Shown here: positions 1-52,669 of the stretch, piece by piece | Layout of the letters: every line of letters starts with the position of its first letter | How positions within the stretch are numbered: position 1 is the stretch's first letter | The notes under the pieces: model-generated | Told to the model about the DNA's origin: nothing | The model's database searches: none | The model's input: the letters and a program-made list of their open reading frames with translations, nothing else | DNA from: Trichosphaerium sp. ATCC 40318 | Lineage: Eukaryota; Protista; Tubulinea | Direction: 5' to 3' | Length of the DNA stretch: 52,669 bases | Assembly: GCA_038496445.1 (NCBI GenBank) | Contig: JALMLS010000445.1 | Coordinates: forward strand, 1 to 52,669 | Position numbers and translations under genes: made by a program

Positions 1-323
1 ACTGTATTGGAGCTTTTTGTTGCAGCTGATCGATTTGATTTACAACGTCTTAAGTATCTATGTGACTTTCATGCTTGAATATTGATAAGGATACTGTTTG
101 TACTATGCTTGAGAGTGCAGATAAGCTACATTCTAAACTATTAAAGGGAAGGTGTATTTGGTGGATATTGCAGAATTATGGCGAAATGCTTGAGTCTGAA
201 GAGTTTAATGTTACTTTATCTGGTCATTTACGTTCTGCTGTTAATGCTGCTGCTGCTAAGGAATATTTTCCAAAATCTAAGAGGCGTAAGCTAACAGAAG
301 GAGGTGGATATGCTGCAGTATAG
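1..323 (+). CDS. 3' end of a BTB/POZ(-BACK) domain protein (5' part outside window)
   Basis: Frame 1 from base 1 reads TVLELFVAADRFDLQRLKYLCDFH (BTB C-terminal helices). After an apparent indel near 70-75 it continues as LNIDKDTVCTMLESADKLHSKLLKGRCIWWILQNY (BACK-like). Stop TAG at 321-323. Confidence 0.75.
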
Positions 324-586
324 GTTGATTTGACGATTTCGTAAAAAGAAGGAACAATCATGTGGTGTAAAGTCAAGTAATAAAAAGAAAAAAATTGTAC
401 AAAAAAAGTTGTTTCTGATATTTATGTCCTCAGTAACTCGTTCATTTGATGCATCCATGTTCCTTTTTGAGAGTTCTTAAGAAGGGCTAATACATACATG
501 TGTATCAGTTAGTCACCGTTATCTTCGTAATTCGTCCTAAAAACAGTCGTTTACTTTCAATTCGCATTCAGAAAAAGTAGTATCAA

Positions 587-2980
587 ATGTCGTGGGTTGT
601 TGTAGTGCTCACTTTTTACTTGTCTGCTACGCTAGCAAGTTGTACGAACACTTTCTACGTTTAGTTAACAATAAAAATGCTAACACACTCCTTAAGCGAT
701 TCCTTGGCAAGGCACGTGTGCAAAGCGGTTTTTCATGATGATGTTTTTCTGCGATGTTTAAGATAGCTTTGAAAACTTTGTAAATAGGACCTGACGCGGC
801 GAATATTACTCTAGAGGCTTCAAATCCTTATTTGGTATTCTCGAACTATCAAACACGTGATTTTAACTGCTGACTATAGAATGGTCCTTCACAAATACCG
901 TTATTGATAGATGAGGCCGTTTTGGATGTTGGTAAATAGTACGCTTTTGGCAACGACAATTCATACCACGTTTAGAGACCACGTGCAATCTTACGATATG
1001 CCTCTCTCAATCGTATATGGTTCTGCCTATGGTATCAAAATGGAGTACTGATACATGCACGCATTTATTTAAGGTAAACGTATGAAAGCAATTCGGTGTT
1101 GACTTTGAATTTGGAGGTAAGCCAAGATGTTTCACTCAAGCTTTTCCTTCACCGTGGACGTTTGGCAACTGGTTTTGCATGCAGTGGCAGCACGATTAAT
1201 AGCATGCACACGGTATCTCTTTATTTTTCTGGTGATAGATGTAATGGCACAGGCGTAACAAGTGATTGTATTGGTATGTCTTAGTTTTCATTTGAAAAAG
1301 TAAATATAACGCGAACTACACGTGACAGATTAGCTCAATTATCACAATGCTTTCAGTTTTCGTAAGTGCTAATAATTGTTATTTAGAGCCAATAGTTGGA
1401 TTCAATGGGACAGCTAATGATACTATAATTTCAAGATTAAACGTAGCTCCTGGAGTTTCTAAACTCACTGTTTCTACAGAGTACTCCTTAAAAAGAATTA
1501 TTAACATTTTATTCTTACAACAATCAAGGATCAATTCAAGTGAAAGTGATGTTCTATTATGTGCAAACAGAGAAATGTCTCCTGTATTCGAAAACGCAAC
1601 TTCGGTACAAACTTTTGTTTGAAAGTTGTTTTAACCACCACGTGGGTGCTCATTCAATGTATTGTGTAGAATGCTATTTGTAATGTAGGACAAGTTGAAA
1701 TTAGTAGTCCTGTACCTGATACTTGGTATATTGGAATGAAGCCAAACAATCCGTCTAACTTCACTTTTAACATTACTACAACAGGTAAATCTCCGAACTT
1801 GCTGCTATTCTTTTTTTGTTTAAATTTAACATTATGTTGTTTAAGAGTGCGAAGAAGGCTTTTATGGTATAAACTGCGATATACGTGCGCTCATAAATAT
1901 GTTGATGTTCGATTTCTAACAGTTTATAGAGCCAACAATTCTCGAAGCAAAAGGAGGTACTATCAAGCGCCTTTTATTTCTTCTGTTGTTTTTTATTTGC
2001 ACCAAATTGCTTTCCATTCAGCCATTAACTGACTTAAATATCAATCAAATATCATTTGACCTGACACCACGTGTTGATATTTTTTTTTTATTCCAAAAAG
2101 TATTTTGCCTCTATTTTCTACCGTCAGTACAAAAACCATGATTGCTAAGGATACATTTACTAGTTCAAGTTTTGACCTTGGAGCCTGATACCACATACTA
2201 CTTTTCACTATCAAAATTGGGGTCACATCATAGGATGTCAATATCACCTGAGCACAGATTTTCACCTATGCCTACTGTTCGTGCATCTATAGGAGCACTT
2301 GAAGAGTACAATCATGTCATACAAGGTGATCTCAGTTTTTTTCTGTACAAGCAAAGCTGTTACTCTAACTCAATATATGGGCGCTTATTTATGTCAAATT
2401 AGGTTGCACAGAGGAACATTGCAATATTGTTTACGTTATAGATACATTTTCAATTGAGGTATTTTGCAAATAACGCTCTGATACTTGTTACTAAGTTTAA
2501 ACTGTAACTTCTTTCTTTTTTTCATGTTTTTTTAGTCTGGCACGTGGTTTTATATTGTGCATACTCCTACGGCTCAAAAACCACATGATTGGATAATATG
2601 GACACAAACTATATGCCCTTCTGATTGTAGTAATGCAGGTTCATGCGAAATAACCGGCGCTAACAAAGGTAATAAAAAAAATAACCTTTTTCGTTTATTT
2701 TGATTGTTTTTTCACTAACTTAACAATCTTAGGATTATGCTCATGCTACTCAGGATTCACTGGATTTTATTGTCACTTACAGAAACCAAAAGGAAGCAGT
2801 ACGGATTTTTTCTTGTAGTTAGTTATGCTAACAAAAGATCAAACTTTAACTTTTTTCCTAACAGATTTCGGAGCGGCTTATATTGTCTTATCTGCTTTGG
2901 GAGTATTAACTCTTCTTGCTATTATTGGATGTGTGATGTATACAGTACAACAAAGAAACAGAAGGTACACAAACGCATAA
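587..2980 (+). CDS. Multi-exon single-pass membrane protein with signal peptide and EGF-like domain(s)
   Basis: ATG 587 gives MSWVVVVLTFYLSATLAS (signal-peptide-like). Many short GT-AG introns. Juxtamembrane EGF-like CPSDCSNAGSCEITG...LCSCYSGFTGFYC (2613-2775). TM and basic tail DFGAAYIVLSALGVLTLLAIIGCVMYTVQQRNRRYTNA, TAA at 2978-2980. Confidence 0.7.
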
Positions 2981-3829
2981 TGCGAAAAAGATAGTCACAA
3001 GTCAAGCATAAAATGTTGAACAAAAACTGTCGTCTTCAGACTTTTCTATCACAATCCATTTCAGAACTTAACCTCCTTGGAAAATTAAGGCAAACCTAAT
3101 GGGTACTAATATGAATGATACTATTTGAGTAAGATTCACTTTGCTTTGAGCATTTCTAGCCTATAAATGAGCATTACGACGGAAATACTCGTGTGACATT
3201 TCGTACCTAGAACATTGTCACAGAGCTTTGAACGTTGTGCGCCAACTAAATCTGTAAGTGGTACGTCTTTGATCAACATCGTTTTATTGTCAGTTGAATC
3301 TCCTGTTACGCATCCCATCAACCTTTTACGCTACCTGCTACTTTGGTTTGCATACTGAGAATTGTAGTAAGTTTCTGCTTTAAGCAGAAAATGAAAATGG
3401 CTTTGTTGTCAACTACATTGCGAGTCAACAGTTGTTTGCCGGACAAAAATTTACAACCTAAATAAGTATTTATTTTGTAACACGTGGTCAAAAAAAATTC
3501 TTGTTATTTTTTACATGTCACTAATCAGTGAAGTACGCATTATGTGTCAGATAACTTGTTGTCACTATTCTTCAAAACATGTTACATATAAATGTGGATA
3601 GAATAGTTTGTTTGAAAGTTGTGATTTTGTACTCAATATCACTGGGTAACACACAACGCAACTTAGGCCTGTTCTTTCATCCTCGCTAGGTGAACAGCAC
3701 CTTCAGAGTTACTGTGGGTTATCACTGAACATTTAGTTAACGTGTTGTACCAGACCCAAAACAAATCAATGAATATCATGCAAACATAAAAGTATTTTAT
3801 CTAATATCTAGCACACGTTACACCGCTTG

Positions 3830-6800
3830 ATGTCTGAACAAAAACAACATACAGAAGAAACGCTATCGTTAGAAGGTTAGTAACAAGAAACATGATATTT
3901 TCACGTGTGCATTTAACAGTTCCAATGTAGACGAATTGGCGATACTTCGCAGACAATACGAAAGTATTACAACACGTGCGCTTACTCTTAACATGGCTTT
4001 TAATATCTTGTGACAATCTGTAGTAAATGACCTAAACAGCAGATTATGTAACGAAAAGTTTGATGAGACAATTCTATTGTACTCAGGTATGTACAATACG
4101 CTCATACAATATAAAACTGTATTTTAGCCCAACATGGTCTGGCTATTATTACAACACTGTGTATACATAAGGGTACCAACCTTGAATATACAAACAGTGA
4201 TGGACGGACAGCTATGCATCTTGCAGGTGACTTACTATATCGTTGTCAATACCCTTTTTGTTGTCAATGTACATTTGATGTAACTTGTACCTCTAGCATG
4301 TAATGGACACATTAAAGTTGTTGAAATATTACTTAATTCAAATGCAGATATTGAAGCAAAAGACAATGATGGATACACACCTCTCCATCGTGCAGGTACT
4401 TGAGTCTATTTAGTGTCCAAATGTTGTAATTTGTAATTCGTAGCACGTCATGGACACATTAAAGTTGTTGATATATTACTTGGTTCAAATGCAGATATTA
4501 AAATAAAAAATAACAATGGATGGACAGCTCTCCATCACGCTGGTACCTTGTTGTAAAGAAATGGATAGCTGTAACCACACTTCTTAGCACGTGATGGCCA
4601 TAGTAAAGTTGTTGAAATATTACTTGAATCAAACGCAGATATAGAAGCAAGGGGTATAGATGGGTGGACACCTCTACATCATGCCGGTACCTCTGTTGTC
4701 AAGAAATGGTAGATGTAACTCACACTTCTTAGCACGTGATGGCCATAGTAAAGTTGTTAAAATATTACTTGATTCAAATGCAGATATCGAAGCAAAAAAT
4801 AACAAAGGATGGACAGCTCTTCTCTTTGCAGGTACCTTACTGTTAATATATATATAATAACTTATATCTAACTTGTTTCTTAGCACGTAATGGACACAGT
4901 AAAGTTGTAGAAGTATTACTTGGTCAAAGAGTAAATATTGAAGCAAGGGGTATATATGGGTGGACACCTCTTCATCATGCCGGTACCATTTTGTTGTCAA
5001 GAAATGATAGATGTAACTCACACTTCTTAGCACGTGATGGCCATAGTAAAGTTGTTGAAATATTACTTGGTTCAAATGCAGACATCGAAGCAAAAAATAA
5101 CAATGGTGGGACAGCTCTCTTCTTAGCAGGTACCTTACTGTTAATATACTTGATGTAACTTGTGTTTCTTAGCACGTAATGGGCACATTAAAGTTGTAGA
5201 AATATTACTTGGCTCTAGTGCAAATATTGAAGTAAAGAATAACAATGGATTGACAGCTCTCCACCTTTCAGGTACCCATTTGTCAAAATTATGCAATTGT
5301 TGTAACCTTTCTTAGCATATTATGGGCATAATTCTGTTCTTGTTAGGTTATTGAAAATGAGTAAAGCCATTTCACTATCTACAAATATATGGCACAATAA
5401 GATGCTATTTAATAGGATAGTAATAGGTGTTGTTGATAATGATTCCTCATTCATTGCTGTATTTGAAACTGTGTTGACAGTTATGCTAAATGGCAAGCAA
5501 TCTAGCACTCTATGGCTATCTTGTGCAACAATGGAAGAAAGGCCACAATGGAGACTCAATCTTGCAAAATGGTTGCAATACTTGGTATGTCATTTCATTT
5601 TCAAAGAGTTTGTAAAACTAATTGTAATCATAACAGCCAACACGATCTTATTTTAAACTTGCATTACAAAAAGGGATTTGTTATTTAATATGTACATATG
5701 ATCGCATAGTTGTACAATCTTCGGTACGGCAGTCTTTCATCTCTGACTTTCAAATAACAGCTTTTTTTTAAAAGAGTTTCTGGATTCAGCACGGGGAATT
5801 AATGGAGGGACTATTATTCGACTTACCTGAGGATATGTGGATCAATCCAAAACACCCCAGTTGCATTGAGATATGTAAAAAAGAAGGATGGTGTACAAAC
5901 TCACTTAAAATAGCCAAGCAAAATCGTAGGATAATTTATACAATGCATTCTTTTTAAGTTACTATCTAGTCTTGCTGTGCTATGACTGTAACAAAAGAGG
6001 AGTCGCTTTATGTCAGTATTGTGCCGGTGAACATAACCCAAACCATGTAATTTATGTGCTAGAGTTGGTTATTAACTTTCTTCTAGAAACTTAGAAAATG
6101 GTCATTTGCTAAGCCTGCGTGTGAGTGCCAGGGTTGTGAACACAGTATTAATCCTACTTCTGTAAATCTTGTACTTGGTAACACACTTGCAGGTACAGCT
6201 CACCTTTCAATAGTGTCACACTAACACGCTGAAACTCAAGGATTAAAAAGTGAAACCTTCTGGGACTTAAATCCAAGATTACAGTATGCGCACTACTGGA
6301 ATAGATCTAACATTAAGTCAGTGTTCTTTCACAATTGTTTTGTCTAACTTTTATCGCAAGGGGTGCTGTTGAAAAAGCAACAGATTATAGAACGTTGAAT
6401 CTGTTTGATGACAACACTGTGGCCAAGAGAGAACTTGAGTTTCTTCATCAACAACTATCAAAAATGCCTGGATATGATAGAGTCACTGTTGTAGAAGCAC
6501 TTCTTGTATGCAATGATGTCTTGACTCGTAACTTTGGGATGTACAATACAATAGTGAAACACAGACATCAGTACGTTTAACAACAAGTTTCTATTAACTC
6601 AACAGAGCTTACTCTTGACTCAACGCCAATACAACTTACAGGTTCTTTATAAACAAGAGCTTACACTACTATTTAGAGAACTTCCAAAGTTATTTTGTAA
6701 AGACGAATGGAAACAAGACAGTCATAAGAGAGCAGTGGCTGTGAGGTTTAACGCTCTGATTAATGACAACAGCCCAAGTACAAACACTTTAGAACAGGTA

Positions 6801-7869
6801 ATGACATTCAACATTAATCATCTTACACGTTTTCAGTCACCAGTTTTATTGATGGTTCATGGTACATCTCCTGAAGCTGCTTTGAGTATTGTAAAAGCTG
6901 GATTTGGTACTGTGAGTTCTTTAGATGGCGGGTATTATGGTCAGGGTGTTTACTTTACTGTACATGGCCATGTTTCTTAATTTATTCTTAACCTGTATTG
7001 TTTAGCGTAGCCTTGAATATGCTTGCTCATATGATACATCAGGAAATCGAGAATTGACTCTTGTTTTAAGTCTAGTCACTCCCGGAAATGTATATCCTGT
7101 ACACCAACGACTTTGCTATTTTATTTATTTACTGGCAGTAATAGGTTACAGAAAAGCCTAATGATGATGATAACTTTTATGGTAAACCAATAAAACCAGG
7201 ATACCAGAGTCACTATGCATTGGTAGACAAACTTGGAATTGCAGTTTCAAATGACAAAGTGAATGAGGCAGTGTGCGATGAGTTGGTTGTGGCACAAGGT
7301 ATTCCAAAAAACAGTCAATTGTAGTAACTTGCATTACAAAATACAAAGTACTAACATTCCATTTTAGATGTTCAAGCTGTAGCACGATACATAATTAAAG
7401 TTGTAAAGCAACTAAGGAAACGTAATACAACCAAATCAAAAAAGAGTAACCCAAAAAACAAAAAAACAACCAAGACACCAAAGAGCGTTGCCGATGATGA
7501 GAGTGCCAAGAAAATCGAACTTGAAACAAACTCAGATAGCGATGATGAGTTGTCAGATGACAAAGAGAACTTGTTGAAAAACAGGTACACGTAATCACAG
7601 CATTTACTTTGTTCCTTATATACATGTACAGGCAATTATGGGGAGCTACAAATTTGAACAAGCCAAAACAATTGAGCGCACATGATTTACAAGTGCAAGT
7701 ATTATCAAATAAGATCAAGGAAAAAGATACCAAACTGGAAGAACAAGGTGCTCAACTAGAAGAAAAAGATGCAAAATTGAAAGAGCAATGCACAAAATTG
7801 AAAGAAAAAGATACTCAAATTGCTGAACTTCTTTCTCGAATTGCTAAGTATGAGAGTACACTCAAATAA
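3830..7869 (+). CDS. Ankyrin-repeat / UBR-type zinc finger / PARP-family ADP-ribosyltransferase / coiled-coil protein (copy A)
   Basis: About 8 ankyrin exons (A..GH.KVVEILL.SNADIEAK.N.GWT.LH.A, 4130-5271). Spliced Zn finger CTNSLKIAKQNLLLCYDCNKRGVALCQYCAGEHNPNHKLRKWSFAKPACECQGC (5890-6140). ART motifs MVHGTS, GYYGQGVYFT, EYACSY, GYQSH, CDELVV (6850-7300). K/D/E-rich linker and coiled coil to TAA 7869. The true start may lie further upstream. Confidence 0.85.
4130..5271 (+). repeat. Tandem array of single-ankyrin exons (~99 nt exon plus ~45 nt phase-1 intron)
   Basis: Recurring unit 'tag|ca.g..atgg.ca.a.taaagttgt.gaaatattactt...tcaaatgcagata..gaagcaa...g|gtacc'. Introns at ~4543, ~4686 and ~4983 resemble each other, as do ~4832 and ~5132. 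Confidence 0.9.
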
Positions 7870-9626
7870 AATTGAAACTTGTAATGAAAAGTAATGTACT
7901 CACAATAAAGTAAATAGAACTTTTAAAAGGATATCGCTGTGTTATTGAACCTTTTTCAGGTAGTGTGACAGGCGAATCTAGCAACACAACAACTATAGCT
8001 ATTTCAATCTCTCTTGAAGAACTACTTCATGGAGGCCTATTAGTATAGGCAAGTCTGATGTTCATATCTAGAACTAGTGTAGATTTAACAAATCTGAAGT
8101 TCGTGTATAAGTTGTTGACAACATAATGTTTACTGAATTTTATTGAAGTACATTACATTGTACGTGTATCAACGTCTATCTCTGTTTATTCCACTTCTCC
8201 AATTTCAATGGTTCTACCTGGAGCAAAGAAGTTCAGTACTTCAGTGCTCTTAGCAGAAGTCCATTCTGGTTCTTTGTCAACCGGCCACACATACAAACCT
8301 GAAAAACAGAACTAAGAATCGAGTGTAGAGTCAAAAACAGCATACCTTGAATGGTTCCATTGGATCCAGGCCATGCCCAATGATTCACACCGTACACTTG
8401 CATTTTACAATTAGTCTCTATGCACAATGCAATTATTTTTTTGCCTTCAGCAGATCTTGTCTTATCGATGACATGCCCTAAACAACCATGTTAAAAAAAG
8501 AAAGCGTTTCGAAAAGTGGTTACCTTTGGTATCAAAGTGGATTTGAATACGTGGATGATCATGTACAACGCCATCGTATGACACAGAAGTTATTTTATAA
8601 CGACGCCATTTTGGAGAGTCTGTTGCATAGCGTAGATCGATACAGCTTGTTGGTGTATCAGCATCAGAAGGAACAGGGACTGGTTTGATCTTTGCTTGTT
8701 CTTCAGTGAGAATAGACCAAAGTTGGTTAGCGGTATGGTTGCTTGTGAATTGTAAAATAGCAGCGCCTTGTTCGCTTGTTGATCCTGGGACTTCCACACA
8801 TTTACCAGAGTTAACGTTGATAATCACTTTGTCTGAAAGAGACAGTTAGTTCAAAGATACAAGTGTATTCAGAAATTAGGAGCGTACATCCTTCATGGTC
8901 TTCAATGTACCACCTTTGAGTATTACTTCCGTGCCAATAGTACGTAATGGCGCGGGCACCATCCTTTTTGTCTCCATAGAAGATATCTAGAACCTAGGGT
9001 ATTGTTTGTTAGTATGCTGCGACTAAATTAAACTAACACATTCAACTTACATCGTTGTTGAAGGCAGTGATCTTGTATGTTTGTTTTCCAGCAACAATAT
9101 CCGATTTTTCAATCTTGTAAAGCTGTTTGGCATTGTCGGTTTCTTTCAGAGTACTTTGGATAATGTCACACACTTCTTTGTTTGTCACCATTTGTCCAGT
9201 TTGTTTCGTCTCGAATACAAGACCAGTGCATTTGTTCTTAAAGTAAACAGGTTTGTCGTAACTCATTTTTTATGTTGTTGTTATTTGTAGAGTTGTTGTT
9301 GCGTGTGTTGTTGAAGATTGTAATTGATATTAAGGAGGGTAACAAGTATTCTCATAACGTGAGAATGACAGGTTTTTTGACCGAAGGATATTTTCAGTTA
9401 ACAATTAACTAAAACAGCAATGGAGTCTTGGTAGTCGCGCAAGACAATCTATAAGATAACTACATACATTCGTTTATTGACTCAAGATGAACGACAGTTT
9501 TTTACCATGCAGTAGTGTAGCAACCTATGAACTGATCCTTAAACAATACACTGTTAATAACTATTGAGCAAATACAGAACACCTAATCTCCCAAATCTTT
9601 TGTCACACGTGATATTTTCCAGAGAA
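6684..9626. repeat. Left arm of a large inverted duplication (partner 11883-14627)
   Basis: Reverse-complement match from 'ccaaagttattttgtaaaga' (6684 / 14627) through the ART 3' half and the ricin-B gene to 'cacgtgatattttccagagaa' (9606-9626 / ~11883-11903). Confidence 0.92.
8186..9266 (-). CDS. Cytosolic ricin-B (beta-trefoil, QxW) lectin with an unrecognised C-terminal domain (copy A)
   Basis: Five exons: MSYDKPVYFKNKCTGLVF...AKQLYKI; VLDIFYGDKKDGARAITYYWHGSNTQRWYI; IINVNSGKCVEVPGSTSEQGAAILQFTSNHTANQLW (QxW ricin repeats); then ~130 aa ending NFFAPGRTIEIGEVE*. No signal peptide. Confidence 0.85.
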
Positions 9627-10162
9627 ACGTTATTTTCTCTCTTTTGTGTATCACTAGAAACACGTATTCAGCTATACAATCCAGCGCAGTATTTCATCCC
9701 ACACCAACTAACATTCCCTACTGTGTAGTTCTTGAAAATAATCTGCTGTTGTGCCTGCAGTAGTAGCAGCAACAAAGCACTGTGCTTGTTGAGTCAGATA
9801 GGCCAATTTGAGCCTAGATAAGCTGGAAAAAGAGACAAGAATTCCACAACTGATGGACTTAGGTGCGTGTAAGCTTTCATAGCAGGTTAAAAATTCAAGT
9901 TGTAGCCGAGAAGTACAGTGCCACCACTTCAACACTTGCAACAAAAACTGAGCGTCAACATTATTTTGATGACGTTTACTCCTAAAGAACCAAGCAACAC
10001 CGTCCATGGTGTTATATACTCAAATTAATTTGACCTTTTTGTGTAATCTTATGACAGTTTTTCGGCTAAAAACAGAACGGCTAATTGATGGTTTTTTGGT
10101 TAAAAAGTAACATTTTCTAGAGCAGAAAACCAAAAATCTAACAAGCGTAACAACAAACTAAA

Positions 10163-11647
10163 ATGTGTGACGATAATGGTATGGTACAAGCGCCTTAACA
10201 GGCCCTTTCGGGTATTACAAAACCTCATTGCGTTATAACCATACGTGACGCAACCACAACTTGTTTTATAGCATTTATGCGCGTGTCAGCATAGTTTTAC
10301 GCTAAAACTCCCGTTTTTACTCAAACGCAACGGACACGCTCTAATTTCATTCATAGTAAAAGCTTTGGTGGTAGATAATGGATCCGGTTTGTGTAAGGCT
10401 GGTTTTGCTGGCGATGACTCCCCACGTTCTATCTTCGCGTCTGTTGTCGCTCACAGCAAGGAAAAAGAGGAATCATACGTAAGTAAAGAAGCGCAAGCCA
10501 AACGCGCCGTTCAAACCTTGACGTACCCAATTGAACGTGGTATTGTAACCAACTGGGACGATATGGAGAAAATATGGCATACCGCCTTCAACGAACTCCA
10601 TGTTACACCAGAAGATCACCCAGTTCTCCTCTCTGAAGCACCATTGACCACAAAAGCAGACAAGTACACAGAACTGTCCTTTTACACTTTTATTGTTTTT
10701 TTTGAAGATTCCGAAAAAAGAAGTTGTTGTTTTTGCTTACCTATTGTTACTTTAGAGAGAAGAGGACCCAGATCATGTTTGAGACTTTCAATTTGAAGGC
10801 GTTATACGCTGAAGTACAGTCAGTATTGTCTTTGTATGCTTCTGGAAGAACAACAGGTGTGCTAGTCAACTTAACAAAAAAACAAGAAATCAAAAAACAA
10901 ATTCTTTGCTTTCTTTCGTACTTACTAACTTTGATATCTTCAGGTCTTGTTCTTGATTCTGGTTATGGTGTAACACATGTTGTACCTATTTTCGAAGGTA
11001 GAACCATCGATAACTGTATCATGCGTATGGATTTAGCTGGTCGTGATCTCACTAATTATTTGATGAAAATACTCTCTGAAAGCGGCTACTCTTTTGCCAC
11101 ACCATCAAAGGATGGTCAAGCTTTCGTAGCAGCCGAGAGAGAAATTATTCGTGACATGAAAGAGAAGCTCTGCTATGTTTCTCTTGACTTTAAACAAGAA
11201 ATGAGCACAGCTGAATCATCCTCTTCAATCAAGAAGTCACATGAGTTCCCTGATGGTAGAACCATAACTGTTGGTAATGAGCGTTTCAGATGCCCTGAAG
11301 CACTCTTTCAACCTTCATTGCTTGATGTTAAATCACCTGGAATTCATGAGTTAGTACATAACTCAATCTTGAAGTGTGGTTGTGGTCTCTATAAAGACTT
11401 GTACGGTAACATCGTACTCTCTGGTGGTTCTAGTATGTTCACAGGTATTACTGATCGCATGAAGAAAGAGGTGAGTGCTCTTGCATCTGACAATATAAAA
11501 GTTGAGATCGTTGAACCGAAAAAGTACTCTGTTTGGGCTGGTGGTTCTGTACTTTCTTCCCTACCTATGTTTGACCAATTGTGTATACCTAAAGAAGAAT
11601 ATGACGAATGTGGTCCTTCTATTGTGCATAAAAATCGGCTTGAATAG
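10163..11647 (+). CDS. Divergent actin / actin-like protein
   Basis: MCDDN|[112 protein letters not shown]. Three introns (~10179-10356, ~10664-10754, ~10857-10943). Confidence 0.95.
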
Positions 11648-12183
11648 ATATAAAGTGATGGCTATTACTCTTGAAGCAGACCTTGTCGTAAGGGAATATG
11701 ACTTCATAGTACATTGTTTACAAAAAAATAAATGAATTAGTTTTGAAAATGTGACGTGTTTTGTTTTCGGTCTTCTTAGTTTCCCACGCATGTTCTCTAG
11801 CTGACGTATCTTAACAAATTTTCAACATAAACAAGCAATCCTAACTACACTAGACACTTACGCAAGGTGTGAATATAAGTTGGTTCTCTGGAAAATATCA
11901 CGTGATACTAAAAAGGATTGTGGCTGTTTAGGTGCTACAATACTGCGTGGTTATTATAAAAACTGTCGTTCATCTTGAGTCAAAGCAGTATATTTCTTTA
12001 TTGATTGTATTGAGCGACTGTACAGACTCCGTTGCTGTTTTAGTTAATTGTTAACTGAAAATATCCTTCGGTCAAAAAACTGTCATTCTCACATTATGAG
12101 AATACTTGTTACCCTCCTTAATATCAATTACAATCTTCAACAACACACGCAACAACAACTTTACAATAACAACAACATAAAAA

Positions 12184-13243
12184 ATGAGTTACGACAAACC
12201 TGTTTACTTAAAGAACAAATGCACTGGTCTTGTATTCGAGACAAAACAAACTGGACTAACTGCTAACAACAAAGAAGTGTGTGACATTATCCAAAGTACT
12301 CTGAAAGAAACCGACGATGCCAAACAGCTCTACAAGATTGAAAAATCGGATATGGTTGCTGGAAAACAAACATACAAGATCACTGCCTTCAACAACGATG
12401 TAAGTTGAATTTAGTACTTGTCAGGAAACCTGTGACAGTTCTTTTTAGGTTCTAGATATCTTATACGGAGAAAAGAAGGATGGTACACGAATCATTACGT
12501 ACTATTGGCACGGAAGTAATACTCAAAGGTGGTACATTGAAGACCATGAAGGATGTACGCTCCTAATTTTTTCTTCCGAATATAATTAATTCTCTTTTAG
12601 ACAAAGTGATTATCAACGTTCACTCTGGTAAATGTGTGGAAGTCCCAGGATCAACAACCGAACAAGGCGCTGCTCTTTTACAATTCACAAGCAACCATAC
12701 CGATAATCAACTTTGGTCTATTCTCACTGAAGAACAAGCAAAGATCAAACCAGTCCCTGTTCCTTCTGATGCTGATACACCAACGAGTTGTATCGATCTC
12801 CGCTATGCAACCGACTCTCCAAAATGGCGTCGTTATAAAATAACTTCCGTGTCATATGATGGTGTTGTACATGATCATCCACGTATTCAAATCCACTTTG
12901 ATACCAAAGGTGATTATTTTCAAAACGCTTTCTTTTTTTAACATGGTTGTTTAGGGCATGTCATCGATAAGACAAGATCTGCTGAAGGCAAAAAAGTAAT
13001 TGCATTGTGCATAGAGACTAATTGTAAAATGCAAGTGTACGGTGTGAATCATTGGGCATGGCCTGGATCGAATGGAACCATTCAAGGTATGCAGTTTTTG
13101 ATAATATAATATTCTCATGCCTGCGTTTAGGTTTGTATGTGTGGCCGGTTGACAAAGAACCAAAATGGACTTCTGCTAAGAGCACTGAAGTACTTAACTT
13201 CTTTGCTCCAGGTAGAACTATTGAAATTGGAGAAGTGGAATAA
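12184..13243 (+). CDS. Cytosolic ricin-B lectin with C-terminal domain (copy B)
   Basis: Same five-exon structure and near-identical protein as 8186-9266. ORF track pieces 12184-12408, 12606-12941 and 13052-13243 are its exons. Confidence 0.85.
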
Positions 13244-13493
13244 ACAGAGATAGACGTGAATAGTACCAACAATACAATGTACTCCAATAAAACTCTAGTG
13301 AACATTATGTTGTGTTCTAGATATGAACATCAGACTTGCCTACACTAATAGGCCTCCATGAAGTAGTTCTTCAAGAGAGATTGAAATAGCTATAGTTGTT
13401 GTGTTTCTAGATTCGCCTGTCGCAGTACCTGAAAAAGGTTCAATAACACAGCGATATCCTTTTAAAAGTTCTATTTACTTTATTGTGAGTACA

Positions 13494-14627
13494 TTACTTT
13501 TTACTCTCATACTTAGCGATTCGAGCAAGAAGTTCAGCAATTTGAGTATCTTTTTCTTTCAATTTTGCGTCTTTTTCTTCTAGTTTAGCTCCTTGTTCTT
13601 GCAGCTTTGCATTTTTTTCCTTGATTGTATTTGATAATACTTGTACTTGTAAATCATGTGGGCTCAATTGTTTTGGCTTGTTCAAATTTGTAGCTCCCCA
13701 TAATTGCCTGTACATGTAAGTAAGGAACAAAGTAAAATGCTATGATCACGTGTACCTGTTTTTGAACAAGTTGTCTGACAACTCATCCTCACTATCTGAG
13801 TCTATGTCAAGTTCAATTTTCTTTTTGGTACTCTCATCATCGGCAACGTTCTTTGGTGTCTTGGTTTTTTTGTTTTTTGGTTTACTCTTTTTTGATTTGG
13901 TTGTATTACGTTTCCTTGGTTGTTTTACAACTTTAATTATGTATCGTGCTACAGCTTGAACATCTAAAATGGAATGTTAGTACTTTGTATTTTGTAATGC
14001 AAGTTACTACAATTGACTGTTTTTTGGAATACCTTGTGCCACAACCAACTCATCGCACACTGCCTCATTCACTTTGTCATTTGAAACTGCAATTCCAAGT
14101 TTGTCTACCAATGTGTAGTGACTCTGGTATCCTGGTTTTATGGGTTTACCATAATAGTTATCATCATCAGTAGGCTTTTCTGTAACCTATTACTGTTGTA
14201 AACAAATAAAAAGCTGAGGCAATGTTGGTGTACAGGATATACATTTCCTGGTGTGACTATACTTAAAACAAGAGTCAATTCTCGATTTCCTGATGTATCA
14301 TATGAGCAAGCATATTCAAGGCTACTCTAAACAATACAGGTTAAGAATAAATTAAGAAACATGTCCATGTACAGTAAAGTAAACACCCTGACCATAATAC
14401 CCGCCATCTAAAGAACTCACAGTACCAAATCCAGCTTTTACAATACTCAAAGCAGCTTCAGGAGATGTACCATGAACCATCAATAAAACTGGTGACTGAA
14501 AACGTGTCATTACCTGTTCTAAAGTGTTTGTACTTGGGCTGTTGTCATTGATCAAATCTTTAAACCTCACAGCTACTGCTCTCTTATGTCTGTCTTGTTT
14601 CCATTCATCTTTACAAAATAACTTTGG
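13494..14627 (-). pseudogene. 5'-truncated copy of the ADP-ribosyltransferase / coiled-coil half of the ANK-UBR-ART gene
   Basis: Contains HGTSPEAA...GQGVYFT, EYACSY, CDELVV and the coiled-coil tail (...AKYESKK*). Homology ends mid-exon at PKLFCKD (14627) with no matching upstream exons adjacent. Confidence 0.8.
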
Positions 14628-15020
14628 CGTTTATAAATTAGGTGATGACCTACAACATCTCTTAATTTTTTAAAGTCTGTATCTACTTCACTACCTAAAA
14701 TACAAGGAGTCATTCGTAACAAACACCAAGAGTCACATGAACCATGGAATAACTGGTACTATTGTTGGAACAATAGTGCGCGTTCAGCTTTTTAGGACCA
14801 CCTAGCACTTTTAATTCAACAGCCATGAACCGAACAACTTAAGCGGAATAAAAAAATCAGACAGTTGACTTCTACTTAACGTTTCTGTACGCTTCCTGGC
14901 TTAATGTCGGTAAGAATGGTGATTAAGTGTTTAATATCACCCAGATAAACGCATTTAATCCCCCCTCAAGTTCTCCTTTTACTTAACATTTGCTCAACGA
15001 AAACTAACGGTGATCATACA

Positions 15021-16100
15021 ATGGACAAGAAAAACCAACAAACGCAGTTCAACCAAGTATTCGACCTTGTTGCGCTACCGATTGAGTTAATAGTCCATAT
15101 TCTCAAACAAGGGACGTATACACTTCGTACAGCCCAAACGTGCCATTTTTTACGAGATATTGTTCACAACCACGTTGGGTATGGTTGTATCAGTATTAAA
15201 AACACAAATGAAGTTCAGATGCTTTCTGGTAGCCCATTACTCCACAATACGAATATTGATTTTTTTCTAAATCTGCCAAACGACATTATTGCGGCATTGG
15301 CAGGTGTACACACTATCAACCTATTTCATTGTAAATCAATAACAGACAATGGCATTGCGGCATTGGCAGGTGTACATGATATTGATTTATCAGACACAAA
15401 TGTAACAGATGAAGGTTTGAAGGCATTGGCAGGTGTGCACACAATCTACTTGAACGCTTGTGAGTCAATAACAGACAATGGCATTGCGGCATTGGCAGGT
15501 GTACATGAGATTAATTTATCATATACAAATGTAACAGATGAAGGTTTGAAGGCATTAGCAGGTGTGCACACTGTCTGGTTGGAAGCTTGTGAGTCAATAA
15601 CATACAATGGCATTGCGGCATTGGCAGGTGTACATGAGATTGATTTATCAGATACAAATGTAACAGATGAAGGTTTGAAGTCATTAGCAGGTGTACACAC
15701 TATCGACTTGGCTTGTTGTACGTCAATAACAGACAATGGCATTGCAGCATTGGCAGGTGTACACACTATCAACCTATGTGGTTGTATGTCAATAACAGAC
15801 AATGGCATTGCAGCATTGGCAGGTGTACATGAGATTAGTTTAGCTCACACACGTGTCACAGATGAAGGTTTAAAGGCATTGGCAGGTGTACATGAGATTC
15901 ATTTATCAGATACAAATGTAACAGATGAAGGTTTGAAGGCATTGGCAGGTGTACATACTATCAACCTATGTTATTGTGAATCAATAACAGACAATGGCAT
16001 TGCAGCATTGGCAGGTGTACATGAGATTAGTTTAGCTAACACACGTGTCACAGATGAAGGTTTAAAGGCATTGGCAGGTGTACACGCTATCTATCATTAA
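15021..16100 (+). CDS. Intronless F-box-like / leucine-rich-repeat protein
   Basis: N-terminal LVALPIELIVHIL...AQTCHFLRDIV (F-box-like). About 12 mostly alternating 25/24-aa LRRs AGVHxIxLxxCxSITDNGIAAL / AGVHxIxLSxTNVTDEGLKAL. Confidence 0.9.
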   Translation: MDKKNQQTQFNQVFDLVALPIELIVHILKQGTYTLRTAQTCHFLRDIVHNHVGYGCISIKNTNEVQMLSGSPLLHNTNIDFFLNLPNDIIAALAGVHTINLFHCKSITDNGIAALAGVHDIDLSDTNVTDEGLKALAGVHTIYLNACESITDNGIAALAGVHEINLSYTNVTDEGLKALAGVHTVWLEACESITYNGIAALAGVHEIDLSDTNVTDEGLKSLAGVHTIDLACCTSITDNGIAALAGVHTINLCGCMSITDNGIAALAGVHEISLAHTRVTDEGLKALAGVHEIHLSDTNVTDEGLKALAGVHTINLCYCESITDNGIAALAGVHEISLANTRVTDEGLKALAGVHAIYH

Positions 16101-16329
16101 CGGCTATAGGAATAAGCGCACTGGTAGGTGCAAAATTAATTAGCTTGGAAACATTCAGCAAAATTATTTCGTGTCATGTGCAATATGTAAGCAGTTGTTG
16201 CTCTAGTAAAGTTCTATTAATCAGTAAGAAAAAATTACTAGTATCTCCATGAAACACATTTGGTGCCTTAGGACTAAGTTTCAAAGCTGATAACATGACT
16301 TTTTATCAATACATACAATGTGACTTGCG

Positions 16330-17746
16330 TGCCAAGTATTGCAACCATTTCGCAAGATTGTCTCCATTGTGGTGTTTTGTTCAGTGTTGCGTATTTTAAC
16401 CATAACGTACTAGAAAGCTTACCATCTGGGAATAATGTCAACACAGTTTCAAATACAGCAACAAATGAAGAATCATTAGCAATAACACGCAGTATCTGAA
16501 CAACTATCTTTTGCCATCTTATTGTGCCATATTTTTGCAGATAGTGAAATATCTTTACTACATTTCAATAAAGTAACAACAACAGAATTATGTCCATAAT
16601 ATGCTAAAAACGTTACAGTAATTGTATTGACAACCATAAAGTACCTGCGCAATGCAGAGCTGTACATCCATTTTTGTCTTTGGCTTCAGTATCTGCATTT
16701 GAACCTAGCAACATTTCTACAACTTTATTGTGACCTTGATGCGCTAGAGGTAAAAGTTACATAGTTTGCAGTGACAACAGTAAGGCGCCTGCACGATAGA
16801 GAACTGTCCAGCCATTTTTAGACTTTACTTCTACATCAGCACTTGCTCCAAGTAATAATTCAACAACTCTACTATGTCCTTGATGTGCTAGAGGTAAAAG
16901 TTAATACAAGTGCGATACCATCGTGTACCTGCACGGTGAAGAGGTGTCCTTCTTTGTCTTTAGCTTCAATATCTGCATTTGATCCAAGTAGCAATTTAAC
17001 AACTTTACTTTGTCCATGATGTGCTAGGAGGCAGTAAAAACAAATGTATTACCAACAATAGCTACCTGCAACATGAAGAGGTGTCCATCCATTTCTATTT
17101 TTTGTGTCAATATTTGCGTTTGATCCAAGTAATATTTTAACAACTTTAGTGTCCATGACGCGCTATAGGTACAAATTACAATAATTGACTGATAACAATG
17201 ATAAGGTACCTGCACGATGAAGAACTGTACATCCAAAATGATCTTTTGCTTCAATATTTGCTGTTGACCTAAGTATTTTGACAACTTTACTATGTCCATA
17301 ACGTGCTTGAAATACAAATTAAAAAAAGAATACTCTGACAACAAGCTACCTGCACAATATAGAGGTGTCCATCCATCACTGTTTGTATATTCAAAGTTTG
17401 CACCCTTATGTATACACATTGTTGTAATAATGGCCAGGCCATGCTGCGCTAAAATCAAGTTGATATTCACATGTGGTTCGATACATGCCTGCATGCAATA
17501 GTATTGTGTCAGCTGACTCTTCTTCACATAAGCTGCTATTTAGCTCGTCTACTACAGGTTGTCTCAACAACAATACAAACATATAAGAGGTATCCGCACT
17601 CGTTGTAATTCTCTCGTATTTTTTGCTCAGTATCGCCAATTCATCTACATTGGAACTGTTAAATAGCGCGCGCGAAAATATCATGTTTCTTGTTACTAAC
17701 CTTCTAACAATAGCGTTTCTTCTGCAGTGCGTCTTTCTTCAAACAT
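16330..17746 (-). pseudogene. Diverged N-terminal paralog of the ANK-UBR-ART gene (about 6 ankyrin exons plus helical domain, no UBR/ART)
   Basis: MFEERRTAEETLLLE start exon, NVDELAILSKKYERITT, HKGANFEYTNSDGWTPLYCA, further ankyrin exons, YYGHNSVVVTLLK...QWR..LAKWLQYL. Small indels present. Homology to copy A stops at ~16330. Confidence 0.7.
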
Positions 17747-19409
17747 CAAGCGATGTTGTAACACGTGGTAGGTATTGGATAAAATACTTTTCTTATTACC
17801 TTTAGTTTCCTGTGATTCATTGATTTGTTTTGGGTCTGGTACAACACGTTAGATAACTGTTCAGTGAATGTACACAGTATGGCTTTGAAGGAACAGTTCA
17901 TCTAGCAGGTATAAAACATGCTTGAGTTGCATTGTCGCGCCATTATTGTACACAAAGCACAAGCTGTTTCTTCACATGGAGATTTTTGAAACAAACACTT
18001 TAGGGTGTTTGTACATCCCGAGTTCGTATCAACAAACAGTCTAAGTACACCATCCAAGTTCTTTGATTACACTTCTAATTCACTAGTATGGGACAAAATG
18101 CTCCTAACAGCCAACCCTGAAGGTGGTAAGTCCCCATAGCACTTCAATCTTTAAGAATATTCCTGCTACACAAGATTCATGTATATTTGTTCTCTTAGCG
18201 TGTTGGCACTGTTCCACCCATTCAAGATCGTTTTAGGATGTGTTACTGTAAAAAACTGCATTACGGGCTCTTAGTGGCACCAATATATCACGGAACGCAC
18301 GTGACGGCGTATATGGCACGAATCACGCTAAAGAAAGCGAAAAACTGTCTTACCATCCGAAAGTGACTATTATCAATACATAAAGCGTTTCAGAGTCACC
18401 CACGCGAAATCAAAAACATGTCCGGTTTCATTTGGACGAGAAGGCATAAAATTTTGAGTTTTCTAGCCGCGTTTAATCCCTTTTGTTGTACCAAGAAATG
18501 GTACGTATTAGCTGTTTTTAGGAAGTTGCCGACCAAATCGCCCCAAGAAAACTCATAATTTTACGATTTTGCGCAACCTTTTCTTTAAAGCTAGCATGCT
18601 TGTAGTTATCTGTTAAAAAGTTCTTAGCCTAATAAAAATGTCCCAATTTTAAATGAAAATCGACATGTCAGTTTCATTATCTTCAATCCCCAGAGAGTAA
18701 TGGCATCAGTAATCTGACAACCACAACAATTTTAAATATGACAGAGGAAACTATATTTTAATCGCCGAGGTATTAGAAGCGAGGCAATATCAAAAGATGG
18801 TCAGAAAATTATAAGAATATTTGTTTATAAGCTTTCTGCGTCCAGTTACTTATCCCTTCTTTGAACTCTGAGTGTGCTTAAAATGTCTACAGCACCGCCT
18901 AATACAGAACTAGAAGGATTGGTTCTAGGTATTTCACTTGACGTCTAAGTAACAGTACCAATTCATAGCTGTTATTTTTGCTGTAAATCTTAGCTATTTT
19001 TGATATACTTCTTGTAAAGAAATAAACGGGAAAACTCCCACTTTTTTCTTGGAGAATTAAGAGCGAAAAATGAGCAACCACAAAATTTTTACCTAATAAT
19101 TTGTTGATACTTTTCACAGTAAATACGTCTTAACTACACATGAAATATCTACTATTTAGTAGCCAATTTTACTATGCAATCAGCGTGAAATAAATTATAA
19201 TTCAAACTCAAATTGTGCCCTTTTATTTTTGAATTACTTGTTAATTAACTAAACTATAGTGAGTATTTCTGTATTAAATAAGGTCAAATTTGCACTAAGT
19301 AATCCTGAATTACCAAAGAAATACTTGGTATTTTCAACAGAAATCAGCGAAAATTACACATGATAAAAAACCAGTAGTTTTTATTGGCGCTACAGCCGCT
19401 TTTACTACA

Positions 19410-21462
19410 TCAGTTTGTTGCACCAAATACAAAATGGTCAGGGTTAGATTGCGCTTGATAACACAGTTGTTGCATTGTGACCATCCCTTGTTGCACTACA
19501 AAAAAACAGTCAACGCAATAATAAAACATAAAATCACTTGCCTTTTGCATACTCTTCCTTAAAAGGAACATGGTCATCAGCAGTTACAAGGCGAGCAAAA
19601 CATTCAGCATCAAGGTGTTGGGCCTTGCCTGTGCATCTGTACTCCGCCTTAGGAGTTTGAGATTCATCATGAAACCACTTTTGTTTTAAAGTTTTGATCA
19701 ATCCTATGCCAGTTCCACCAGGAGTGTGAATGGCCGACATACAAATAGTGTTAGCTATGTCAATCTCATTTATTCCAAAGTGATCAGCAGCCACCACACG
19801 AACATCTGCAATAAGTCTTTTGTGTGCTAAGAACAAGGTGAATCAACAATAGTACAAAATGAAAAAACCAAAGCAATTTCAATCCGCCATACCCAAAAAA
19901 GTAAAAGATTCATTGTGATAAACAAATGCTGTCCAATACCTATTTCAACATTAACAAAACAAAGGGTATTGCAACATACCATGGCATCGTAACATCACAA
20001 TTGAGCAGTGTAGGATGTTTACAAATGTATACTTCGTTTTGTTCACCATAACACACTGGAACAGGCAACACCAATGGCATGGTAGATCCAGAACCTGCTG
20101 TCTTTGACAAGTAAGAAACAAATTGTAGAAGAAAAAGTTCAAAGGTTGGAGTAATACGCACCAGAGTTCCAGCCAAGATCTGCTGTTTTGTTGCCACTGC
20201 ATACTTTTCAGTCCGCAAAAATGGAAGAAGGGCATCGACAGTGAAGAGAAAGTCTTCAGCACAAAGTAGAGGTAAAAAATGTTTCATAGCCACTTTTTCT
20301 TGTGTTGGATCTGTGGTTACTACAAATTCTGTGTTTGCTGGTATCGAACTCTAACACAGATTACTACACTGTAATTAAATAAAAAAAACCAAACGTACTT
20401 GAGCGTCATCTAACATTGAAACATCTTCCGTATCCTTTTTTTCACATGGCTGTTTAAGTGCTCCAACAAACACTCCCAAACCGAATTCATCATCTGGCTT
20501 TTGTTCTTTTTGCTTTGGTTGTATTGGTGTTTCTTCAAATTCATTTTGATATTTCGTCACCTGAGGATGTCTGTAATCCAAGTCATCTATTACTGGCTTC
20601 AAAGAGGGGTGATGGGACACCAAGGCGCTGTATTCTGCCAAAGCGACTGCCACAGTAGGTTTTTTACCATTGAGCAATGTTTTAGAATTTTTAACCAATT
20701 CAATCCTCTACAATAAAACGCAAAATAAGCAAGTTGCAAACTCAATTTAAACACTAACATAAAGAAAGTACTCATACGCAGCTCCATAATGCATTTGGTT
20801 AGAGTATATGTTGGCCATAGTCTTCTCAGCAATTGCTACACACTTGTGGGCTTTAAATGAAACAAATTAGCAGTTGTTACTAAAAAAACTAAGTATTCGC
20901 ACCCACTGTAACCATGTCCATTACTGTAGCACGGTAAGTGCTTCCACAAGCATACTTTATCAATTGATTCACTGGACCATATGTATCTTTAAAGACTCTG
21001 GTTGTTCTGAAATGATCCATAGCACGTAAGTCACTGTAAGTAACATCCCTTCCAGTATGTTTCTGAAAAACGTCATTTATAAGTTTGAAAGCCTGGTTTC
21101 TTTGTTTTAGAACATCTACAAACTCAGCTGGCATCCACAAAAAATTGTAAATCAAGGCTCGTTTAACTTCCTATGTGTCATTAGTCAACCAACGAAAGCA
21201 AAGAATGGAAAGAAAATACCAAGGTCTGTTGTTGAGCCATCTTTTCACGCTGTGCTTTAATCTCTTCACTTAGTTTGGTAACAGTTGTTTTGAATTGAAA
21301 GAACTCTGCTTTGAGTTGCTTTAAACTGTTATCAAACGCATTAATAGTTGCAATCATTTCTTTTTGGTTTTTAAGTATAATAACAGACGCTTTGTGTAGC
21401 TGTTGAAAGTAAGGGATCATATCCTCCTCTGTTAGCTGTTTCTTTGTAGGCGGCTGAGACAT
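19410..21462 (-). CDS. Multi-exon hypothetical protein with N-terminal coiled coil; candidate accessory ORF of the neighbouring CMC transposon
   Basis: ORF pieces 21181-21462, 20889-21155, 20375-20698, 19940-20293 and 19534-19836 are joined by short introns. The last junction needs a GC donor (aag|gcaagt, ~19541) and ends ...DHFVFGATN* at 19410. No confident domain. Confidence 0.65.
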
Positions 21463-21650
21463 GTTGCCTGAGTGGTTGTACAGAAAATATTGAGTAACAC
21501 GACCACGTGGATTGGTATTCTTAGTATTATAAGAATATTTCAGAAGTTACAAAATTGGAATTGTAATCGCCTTGAAATTAATTAGCGTGTATGTAAATTG
21601 GATTTTGTAGCATACCACATCTGACCAAGCGAAAAGTTACAAATTCCGTA

Positions 21651-21722
21651 AACCCACGTGATAAAAAACCAAAACCAAAATTTATTTACATATTTGATAC
21701 CTGGTGGCGTTTACAAAGCTAT
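21651..21722 (-). repeat. Dispersed ~75-bp non-coding repeat (partner 40629-40704)
   Basis: Reverse complement gctttgtaaacgccaccaggtatcaaatatgtaaataaatttt...atcacgtgggttt matches gctttgtaaacgccgccaggcgtcaaatatgtaaataaaatttt...atcacgtgggttt. Confidence 0.85.
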
Positions 21723-22355
21723 GGTAGTGGCGTTATACTGGCTTGAATTTTTTTGTATGATTTTTCACGCTATAATCCTGTTGATGCCATGAGAGCGCTA
21801 TTGGCAGCGTAGGTAGACGCTATTTGTAGCGTTAGTAAATTTTACACGTATCTGTACAATACAGTTGGTTTTTCATCACGTAAAACAACGTTGAAGAGTG
21901 TTTGAGTCTAATCTTACCATACAGTTGCTTTTGGCATCGTAACTTTTCTTTTAGCTACCGAATGACTTTTGTGGCTTGAACGTACCATGTACAGTGCCTA
22001 GGTATTGTGATCTTTCTTGTCATGCCGGTAATGGTTAGACGGTGAGCTTACATTGAAAATTTTGTTATCACTTAAATTACATAAGCTGTACTGCAAACGC
22101 CAAGAAAGAGCTTACCGTGATAACAAGCAGGTCAAGTTAATGCAATCCTAAGAATTCCTTAAAAAATACACGTGTAGTTTTATTAAGAACAATGTACTGC
22201 ACTGTTTTTAGCCAAATACATTTGCGTTCTGTAGAAACCATTGTGGCAGCATCAAACAACCTTAAGGTTCTTTGAAATGTATTCAAAAAAATACCTCTGT
22301 GAAAGCAGCCGTGGCAGTACAGCGCAGGTACATCCCAAAAGCGCTTTGATAAATA

Positions 22356-23254
22356 ATGGTGCCTAGATACTATCACTGACCAGCTTACCTCTCGAATTAC
22401 AACTGTATACAATGGATTTAGATTTTGGAGTATATAAAATCTGGCCACTGTTAAACAGAGCAGCCTCCTTTTTCCGCTTCAACAAATCCATTGAAAAGAG
22501 TGGAGTATGGAAGTCACAGTTTAAGCGTTACTACTTCAAAGATGGACTTCGACATGGTGAGTGCAAAGACTTTTATCCAGACGGGAGGGTACAATACATT
22601 GTAAAATATCATAAAGGATGTGTTTTGAGCGCTTTGCGGAGAAGTTATTATGAAGGAGGTGAAGCCATGGTGGTGGAGTTCTTTGAAGAACAAAAAAATC
22701 CCCTTGTACAAGACTTTGTAGATTTGAAGAATTTGTATGAAGAAGTCAACTGCACTTGTGGGTACGACTTAGCCACAAAAAGTGACATCGTTTATGTAGC
22801 ACTTATGCATCTTTTCTCTGGCAATGCACGTGATGTCATTGAATACCATATCCCAAGCAAAGACGTTTTCACCAAAGAAAAAATAGATGACATGTTTCTT
22901 TCAAATGTATTGGCCAATAACATACCCAAAGCTTGCTTTGGTTCTATGAAAACTAGCTATAGATGCATTCCGAAAGATTCTAATTACAAAGAAGGTTTGA
23001 TAATGACGTGGAACAGCCAACAAGCCTTAACACACATTCGTCAGTACAAAAATGACCAACCACATGGTTCATCACTTTCCTTTCACAGCAATGGTGCTGT
23101 TTGCCATAGATGCCATCTCAGTAATGGTGAACTGCATGGAGATTGCAGTGAGTACTATGAGAACGGTCAAGTGAAAATGCAAAGTAGATACGTGAATGGT
23201 AAATTAATTGGTAAACTCACACTCTGGTTGAAAGATGGCGCTTTAAAGAACTAA
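22356..23254 (+). CDS. Intronless F-box-like / MORN-variant repeat protein
   Basis: LTSLPLELQLYTMDLDFGVYKIWPLL (F-box-like, homologous to the N-terminus of 35896-36144). MORN-variant repeats YFKDGLRHGECKDFYPDG, YKNDQPHGSSLSFHSNG, LSNGELHGDCSEYYENG. ATG 22356 needs a 1-nt indel near 22377 to join ORF 22412-23254. Confidence 0.8.
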
Positions 23255-23442
23255 ACCTTGTACCTAATAAAGAAAACACGTGTTTTTGAATTTAAAGTCA
23301 AAGCTGGTTTTCAAATCGTTTGTTTTGACTTTAGCAGTGTAGATGCTTGGAACTTTTACACCATGTGCGTTTCTTCCGTTTTGTAAACTGTTTCATTTAT
23401 TTTTATGCCAAGCAACTCAAAGGCACTAAAAAACTCATTAAG

Positions 23443-26400
23443 ATGCGCAAAAAAGACCCTCGCATCACGTGTTTACGCTGTGGATCCAGAATACTCAAAA
23501 AACATTACGCTAAACATGTCAAGACAGCACTACACAAGTCTGGTGGTTATACCAGCAATGGCGGATACTACAAGCATTTAATCCCAGCTTTTAAATGCCA
23601 ACAACGCACAAATCAAGATACTTTTATCACGGAAAAGGAGAAAACGTGCTACTCAAAACCAAAACCGAATGCAAAGCTAGCACTCAAACCCCTGGACAAA
23701 CCTCAACCATTCAAATATCCTTCTAGATTGTGTGACGCTTCATTAGTTGAACCTGTGCCAATGTTGCCTGAGAGATTACCATCGAAGTCTCCATTTTACA
23801 ATACCACAGAACCCAAACTGGAGCATGCGATAAGTGAAAGGGTTATGTGGCGCTCAATAAAAAATGGAACCCCTGAAGAAAAGGTGTTGTGCCTCGTTAG
23901 AAAACTGCAGCTAGATAATCAATTGTCAGATGATAACGTTGGAATATGGCTGGATTTTATAAGATCAACAGCTCAACTGATGGTCAAAAGTGGCAAAAAG
24001 CAATTCAACTATGATCTTTTGACACCAAAAAGAGCCAAGGCCGCCTTCAAAGCTGTACGTAACAACTTACAGTTGTTGTAAAATTAATATTTCTTCTCAC
24101 TTGCAGTTTACACCTTCACTTGAACTGAAAGAAATGTCTGTCAGAGTGGATGTGACCAAAACCAAGAAATTGATGTTTATTCCGCCGTCACAATATATCA
24201 GACTGTTGGTATACAACCTGACAGACAGAGATGCCATCAATGACACATCTAAGTATCCTCACTATGTCTCCAAAATGGAATTGAAAGGAAAGACACAAAG
24301 GATCAGGATCATAGAGGGCCCAGACACTGCAGAACGCTACTACAAGTTGTATGAAGATGTGGAAAAAAAAAGTGAAAACATTTGGCTGGCAGGTGAGCGT
24401 GACAACTAGATGGGCAATTACTGACTTTCTTTTTGTAGTTTATTTATGCCACGATGACTTTACTTATGACAAAAAAGACAATGTGGGACCCATGTACATG
24501 GTCATATGGAACATGCCCAACAGTGGCACTATGCAAGGTGTGATGCCTCTGATGGTTTTACCATCCAAGATCATGATTGAAGATGCTGTAGATTATGTAG
24601 TAAAAGACTTGAATGCATTGCACTATGGCATAAAGTGTTATTGTTCTAAATTGGATAAGGTGCGCCAAAATTTACAACAAGCCTATGCTAAAACTATATC
24701 ATATTTGATAGACGTTCAATGTGTATGCTAGGCTTGAAAAAATAGTTGGAGATATGCCTGGAACTTGCAAGCTGCTGTGTACATAGCTCATTCTTTGATT
24801 TTGTACTTATGGTTTTATTTATGTACTACAGCTATAAAGAACCATGCAGCTAGTTTTCCCTGTCGAGTGTGCAAGATACCTAAACATAGTGTGCATAGTG
24901 GAGACGTCAAGGTTTGTCAGCTCAGAACTGCCAAAAAAGTCTTGGATTTGAAAGGTAATAGTGGACAAACAAATGAGGAGAAGTTGAAAGAGCTTTGTTT
25001 AAGAGATTGGGTATGCTTTTTTTGGGTTTTTTTTACTAACATTGCCACAGAGTCCATTTTTAACGCTTTCTAACTTTGACATTCATCAACATTCTCCCTT
25101 TTGCCCTTTTCACAATGTGCTGTTGGGTGTTTCCAAACCCATAATCAGTGCAACATTGGATTGGTTGCAAAGCCATAAGGGACGAAACTGCAGGAACTTG
25201 GTGAACAACCAAATGCAATGGTACAAGCGTCAAAAGCATGTACATCTTGTAAAGTAAGTTCTTGTGTTTATCTTTGCATGGTTTTTTCCTTATACATGTG
25301 TAGAACTAAAGAGTTGTGGGACAGCCATGGTGCACTCAACACAGAGCGCCAATGGGATGGCAATGACTTTAGGTCATTTTTACAGATGGCTTTGTTTGTT
25401 TTTAAGCCCTTAGTTTCTGATAAGATTATGGGGGTGTGGTAAGTGCTTTTCTAATTGTTTCATTGTAATTTAAATAATTTGTATCAGGAGGACCTTTTTG
25501 GAGTATGTGGCATTGATGTCTAGGGACTTTTTACAGTATGACAGGTTGAATGACATCACTGTCCAAGCCAAGCGATTGTTGAAAGAGGTGGCAGCATGTT
25601 TGCCAGGTGCAGCACTGTTTTTTTGCTATTTGGTGACACTCACTTAGAAGCCAACATCTCCACTCCAAATTGTCATGCGTTGCTTCACCATGAACAGCAT
25701 GTGAGAATGTTTGGCATGCCCAAACATTACAGGTATGGGCAATGCTGGTGATCTTATTTAATTTTGTTTTAGTACCTACAGTTGTGAATCTAGGCACATA
25801 AAAGTGAGAAATTGGAAGCATTCCACCAATGGATTGCACAAGGAGAAGTGCGTAGATTGAAACAATAGTTTTTTGGTGACTTTGACAATGACAATTGTTG
25901 TTTATTTTTTTATTACAGTGACATCATGGTGCGAGAGATGTTCATGTATGCCTCCTGTGCTTTAAAAGACTTGAGTGTTGTTAAAGTTCATGTTGAAGCC
26001 TGAAAGGCATTCACTGTGTCAGTGCCAGCATTTTGCAACATTCCACAGGCACAATGGACTTTGCGTAAGTGAAGTTTTTTTCCTGTAATTACTTTTTACA
26101 CAAAGTCTCCTTGTTGTAGATAATGCAACCTCAATGGAACTGAGCACAGAGTTGAGAGCAGCTTTGATGAGGGATGTTTGCAAAGAACAATATGGTGATT
26201 TGGAATCTTGTTCTGTGGTGGCCTACAAAAAAGCAAAATGTGCTGCTAGAGAAATGACGTTGTCTACCAAGAACAACACAAGCTTTAAAAGTTGGAGGCC
26301 GATTCATGGTGAAACCAGGAGCAATTGCATTTATTTAGAAACCACCCACATAGTGATGATGAGTGGTAATGTTTTTATTTTTGGCAGGTATTGTGGTTAT

Positions 26401-26673
26401 TTTATGTGATTGTTATTGACACAAATGCATGTAGGCTATTTGAGCTTTACAATCCACAAAAGAAATATGATGAAGCTACTAATTTGGTGGCATGCGTGTT
26501 TTTAAATATGTGCTGAATATCTTTTTGTTGATCTCAAAACAAGGTTGCAAAGTGTAGAAGGCTTGGCATGTGTACCTTTGAGCATGGTGTACAAGCAAGC
26601 CTGCTTAATACCAGATCCTGTTGTTTCTGGTATGTTTTTGGACAACTACTATCAATATGCAATACCTAATTAA
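23443..26673 (+). mobile_element. Intron-containing CMC-superfamily (CACTA/EnSpm, Plavaka/Mirage-like) DDE transposase with N-terminal C2H2 finger
   Basis: CLRC...HYAKHVKTALH (C2H2). YLCHDDFT...GPMYMVIWNMP (D1). IVGDMP...FPCRVC (D2 plus CxxC). FDIHQHSPFCPFHNVLLG (C/DxxH motif). TPNCHALLHHEQHVRMFGMP and SEKLEAFH (E). Last exon ends YYQYAIPN* at 26673. Some 3' exons appear frameshifted. Confidence 0.8.
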
Positions 26674-27379
26674 TATTGTAATTGTGCGGGTTGTGTGTTG
26701 AAGCACTTTTTTTACAATAAACAATGCACTTCTTTTTCTTTATTATTTCATTGGTAAATATTTTTTTATTTTAAGTGGCCGGCACTGAAATAGTAGCGAA
26801 ATATTTAAAAACAGTGAAATACGAATGAAATCATTATTATTTATCTTTTATTTCTTTGAAGTGAATTGGTACTGTAAGGTATAAGAGGGACTCAGTCAAT
26901 AAAAAAGTATTGTAACCTGACAGATGAACATGATTGTACATAATCTAGGATGAGACCACTATAAGTTGTTTTCTAGTATGGGTAGTAGGAGAGCACTTGC
27001 CAAAATAGTCAAAAAAATTATCACCCAAATCCACAAGTTGTCTTTGAAACGATATGGACATTACCTAAAGGACCATGAAGTAAGAGATTTGTCAGTGGGT
27101 TGGTACTACTTTTCGAATTGAATGAGCCATGATTGACTAAAAAAGTTAATGTTTGTAGCACAATAGCCAACGCACGGTTTTTTTTGGAGCTAAAGCAAAC
27201 CAAATTGTTTGTGGTCACGAGGCTTCTGCGAAATACAACATTCTTAGAAGGGTTTGAGAAAAGTGTAGCAAACCCACACGCATAGAAAGACATTCACGGA
27301 AAATAGCATTGTAAAAAAGACAGTCAATAAACTTCATTCAACCTAACAGAAAACACGTGCGTAAAAAGCTGAAAATATA

Positions 27380-28261
27380 ATGACTACAAAGACAAAATAC
27401 TGTGCTTTCCCCTCAGGACACGTTACAATCAACGAAACCGCCTGTGCTTGTTTACTACAACTGCCCACAGAGATATTAGCGCATATACTACGGCAAACAA
27501 CCAAATCACGATTTGCCGCTTGCCAGACCTGCCATTTGCTTGCATCTATCATCCATGATATTATTGGCTACGACACTATCATTGTTAGATGTGTAACGCA
27601 AGTGAAATCAGTTCTACAACATCAGGGCATTCTCAGACATACTAATATCGTACTTCGTGGTGATTGTTTTGATGACAATGTTATCAAAAAGTTTGCTGGC
27701 GTACACACTATAAATTTGAAACGCTGTGATGTAACAGATGAAGGTGTAAAAGCACTAGCCGGAGTGCATTCTATAAACCTTTCTAGAACTTCAGTGACGG
27801 ATGAAGGTGTTAAAGCGCTTGCCGGCGTTCATACAATTGACTTTTCTTTATGTAACAATCTAACTGATGAAGGTGTAAAAGCACTTGCTGGAGTTCATGC
27901 CATTAACCTTAGTTACACTTCAGTAACAGATGCAGGTGTAAAAGCACTAGCTGGAGTGCATTCTATAAACCTTTCTAGAACTTCAGTGACGGATGAAGGT
28001 GTTAAAGCGCTTGCCGGCATTCATACAATTGACCTTTTTTTATGTAACAATCTAACTGATGAAGGTGTAAAAGCACTTGCTGGTGTTCATACCATTAGCC
28101 TTTCTCACACTTTAGTAACAGATGAAGTTGTTAAAGCGCTTGCTGGTGTTCATACCATTAGCCTTTATCACACTTCAGTAACAGATAAAGGCATTGACGT
28201 GCTTATTGGAGTTCACAATATGTACCTTGGCACTGGGGCCAAATCACACTGCATTTTGTAA
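27380..28261 (+). CDS. Intronless F-box-like / LRR protein (paralog of 15021-16100)
   Basis: LLQLPTEILAHIL...ACQTCHLLASII followed by ~8 AGVHxIxLSxTxVTDEGVKAL-type repeats. Confidence 0.88.
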   Translation: MTTKTKYCAFPSGHVTINETACACLLQLPTEILAHILRQTTKSRFAACQTCHLLASIIHDIIGYDTIIVRCVTQVKSVLQHQGILRHTNIVLRGDCFDDNVIKKFAGVHTINLKRCDVTDEGVKALAGVHSINLSRTSVTDEGVKALAGVHTIDFSLCNNLTDEGVKALAGVHAINLSYTSVTDAGVKALAGVHSINLSRTSVTDEGVKALAGIHTIDLFLCNNLTDEGVKALAGVHTISLSHTLVTDEVVKALAGVHTISLYHTSVTDKGIDVLIGVHNMYLGTGAKSHCIL

Positions 28262-28446
28262 CAGATGAATAAACTAAGAAATAATTGGATTTGGTGTGAT
28301 TAGAAATCTTGAAACCAAAAAGAAAGAGCCTAGTTTAGAACACGTTTGCACTGAAAATAAATGAAATTTTGGGGTTTTTTTATCATTAGGTTTAAGTGCC
28401 CTTAATCTTCGGCCTGCTTGACTTAAATGGTCTCTAGAATGTCACA

Positions 28447-29834
28447 ATGCAAGACATACCTAACGAACTTTGGTATACTATCGCACTGAAACTATGCTAC
28501 GATGGATTCAAGACGTTTCGCAGAGTAAACAAGCGGTTTTTTTATTTATCACAACCAACACCTTTTGGTGAGGTACATTTGAAACCGCTGGTATTGTACA
28601 TACTGTATTTTAATGTTCTTTAGGCTTTTAAGAAGCATGAAGTTGTAGTAGTCAGGAAATGCCCGATTCAGGCTTTTACTAAAAGAAAAACGAACTGGAT
28701 ATGCCCTACGACGTTTGTACCAAAGATACTAACAAAAAAGATCACTTACGCTTGTGCAGGACCTTCCGGAAAGGTTACAAGACTTTTCAAATTTTTTTAA
28801 TGTTAAACTCACTATTGACTACCGCTTACTCTTGCTATTAGGTTTATGTTATAACTAATGGTAAAGGACCTTATATATTGAACGTTGATTCTGGTGAACT
28901 GTGTATAGATAAGAACTTCCCAGTGAGCGATAATAGAGTGGTCAGTATGGTTTATTCAGAAAAAAATGAAAGTACTTTTATATTTTTACTTAATCATTAC
29001 TATTCTCCTGGACTCTTAAAACAATCAAGAGGAGAAGATTGTGTATTCTTTATAACGCCAAGTACGCAATTACTTACTTTTCTACTAAAACTTTACATGT
29101 TCATATAATGTCAAAGTCTGAAGTCAACTACTACGTTTTTGTTAGAATAACTTTTTTTTTGTTGATTTTTTCTGTACCCACCCTCTTTTATCTATAACTA
29201 TGACACTGATAATTTTCCATTAAACCAAGGTTTTCTTATGATATTTGCACTTGACTAAGTCTAAACCTTAGAGGCTTATGCTTCACAACTGTTTTTTTGG
29301 GATACAGATGAGACTGTGTTAGTATCGTCAAATTCAAGAGATTTACAATTTTATAATTTTGACACACTCAAAGTCATTAAAACTATACGTCATGGTTGTA
29401 ATATCATTGCTTCTTGTAAGTATTACAAAGGTAGTTATGGGTTTAAACCAAAGGATGAAACATTGCTTAAATTGGGAGAAAATAATGAGAACATGAAATG
29501 TTCTTTCTCCACTCTCAAAGGATCAATACATGCCATGGCGAAGAGTGATAAAACAGACAGCGATGTATTCTTTATATTGGTTGTAGATGACGATAATCTC
29601 TATGTGTATAAACACATGAATAAGGCATTCATTCGTCTTAATCTTAGTTTGTGTTTGAAGAGATTTTCATCAGAGCAAAAACGTTTAATGAGGCGATGCA
29701 AAATGTCATGGGTTGGACAATATCTTTTTATAAGCTGTGGAGGGGAAGCATGGTACTATCATCCGACAAATGTGTTTTTTGAAGAACGTGAAATATCTAT
29801 AGGGTACATGTTTGAACACAAGTACATTCCTTAA
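28447..29834 (+). CDS. F-box protein with beta-rich (propeller-like) C-terminus, multi-exon
   Basis: MQDIPNELWYTIALKLCYDGFKTFRRVNKRFF (F-box). Downstream exons 28841-29060 and 29273-29834 are beta-strand-like. Apparent frameshift in a T-run at ~28540. Confidence 0.6.
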
Positions 29835-30002
29835 TAAAATGACGGTATTTATTTCTCAATGATATATACCTTGAATAACGTAATGCTAACATGACAAATC
29901 AGATTGCTAATAAGGAGCAAGCCTCAAGGATATAATAAGATAACTATCAAGATCATGTACAAGCTAAATTAATAATAACAGACGGTCTACCAGATCCACT
30001 GG

Positions 30003-31290
30003 TTATACATATTGTCTTGTATGTGAATATTCAGTCATTATTGACAACCTAAACTGTTTTTTTTTATTTGCGTCTATTGCGTCACAGGACGAGATAAATA
30101 TCTCCGCCATATCACAAATACAATAATTCACGACCAACCGTAGTACATGTTCATTAGACCAAGGAATGTATGAAGAACTGCACCAACATAAGTCAAATCT
30201 TTTGCAAAGAGGTTGTTTTGGAACAAATAAATGCCCATGTTTACAACATTGCTTACAGCCAACCATTTTGTGATGGCCTAGAAGGACTCAAATTAGTCCA
30301 ACGTTAACGTAGCATGTACATAAGACAAATTATAAATACCAACGTGCCTTTTGTCGATGTCTGTTGGTTTCACTGCTCGCGTATACGACCACACCTAGTA
30401 TTATCCCAGCGCTTCCCTGATGGATGTTAAAAAAGAAAAATTGTTAAGATTGAGGTTAGTTTACGGCATTCGTACCTGAAACACCTTAGTGGCGTCTAGA
30501 GTGATTATTGAAGCAAATAACACTATTCCACCCCAAAGAAACTCGAGGCAGCCATTAGTTGAGAGAACGCTCTTTAGACGCGGATCAAAAGCAAGTGAAT
30601 TCCCAATATGCAATGATTTCAGCTTTTCTTTAGCCAAGTACAGCTTATTATCCACTTCATCAAGCTCCTAGCAGACATGAATAAAATTAAAGTTTTGAAA
30701 GGATGGTACCTGCTCCTTTTTTTGTTCCAACCGAGCTTTTGGCAATTTTTGTGTACGGCTTCTATTTTTAACATACTTGTAATATAGTTCGACGTCAGGC
30801 ATATCGTGGTCACCAGGCCAAACAATCCCCTTTTTAGCCAAGGAAATGATTTTTTGACAAACTGCTTCAATCTGTTTGATGCATATATCAGCCTTTAGGA
30901 ATGAGTAACCGTTGTGACCACCATGGTGGTATTTTGACAGGTATAAGAATATTAGCTTTTCTACATGTTCGAACCCTGAAGCTATGGACGGGTATGTGTA
31001 GGAAGGTACGTTACTATTACAAAGAAAAGTAAGCATTAGATGGACGCGAGACTGCCGTCACAGTACCTGAAAAATGGCGGAACATGAAAGAGTTTGATTA
31101 TTTTTACCTCTGGTCCAATGTCTTTGAAATAACCTTTAAACCTATTTTGAAGAGTTGTTGTATTATTTGATGATCCCATGCGCACAGAGCTGGAACCAAT
31201 TCTAATAAAATACACTGCTCCGTCGGGAAATTCCTTCCATTCGTGAGGCTTCCAAAAACTTTTAAAGCTTCCGTCTGGGTAGGTTAACAT
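30003..31290 (-). CDS. GIY-YIG / T5orf172-like domain fused to a C-terminal multi-pass membrane domain
   Basis: GAVYFIRIGSSSVRMGSS...LQNRFKGY...VEKLIF. In-frame splices at ~31066-31010 and ~30710-30668 lead through ELDEVDNKLYLAKEKL into hydrophobic segments CLEFLWGGIVLFASIITL | GSAGIILGVVVYA | WLAVSNVVNMGIYLF..VGAVLHTFLGLM. Both ends uncertain. Confidence 0.55.
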
Positions 31291-31925
31291 TTCTATGTAG
31301 GTTCCTTAGATGAGTCTCCACAACTGCTGGTGCAGGTTCTTCTATTGTTGCTGGGTATGTACCTCTAGAAGGCAGGCTGAATCGGTTTTGGCTACACGTA
31401 ACGTTACGTGGGTTTTTTCAATTATTGCTATTCCGAGGAGATCTCTAGAGAGGTTGTGTAGGTTTTTTTTGTACTTTTTTATAAAAATTTTAAAAGTCAG
31501 CTTACACTTTTCACAGTGCACTTACTTTCAGCGTGTAAGTCGTGGTCCTACAGCTAGCGGATGGTTGTACAAGAGAAAATGGGTCAAAATGGAAACAAAT
31601 AGAGTCTAACGCACACCGCAAGAGTGTTCCTAAGTGTACGAAGCAGAAAATCAACAATAAGCCTTGAGAGACCAAACACTCAGTGAGTCCGAAAGTACTC
31701 CATACACTGCAAACAAGGGTATGTTGGCTGGCATTACTTTAACAAGATAATTAACTAGGTATTGATTTGGCGCTATTGCCAGTTGCTTGAAATGCCGTTC
31801 ACCAAAGAAATTGTGTTCCACACCAGGTTTTGAAAGCTTTGGTTTTTTTTGCCCATTTTTATCTTAATTGGGAGAAAAAAATGAGAATATGCAGTATTCT
31901 TCACTTTATCAGTACATGCCAGACA

Positions 31926-32070
31926 AAGAGTGATAAAAAGTGAGCTATTGTTATATTGGCTAGGGGTGTATAAACACGTGACCAAGGCATTAATCTGTCT
32001 TAATCTCAGTTTGTGGTTTTTGAATAGATTTTCATCAGAGCAAAAACGTTCTCTGAAGAAATGTAGAAAT
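31926..32070 (+). pseudogene. Degenerate duplicate of part of the last exon of the F-box gene at 28447-29834
   Basis: gtgtataaacacgtgaccaaggcattaatctgtcttaatctcagtttgtg...agattttcatcagagcaaaaacgtt matches 29603-29686 (YKHMNKAFIRLNLSL..RFSSEQKR). Confidence 0.8.
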
Positions 32071-32689
32071 AAATGTGTTAGCGCGCTTTCAGTGCACGGT
32101 TATATGTGCCACTGTAGGGACACGTCTTGTAATTTGTAATAAAGTGGAAATGTGTTGAAAATCGAAGAAATTAACTAGAGTAGCGTTATGCGAAGTATTT
32201 CACAGATACATGAGGTAGCTTGCATTCTACAGCGAGGTTATAGACACTCGCAATCCATCCTGAGAAACTAAATCTGGTGTTTGGGGCCCTTAAAAGAGCG
32301 TTTCAGGTTGAGCCGGAGAAGAAAATCTGAAGGTTCCAAAATTGTATTTGTTACGTTACCAAGACAAGATTGGTACACTTAACGCCCATTTTTGCGCTCC
32401 TGGCAGCCTATTTTTTTTTCTCCTTGAATAAGTATGACACCTTATGCATCAATGGTTCCTATGACTTACAGAAAACCAGGCTTACGTAGACCAGACGAGC
32501 TCAAGAAGTTACACCGCGTATCTCACCCTAATTTGAAAATGGTACGTAGATGATCACGTGTAGACGTCAACTACGCGAAAATTTCCAAACAAACCTAAAC
32601 TCTGTTGTTATTCTCTTTTTATGTATGTATACACGCTCTGGATACTCATAAAGAATTATTGAGCGCTGTTTTATGCCAATTGCTGTAGA

Positions 32690-33992
32690 ATGAGTAGTAT
32701 TGTGCTCCACAACTAATGTTATGAGTAGTCAGAATCATCAGAAGACTCAATATCGGCAGAAAACAACAAACAGGATTTATTGGCAAAAGTGCTCGTTGTC
32801 GGTTCGCGCTTTTACAACTTGTATGGTTACAACACAAGACACTAACGGTGAAACGTAGGTGATGTAGCCACGGGTAAAACTTCAATTATCAGTCGCTTCG
32901 CGCATGGCATTTTCTCCCACAGCTACAAGGCTACTGTAAGTACAATCTAACAGATTTTTCCGTTTTGTCACTTTAAACTCTTAAAAACCGTCAAAAGCAC
33001 TTGAAAAGGAAGAGAGATACAGAAATACAACGTGGAGTGCATTCAACTCACGTCGAAATTTGCTAGTAACATCAAAATGAACTCTTTTTTTTTTCTTTTT
33101 TTTCTTCGGCTGACGCTCTTTTAGATCGGCGTTGACTTTGCTTGGAAACCTGTCATTGTTGATGGCACCACTGTGAGGCTTCAACTATGGGTACAATTTA
33201 ATTTTTTTTAAAAGTCACGTGATTTTTATTAATGTTATTCTTAGGATATTGCAGGTTCGTTTTTTATCGTTTTATAATGGAAGTGAGTACGTATTAACAA
33301 AAGAATATTGCAGGACAGGAGCGATTTGGACACATGACAAGGGTACGTTGTCAAGGAGCTTTTTTGATTTTACAATAAAAAAGTTGATTTTCTTCACGAC
33401 TTGCTTCGCGCCCTACAGTTTGTTTTGGCTAGATTTATATTGAATTAATTATTTGATATTTGTAGGTGTACTATAAGAATTCATTGGGTGCTATGGTAGT
33501 ATGTGACGTTACAAGATTTTCAACTTTCGAAGCAGCATCAAAATGGCTTGAAGATTTAAAAGTCAAAGTGTTCTTCCCTGGTACTGAAGATCCTATTCCT
33601 ACCATACTTCTATTAAACAAGGTACATTAAACCATATTTTTCTTTTATTAAATGCGAAACATCACGTGTAGCTCTGTACGGAGAAACACTGACAAACTGT
33701 TTAGATTGACTTGAAAGAAAAAAGCGCTTTCACTAAAAGTAACTCTGAAATGGAACGTTATTGTCAAGAACATGGATTTCTCACATGGTTTGAGACATCC
33801 GCAAAGGATGATATCAATGTTACAGAATCTGCAGAATACTTAGTTAAAGCAGTAGTAAAGAAAGTAAAAGAAGTCCCAGAGAAAAAGAGTGAGGAAGAAT
33901 CAGATTCTGAAGAAGATCATATAGTTTTAGAAGAAAGAAAATCATCAAGTCCTGTAGCTCAACAAGAAGAGGAAAGCAAGTGCAAATGTTAA
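32690..33992 (+). CDS. Rab32/38/29-family small GTPase
   Basis: KVLVV|GDVATGKTS, YKAT|IGVDF, LQLW|DIA|GQERFGHMTR|VYY (WDIAGQE is diagnostic of the Rab32 group; DIA is a 10-nt micro-exon at 33245-33254), LLLNK|ID, WFETSAK, C-terminal CKC prenylation motif. Start codon choice tentative. Confidence 0.9.
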
Positions 33993-34082
33993 AGAATAAA
34001 GATGCTTTTTAGCGAGTAAAAATTTTATTGTGCACGTGATTACTCTTATCGCTAAGTGCGAGCTAAGCCGCAAAATAAAAAT

Positions 34083-35206
34083 TTATAATATTTTCCATCA
34101 GCTAAGCAAGATGACATGACAATAAGAATATACACGTGGTACTTACAAAAAGTGCTTAATGCGTTTGTAAATCAGTTCAAAATGCGTTTTTGGTTACCTG
34201 TAATAAACCTTGAAGATACAGTAATGTCCCTTTAAAAATAGACCACCAGGTACAAAGTTGTTTTGCGCAAACTTTGAGCCGTTGACTGTTACTCGCTTTT
34301 TTTGCCAATCGATATGGATGCCTCAACAGAGCAACCGTTGGTGTTTCGAATGCTGAATGAATCTAACTTCGGAGCTTCACAATTTTCTTTCCACCTGATG
34401 AGCGATACCTTGGAAGAGGTAACAAAATTTAATACAATCTCGCCTTCTAAAGTCACAATCAACAGTTATTGTTGTATTCTCACTGAATATAAGCTCCTCC
34501 TGATCCCAAGGTAAAATCACCTGAAATACAACACTGTTAGTGTTGCTAAAATTATACCTCTGTGTACCTCTAACTACCAGCTTATCTTCAAGGACACGTG
34601 TGTCTATTACAACCAAATCTTTTTGAACAACAACAATATCTCCATCACAAAAGCTGTCATCAAACACTTCCATTATGCAACCAAATCCAACGTTATCAAT
34701 ACTTCCCTAGTTATACAAGTATTAACAGGTAAAAGGCCTAGTGATAAATAATGTATGTTGAAGATGCGGACTGGATCATGGAAGGCACCAATATAGCAAT
34801 CTGAAAGTGTTGGCAAATTATTAGAAGTCTTATTAAAGCGAAACACTCTGTCAGAGATTAAATATTTCGTTGTCGCATTTGATATCCAAGAACGTGTAAA
34901 CGCCACTAAAACCTTCATAACAAATAAGCATAGATCTCTTGAGTTATACGGTTGAAATTTTCAACAAGCGATCACTTAGTTTGGGTAGTACGAACCTGTC
35001 TACTCACCCATTCATCCGAAGGGCAAAGCGTCTCCTGGACGGTTGCCACAACCAGCATACTTATTAGCGAACACTGTGTCAATCTTACAATCATTTTTAG
35101 ATTGAAAATATACCTTCTGGAACATTGTAATGCAATTGACTATGTAAGGGGATAGGCTGGAAACATGGAAAATACAATGTAGATTCAAAACAAAAATGAA
35201 CATCAA
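34083..35206 (-). CDS. Possible multi-exon hypothetical gene or relic
   Basis: Alternation of exon-like blocks (ORFs 34377-34673, 35012-35221) with GT/GC..AG intron-like stretches. No continuous model or domain recognised. Confidence 0.3.
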
Positions 35207-36144
35207 ATTAAGAACAAGCACAAGATAGTGCTAATTACATAAATAATCAAAAAACCAACTGCTAGCATTACAATGCAAACAAAATAACACCAACAATCCA
35301 TAAGTATTGTGCGATGATATTCTGCAATTAATTGACCGTTAATATCCCACTGTTTGCTCCATTCACATGTGCCATACCTGTTCATAATTACACATCTAAT
35401 TTGACCGTCACTGTACCATATCTTGTGCTCTCCATGCGGTTTACTTTTAATACAGCTGTATTTTGCTTCTAATTGGCCATTTCTGTGCCATGCTTTATAC
35501 TCTCCTTCCAGCTCCCCATCAACACGACAGTATTCCATGCGCAGCTGTCCATTATCATGCCACCCTTTGAACTCTCCTTCTTGTTTGCCTTTGATGTAAT
35601 AACAATGCATGGTTATTTTGCCATTATCATAAAAACACTTGTATTCTCCTTCAAGAAAACCATCTATGTAGTAACAATGCTGCTGTAAATGATCATTAAA
35701 TTGATTCCACTCTTTGTACTCCCCATGAAGCACATCATGTTTGAAACTACACTCAGCCTAACATATTTTAGTCACAAGAAATAAAGATCACGTGAACACA
35801 GGAAGTCAAAAAGGCAATATTATTTCGCAGCTGCGTTTATGGCCTTAAGTTGAAGTCATTGGTGCTATCACTAGATTGGCGTTTGTAATTTTTTGCTATT
35901 TTACCTTACGATTGTAGTGGATAGAGTACTTATTTCGCTTACTGTCGTAGTAATACAATATTTTGTTTTTTATCCACTTTCCATGTTTTTTTAGTTCATC
36001 GTCAAACCTTGTGGTTGTTGCCGTGTATTTTGATAGAAGAGGCCATTGTACATAAACTGCAAAGTCTAAATCAACTATATCAAGTTGTAGCTCAAGCGGA
36101 AGGTTCAACAGGTGACAATACTTTGATTTCAAAGCACTCATCAT
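35203..36144 (-). CDS. F-box-like / MORN-variant repeat protein with C-terminal membrane anchor
   Basis: Exon 1 HLLNLPLELQLDIVDLDFAVYVQWPLL...HYNRK|gt. Acceptor ttag|GCTGAG at ~35757. Five repeats such as YIDGFLEGEYKCFYDNG. Hydrophobic tail CWCYFVCIVMLAVGFLIIYVISTILCLFLI*. Confidence 0.8.
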
Positions 36145-36691
36145 GATTTCTTATCCTTTGTTGTCTACAGGTTTCAGATACTCTAACTTAACACGTGGGC
36201 AACCTATCTAGCGCTCACTAAAATAAGTCCTATGCTGTATATAGTAAATACGTAGCATGGCATGTATTTGGATAAATTAGATCGTACGCTTACAAGCGTT
36301 GAATACATGTGCAAATTACTTTCAAAGAAAACTATCCAAAGTACAAAAAGGACGTGGTAATATACAGCAAACACTTGGAAGTAGATACCTAACGGCAGGG
36401 AGAGTTTTCGGCAACATTGATGTACTCTTAAGGAATGCTCATCTTGCACAGCTATAACTGTAACTTAAAAAACATGAGCGACTATAGTCACTAGCGTGGA
36501 ATATGTCAAAAGTACTTCTATGCATAGATAGTGCAAAAAAAAACAACGCAACTACCTTAATCATCAGTTGTAGAATCCGAAGATAGCAGTTGAGGGCTCT
36601 TAGAAGCTTTGCAGTGCAGTAAAGCTCCTGGAGGCCAAGTCCAAAGGCAAGCAAAGCTGAATCTTCTACATCAAAGCCTTGAGCCAAGTTC

Positions 36692-36920
36692 GATGGCAGC
36701 CCACCTCAATGAGACTGATATTACCGAGATTATAGCGCATAGCTTGCTCAAAACAACCAAATCAAGATTTAAAGCCTTGTCAAACCTGTTATCTCCTTGC
36801 TTCTATTGTTCACGATATTATTATATACCACGCTAGTACAATTAAAACGATACCTGAAGCAAAATCAGCTGCAAAACATGTAGGTATTCTTAAATACAAC
36901 AAAGGCGTTTCTTTACCCAG
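36692..36920 (+). pseudogene. Truncated, frameshifted N-terminal fragment of the F-box/LRR family
   Basis: TEIIAHSLLKTTKSRFKA/CQTCYLLASIVHDII...KHVGILKY aligns to TEILAHILRQTTKSRFAACQTCHLLASIIHDII...QHQGILRH of 27380-28261. No LRRs follow. Confidence 0.75.
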
Positions 36921-37033
36921 ATGTTATTATCGATGTAGTTTCAAGTATGTTGTGGATAATGAGTGAGACCCGTAATTACTCAACGGACATTGTCACGTGC
37001 TTTATTGTTTATAATTGTAGAGTCATAGGCTGT

Positions 37034-40000
37034 TTAAAGACTTGTACTTGTGTTGTCGTTAATAATGGTAACTGTATCTCTTAGCACAGGATGAAGTGTT
37101 CTCAAGTAAGCAACAACATCATCACGTGTTCCTTCATTTAAAACAAAATCATGTCCGTTACAAGCATGACGTACAAACCAATCATGACACATCATTTCTA
37201 TAATCTCTCCTTCCATGTGCATTGTGTATTCTAGTATCTGTAAAAAGACATCAAGGCATTCAACACCACATTGATGTTTTACAAAGCCTGATAAAACATA
37301 TCCTTTCATTCTTTCGATTTGGTACTTATCACTTAACTTGTAAAGCATCCATAGAGTATCTATATCGTTTAAGGGAATGCTGTCTTTGTATAGATAATCC
37401 AATAAAAGGTTGACGACACCGAGAGGTTCACCAATTTTGATGACATTAGCATTCTTATCTGTTGAGTGATTTGATACCAGAATTTGTTCAAAGAACGGTA
37501 TGCGTGCTACTAAGATAACCTAAAACAATACAATCAGTTATTATATTACAATAGTACGAGCAATCACAGTATTGGCGCTAGATAAAAAGAAAACTCGGAA
37601 AAGTAAACAAACAAAGAAAAAAAAGTTGCAAAAAAAAAAAATGTACCTTGTGACACTTCAGTTCGTTGTCATCACTAGTCTTTAGAATTAAATCCTTTGA
37701 TTCTTCATGCTTGTATAGTCTCTTTAAAGATCTTTTGATACCCTTCGAATTGATAAAGTAGCATCCAGGTTTGGTCCTTTGGATTTCTTTTACGAGCTTA
37801 TTCGTTTTAAGTGATTGTAACAGTTTTATAAATGAAGGTTCGTCATCGTATTGAACTGATTTGCCATAAATACAAGAAATAAGACAATCGAACGCTCTAG
37901 AAGAATGGTCAAGCTTCAGGATGGAATCTTTTTCTCCAGCGTCTACAAACAGCTCAGGCACTTGGCTCTCCACGAATACCTAAAAAAAAGTAAGTTACAC
38001 AATTCCATATTTTGCTTTTTTCTTACCCTGCTGATCTTAAGCGATGACTCTTGGTTTAGTTCGAACTCAAAGTCATTAAGCACTTCATATTTATCTCCTC
38101 TGAGCCTACTAAACTCTGATGGAATGATAGTAGCATCACTTAAATCAGGAAACAAGTACGACTTAAATGACTTTCCAAATCGAGTATCAGGCTTCCCTTT
38201 ACTCTCCTCAGTGTCCTCTTTCAAAAATGTGAGTATTTACATAAAATTAGTACTAGTGAGGTACCTCCACGTCTTGTCTTATAAGCAATTTTCTCAATTA
38301 TGCGAACCAAGGGAAAGTGCAAATCGAACTCTGTTAGCGTGCCGCAAATGAACATTACATTGTATCTTCCTTTATTAATAGTCTTTTTCAAATCTTCAAT
38401 GATGTGTAAGACAATTTCATCAACATCAGATGAACCTTCAATAAAAATAAGCAAACAAAGTTATAGGCATTGATTGAACAACTGATATCGATCAAAAGAA
38501 AGAAAAAAATAGGAATATTCTTGTATTGAAGTCTAAGGGTCCACAATCAAATTAAATTTTCCTTTTTGTTTAATTTATGGGATCAATAAGGCATGTTTTT
38601 AACGTACCTTTGTAGTGTGGAAACATTTTTTGGAATTTAACGAAGTTCTCAGGCATTAACTTTTTGAGAAGATCATATTTTGATAAAGCTACAATGACGC
38701 TGGCATGTGCTAACCCTTTACTGCTAATTTGTTCTGAGAGTAAAAGTTTTGCTTTTTCGTATGAATTTGTTTGTGAATCTTCACACAACAAGTACATGAA
38801 GCTTGAGAGTTAAAGACAAAACAAAAAAAGAAATTCCAATAAAAATACAAGTCACAACACGAAACAACTATGGATTAGTGTCTTGTCTATGCCTTACTTG
38901 AATTCAAAAAAGATACTCGGTTAGTGACACCACATGGCAAATATAATGTACATTTCCAAAGCAATGTAACCATTTTCTCCATTCATTTCGATGACCTTAA
39001 TAAATAAAAACTTAGACCAACTGCAAAAAATAACAAAAGTAGCATAAGCCTTCAACAATGCCACAGCTTATAATAAAAAACTCTAATTTTAATAAACAAA
39101 TACTAAAAGAAAAGTATTATTGAGTACAAAGTAACACGTGATAAGCCTGAGCAACAAATACTTTTAAAACTAAAAAAGACGTACCACCAACATCCAAAAG
39201 ATTAAACTGTTGACCATTAAGGCCTAGGTACTCTTTTTCTACAACCCCTGTTGTCCATATACGTACATTCATAATTTCAGGTATTGTTACTTCCCATCCT
39301 TTAGTTCTTTTTGCAACAGCGTTCAATAAACTTAAAAGAAAAAGGTTAGTAAGAAAGTTCATTTTGTATTCTATTATCAGCTTGTATATCAACGTACATA
39401 GATAAATTATGCATAAGGCTATTGTACACAAGAGATTCTTTAAATGCAGTACATTCATCCATGAAGTCTGAATTGACGAGCCTGTAAAAAATACTATTAA
39501 CTTCTTTCTCAGAAAATTCTTTTTTTTTCTCCTTTCACGTACTTTTTAACAGCATCAAAACAAGATTGCTCCGAGTCGAAATTATAATTGCAATTACACT
39601 TAGGATCGTCTGGATCCGATAGACTCAAAATAAGGGATTGAGTGCTCTAGTTAATTAATTAAACCAAATCAAATACCAGATCTTTAGCAAGTAAGCCGTG
39701 CCTTCTTGCAACGACTAAAATAAGGACTTCGTTTAAATTCCTGTAAGCAATACCATATATGATGTGTAATACCGAAGTTGTAATCTCGTCGGGCTTCTAC
39801 ATCTTCTTGAAGCAATTGTACGCAAAAATGCTTAACAAACGTAGATTTGCCTATTTACGTGACTAAATAAGCTAATAACCGCTTTTATTTCGTGCTAACC
39901 GCTGAATGCCGATCCTGGTGTTTATTAGTTTCAAATTAAATAACTGACGGTGTTTGATACGCCTACCAAGTACTAGAATCGTGATTTCGTCTATCTCTAG

Positions 40001-40093
40001 TTTTTTCGCTTCAATTGCAGCTTTTTTGATAGATTTCAGTTTACTAGCCTTATCCAGCCTGTCTACCGCTTGCTTACATTTTTTGTTACCCAT
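37034..40093 (-). CDS. Atypical heterotrimeric G-protein alpha subunit fused to two BTB/POZ domains
   Basis: MGNKKC. P-loop ILVL|GSAFS|GKST (15-nt micro-exon). VRIWTTGV. LDVG|GHRNEWRKWLHCF. EDSQTNSY. LSKYD. FICGT. In-frame splice KTRRG|EDTEE (38264-38218) into BTB1 (DLSDATII...AFDCLISCIY) and BTB2 (KDLILKTSDDNELKCHK|VILVARIPFF...LLDYLY...LYKLSDKYQI). Apparent indels in helical-domain exons. Confidence 0.78.
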
Positions 40094-40628
40094 TTCTGAC
40101 TTGTTAGCGTTGATACTGAAATAATTAAGATCACAATCTGTTTCACTTAATTGCGTAAATACAGTATATGATTTTTTAGCGCCTAATAAACGTAGAATAC
40201 CGCTTACAGCAAGGTTTACAAGAAACCGTTACAATAAGCTAACACAAGCGTAACGTACGCTAAAAGTAACATACCACTAATTAAAAAGATGGAGCAAATA
40301 AAAAACACAGTTTTTGGCAACATGTTGTACTTTGTACTCCAAAAAAGTTTTTTGAGAAAGAACAATACAGTGTGTGGTCAATGTTCCCAGTTGAAATTTT
40401 GAACACGTGTTGAATTGTAGCACAAAAACAGCTTTTTAAAATTGTGCAATAAAAAAACAAGAAAACAATTTTCAGTAATTTTTGCAATGTGACCCAACTC
40501 CATTACTATTATAAAACATTCCATTTATAGCTTTTATTATTGAATGTCATTCACTAAAACACTGATAAGCTTAACATAGTGGTGTAACAACGTCAAAACC
40601 GCCCCAAAACACCACCAGCGTTGCTGTA

Positions 40629-40704
40629 GGCTTTGTAAACGCCGCCAGGCGTCAAATATGTAAATAAAATTTTTTGCTACGGGTTTGTTAAATCACGTGG
40701 GTTT
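40629..40704 (+). repeat. Dispersed ~75-bp non-coding repeat (partner 21651-21722, inverted)
   Basis: Direct sequence comparison; see partner feature. Confidence 0.85.
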
Positions 40705-40870
40705 GAAATGGTTGGATTCACGTGAGGGTAGATCACATTTAAAAAAATGACAATTTGCAAGATCTGTCAGAAGTGTCAAATCCGTCAGATCTGACAGATC
40801 GGGCAGAAACTGGAGTTTTTTTGCTAAAAGTCAGTCTGTCTCAAAACTTGAATGAAACAGACAATACAAA

Positions 40871-41560
40871 ATGCCTCCAAAAGAACGGATTTCGAAGAAA
40901 TAGAACATGCCACCTACATTTCGAAATGTAGTGCAAACCCTAGGAAATAGCAGCGTGACAAACGTTGTGTTCCACTTTCCATATTTGATTGTAACGTGTT
41001 GGAGAATAATGACGAAAAGGTCAAAGCTCTTTTTGGTATGCGGGTTTTTTACATTTTAGCATCACCATCGCTACAAGGCTGTACGTATCATAACTCACCT
41101 ATATGTACGGTACAATTCCAAGATTTGTATCATGTGCCTCGCACGTGTGTTAGCCCTGCGCATTCGAGATGGTTTCAAGCGATTTTGCATTCCTGAAAAC
41201 TAAATGGTACCATAAGCCCGCAACTAACCTGTAACAGCGTACGCCTGGTTTTTATTTCTCTTCTAGAAAGTACAGGACAGCGCAACACTTTTGGAGTTGG
41301 TATGCTTCAGATTCATTACAAACAAAGAATACTCCAAAGTATGTTAGTAATATTCGAGAACCACGTGATACGACTGAAGATGTTCAATTAATGGTTTCAG
41401 GAACAGTTTTGAGTAAACGCAATTTCGCGTACTAGTTTGGCTATGGCTTTTGCTATGACACCAATTTGTTCCATGTTCTACTGGTTTGAAAATAGCAGAA
41501 TAAAATGGGAAAAAAGAATCTATGTTTTGGAAGCTGGTAGTCGTTTGTCTTTATTGCAAG
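40871..41560 (+). pseudogene. Degenerate intron-containing ORF of unknown function
   Basis: ATG 40871 MPPK/..TDFEEIEHATYISKC..*..NDEKVKALFG|gtatg with in-frame stop, frameshift and several splice-like junctions. Confidence 0.3.
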
Positions 41561-41582
41561 TACACTAATTCATAATATAGAG

Positions 41583-44500
41583 TTACTTTTTACTCTCAAG
41601 CGTAGCAATTCGAGCAAGAAGCTCAGCAATTTCTGTATCTTTTTCTTCTAGTCTTGCATCTTTTTCCTTGATTTTATTTGATAATACTTGTACTTGTAAA
41701 TCATGTGCACTCAGTTGTTTTGGCTTGTTCAAACTTGTAGCTCCCCATAATTGTCTGTACATGTAAGTAAGGAACAAAGTAAAATGGTATCAGCATGTGT
41801 ACCTGTTTTTGAACAAGTTCTCTTCATCGTCTGACAACTCATCATTATCTGAGTCTGCTTCATGTTCTACATCAGTGACATCAGTTGATGTTTTGGTTGC
41901 TTGTGTTTTATTTTTTGGTTTACTCTTTTTTGATTTGGATGTTTTACGTTTGTGCTTTACAACTTTTATTATGTATCGTGCTACAGCTTGAACGTCTAAT
42001 ATGATAACATTAGTATCGGAATAAACAGTGGAATACCTTGTGCCACAACCAACTCATCACGCATTGCCTTATTGACTTTGTCTTCGGCAACAACAATACC
42101 TTTCTTGTCTACAAGTGTGTAGTGACTCTGGTATCCTGGTTTTATTGGTTTACCATAAAAGTTATCATCATCATTAGGCTTTTCTGTAACCTATTACTGC
42201 CAGTAAATAAATAAAATAGCAAAGTCGTTTGTACAGGATATACATTTCCAGGAGTGACTAGACTTAAAACAAGAGTCACTTCTCCATTTCCTGATGTATC
42301 ATATGAGCAAGCATATTCAAGGCTACTCTAAAAACAATACAGGTTAAGAATAAGTTTGAGACGTAGTTTCACATACAGTAAAGTAGATGCCTTGACCATA
42401 ATACCCGCCATCTAAAGAACTCACAGTACCAAATCCAGCTTTTACAATACTCAAAGCGGCTTCAGGAGATGTACCATGAACCATCAATAAAACTGGTGAC
42501 TGAAAACGTGTAAGATGATTAATGTTGAATATTATTACCTGTTCTAAAGTGGAGCTGTTGTTGTTGATTAGAGATTCAAACCTAGCTGCTACAGCTCTCT
42601 TATGACTGTCTTGCTGCCATTCGTCTTTACAAAATAACTTTGGAAGTTCTCTAAATAGTAGTGTAAGCTCCATTTGTTTATAAAGAAACCTGTTAGCGTA
42701 CTGATGTCTGTGTTTCACTATTATATTGTACATCCCAAAGTTACAAGTCAAGACATCATTGCATACAAGAAGTGCTTTTACAACAGTTACTTTATCATAT
42801 CCAGGCATTTTTGATAGTTGTTGATGAAGAAACTCAAGTTCTCTCTTGGCGACAGTGTTGTCATCAAACAGATTTAACGTTCTATAATCTGTTGCTTTCC
42901 CAACAGCCCTGTTTAAAGCGTAAGCTTGCTAGAAAATTATGGAATACTAAACTGACATATTATTAGATCTATCCCAATGATGAGCATACTGTAATCTTGG
43001 ATTTAAGTCCCAGAAGGTTTCACTTTTTAATCCTTGAGTTTCAGCGTGTTAGTATGACACTGTCAAAAGGTGAGCACATACCTGCAAGTGATTTACCAAG
43101 TACAAGATTTACAGAGGTAGGATTAATACCATGTTTGCAATTTTGGCATTCGCACACAAAGGTAACATTTTGTAATTTTTTAAATTTCTATCAATACCTG
43201 TTAATAAACTCAACTAGTACAGAAATTACATGGTTTTGGATATGCTCATCAGCGCAATACTGGCACAAAATCACTGCATCAGAGCTACATGTATAGCACA
43301 CTGAGACTAGATGGAACTTAAGTTGACGTGTTGTAGTACCAAGTTAAAAGAAGTTGCATTGTTTTTGGTACCATCTTGTTTGGATACTTTAAGTGAGTTT
43401 GTACACCATCCTTCTTTTTTACATATCTTAATACAGCTGGTTTGTTTTGGATTGACCCACATATTTTCAGGTAGGTCAAATAGTATGCCTTCCATTAATT
43501 CTCCATGCTCAAACCAAAAGGTCTTTAAAAACAGCTCGTTATTTGAATGTCACAAAATGAACAGTGTCGTACTGAAGATTGTACAACTATGCGATCATAT
43601 GTACATATTAAATAACAAATACCTTTTTGTAATGCAAGTTTAAAATAAGATCGTGTTGGCTGTTGTAATAACAATCAGTTTACAAGCTCTGTGAAAAAAG
43701 AAAGGGCATACCAAGTATTGCAACCATTTTGCAAGATTGAGTCTCCATTGTGGCACTTTGTTCAAAGCGCAAGATAGCCATAGTTGGCGGGATCGTTTAC
43801 CATTTGGGAATACTGTCAAGACAGTTTCAAATACAGAAATGAACAAGGAATCATTATCAACAACACCCAATAGTATCTTTTTAAATATTGTTTGTTGCCA
43901 TACATTTGTATCCAGTGAAATGGCTTTACTCATTTTCAACAACGTAACAACAACAGAACTATAGCCAAAGTACGCTAGGAATGTTACACACTCGTGTGTC
44001 AACAATAAGGTAGCATCATACCTGCATGCTGCAAAGCTGTCCATCCTTCGTTGTCTTTTGCTTCAATATCTGCGTTAGAACCAAGTAATATTTCAACAAC
44101 TTTACTACGCCCACCACGTGCTAAGAAATATAAGTTACAACAAGTTGTACATAAATAGACAACAGTAACACCTGCATAATGGAGAGCTGTCCATCCTTTA
44201 ACATTTTTTGCTTCTATATCTGCATTGAAACCAAGCAATTTTTTAGCAGCTTTACTCCTTCCATTACGTGCTAAAAGACTGGTTTATATTTTGGTGTAAC
44301 AGCAATAAGGTACCTGCAATATGGAGAGCTGTACATTCATTTTTATTTTTAGCTTCAATATCAGCGTTTGATCTAAGCAATATTTCAATAACATGAATGT
44401 GTCCTTTGCTGGCTAAAAAAATATAAGTTACATCAAGTTGTAGCAGTGACAACAGGTTAGTACATGCAAAATGGAGAGGTGTCCATCCTCCCTCATCTTT

Positions 44501-45709
44501 TGCTTCTATATTTGCGTTTGAACCAAGTAACATTTCAACAACCCTACTCTGTCCGAAATTTGCTAAGTTTACAATTATTATACATTGAGTGACACCAAGT
44601 TGTACCTGCATGATGGAGAGCTGTAGCTTCTTCGTTGTCTTTTGCTTCAATACCTGCGTTTGAACCAAATAATACTTCAATGACTTTAATGCGTCCATCA
44701 TTTGCTATAGGCCAAGTTACATCAATTGTACATTGACAACAATAAGGGTACCTGCAACATGGAGAGCTGTCCATCCAGAGTTGTCTTTTGCTTCAATATC
44801 TGCGTTTGAACCAAGTAATACTTCAGCAACTTTACTATGTCCATTTTGTGCTAGTACAAGTTCAATAATTTAAGATTGCTAATAAAGGTACATGAAAGAT
44901 GGAGAGCTGTCCATGCTTTGTTATTTTTTGCCGCAATATCAGTTTTTGAACTGATTAATACTTCAGCAACTTTGCTATGCCCACTCTTTGCTAGAAGAAG
45001 TTACAATAATTTTAAACTGACAACTATAAAGTACCTGCATGGTGGAGAGCTGTCCATCCAGAGTTGTCTTTTGCTTCAATGTCTGCGTTAGAATCAAGTA
45101 ATAATTCAACAACTTCTCTGTCCATCATATGCTAAGTTGTCAATAATTATACATTGACTGACACCAATTTGTACCTGCACGATGCAGAGCTGTCCATCCA
45201 TTTTTAGACTTTACTTCAATATTTACACCTAAACCAAGCAATGTTTCGACGACTTCACAATGTCCTTGATGTGCTAGAGGTACAAGTTACAATTGTATAT
45301 TGATAACAATATAGGTACCTGCACAATGGAGAGGTGTCCATCCTCCATTATCCATATATTCAAAGTTTGCGCCCTTTTGTACACAAATTGTTACAATAAT
45401 AGGCATACCATTCTGTGCTAAAATCCAGTTACATTCACTCGTGGTCAGATGTATACCTGCAAACAATAAAATTGTGTCGCCGAATTGTGTTTTACACAAT
45501 CTGCTGTTTAGCTCCTTTACTACAGATTGTCAAACATCTTAAAAACCATGGTAAGATTAAGCGCACCCGTTGTAATACTTTCATATCGTCCCCTCAGTAT
45601 TGCCAATTCGTCTGCATAACTGTTAAATAGAGCACGTGAAAATATCCTGTTCTTGTTACTAACCTTCTAACGTTAACGCTTCTTCTGTACTTTGTTTTTG
45701 TTCAGACAT
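41583..45709 (-). CDS. Ankyrin / UBR-type zinc finger / PARP-family ADP-ribosyltransferase / coiled-coil protein (copy C)
   Basis: MSEQKQSTEEALTLE start. About 10 ankyrin exons (44022-45420). Zn finger VCYTCSSDAVILCQYCADEHIQNH...FVCECQNC. HGTSPEAA, GQGIYFT, EYACSY, CDELVV. Coiled coil ending ATLESKK*. Confidence 0.85.
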
Positions 45710-46675
45710 CAAGCGGTGTTGTAACGCACGTTGTTTAATAGAAAATATAACCTCAACACTGTTTGTGGTTGTGAATCATGTACTTGTTTTGGTAGTACTC
45801 CGCCTGTCCCACTTCAATCATTGCCCACGTGCGGTTCTGGCACACTGTTCAGCTATCAAGGGCAAAAGAACCCGCCGGAGTTGAAATGGCGCAATGGTGT
45901 ACAAAAGCACAAGACGTTTTTGTAGGGGCGTTCACAATGTACACATCCCATTTAGCACAACATCGCTATAAGGGGCATTTTAACTTATCCTGATGTATCA
46001 GAAAATAGTCTACAACTCATAGTATGAACCGCACCCAAACATTTTTCTTCTCTACGCTGTTGGTACTGTTCAGCGCATTGAAGGTTGTTCGTAGGGATTT
46101 AATAATGTAAAAGACAGTACTACGACTCTAAATAGTACCATGATATCACGAAACGTTTAAAAAGAAACGTGAAATAAAAACTCCGAAGCTCATTTACGTA
46201 CTATAGGATTAATACATAAATCACTACTTTCAATCACGTGGATTCAAAAGCATTAAAATTATCAATTAGAGAACTAGCATTTTTTATGCTGGATAGTAAT
46301 GGCCTAGTAAATCACTCAACAACAATTTCAAGTATACAAATACCTTTACCACAAAACTACTAGTAGAATAAGGTAACACCCAAAAAAAAAAACCTCTTTG
46401 TAAGAAAATAATAAGAATATCGCAATTAGCGAGATAGTGTTGACTGCTAGTATTACTGAGAAGTGTATTTGGGATACGCTGAAATATTAACCCAATTCAA
46501 GGCTGTTCCAGATTCATCATAATCTATCTGTTTCTATTGTGGATGGAGAACAAGGAAAGGGAAACCTATGCCCAATAATATTTGGTCAACCGTTGAGGTT
46601 TGTTGTCGACATCATTAATTACACGTGAGGAAAGAATTAACTTGTAATTTATTTTCTGTCCTAGTACAAGTGTTT

Positions 46676-49600
46676 TTAACGTTTCTGGTGGCGAATAAAA
46701 CGAAGTGCTAGCATAGCAATAATAACAAAAACAAAGTATATGCCATATAATACAACCATATCAATCCATTTCAAGTCAACATTCATTTCGAAAGCATCAA
46801 TTATGATATTTCCGTTTGTGATAGGACAATAGAATTGCGTCACATTCATTCCTGATTCTGATTGGAATGATATAGGTATTGCACCAACGTTACCCTAAAT
46901 GTGAGTAAGAGACTGGGTGCACCAAATATTGTGGATCGGAACAACAAAAAACACGAAAAAAAAACAGAAAAAAAATACAAAGATAGCGTACAGGGCATTC
47001 AAATACACGATCTTTTAATTCATTGATTGAAAGCGCTTCAAGAGAGTAGTGTATGAATGAAATCCAATACCACCATCCAAACCAATCTAAGCTCATAGTT
47101 AGTGCTGGTAAGAGAGTACCCACATGGAGTTGTGTCGAATGGAAACGTGGCTATTTAAGCCAATAAAGCTTGCGAAATAGAAACAAACGTACTTGGCATG
47201 GCACTTCTAACGGTGATGAATCCAGCAGTTAAGAAATTAAGTGTCAGGAAAGCAGAGAAAGACAAGTTTCCAACAGCAATGTTTGGTGTCAAGAAGCCTT
47301 TAACAAAAAAAGTTAACAAAACAGTTGCTTTAATATAAGAGTGATGATACTTACTGACAGCCAATGCGAATGCAGATGTAGCAAGCATAAGTCCAAAAGA
47401 TCCAAGCATGTAAAATAAATAAGCTGTAAAGGTAGGCTATAAAACAAAGTAAGCGAATCTTCTTTCACCAGGGTTTTGTTTTGTTTCGTACGTTCAAGCC
47501 AGCAAGAATATAAACGATAGTTGATGAAACAACGACCTAAGCAAACTTGTTATTATACAATACAATAAAAAATGTTGTCTAATATTAAAAAAACAGCCTG
47601 TGATTTGAGAGTCAAGGCAAATGAGTTTTAGTTCACTTACAGTAATAAGAATGGTTGGAAGATCAAGTAACACCATTCCCAGAACATAAGAAATTGAACT
47701 GTACATTCCAGCTGATTTCTCTCTGTAGTACACGGCACGTGTTTCATACGTCCTTTGAAAAGAAAATTAGTCAGCATCAGTGTACCCCAAGTAAGTTTGA
47801 AGATGAAGAAGAACAAGATACAAAATATGTTACTAGTAACATACCTTGGAATAATACCAAAAGCGAATAAATTCGCAAACAGAGCTGAGAAAAATACCAG
47901 ATTAACACGTTCATTTGCGCCAGTTTGATCATTAGCAGTTTGAAGGTATGTAAGACCTAAAAAAAGACAAATTAGTTACCAATTTCAAAAAAAAAGCACA
48001 AAACTCGGATAACTGTTGGGAGTTAAAACATACCTAGTAGCAATGAAACAAAAAGAGTACGAATAAATCCAAGTGTGAACTCAATTGGTTGTCTCCAAAA
48101 GTATCTCCACCAACGAGCTGAGTTTAGACTTAATTGGAGTGCAAAAGAAGCGTTGTACTATAATGTTTCATGTAAGTATTCAACAGTTAGTTAAAAGAGA
48201 ATGAAAATATAAGTCTGTTTTCACAAGATAAAAGGGTGAGTCTTACACGCTTGCTACGCTTTGCAGGAGGAGCAGGATTTTTATGAAGCTTCTTCAAATC
48301 TTTCTTCAGTTTTATTCCTAGTTTGGTATCTTTGAATTGATCTGGTAGGCTTCTATCGTCATCTTTGGATTTGAGTTTAGATGAAGCAATATCCAATACA
48401 ACATCTGCTGGATTTTGTTGGTTTGGTATCGTATATCCAAGGTTCTTGAAGTGGTTAAGAAGTGCTAAAATATATGTCAATAGAAACGCAATCAAAAAAA
48501 ACCAAGGTTATCACCGTGGCTCTACGTACTTTTTGATCTGTCCCCTGTTGGTCCAAAATATACTTGTATACCTCCTCTCTTCAGTAGAAGTAAATGGGAG
48601 CATCTATCAAATATACGTGTTGAAGGTTGATGGATTGTGCAGACAACAGAACATCCTTCTTTTGCAATATTCGCAATAGCAGTCATTACTTCATCAGCAC
48701 CTGCTGAGTCCAATCCTAAGCAAAGAGCGTAAGTTCTTATATTGTAATGATGCTAAGGAGTACCAGAAGTAGGTTCATCCAAGAAAATGACAGGAGGACT
48801 CACAACATACCTAAAGATGTTAATTTGAGAACAAACACAAAAAAAAAGGCTGCGTACTCAATGGCAATTGTAACTCTCTTTGCTTGAGCTTGAGATAGAT
48901 TCTCAACAAGCTCGTTTGCAATATCTACAAGATCTAGAACTTTCATTGTTCTTTGTAATGAATTAGACAAGACTTTCAACAATCTCATTTTACCTGTCTA
49001 TATGTGCGGCCATTGCAGCTTTCTCGTCATTTCCAGTGTATCTCAAACGAGCACTGAACTGAACTGTCTCAAAAACAGTTTGACTCTAAACCACGTGATG
49101 AGAAATAAAAAACAAAACATAATCCCGATAAGAAAGACTTACATGCATATGAACATCTGTTTGCTCACAATATCCAATTGAAGCTGCGAAACCACCTCCA
49201 GTTACAGCTCCATCAATCAATACTTCACCAGTGATACTACCAATATTCTTTCTTTGTGCAAGAACGTCCAAAAGAGTAGTTTTACCAGCACCAGAAGGTC
49301 TTGAAGGAGAAAAAGTCAAAACAATTAAACATCTTTTTTGTCACGTACCCCATGAGCGCCACAACCATACCTGGTTTGACATACCTAATTACAAAGTATT
49401 TAATAAATCGTGTTTTGGTACATAGAGATGGTGTATCTACATACCCGTTTATGTTGGTGAGTAATTGAATTGTCTTTGGCTTTCCAGGAACAAAGTAGTT
49501 CAACTACAACATTGTTAGTTTAAAGGTTAAACTTTAATCATCATCTCCTGACTTACGTCTTTCCAACTTAAAACAGCACCTTGAATCTCTTCTTTCAATA

Positions 49601-52579
49601 AAGCGTTGTCTTCTTCAAGATCAAACTCGAAAAGCTTCTCTAAAACGCTACGTAAGCACTTTGACTTTGATGAAATAAACCCGCTATTCATTTGGTAATA
49701 TCACTTGATATCAAACTTACTTGGTGTTGAACGGACTACCTCTTTTGGTATACTGAATCTCATTGCCAAATAAAGAGCAAAGTTCCAGAATACAACCCAG
49801 CCAAACAAACCAATTAACATATACCTATAAACGAACAAGTAAGCAATTTACACCAAGAATTGTTAAAGACCCTTACCATCTATCGTTAGCCCCACTCAAG
49901 AAGCTTCTGGATTCTAAAGCTTGTGTACCAGTTGTCAATGGGCAGACTTGGTTACCTTCATAAAAAAGGTTAAAAAGAGAAACTCATGTTGTTCAAACAA
50001 AAAAGTGTTTTTAAGTTAATTGGTTCACGTGTTTCTTCATACCCTCAAATCCGCCTTCTTCAAATGTTGCATTAAAAGTAGGAAGTATAGTAGGTGGTAC
50101 AAGATCATCAGCTACACAAAAGTGAGTAAATAACTCTATGTAAAGTCTATTAGTTTCAAGCACATACCGCTACATTCAAAAGTCAAAGGAAAGAATTCAT
50201 TGATGGCAATTGCGTTGAATGCGTAGAACATTGGGTTGATCCAAAATAGCCACACAAGGTATCCAGGTTGTTCTCCACGTTGTATCAAGAATCCTTAAGA
50301 GAAATCAGTACACTAAGAGCCAAAACAAGGTATTAAATACAACATACCACTGTACAAAATCAAAAACGCAATGACGTTTGATCCATAAACGAAAGCAGCC
50401 GATTGAGATGGACTAAGGTATGCAACAACCTGTATTATAGCGAGAACAGATAGATAAAGAAAGTATGAGGTCAACAAGAAGAAAAAGTATGCTCCAACAT
50501 CTGCACGAAGACCAGCTAGAAAAAAGTAAGTAACAGAAATATGACCAAAAAAAAAGTAAGGTAGGTACCCGCCCAGTATCCTATTGATCCAAATACGAAT
50601 ACCTGCCAGAATCCCCATACAGTTTCGTGAATAAGATCAACAATCATAAAAGGAACAACAGAATGCCAGTGTTGCTTTCGATGAAGATCAAATATCGGTC
50701 TCCACTAAAAGATAACAATCAACAATAAAACACCAAGGAAAGACTTCGCTAATGAGATACTTACCTGGAATATAGTACCAATAATACCAACACCCAGTAG
50801 ACCAATTTGATTGGACAAAGAGTACATGAAACCCAAGCGAAGTGCGATTTGATCGTAGTCTTCATCAAATCTGAAAAAGAAAAATCCGAGAATTAAGGCT
50901 TAGGCAAAGAGTAAGCAATAGTTCCGTCAAGTATAAATATAAATAGCTTTAAACAGCCAAAGTACAATGATAACGTACATAGGAATATGAGATTCAAAGT
51001 TATAACAATATACTTTGGTTTTTCTCTCCATGAATGAAGAAGTTTTCGATGAAGCAATAAGCCGATTTGTTCCATTGTTGTTGTATCATAAGGACTTGTT
51101 TCTTTTTTAGTACGAGAAATTGTTGTGGTTGCTGTTTTACTCGTATTAAGAGTCTCCCCTTTGTTGATCTCCTTTGTAATCTTCCTCTTTTCTTTTGACT
51201 CATTCCACTTGTAAATCAGCTCCGAACTAAACATATGATCAACAAAACTTAACATTCAAGCTCCTTTTTGCCATACCTTCTTGTTATCTTACACTTATCT
51301 GTTGCAAAATCGAGTGGATTGTCAACAAGAGTACTAAATTAGACGTGTAAGTTGTACAACCAGATACGATATTTTATGAACCTGAGGTATTCTCCAGCAT
51401 TGTAATCATCTGGACATTCAAATCCAAGTTTTTGGAAGTACGACTTTGCCTTATCACGTGGTCCCTTTTGATCATGTTAGTATTGAAAACCCATCATCGA
51501 AATAATATTTCACACTTACGGCATAAGCGATACGACCATTTGATAGAAGAATGACTTGATCGTAAAGGTTCAAAACCTTAAAACAAAAAATTAAAAAAAC
51601 CACTAAATGATTGAAGCGTTCATACCTCTTCAGCAGGCTGTAACAAGCTCGCCATTACCTATGATATCGCATTAGTAACGCTTACATGTATTAGTCACTA
51701 AAACGTACAGGTACACCTCCTTCTTGACTCAAAATCTGGAGAACTTTGGATAGTCTCAAAGCAGCCGCTGAATCCAAACCAGTTGTTGGTTCATCAAGTA
51801 GAAGAAAGTTTGGCTAAAATACAATAAGCTTTCAAACAGAAGGTAACGTTTGAGGAAACTCGCCCGTCTTAACCATGCAGCTCCTACTGTTACACGTCTC
51901 TTTTCACCTCCAGAAATACCTCTACACGACGTTAATACAAATTTGACACAATTTTTTTTGTTGGAGAATGAAGAAATTCTTGACTACCTGACAAGTGGTC
52001 CACCAACAATGGTATCAGCGCAATTGGTAAGCTCAAGTAGTTGAAGAATAACATTCGATATCCTCTCCACATCAGCTACAAACAGTAAGTAACAAAATCT
52101 CGTAAAAATAAAAAGTAAACCTGGTTGTACCTGCTGGAACACCTTGAAACCTCGCTGCAAAGTAGAATGTCTCACGGACTGTCAACAAAGGCAGATGAAC
52201 GTCTTGTTGTAAGGTATAACTGTAAAGCTTGTGAAACGTCCTTCCTGTGAATACCTTTCCAGGTACTTCAACATCAACAATACCAGTAATTGTCCCATCT
52301 CTAAGTAACATGTTAAAAAAAATAAAATACAAATGGTTTAATTGGAAGTTGTGAACAAATAACGCGAGCTAAAAAACATTTTGACTCCTTCATCTTAAAA
52401 AAGGTCAAATGACTGCTCTTCTAGGAGCTCCTAAGAGTGGTAAGACATCGTTACTTGATGTTATGGTTGGAACCAGGTATGTGACTTTTTTCTTTATTGT
52501 AATTTTTTTTGAATACTGTAAAATCAGCCTCACTCAAATACAACGTTCTGTATAACGAAGACACGTAAAACTCCGTCAT
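46676..52579 (-). CDS. Full-length ABCG (PDR-type, NBD-TMD-NBD-TMD) transporter, many introns
   Basis: NBD1 [42 protein letters not shown]2 ALMG|[44 protein letters not shown]|GLDS, CTIHQPS. Two TMD blocks. Ends LRFIRHQKR* at 46676. Putative ATG 52579. The NBD1 Walker-A exon lies on the + strand (52403-52476). Confidence 0.9.
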
Positions 52580-52669
52580 TTTATGTCGTACTTTAGTTTT
52601 TATTCATTTTTTATTTTCGTATTCGCGCACGTGCGCTTGGCTTGGTGGTTTTACGCATTGAAAAAAGTG

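Follow-up and report, generated by a model that had tools for sequence, protein, structure and literature searches.

A locally duplicated amoeba gene family predicted to join an ankyrin array, an inserted Cys/His module and a PARP-type ADP-ribosyltransferase domain

Most discussion of PARP enzymes draws on examples from animals. Among those that carry ankyrin repeats, tankyrases 1 and 2 (PARP5a/b) have the order ANK-SAM-PARP, and true tankyrases have been reported from animals only (PMC2964712, PMC4245714). The combination of ankyrin repeats with a PARP domain arose several times, with examples in Naegleria, Monosiga and Dictyostelium (PMC4245714). Outside the tankyrases, ankyrins and PARP are found together in ankyrin-type Clade 1 PARPs, such as ADPRT3 of Dictyostelium and PME-5 of C. 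elegans, which also carry WGR and PARP-regulatory domains. A further group, PARP12, PARP13 (ZAP), PARP10 and PARP14 ("Clade 3"), is equipped with CCCH fingers, WWE or macro domains and has Ile, Leu or Val at the third position of the catalytic triad. A gene from the amoeba Trichosphaerium, described here, would encode the pairing that characterizes tankyrases, an ankyrin array together with an H-Y-E PARP domain. In Pfam searches, no SAM, WGR or PARP-regulatory domain was matched in any exon piece of this gene or in two relatives, P0001 and P0002. The lack of a SAM match bears out the original prediction that the protein is not a tankyrase, and that of WGR and PARP-regulatory matches places it apart from Clade 1.

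The window, i.e., the whole stretch of DNA analysed, consists of 52,669 nucleotides of Trichosphaerium sp. ATCC 40318 (contig JALMLS010000445.1, positions 1 to 52,669 of the forward strand). The paper on the Trichosphaerium genome (PMC10521059) refers to BioProject PRJNA826761. Copy 1 of the gene, at 3830-7869 (+), was modelled by hand as 24 exons comprising 964 codons, from the ATG at 3830 to the TAA at 7867-7869. Its 23 introns are 39-70 nt long, all of them (23/23) are bounded by GT-AG, the phases are consistent and the model contains 0 in-frame stops; by this coherence the gene is judged to be real. The product would consist, from N- to C-terminus, of nine ankyrin repeats, a helical linker, a Cys/His module, a PARP domain, a basic/acidic tail and a leucine zipper. 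Exon sequences and the modelled structure of a relative make it likely that copy 1 encodes one protein of 964 amino acids, a member of an amoeba family, duplicated locally, of PARP-type ADP-ribosyltransferases that carry an ankyrin array and would work as proposed below. The features of the locus are as follows.

3830-3875, 3931-3963 and 4024-4086, + strand: exons 1-3, start codon and N-terminal cap ahead of the ankyrin array (from GT-AG boundaries and phases)
4128-4226, 4297-4395, 4444-4542, 4588-4686, 4733-4831, 4884-4982, 5031-5129 and 5173-5271, + strand: eight ankyrin repeats, one per exon (Pfam)
5316-5584, + strand: exon 12, ninth (degenerate) ankyrin repeat continuing into the helical region
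5637-5723, + strand: exon 13, helical region
5775-5925, + strand: putative zinc module exon, C-x3-C-x5-C, 151 nt, same length in copy 2
5970-6046, + strand: putative zinc module exon, CxxC-x7-CxxC-x3-H-x3-H, 77 nt, same length in copy 2
6087-6192, + strand: putative zinc module exon, CxC-x2-C-x-H, 106 nt, same length in copy 2
6241-6316, + strand: exon 17, conserved linker GLKSE.FWDLNPRL..., kept in copy 2, P0001 and P0002
6361-6574, 6642-6797, 6837-6959 (HGT, GVYF), 7006-7098 (EYACSY) and 7145-7298 (DELVV), + strand: PARP exons (Pfam and the relatives' model)
6798-6836, + strand: 39-nt in-frame GT...AG stretch, an intron or 13 coding residues, stop-free in copies 1 and 2
7368-7584, + strand: exon 23, end of the ART domain, then a Lys-rich and then an acidic Ser/Asp stretch
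7632-7869, + strand: exon 24, leucine-zipper coiled coil with a strict heptad pattern, and stop codon
41583..45709, - strand: copy 2, ten ankyrin exons of the 99-nt type, zinc module, ART domain and short zipper
13497..17561, - strand: copy 3, limited to ankyrin exons and the 3' ART/zipper part
15021-16100, + strand: intronless F-box/LRR ORF inside copy 3

Several parts of the model recur elsewhere in the family. Exons 1-3 have counterparts in copy 2 and are matched in copy 3, and exons 12-13 (5316..5723) are colinear with the N-terminus of P0002. The helical region encoded by exons 12-13 matched no Pfam family in an exon-wise search; for the helical N-terminus of P0002, AlphaFold predicted helices at low confidence and the ESM Atlas returned nothing. 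The stretch at 6798-6836 has a counterpart of only 18 nt in copy 3, and relatives have a variable loop at this site. The basic-then-acidic order of exon 23 recurs in the relatives P0001, P0002 and P0006. The zipper of copy 1 spans eight heptads, with Ile or Leu at every seventh residue, and is shorter by one heptad in copy 3 and by three in copy 2, so that length differs by whole heptads only. All domain junctions fall within exons: ankyrin/helical in 5316-5584, helical/finger in 5775-5925 and finger/linker in 6087-6192. A single transcription unit is therefore the simplest reading, in agreement with the original prediction that an ankyrin array, a zinc module, a PARP-type ART domain and a coiled coil belong to one gene.

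The other two copies are less complete. The third ankyrin exon of copy 2 (45131-45035) is 97 nt long and frameshifted, so that of two copies thought to be full, copy 1 proved coherent while copy 2 is not fully intact. In copy 3, the opposite-strand F-box/LRR ORF stands where the other copies have the zinc module and the N-terminal end of the ART domain; by this arrangement, its finger was evidently lost to the inserted gene. Damage in two of the three copies at this locus shows that the family also decays.

The predicted ankyrin array was confirmed by strong Pfam matches (Ank_4/Ank_2/Ank, E 3e-11 to 9e-10). Each of the exons in 4128..5271 is 99 nt long and in phase 1, and variation is highest at repeat positions 2, 3, 5, 10, 13 and 14, the usual binding face.

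Evidence for the PARP domain comes from profiles, relatives and structure prediction. The first ART exon piece alone scored 20.7 bits (E 3e-4) against the Pfam PARP profile (PF00644). P0001 and P0002, which are colinear with copy 1 from the helical region through the zipper, pass this profile with 36.5 and 30.9 bits (cut-off 26.7); they are identical to copy 1 at 53-57% of residues in the first ART exon and at 60-80% across the ART exons. In the AlphaFold model of P0002, a homologue without the finger, residues 170-425 mostly have pLDDT >90, and the top Foldseek matches of this model were tankyrase 1, PARP12, PARP3, PARP1, PARP4 and PARP10 (E ~1e-10), with E 6e-11 to 9e-11 and TM 0.65-0.75 for tankyrase 1 and PARP12. 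A sequence profile of the family matched ZAP/PARP13 at 1e-8, as well as PARP12, PARP10, PARP4 and PARP14. These profile matches and the model of the homologue P0002 make the assignment to PARP solid, and by sequence the ART domain lies closer to the PARP12/13/10/14 group than to tankyrase.

The H-Y-E triad was expected to be intact, and in this the original prediction held. Among relatives the triad His is conserved in 68/92 (with Gln in 23), Tyr in 92/92 and Glu in 91/93; HGT, GVYF and DELVV of copy 1 align with these columns and with the triad positions of PARP12, the Glu of DELVV falling at the third position. One residue was misplaced: the second Tyr conserved in the family is that of "EYA" (90/93), not that of "ACSY". 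By itself, the triad cannot separate poly- from mono-ADP-ribosylation. A UBA domain (PF00627) was considered for exon 18 (6361-6574) and rejected. The match reached 19.3 bits against a cut-off of 22.4, P0001 and P0002 have no UBA match, the homologous residues of P0002 form PARP-domain strands and helices in the AlphaFold model, and in alignment the exon corresponds to the N-terminal portion of the ZAP catalytic fragment. By alignment and model, exon 18 encodes the N-terminal portion of the PARP domain, which is complete and probably active.

A mode of action can be proposed from this layout, following a tankyrase-like logic of ankyrin capture, self-association and PARP activity. The nine ankyrin repeats would hold a protein partner, since variation lies mainly on the canonical binding face, and gain or loss of the symmetric exons would leave the reading frame intact. 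The leucine zipper at the C-terminus may form dimers or higher oligomers. The PARP domain, having a complete fold that includes the N-terminal beta-alpha part and the H-Y-E residues, would modify the bound partner, the enzyme itself or both with ADP-ribose from NAD+, and the Lys-rich tail would suggest a nuclear location. The module inserted before the PARP domain contains 10 Cys and 3 His among its roughly 85 residues and probably binds three zincs; it may belong to the RING-like B-box/ZZ/UBR group and add a second binding or regulatory surface.

The nature of this module is the point on which readings of the protein differ most. With the derived splice sites its spacing is C-x3-C-x5-C-x13-CxxC-x7-CxxC-x3-H-x3-H-x11-CxC-x2-C-x-H, where x13 and x11 take the place of the x11 and x10 given in the original prediction. 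The expectation that the ligands are kept while their neighbours vary was correct: copies 1 and 2 agree at all 10 Cys and 3 His, and the surrounding exons are just 56-76% identical, with dN/dS of 0.13-0.62 over the finger exons in a comparison of two sequences with few sites. The finger is missing from the closest relatives, P0001 and P0002, and is thus a lineage-specific insert. A regular-expression search found no similar finger among the 155 proteins retrieved, none of the seven proteins recovered in a word search with P0002 has it, and a metagenome scan that used the alignment of conserved exon 18 was blank.

The module may be a B-box/ZZ-like element for self-association or scaffolding, with an extra zinc site and no ligand sensing, inserted in a tolerant linker; this is possible, although we would not expect it. 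The only profile similarities found are to B-boxes (zf-B_box_Trim66, E 9e-4; zf-B_box, E 0.009-0.05), the insertion site corresponds to a low-confidence linker in the P0002 model, and relatives manage without a finger. Searches against PDB sequences with single finger exons and two-row profiles gave nothing significant, the best matches being the TRIM21 B-box (E 0.69) and the RecQ5 zinc site (E ~1). All of the B-box matches lie below curated cut-offs, however: PF00643 scored 14.1-16.6 bits against 24.1 and was matched over the C-terminal half of the profile only. The N-terminal CxxC/H knuckle typical of B-box and ZZ domains is also missing from the finger, which has a C-terminal CxC instead. 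Because the cores of B-box, ZZ and UBR domains are related folds (PMC4506424), a weak B-box match does not discriminate among them.

A second reading, which we regard as doubtful, holds that the module is a true UBR box, binding N-terminal residues or histone tails and coupled with ankyrin sensing to ADP-ribosylation or NAD+ use in an innate-immune sensor-effector. Counted from its third Cys, the finger has exactly 8 Cys and 3 His over about 56 residues, in the order C, CxxC, CxxC, H..H, CxC, C..H, which we take to fit the layout of the UBR1/2 box; a Glu inside the CxC (CEC), in both copies 1 and 2, is presumably comparable to the "CDC" of UBR1/2. The UBR1/2 ligands are described as 2Cys+2His plus 6Cys+1His (PMC10687169), and the knuckle of UBR domains is permuted (PMC4506424). 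A C-terminal CxC knuckle is what sets UBR apart from B-box and ZZ, and the presence of several divergent copies close together, with variable ankyrin faces, would suit a sensor. Nevertheless, no finger exon of copy 1 or 2 matched zf-UBR (PF02207) in exon-by-exon Pfam searches at E up to 10, nor did exon-wise searches give a significant match to PF00643 or PF00569 (ZZ). The resemblance to UBR that had been proposed is seen in the number and order of the ligands; the profile searches covered the module, which is split over three exons, one exon at a time. The module differs further from a UBR box in two extra conserved Cys upstream and in its last ligand pair, where a C..H spacing of x1 stands against what we take to be, in UBR1/2, about x2 following a long loop. 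Three positions past the first CxxC, copy 1 has Arg and copy 2 has Asp, which suggests that an N-degron pocket may not be conserved, and the absence of the finger in the closest relatives speaks against this reading as well. A scan of viral contigs found no relatives. A role in innate immunity and the recognition of N-degrons or histone tails are conjecture. Were the module a genuine UBR-type peptide-recognition box, it would, with the fast-varying, exon-modular ankyrins, turn the family into a repertoire of ADP-ribosyltransferases for pattern recognition, serving amoebozoans in immunity or conflict by tagging what they capture or spending NAD+ on it; we rate this larger proposal as less probable still.

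It is improbable that the locus is decaying duplicated DNA in which copy 1 looks intact yet is unexpressed or non-functional. The frameshift in copy 2 and the gene inserted in copy 3 fit such decay, but copy 1 has 24 stop-free exons joined across canonical introns, and all catalytic residues and zinc ligands are kept. Moreover, dN/dS is below 1 in most exons, again for two sequences with few sites, and the affected exon of copy 2 is symmetric, so that skipping it would preserve the frame. Separate genes for the ankyrin and ART halves are scarcely credible: on contig L001 of P0002, a transcript-like sequence with an ankyrin array upstream of the ART domain, the gene caller did split the two ORFs, but the split coincides with a run of N that the link crosses, and in copy 1 the exon at 5316-5584 spans the last ankyrin repeat as well as the helical region, with no exon downstream able to serve as a start.

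A single ankyrin-array ADP-ribosyltransferase thus remains the preferred account of copy 1, and its place among known systems can be stated with some precision. With tankyrases 1 and 2 it shares the N-terminal ankyrin array, a self-association element and the C-terminal H-Y-E PARP domain; it has no SAM, a C-terminal leucine zipper standing in its place, and its ankyrins are separated from the ART domain by a helical region and the Cys/His module. The PARP12/13/10/14 group provides the best profile matches, including the N-terminal beta-alpha part, and PARP12 and PARP13 likewise combine zinc fingers with an ART domain; the amoeba protein, however, has ankyrins and a different finger, and its family has Glu at the third triad position. 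As to novelty, the ANK-UBR-PARP arrangement had not been recognized as a described one. No description of an ankyrin, finger and PARP layout was found in the literature, but ankyrin plus PARP was already known several times over (PMC4245714), and the ART type of copy 1 occurs elsewhere in fusions with many other repeat or signalling domains. The protein is a new layout of a known kind of enzyme, less novel than first stated.

The family has a complete H-Y-E triad in a catalytic domain whose sequence is most similar to that of the mono-ADP-ribosylating "antiviral" PARPs; the domain is joined to an ankyrin array of modular build, to a zipper and, in the present lineage, to an extra finger of three-zinc type. 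These features make a case for asking how new substrate-targeting modules are recruited to ADP-ribosyltransferases, and whether amoebae use such enzymes in conflicts, e.g., with giant viruses. Set beside tankyrases and the PARP12/13/10/14 group, it is on present evidence an interesting variant of domain architecture rather than a new kind of system.

Copy 1 of the ankyrin-zinc finger-PARP family (3830-7869, +) is a real gene. Its model was drawn up manually, guided by the sequence and by its colinearity with related proteins, and each exon was then checked separately by script. The 24 exons are separated by 23 introns, each 39-70 nt long with GT-AG borders, and they join in consistent phases into a frame of 2895 nt, or 964 codons and a stop, that no internal stop interrupts. 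The G+C content of the window (~36%) and its very short introns agree with the published Trichosphaerium genome (37.7% G+C, mean intron 75 nt), whose description mentions neither ankyrin nor PARP (PMC10521059). The encoded features, all on the + strand, are as follows.

Exons 1-3 (+): short N-terminal cap, from the gene model
Exons 4-11 (+): eight ankyrin repeats, one per 99-nt phase-1 exon; Pfam Ank families, E 3e-11 to 9e-10
Exon 12, 5316-5584 (+): ninth, degenerate ankyrin repeat running directly into a helical region, from the gene model
Exon 13 (+): helical region, continued; colinearity with relatives
Exons 14-16 (+): Cys/His module (finger); conserved Cys/His
Exon 17 (+): conserved linker; comparison with copy 2 and with the relatives P0001 and P0002
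Exons 18-22 (+): ADP-ribosyltransferase (ART) domain; Pfam, homologue model, Foldseek and family profile
Exon 23 (+): tail, Lys-rich and then acidic Ser/Asp-rich; comparison with relatives
Exon 24 (+): coiled coil with Ile/Leu at each seventh residue over eight heptads; heptad pattern

Because every domain boundary is spanned by an exon (exon 12 for ankyrin/helical, exon 14 for helical/finger and exon 16 for finger/linker), a single transcription unit with predicted splicing and expression is by far the simplest reading. The model supports the original prediction that the ankyrin array, helical region, finger, ART domain and coiled coil belong to one protein. An in-frame, stop-free GT...AG stretch within the ART domain, 39 nt in copy 1 (6798-6836) and in copy 2 (42543-42505) and 18 nt in copy 3 (near 14500), could be read as a tiny intron or as a loop that is coded.

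The protein of copy 1 was searched exon by exon, and evidence for the fold came from the homologue P0002. Used as the query of an exhaustive search of representatives, the first ART exon returned 208 proteins at E <= 0.001, the closest at ~57% identity. The top two matches, P0001 and P0002, are colinear with copy 1 through the helical region, ART domain, basic/acidic tail and coiled coil, and both pass the Pfam PARP cut-off of 26.7 bits (36.5 and 30.9 bits). P0002 lies on L001, a 2.6-kb transcript-like contig (1-2604, JGI sample 3300016894) of a related organism, where at least seven ankyrin repeats stand upstream, separated from it solely by a run of N; its helical-PARP-zipper ORF lacks the zinc module. 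At that run the gene caller divided L001 into two genes.

An alignment of 101 rows, comprising family members and exon pieces from the window, was the basis of an AlphaFold model of P0002, in which residues 170-425 mostly exceed pLDDT 90. Foldseek matched this model to the catalytic domains of tankyrase 1, PARP12, PARP3, PARP1, PARP4 and PARP10 (E ~1e-10, target TM 0.65-0.75), and the family profile matched the sequences of ZAP/PARP13 (1e-8), PARP12, PARP10, PARP4 and PARP14, aligning the Glu of 'DELVV' with the third triad position of PARP12. Among ~92 relatives the triad columns hold H (68) or Q (23), Y (92/92) and E (91/93), and the window exons place H-G-T, Y-F and D-E exactly in these columns. 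Copy 1 therefore holds a real PARP-type domain with its H-Y-E triad intact, as had been proposed; the second Tyr conserved in the family is that of 'EYA' (90/93), not that of 'ACSY'. One ART exon gave a weak Pfam UBA score (19.3 bits, cut-off 22.4), a reading that was ruled out: in the confident PARP model the exon forms strands and helices, it aligns with the N-terminal part of the catalytic fragment of ZAP, and it is part of the ART domain.

With the derived splice sites, the finger of copy 1 reads C-x3-C-x5-C-x13-CxxC-x7-CxxC-x3-H-x3-H-x11-CxC-x2-C-x-H. Its exons have equal lengths in copies 1 and 2 (151, 77 and 106 nt), and the two copies share every one of the 10 Cys and 3 His at protein identities of 76, 56 and 60%, so that the ligands are indeed kept while their neighbours vary. 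A rough Nei-Gojobori count between these copies gave dN/dS values of 0.13, 0.31 and 0.62, which argue that the module is under constraint. The order of residue types, including the C-terminal CxC knuckle, presumably fits the layout of UBR1/2. From the third Cys on, the finger contains exactly 8 Cys and 3 His, the same ligand set as UBR1/2 (2Cys+2His plus 6Cys+1His; PMC10687169). Exon-by-exon Pfam scans of both copies gave no zf-UBR or ZZ match at E up to 10 and sub-threshold B-box matches in the central finger exon (E 9e-4 to 0.05); searches of PDB sequences returned the TRIM21 B-box alone (E 0.69). According to PMC4506424, the UBR core is related to those of the B-box and ZZ by circular permutation, and the B-box profile is matched only weakly by a UBR query; a weak B-box match therefore cannot tell these families apart. 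We conclude from these patterns that the finger is a member of the RING-like B-box/ZZ/UBR group, with the predicted UBR subtype as a plausible candidate on account of its ligand pattern. P0001 and P0002 have a short linker without Cys at this position and none of 155 fetched relatives carries a similar finger, which is thus a lineage-specific insert; the insertion site is a low-confidence linker in the P0002 model.

Searches with exon pieces (tblastn) found three copies in the window. The whole architecture recurs in copy 2 (41583-45709, -), which contains more ankyrin exons than copy 1 and lacks the intron between exons 18 and 19. Its description as a second full copy holds for the architecture but not for the frame, since the third ankyrin exon (45131-45035), with a length of 97 nt, causes a frameshift; skipping of this symmetric exon would be predicted to restore the frame. 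Copy 3 (~13500-17560, -) retains ankyrin exons and the 3' ART/zipper part, with a 66/129-nt tandem array in place of the finger and the N-terminal ART part. On the opposite strand the same array forms an intronless 359-codon F-box-like/leucine-rich-repeat ORF (15021-16100, +); its N-terminus resembles an F-box (LPIELIV..), and it contains ~11 leucine-rich repeats of the 'C.SITD.GI.ALAGVH' type. The C-terminal zippers of the three copies differ by whole heptads.

7632-7869 (+): zipper region of copy 1
13497-13700 (-): zipper region of copy 3, one heptad fewer than copy 1
41586-41756 (-): zipper region of copy 2, three heptads fewer than copy 1

Synonymous divergence between copies 1 and 2 (5637-7298 vs 41583-43600) is mosaic, at ~0.05-0.15 in exons 13, 18, 20 and 21 and 0.4-1.1 in the finger exons, each from few sites, a pattern suggestive of gene conversion or recombination among paralogs. 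Copies 1 and 3 also form the outer arms of a palindrome. Inside it a small gene pair occurs twice, in inverted orientation (8462-9266, -; 12184-12941, +); one gene of the pair carries an 'NQLWS' motif reminiscent of ricin-type lectins, and a divergent actin-like gene (10365-11647, +) lies between the two pairs.

Among 15 ankyrin repeats taken from copies 1 and 2, entropy is highest at canonical positions 13, 14, 3, 10, 2, 1 and 5. Designed ankyrin binders are randomised at six repeat positions, five of which lie within this set. The variation fits a diversifying binding face, in a small sample.

ART domains of this type have motifs such as GYYGxGIYF, PGYQSHY and DELV; elsewhere they are joined to ROC-COR, SAM, RCC1, Kelch, ankyrin-SH3 and extracellular FG-GAP/EGF/CUB modules. 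Tandem ART pairs exist as well, with Q as the first triad residue. The Gln-for-His sub-family accounts for 23 of 92 aligned members (e.g., P0003, P0004, P0152, P0151), some with two tandem ART domains. A scan of viral contigs found no relatives. Several origins of the ankyrin and PARP combination are already known (PMC4245714; PMC2964712), and copy 1 is a new domain arrangement within a known kind of enzyme.

The ankyrin array, perhaps together with the finger, may capture a partner, the zipper could mediate oligomerisation, and the PARP domain would use NAD+ to modify either the partner or its own protein with ADP-ribose. A hint of nuclear location comes from the Lys-rich tail. A role in immunity or NAD depletion is conceivable, and the proposed sensor-effector immunity is conjecture. 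The protein would follow a logic similar to that of tankyrase, built from other parts.

Follow-up and report, generated by a model that had tools for sequence, protein, structure and literature searches.

A probable fusion of a G-alpha subunit lacking the catalytic glutamine to a BTB module in Trichosphaerium sp. ATCC 40318

The minus strand of a 52,669-nt stretch of DNA from Trichosphaerium sp. ATCC 40318 (GCA_038496445.1, contig JALMLS010000445.1, positions 1 to 52,669; hereafter the window) can be read from 40093 to 37034 as a single 13-exon gene of 665–681 codons. We hold with moderate confidence that this gene encodes a G-alpha-BTB fusion protein of about 665–681 residues, for which a mechanism is proposed below. 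Most probably, a G-alpha subunit without the catalytic glutamine has been joined here directly to a BTB module. The first ~329–345 residues of the predicted protein would constitute a divergent G-alpha, in which an MG start of the myristoylation type and an N-terminal helix precede the helical and Ras-like domains. Of the ~335 C-terminal residues, the first would form a degenerate BTB-like region; a single genuine BTB domain would come next, followed by helices of the SPOP type.

Results

The splice model, all on the minus strand, gives an intact open reading frame with twelve GT-AG introns, the GC content of which is 0.23–0.35 versus 0.30–0.47 for the exons longer than 15 nt. The G1 to G5 motifs of a G protein are found in canonical order along exons 1 to 10. 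Exon 1 (39967–40093) opens at 40093 with the first ATG of the frame and encodes MGNKKCKQ (Gly2, Cys6) and the N-terminal helix; it finishes with ILVL and the first base of a Gly codon at the donor G|GTAGGC. Exon 2 (39900–39914) is a microexon of 15 nt between CACCAG| and |GTTAGC; the S-A-F-S of the P-loop is encoded here. Its inclusion gives the exact GxxxxGKS spacing; a model in which it is skipped was rejected, as the P-loop spacing is then destroyed. With exon 3 (39773–39850), reading (G)KSTFVKHFCVQLLQEDVEARRDYNF, the G1 motif GxxxxGK[ST] is complete as GSAFSGKST, with Ala at the equivalent of Ras Gly12. The switch-I motif RxxTxG is present as RIWTTG in exon 7 (39185–39330), including the arginine finger and the Mg-binding Thr, and the same exon carries DVGG. 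In exon 8 (38917–38995) the G3 motif DxxGQ is altered to DVGGH: the Asp and both Gly are retained and His replaces the catalytic Gln. This exon also encodes switch II, RNEWRKWLHCF, with Trp at the switch-II Arg. Exon 9 (38608–38801), which encodes DFMYLLCED, has SKYD for the G4 motif NKxD, Lys and Asp being retained and Asn changed to Ser. Exon 10 (38265–38435) has ICGT for the G5 motif TCAT, with Cys and Thr retained, followed by the last helix (..RIIEKIAYKTRRG). The features first listed for this domain, namely Gly2, RIWTTG and RKW.HCF as well as the substitutions in GSAFSGKST, DVGGH, SKYD and the switch-II Trp, are all read in the sequence.

The Pfam G-alpha profile matches exon 8 (E 6.8e-5, 22.6 bits, profile positions 193–216) and exon 9 (E 5.9e-8, 32.7 bits, profile positions 222–280), to be read against a curated PF00503 cutoff of 48.8 bits and with single exons as queries. 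Consecutive exons match consecutive profile positions. In ESM Atlas feature searches with exon 9, 21 of the 30 nearest clusters are G-alpha; by Pfam and by Atlas features, the GTPase matches G-alpha and not Ras or Rho. No Pfam or NCBIfam match was obtained for the remaining exons, the helical region having been scanned in both candidate frames, and PDB sequence searches with exons 9, 7 and 12 returned no usable match. Between exons 8 and 9 lies a 115-nt U12-like intron (38802–38916) with the donor GTATCTTT, a TTTAA in which the last A is at −9, and an AG end. A TTTAA-type motif of U12-like introns has been described for Physarum (bioRxiv 10.1101/2020.10.12.336362).

The initial annotation had noticed apparent indels in the helical-domain exons (~39400–39800). 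These can be removed by candidate introns of 58 nt and of 30 or 78 nt, so sequence errors are not required, but the exon structure is ambiguous. The 58-nt candidate (39715–39772) is well formed, with GT, a pyrimidine tract, a TAG acceptor (CCTTATTTTAG) and a GC content of 0.29, and its removal abolishes the +1 frameshift that is otherwise met at this place. It is followed by exon 4 (39677–39714), which encodes VVARRHGLLAKDL of the helical domain, and by an AT-rich, in-frame GT..AG segment of 30 nt (39647–39676; GC 0.20) with two stop codons. This segment could be spliced out by itself as a mini-intron or form the first part of a 78-nt intron that extends to 39599; the stretch 39646–39599 has an exon-like GC content of 0.44. 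Exon 5 would accordingly cover 39543–39646 or 39598–39543 only and includes ..CNCNYNFDSEQSCFDAVKK, and exon 6 (39398–39481), also of the helical domain, encodes LVNSDFMDECTAFKESLVYNSLMHNLS. Depending on the model, the spacing from KST to RIWTTG is 104–120 residues, whereas the matching interval of G-alpha-i1 has about 130. An intron of 32 or 39 nt at 39772/39753 was rejected as it runs into stops, and the acceptor TTTTGAG|TCT (39624/39623) as no donor phase fits.

Between 39850 and 39543, as many as 3,491 GT-AG combinations maintain an open frame. A real +1 frameshift near 39770 could therefore still exist, and the gene may be broken in frame here. The locus would then be a recently disabled G-alpha-BTB copy with a +1 frameshift near 39765–39775 and a stop-bearing segment at 39676–39647, yielding no full-length protein. 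Several observations point in this direction. Frame A stops at 39688, and a resemblance to helix A is seen in the +1 frame relative to it. The corresponding text, ..IIYGIAYRNLNEVLILVVARRHGLL, lies inside and after the 58-nt candidate intron and resembles helix A of G-alpha as in G-alpha-i1, which would imply a real +1 frameshift. The shift site has no homopolymer, which counts against a simple assembly error. A 30-nt intron would also be shorter than the ~41–51 nt that the spacing of ankyrin repeats suggests for introns elsewhere in the window. Finally, exon 9 differs from its nearest transcribed relative by eight non-synonymous and three synonymous changes, a divergence that looks unconstrained. 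On the other side stand the quality of the 58-nt candidate intron, the GT-AG ends, low GC and multiple-of-three length of the 30-nt segment, the absence of any stop or frameshift in the ~560 codons of exons 6–13 with their eight introns intact, and the fact that a transcript nearly identical to the 3' exons is spliced. Taken together, we regard a pseudogene as rather unlikely.

The transcript evidence comes from RNA-type contigs of one run, X1, which cover the last two exons and the exon 9 region. A contig of 602 nt, ~98% identical to the locus, has the 127-nt last GT-AG intron (37520–37646) removed exactly. The exon 9 contig is 94% identical and unspliced, and includes part of the U12-like intron.

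The junction itself is where the G-alpha and BTB parts would become one protein. Exon 10 ends with ..KIAYKTRRG at a phase-1 GT donor (38264), and the acceptor AG at 38219–38218 leads into EDTEESKGK... The GT-AG structure and the in-frame connection KTRRG|EDTEE put forward for this intron (38218–38264) are borne out by the sequence, but its length is 47 nt and not 46. No contig of run X1 covers the predicted junction 38265/38217, and a search of metagenome contigs by protein and by the exact spliced-junction 25-mer gave no match. A free G-alpha C-terminus arises in two ways only. If the intron is retained, the frame stops at 38221 with the product ..KTRRGGTSLVLILCKYSHF; if an alternative AG 2 nt downstream of the acceptor is used, the product ends in ..KTRRGGH. 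Both alternatives terminate about where a G-alpha normally ends, which could mean that the gene makes a free G-alpha of conventional length and that the BTB exons are 3' untranslated or belong to a separate transcript. However, the first AG after the donor and branch region yields the fusion frame, and the three BTB exons hold an open frame of 336 codons; it starts to be open 7 nt before the acceptor and has proper introns, one of them RNA-confirmed. As had been proposed, this frame lacks a start of its own: no in-frame Met is found before residue 562 of the 665-residue model. A 336-codon frame with introns and no start codon would make no sense as untranslated sequence, and we consider a free G-alpha improbable. 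In the fusion that we favour, the ~335 residues following the last G-alpha helix take the place of the free, receptor-coupling C-terminus, in agreement with the initial annotation.

Exon 11 (38027–38217) encodes a linker and the N-terminal portion of a weak BTB-like region (..DFEFELNQESSLKISR). Exon 12 (37647–37979) encodes the remainder of this region and, after a linker, the initial strands of the second BTB domain, BTB2 (..NELKCHK). Exon 13 (37034–37519) carries the BTB2 core and putative SPOP-like 3-box/BACK-like helices, up to the TAA at 37036–37034. Two BTB domains had been suggested, and the second is solid: Pfam BTB matches exon 13 with an E-value of 1.7e-6 (28.6 bits versus a cutoff of 20.5). 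Local phmmer alignments of BTB2 with tandem-BTB and kelch-BTB proteins, obtained in a database of four, reach E ~1e-12 to 1e-14 and cross the exon 12/13 junction. The best PDB sequence match of BTB2 is KBTBD4 (E 0.05). Nearly all fold matches of exon 13 are BTB proteins (SPOP, KEAP1 and KLHL11 among them), the BTB domain superposing with an rmsd of 2.5–3 Å over ~80 residues, and the ESM Atlas features agree. The first region, in contrast, stays below the Pfam threshold (exon 12, E 0.062) and appears degenerate. Exon 11 has no Pfam match, the scores of the region against a local BTB profile and with hhalign lie within those of shuffled controls, and the AlphaFold model of exon 12 alone is unusable (pLDDT 48). 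The two regions share an identical phase-0 intron position, KISR^VFVES in the BTB-like region and KCHK^VILVA in BTB2.

A BACK-like tail had likewise been predicted, and the best matches of this part are indeed to the BTB and 3-box/BACK of SPOP, but the model is only of medium confidence (pLDDT 63). The match spans exon 13 residues 1–157. Superposition on SPOP 209–363 gives Z 5.8 and rmsd 6.8 Å, Foldseek matches to SPOP have a probability of ~0.9 and an E-value of 0.1, and the helices at residues 69–142 are modelled with pLDDT 62–78. The tandem-BTB relatives P0001 and P0002 carry the Pfam domain BACK_BPM_SPOP. An exhaustive profile search with exon 13 among 1.84 billion representatives returned four weak BTB matches, with no self match and no G-alpha-bearing relative.

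The motif through which BTB domains contact cullin-3 (Cul3) is phi-x-E; when BTB2 is aligned with KBTBD4, H-S-T in BTB2 is opposite L-K-E in KBTBD4. A role as Cul3 adaptor is thus put forward with reserve, as BTB2 does not carry the motif. The fusion could instead be real with the BTB part acting solely as a dimerisation or oligomerisation device, clustering a GTPase-dead G-alpha scaffold at membranes. The degenerate state of the first BTB-like region is compatible with this, and Cul3 binding is absent from many BTB proteins. Nevertheless, the closest neighbours in fold and sequence (SPOP, KBTBD4, KEAP1 and KLHL11) are Cul3 adaptors, the helices predicted after the BTB are SPOP-like, and RhoBTB binds Cul3 through its first, divergent BTB, while the weak BTB-like region found here has A-G-E at about the position of the motif. 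We see a purely dimerising BTB part as a tentative option.

Discussion

We can propose how a G-alpha-BTB fusion would work. With the nucleotide- and Mg-binding groups retained (GxxxxGKST of Walker A, Arg and Thr of switch I, and DVGG), its G domain probably binds guanine nucleotide and would hydrolyse it slowly or not at all; it may be either the constitutively active form or the pseudo-GTPase of the initial annotation. The C-terminal extension should prevent coupling to receptors. The G domain would be a membrane-tethered docking module for G-beta-gamma, RGS proteins or effectors, and the BTB module may dimerise the protein and/or bring in a Cul3 ligase, so that the docked partners, the putative substrates, would be clustered or ubiquitinated. 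A bolder extension, which we consider doubtful, is a multi-copy family in which a membrane-anchored, GTPase-dead G-alpha and a BTB adaptor form a new class of E3 substrate receptor leading G-beta-gamma or other G-alpha partners to Cul3, and in which the tandem AG|AG acceptor (38219–38216) could switch between free G-alpha and fusion.

The known proteins that come closest in layout are RhoBTB1-3 and Dictyostelium RacA, in which an atypical, hydrolysis-deficient GTPase at the N-terminus precedes BTB domains and helices at the C-terminus. RhoBTB clusters are among the nearest in Atlas searches with exon 13 (feature rank 2, shape row 3). However, the GTPase is of the Rho type there, whereas it is of the heterotrimeric G-alpha type here, having a predicted helical domain and an N-terminus of the lipidation type. 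RhoBTB proteins have tandem BTB domains and the present protein has one secure BTB, the likeness being proposed at the level of layout. Convergence on the RhoBTB design, as first suggested, is a fair description of this layout. The BTB2 domain and the predicted helices after it match best, in sequence and fold, SPOP/BPM and KLHL/KBTBD-type adaptors, but BTB2 has not conserved the phi-x-E contact; the N-terminal G-alpha here replaces their substrate-binding MATH or kelch domain.

A link between G-beta-gamma and Cul3 through a BTB protein is known for KCTD5 (PMC10348674, PMC11047111). The G-alpha-BTB protein could likewise reach G-beta-gamma, the predicted contacts being switch II and the N-terminal helix of the G-alpha itself. 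KCTD5 is however a pentamer with a KCTD-type BTB, and its C-terminal domain binds G-beta-gamma, whereas the putative binder here is the fused G-alpha. In protists, lineage-specific fusions with domains of the ubiquitin system, BTB or F-box, have arisen repeatedly among GTPases of the ARF family, the probable ancestral group of G-alpha (bioRxiv 10.1101/2020.10.31.363457). In these fusions the GTPase is small and ARF-like, in contrast to the G-alpha described here. Neither that ARF-family survey nor a G-protein survey (PMC3971589) mentions G-alpha-BTB. The term 'BTB' is absent from the latter, a pan-eukaryote GPCR survey, and from the Physarum genome paper with its supplements, and no paper describing the combination was found in the literature searched. 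The architecture is thus probably undescribed, and its function is a prediction.

Such a protein would be of interest in several respects. GTPase-BTB fusions such as RhoBTB and some ARF-like proteins couple a nucleotide switch to ubiquitin ligases, and in animals G-beta-gamma is regulated by the separate BTB protein KCTD5. A direct G-alpha-BTB fusion would be a third, independent route between G proteins and ubiquitin, and a natural heterotrimeric G-alpha unable to couple to receptors by its C-terminus. If functional, such fusions would offer testable material on the reuse of pseudo-GTPases as recognition modules and on how G proteins are turned over in a lineage whose signalling genes have expanded, the present locus being a single, imperfectly resolved member.

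Plants possess a comparable case in the extra-large G proteins (XLG), where a G-alpha-like domain has degenerate catalytic residues and is attached to an additional domain. Their extension is N-terminal and cysteine-rich, whereas the predicted extension in Trichosphaerium is C-terminal and of the BTB type.

Gene model and genomic surroundings

The minus-strand locus 40093-37034 very probably encodes the architecture proposed in the initial annotation, a G-alpha domain followed by a BTB part, with the joining splice and the intactness of the helical domain as predictions. The window consists of eukaryotic DNA rich in AT (GC 0.36) with very short introns, and GT-AG introns alone suffice to link the short open frames at this locus into a single gene. 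The model comprises 13 exons and 665 codons with a 78-nt intron in the helical region, or 681 codons if a 30-nt intron is used instead. Apart from this disputed 30-nt one, introns measure 47-189 nt. Their GC content is 0.23-0.35 versus 0.30-0.47 for the exons, leaving out a 15-nt microexon (GC 0.60). The locus is a discrete unit since its neighbours are well separated: a MORN-repeat-like ORF (35203-36144, minus strand; repeated GEYK..W..NGQL units and a hydrophobic tail at its end) lies below 36150, and an ankyrin/PARP-like gene lies above 42340. Upstream of the MORN-repeat-like ORF, another ORF contains an F-box-like LPLELQLDIV. On the other side, an ankyrin array (44046-45343, minus strand) is located upstream of an ADP-ribosyltransferase-like ORF (42344-42808).

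The G-alpha part

Pfam G-alpha matches exon 8 (E 6.8e-5, profile positions 193-216) and exon 9 (E 5.9e-8, positions 222-280), neighbours in the gene that hit adjoining profile positions. With exon 9 as query, G-alpha clusters made up 21 of the 30 nearest matches in an ESM Atlas feature search. Single exons, too divergent for this, did not retrieve G-alphas from the PDB with phmmer. Every G-alpha motif listed initially was recovered from the spliced model in canonical order. The N-terminus is MGNKKC, with Gly2. The P-loop GSAFSGKST requires the microexon (39914-39900, minus strand), which codes for the central S-A-F-S, is flanked by introns of 52 and 49 nt and gives GxxxxGKS its correct spacing. 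Switch I (RIWTTG) retains Arg and Thr, G3 is DVGGH with His in place of the catalytic Gln, and in switch II (RNEWRKWLHCF) the Arg is replaced by Trp. G4 reads SKYD instead of NKxD, and G5 ICGT instead of TCAT. By comparison with G-alpha-i1 and Ras, the phosphate- and Mg-holding residues are retained, the equivalent of Ras Gly12 is Ala, the catalytic Gln is lost, and both NKxD (at its Asn) and TCAT (at its Ala) are changed. The sequence points to slow or absent hydrolysis, possibly with weaker nucleotide affinity; it cannot tell a GTP-locked protein from a nucleotide-indifferent one.

Indels had been suspected in the helical domain, and a shift of frame is indeed seen: frame A (KSTFVKHFCVQLLQEDVEARRDYNF...) hits a stop at 39688 and the downstream coding frame is +1 relative to it. 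A 58-nt GT-AG intron (39772-39715, GC 0.29, acceptor CCTTATTTTAG) abolishes the shift, and the sequence has no homopolymer at the site. A true frameshift is possible: ..IIYGIAYRNLNEVLILVVARRHGLL, which resembles G-alpha helix A, runs across this candidate intron into exon 4. Further on, an AT-rich 30-nt GT..AG segment (39676-39647, GC 0.20, two in-frame stops) could be a mini-intron in itself or else form the beginning of the 78-nt intron. With a minimum intron length of 28 nt, an open frame results from 3,491 GT-AG combinations, so the 58-nt and 30/78-nt introns are no proof of integrity. Elsewhere in the window, ankyrin repeats (4371-4958, plus strand; 44046-45343 and 16669-17090, minus strand) have a period of 140-150 nt; with roughly one 33-residue repeat to each exon, this corresponds to introns of ~41-51 nt.

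Another intron of the G-alpha part (38802-38916, minus strand) has the donor GTATCTTT and a TTTAA whose last A is 9 nt before the AG. These signals match the pattern of Physarum U12-type introns, GTATCYTT plus TTTGA at 9-12 nt (bioRxiv 10.1101/2020.10.12.336362), and would make it a U12-like, minor-spliceosome-type intron. The donor motif RTATCYTT occurs 23 times on both strands of the whole window versus 9.45 expected, a number reached in 0 of 100 shuffles; these are motif occurrences, i.e. candidate splice sites.

The G-alpha/BTB junction

Exon 10 ends with ..RIIEKIAYKTRRG plus one base, roughly at the usual G-alpha terminus. From the donor GT at 38264, the first AG downstream is 38219-38218, after which the frame resumes with EDTEESKGK... 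The sequence thus allows the in-frame GT-AG link described earlier, with a measured length of 47 nt rather than 46. The BTB-part ORF opens just 7 nt ahead of this acceptor and its first in-frame Met is residue 562 of the 665-aa model, so the BTB exons are not translatable alone, as the initial annotation had argued. Retention of the intron gives ..RRGGTSLVLILCKYSHF-stop, i.e. a free G-alpha. The acceptor is a tandem AG|AG (38216-38219, minus strand): the first AG leads to the fusion frame, and the second, 2 nt on, to ..RRGGH-stop. This tandem might act as a switch between the fusion and free G-alpha.

The BTB part

Of the two BTB domains claimed, the second (BTB2, core in exon 13) is secure and the first (exons 11-12) is not. 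For exon 13, the Pfam BTB hit exceeds the cutoff (E 1.7e-6), and the top-ranked PDB sequence match is the KBTBD4 BTB (E 0.05). In the spliced model, alignments of BTB2 to tandem-BTB and kelch-BTB proteins extend over the exon 12/13 junction (E ~1e-12 to 1e-14, in a database of four). AlphaFold modelled exon 13 from a four-sequence alignment with medium confidence (pLDDT 63). Since the best structural matches of this model are nearly all BTB proteins, and SPOP BTB/3-box/BACK covers almost the entire exon (a middling Z of 5.8), the model can reasonably be read as an SPOP-like BTB with BACK-like helices after it. RhoBTB3 forms one cluster among the Atlas shape neighbours. For the first BTB, Pfam BTB gives just E 0.062 on exon 12 and no match on exon 11, scores against a local BTB profile and with hhalign fall inside the shuffled range, and the single-sequence structure model is unusable. 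In its favour, DFEFELNQESSLKISR^VFVESQVPELF aligns to DLILKTSDDNELKCHK^VILVARIPFF in BTB2. Phase-0 introns at the equivalent site, before V-[FI]-[VL] (37980/37979 in the first BTB, 37647/37646 in BTB2, minus strand), suggest an internal duplication more recent than the intron.

The Cul3-contact motif is defined as phi-x-E. In the KBTBD4 alignment its L-K-E stands opposite H-S-T of BTB2, and since H-S-T occupies this position, the BTB2 sequence gives no support to Cul3 recruitment. The proposed Cullin-3 link of the locus is a hypothesis. In animals, G-beta-gamma is ubiquitinated by KCTD5/Cul3 (PMC10348674, PMC11047111).

RNA evidence and relatives

One public RNA run contained 9% of the sampled words of the stretch. 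Its 602-nt contig, ~98% identical, joins 37647 to 37519. The 127-nt last intron is removed exactly, which shows that transcription and splicing occur in a close relative of the gene. Another contig, of 251 nt and 94% identity, spans exon 9 and reads unspliced through the 3' end of the U12-like intron (79 nt); it could derive from unspliced RNA, DNA or a paralog. Neither the G-alpha/BTB junction nor the helical region is covered by contigs of this run. Compared with them, the BTB exons show 4 synonymous and 4 non-synonymous differences and exon 9 shows 3 and 8; from these small numbers, the G domain looks weakly constrained.

An exhaustive search with exon 13 among 1.84 billion representatives returned generic BTB proteins only, metagenome searches (protein and exact junction 25-mer) gave no match, and the Atlas neighbours of the exons belong to ordinary G-alpha or ordinary BTB clusters. 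No comparable G-alpha-BTB was found outside this genome in these searches, made with single exons and the junction 25-mer. Among the papers of the library that was searched, there was likewise no such combination: BTB is absent from the text and supplements of the Physarum genome paper, which reports 26 G-alpha subunits, and from a pan-eukaryote survey of GPCR signalling (PMC3971589). ARF-family GTPase fusions to BTB or F-box have been described as lineage-specific innovations (bioRxiv 10.1101/2020.10.31.363457). G-alpha-BTB is a further variation on the already known GTPase-BTB theme. The window also holds a Rab-like small GTPase gene (~32780-33992, plus strand) with several short exons and a terminal CKC. 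Its two DIAG/NIAGQERF-like segments lie close together, at ~33260 and ~33310, and may be alternative or duplicated exons.
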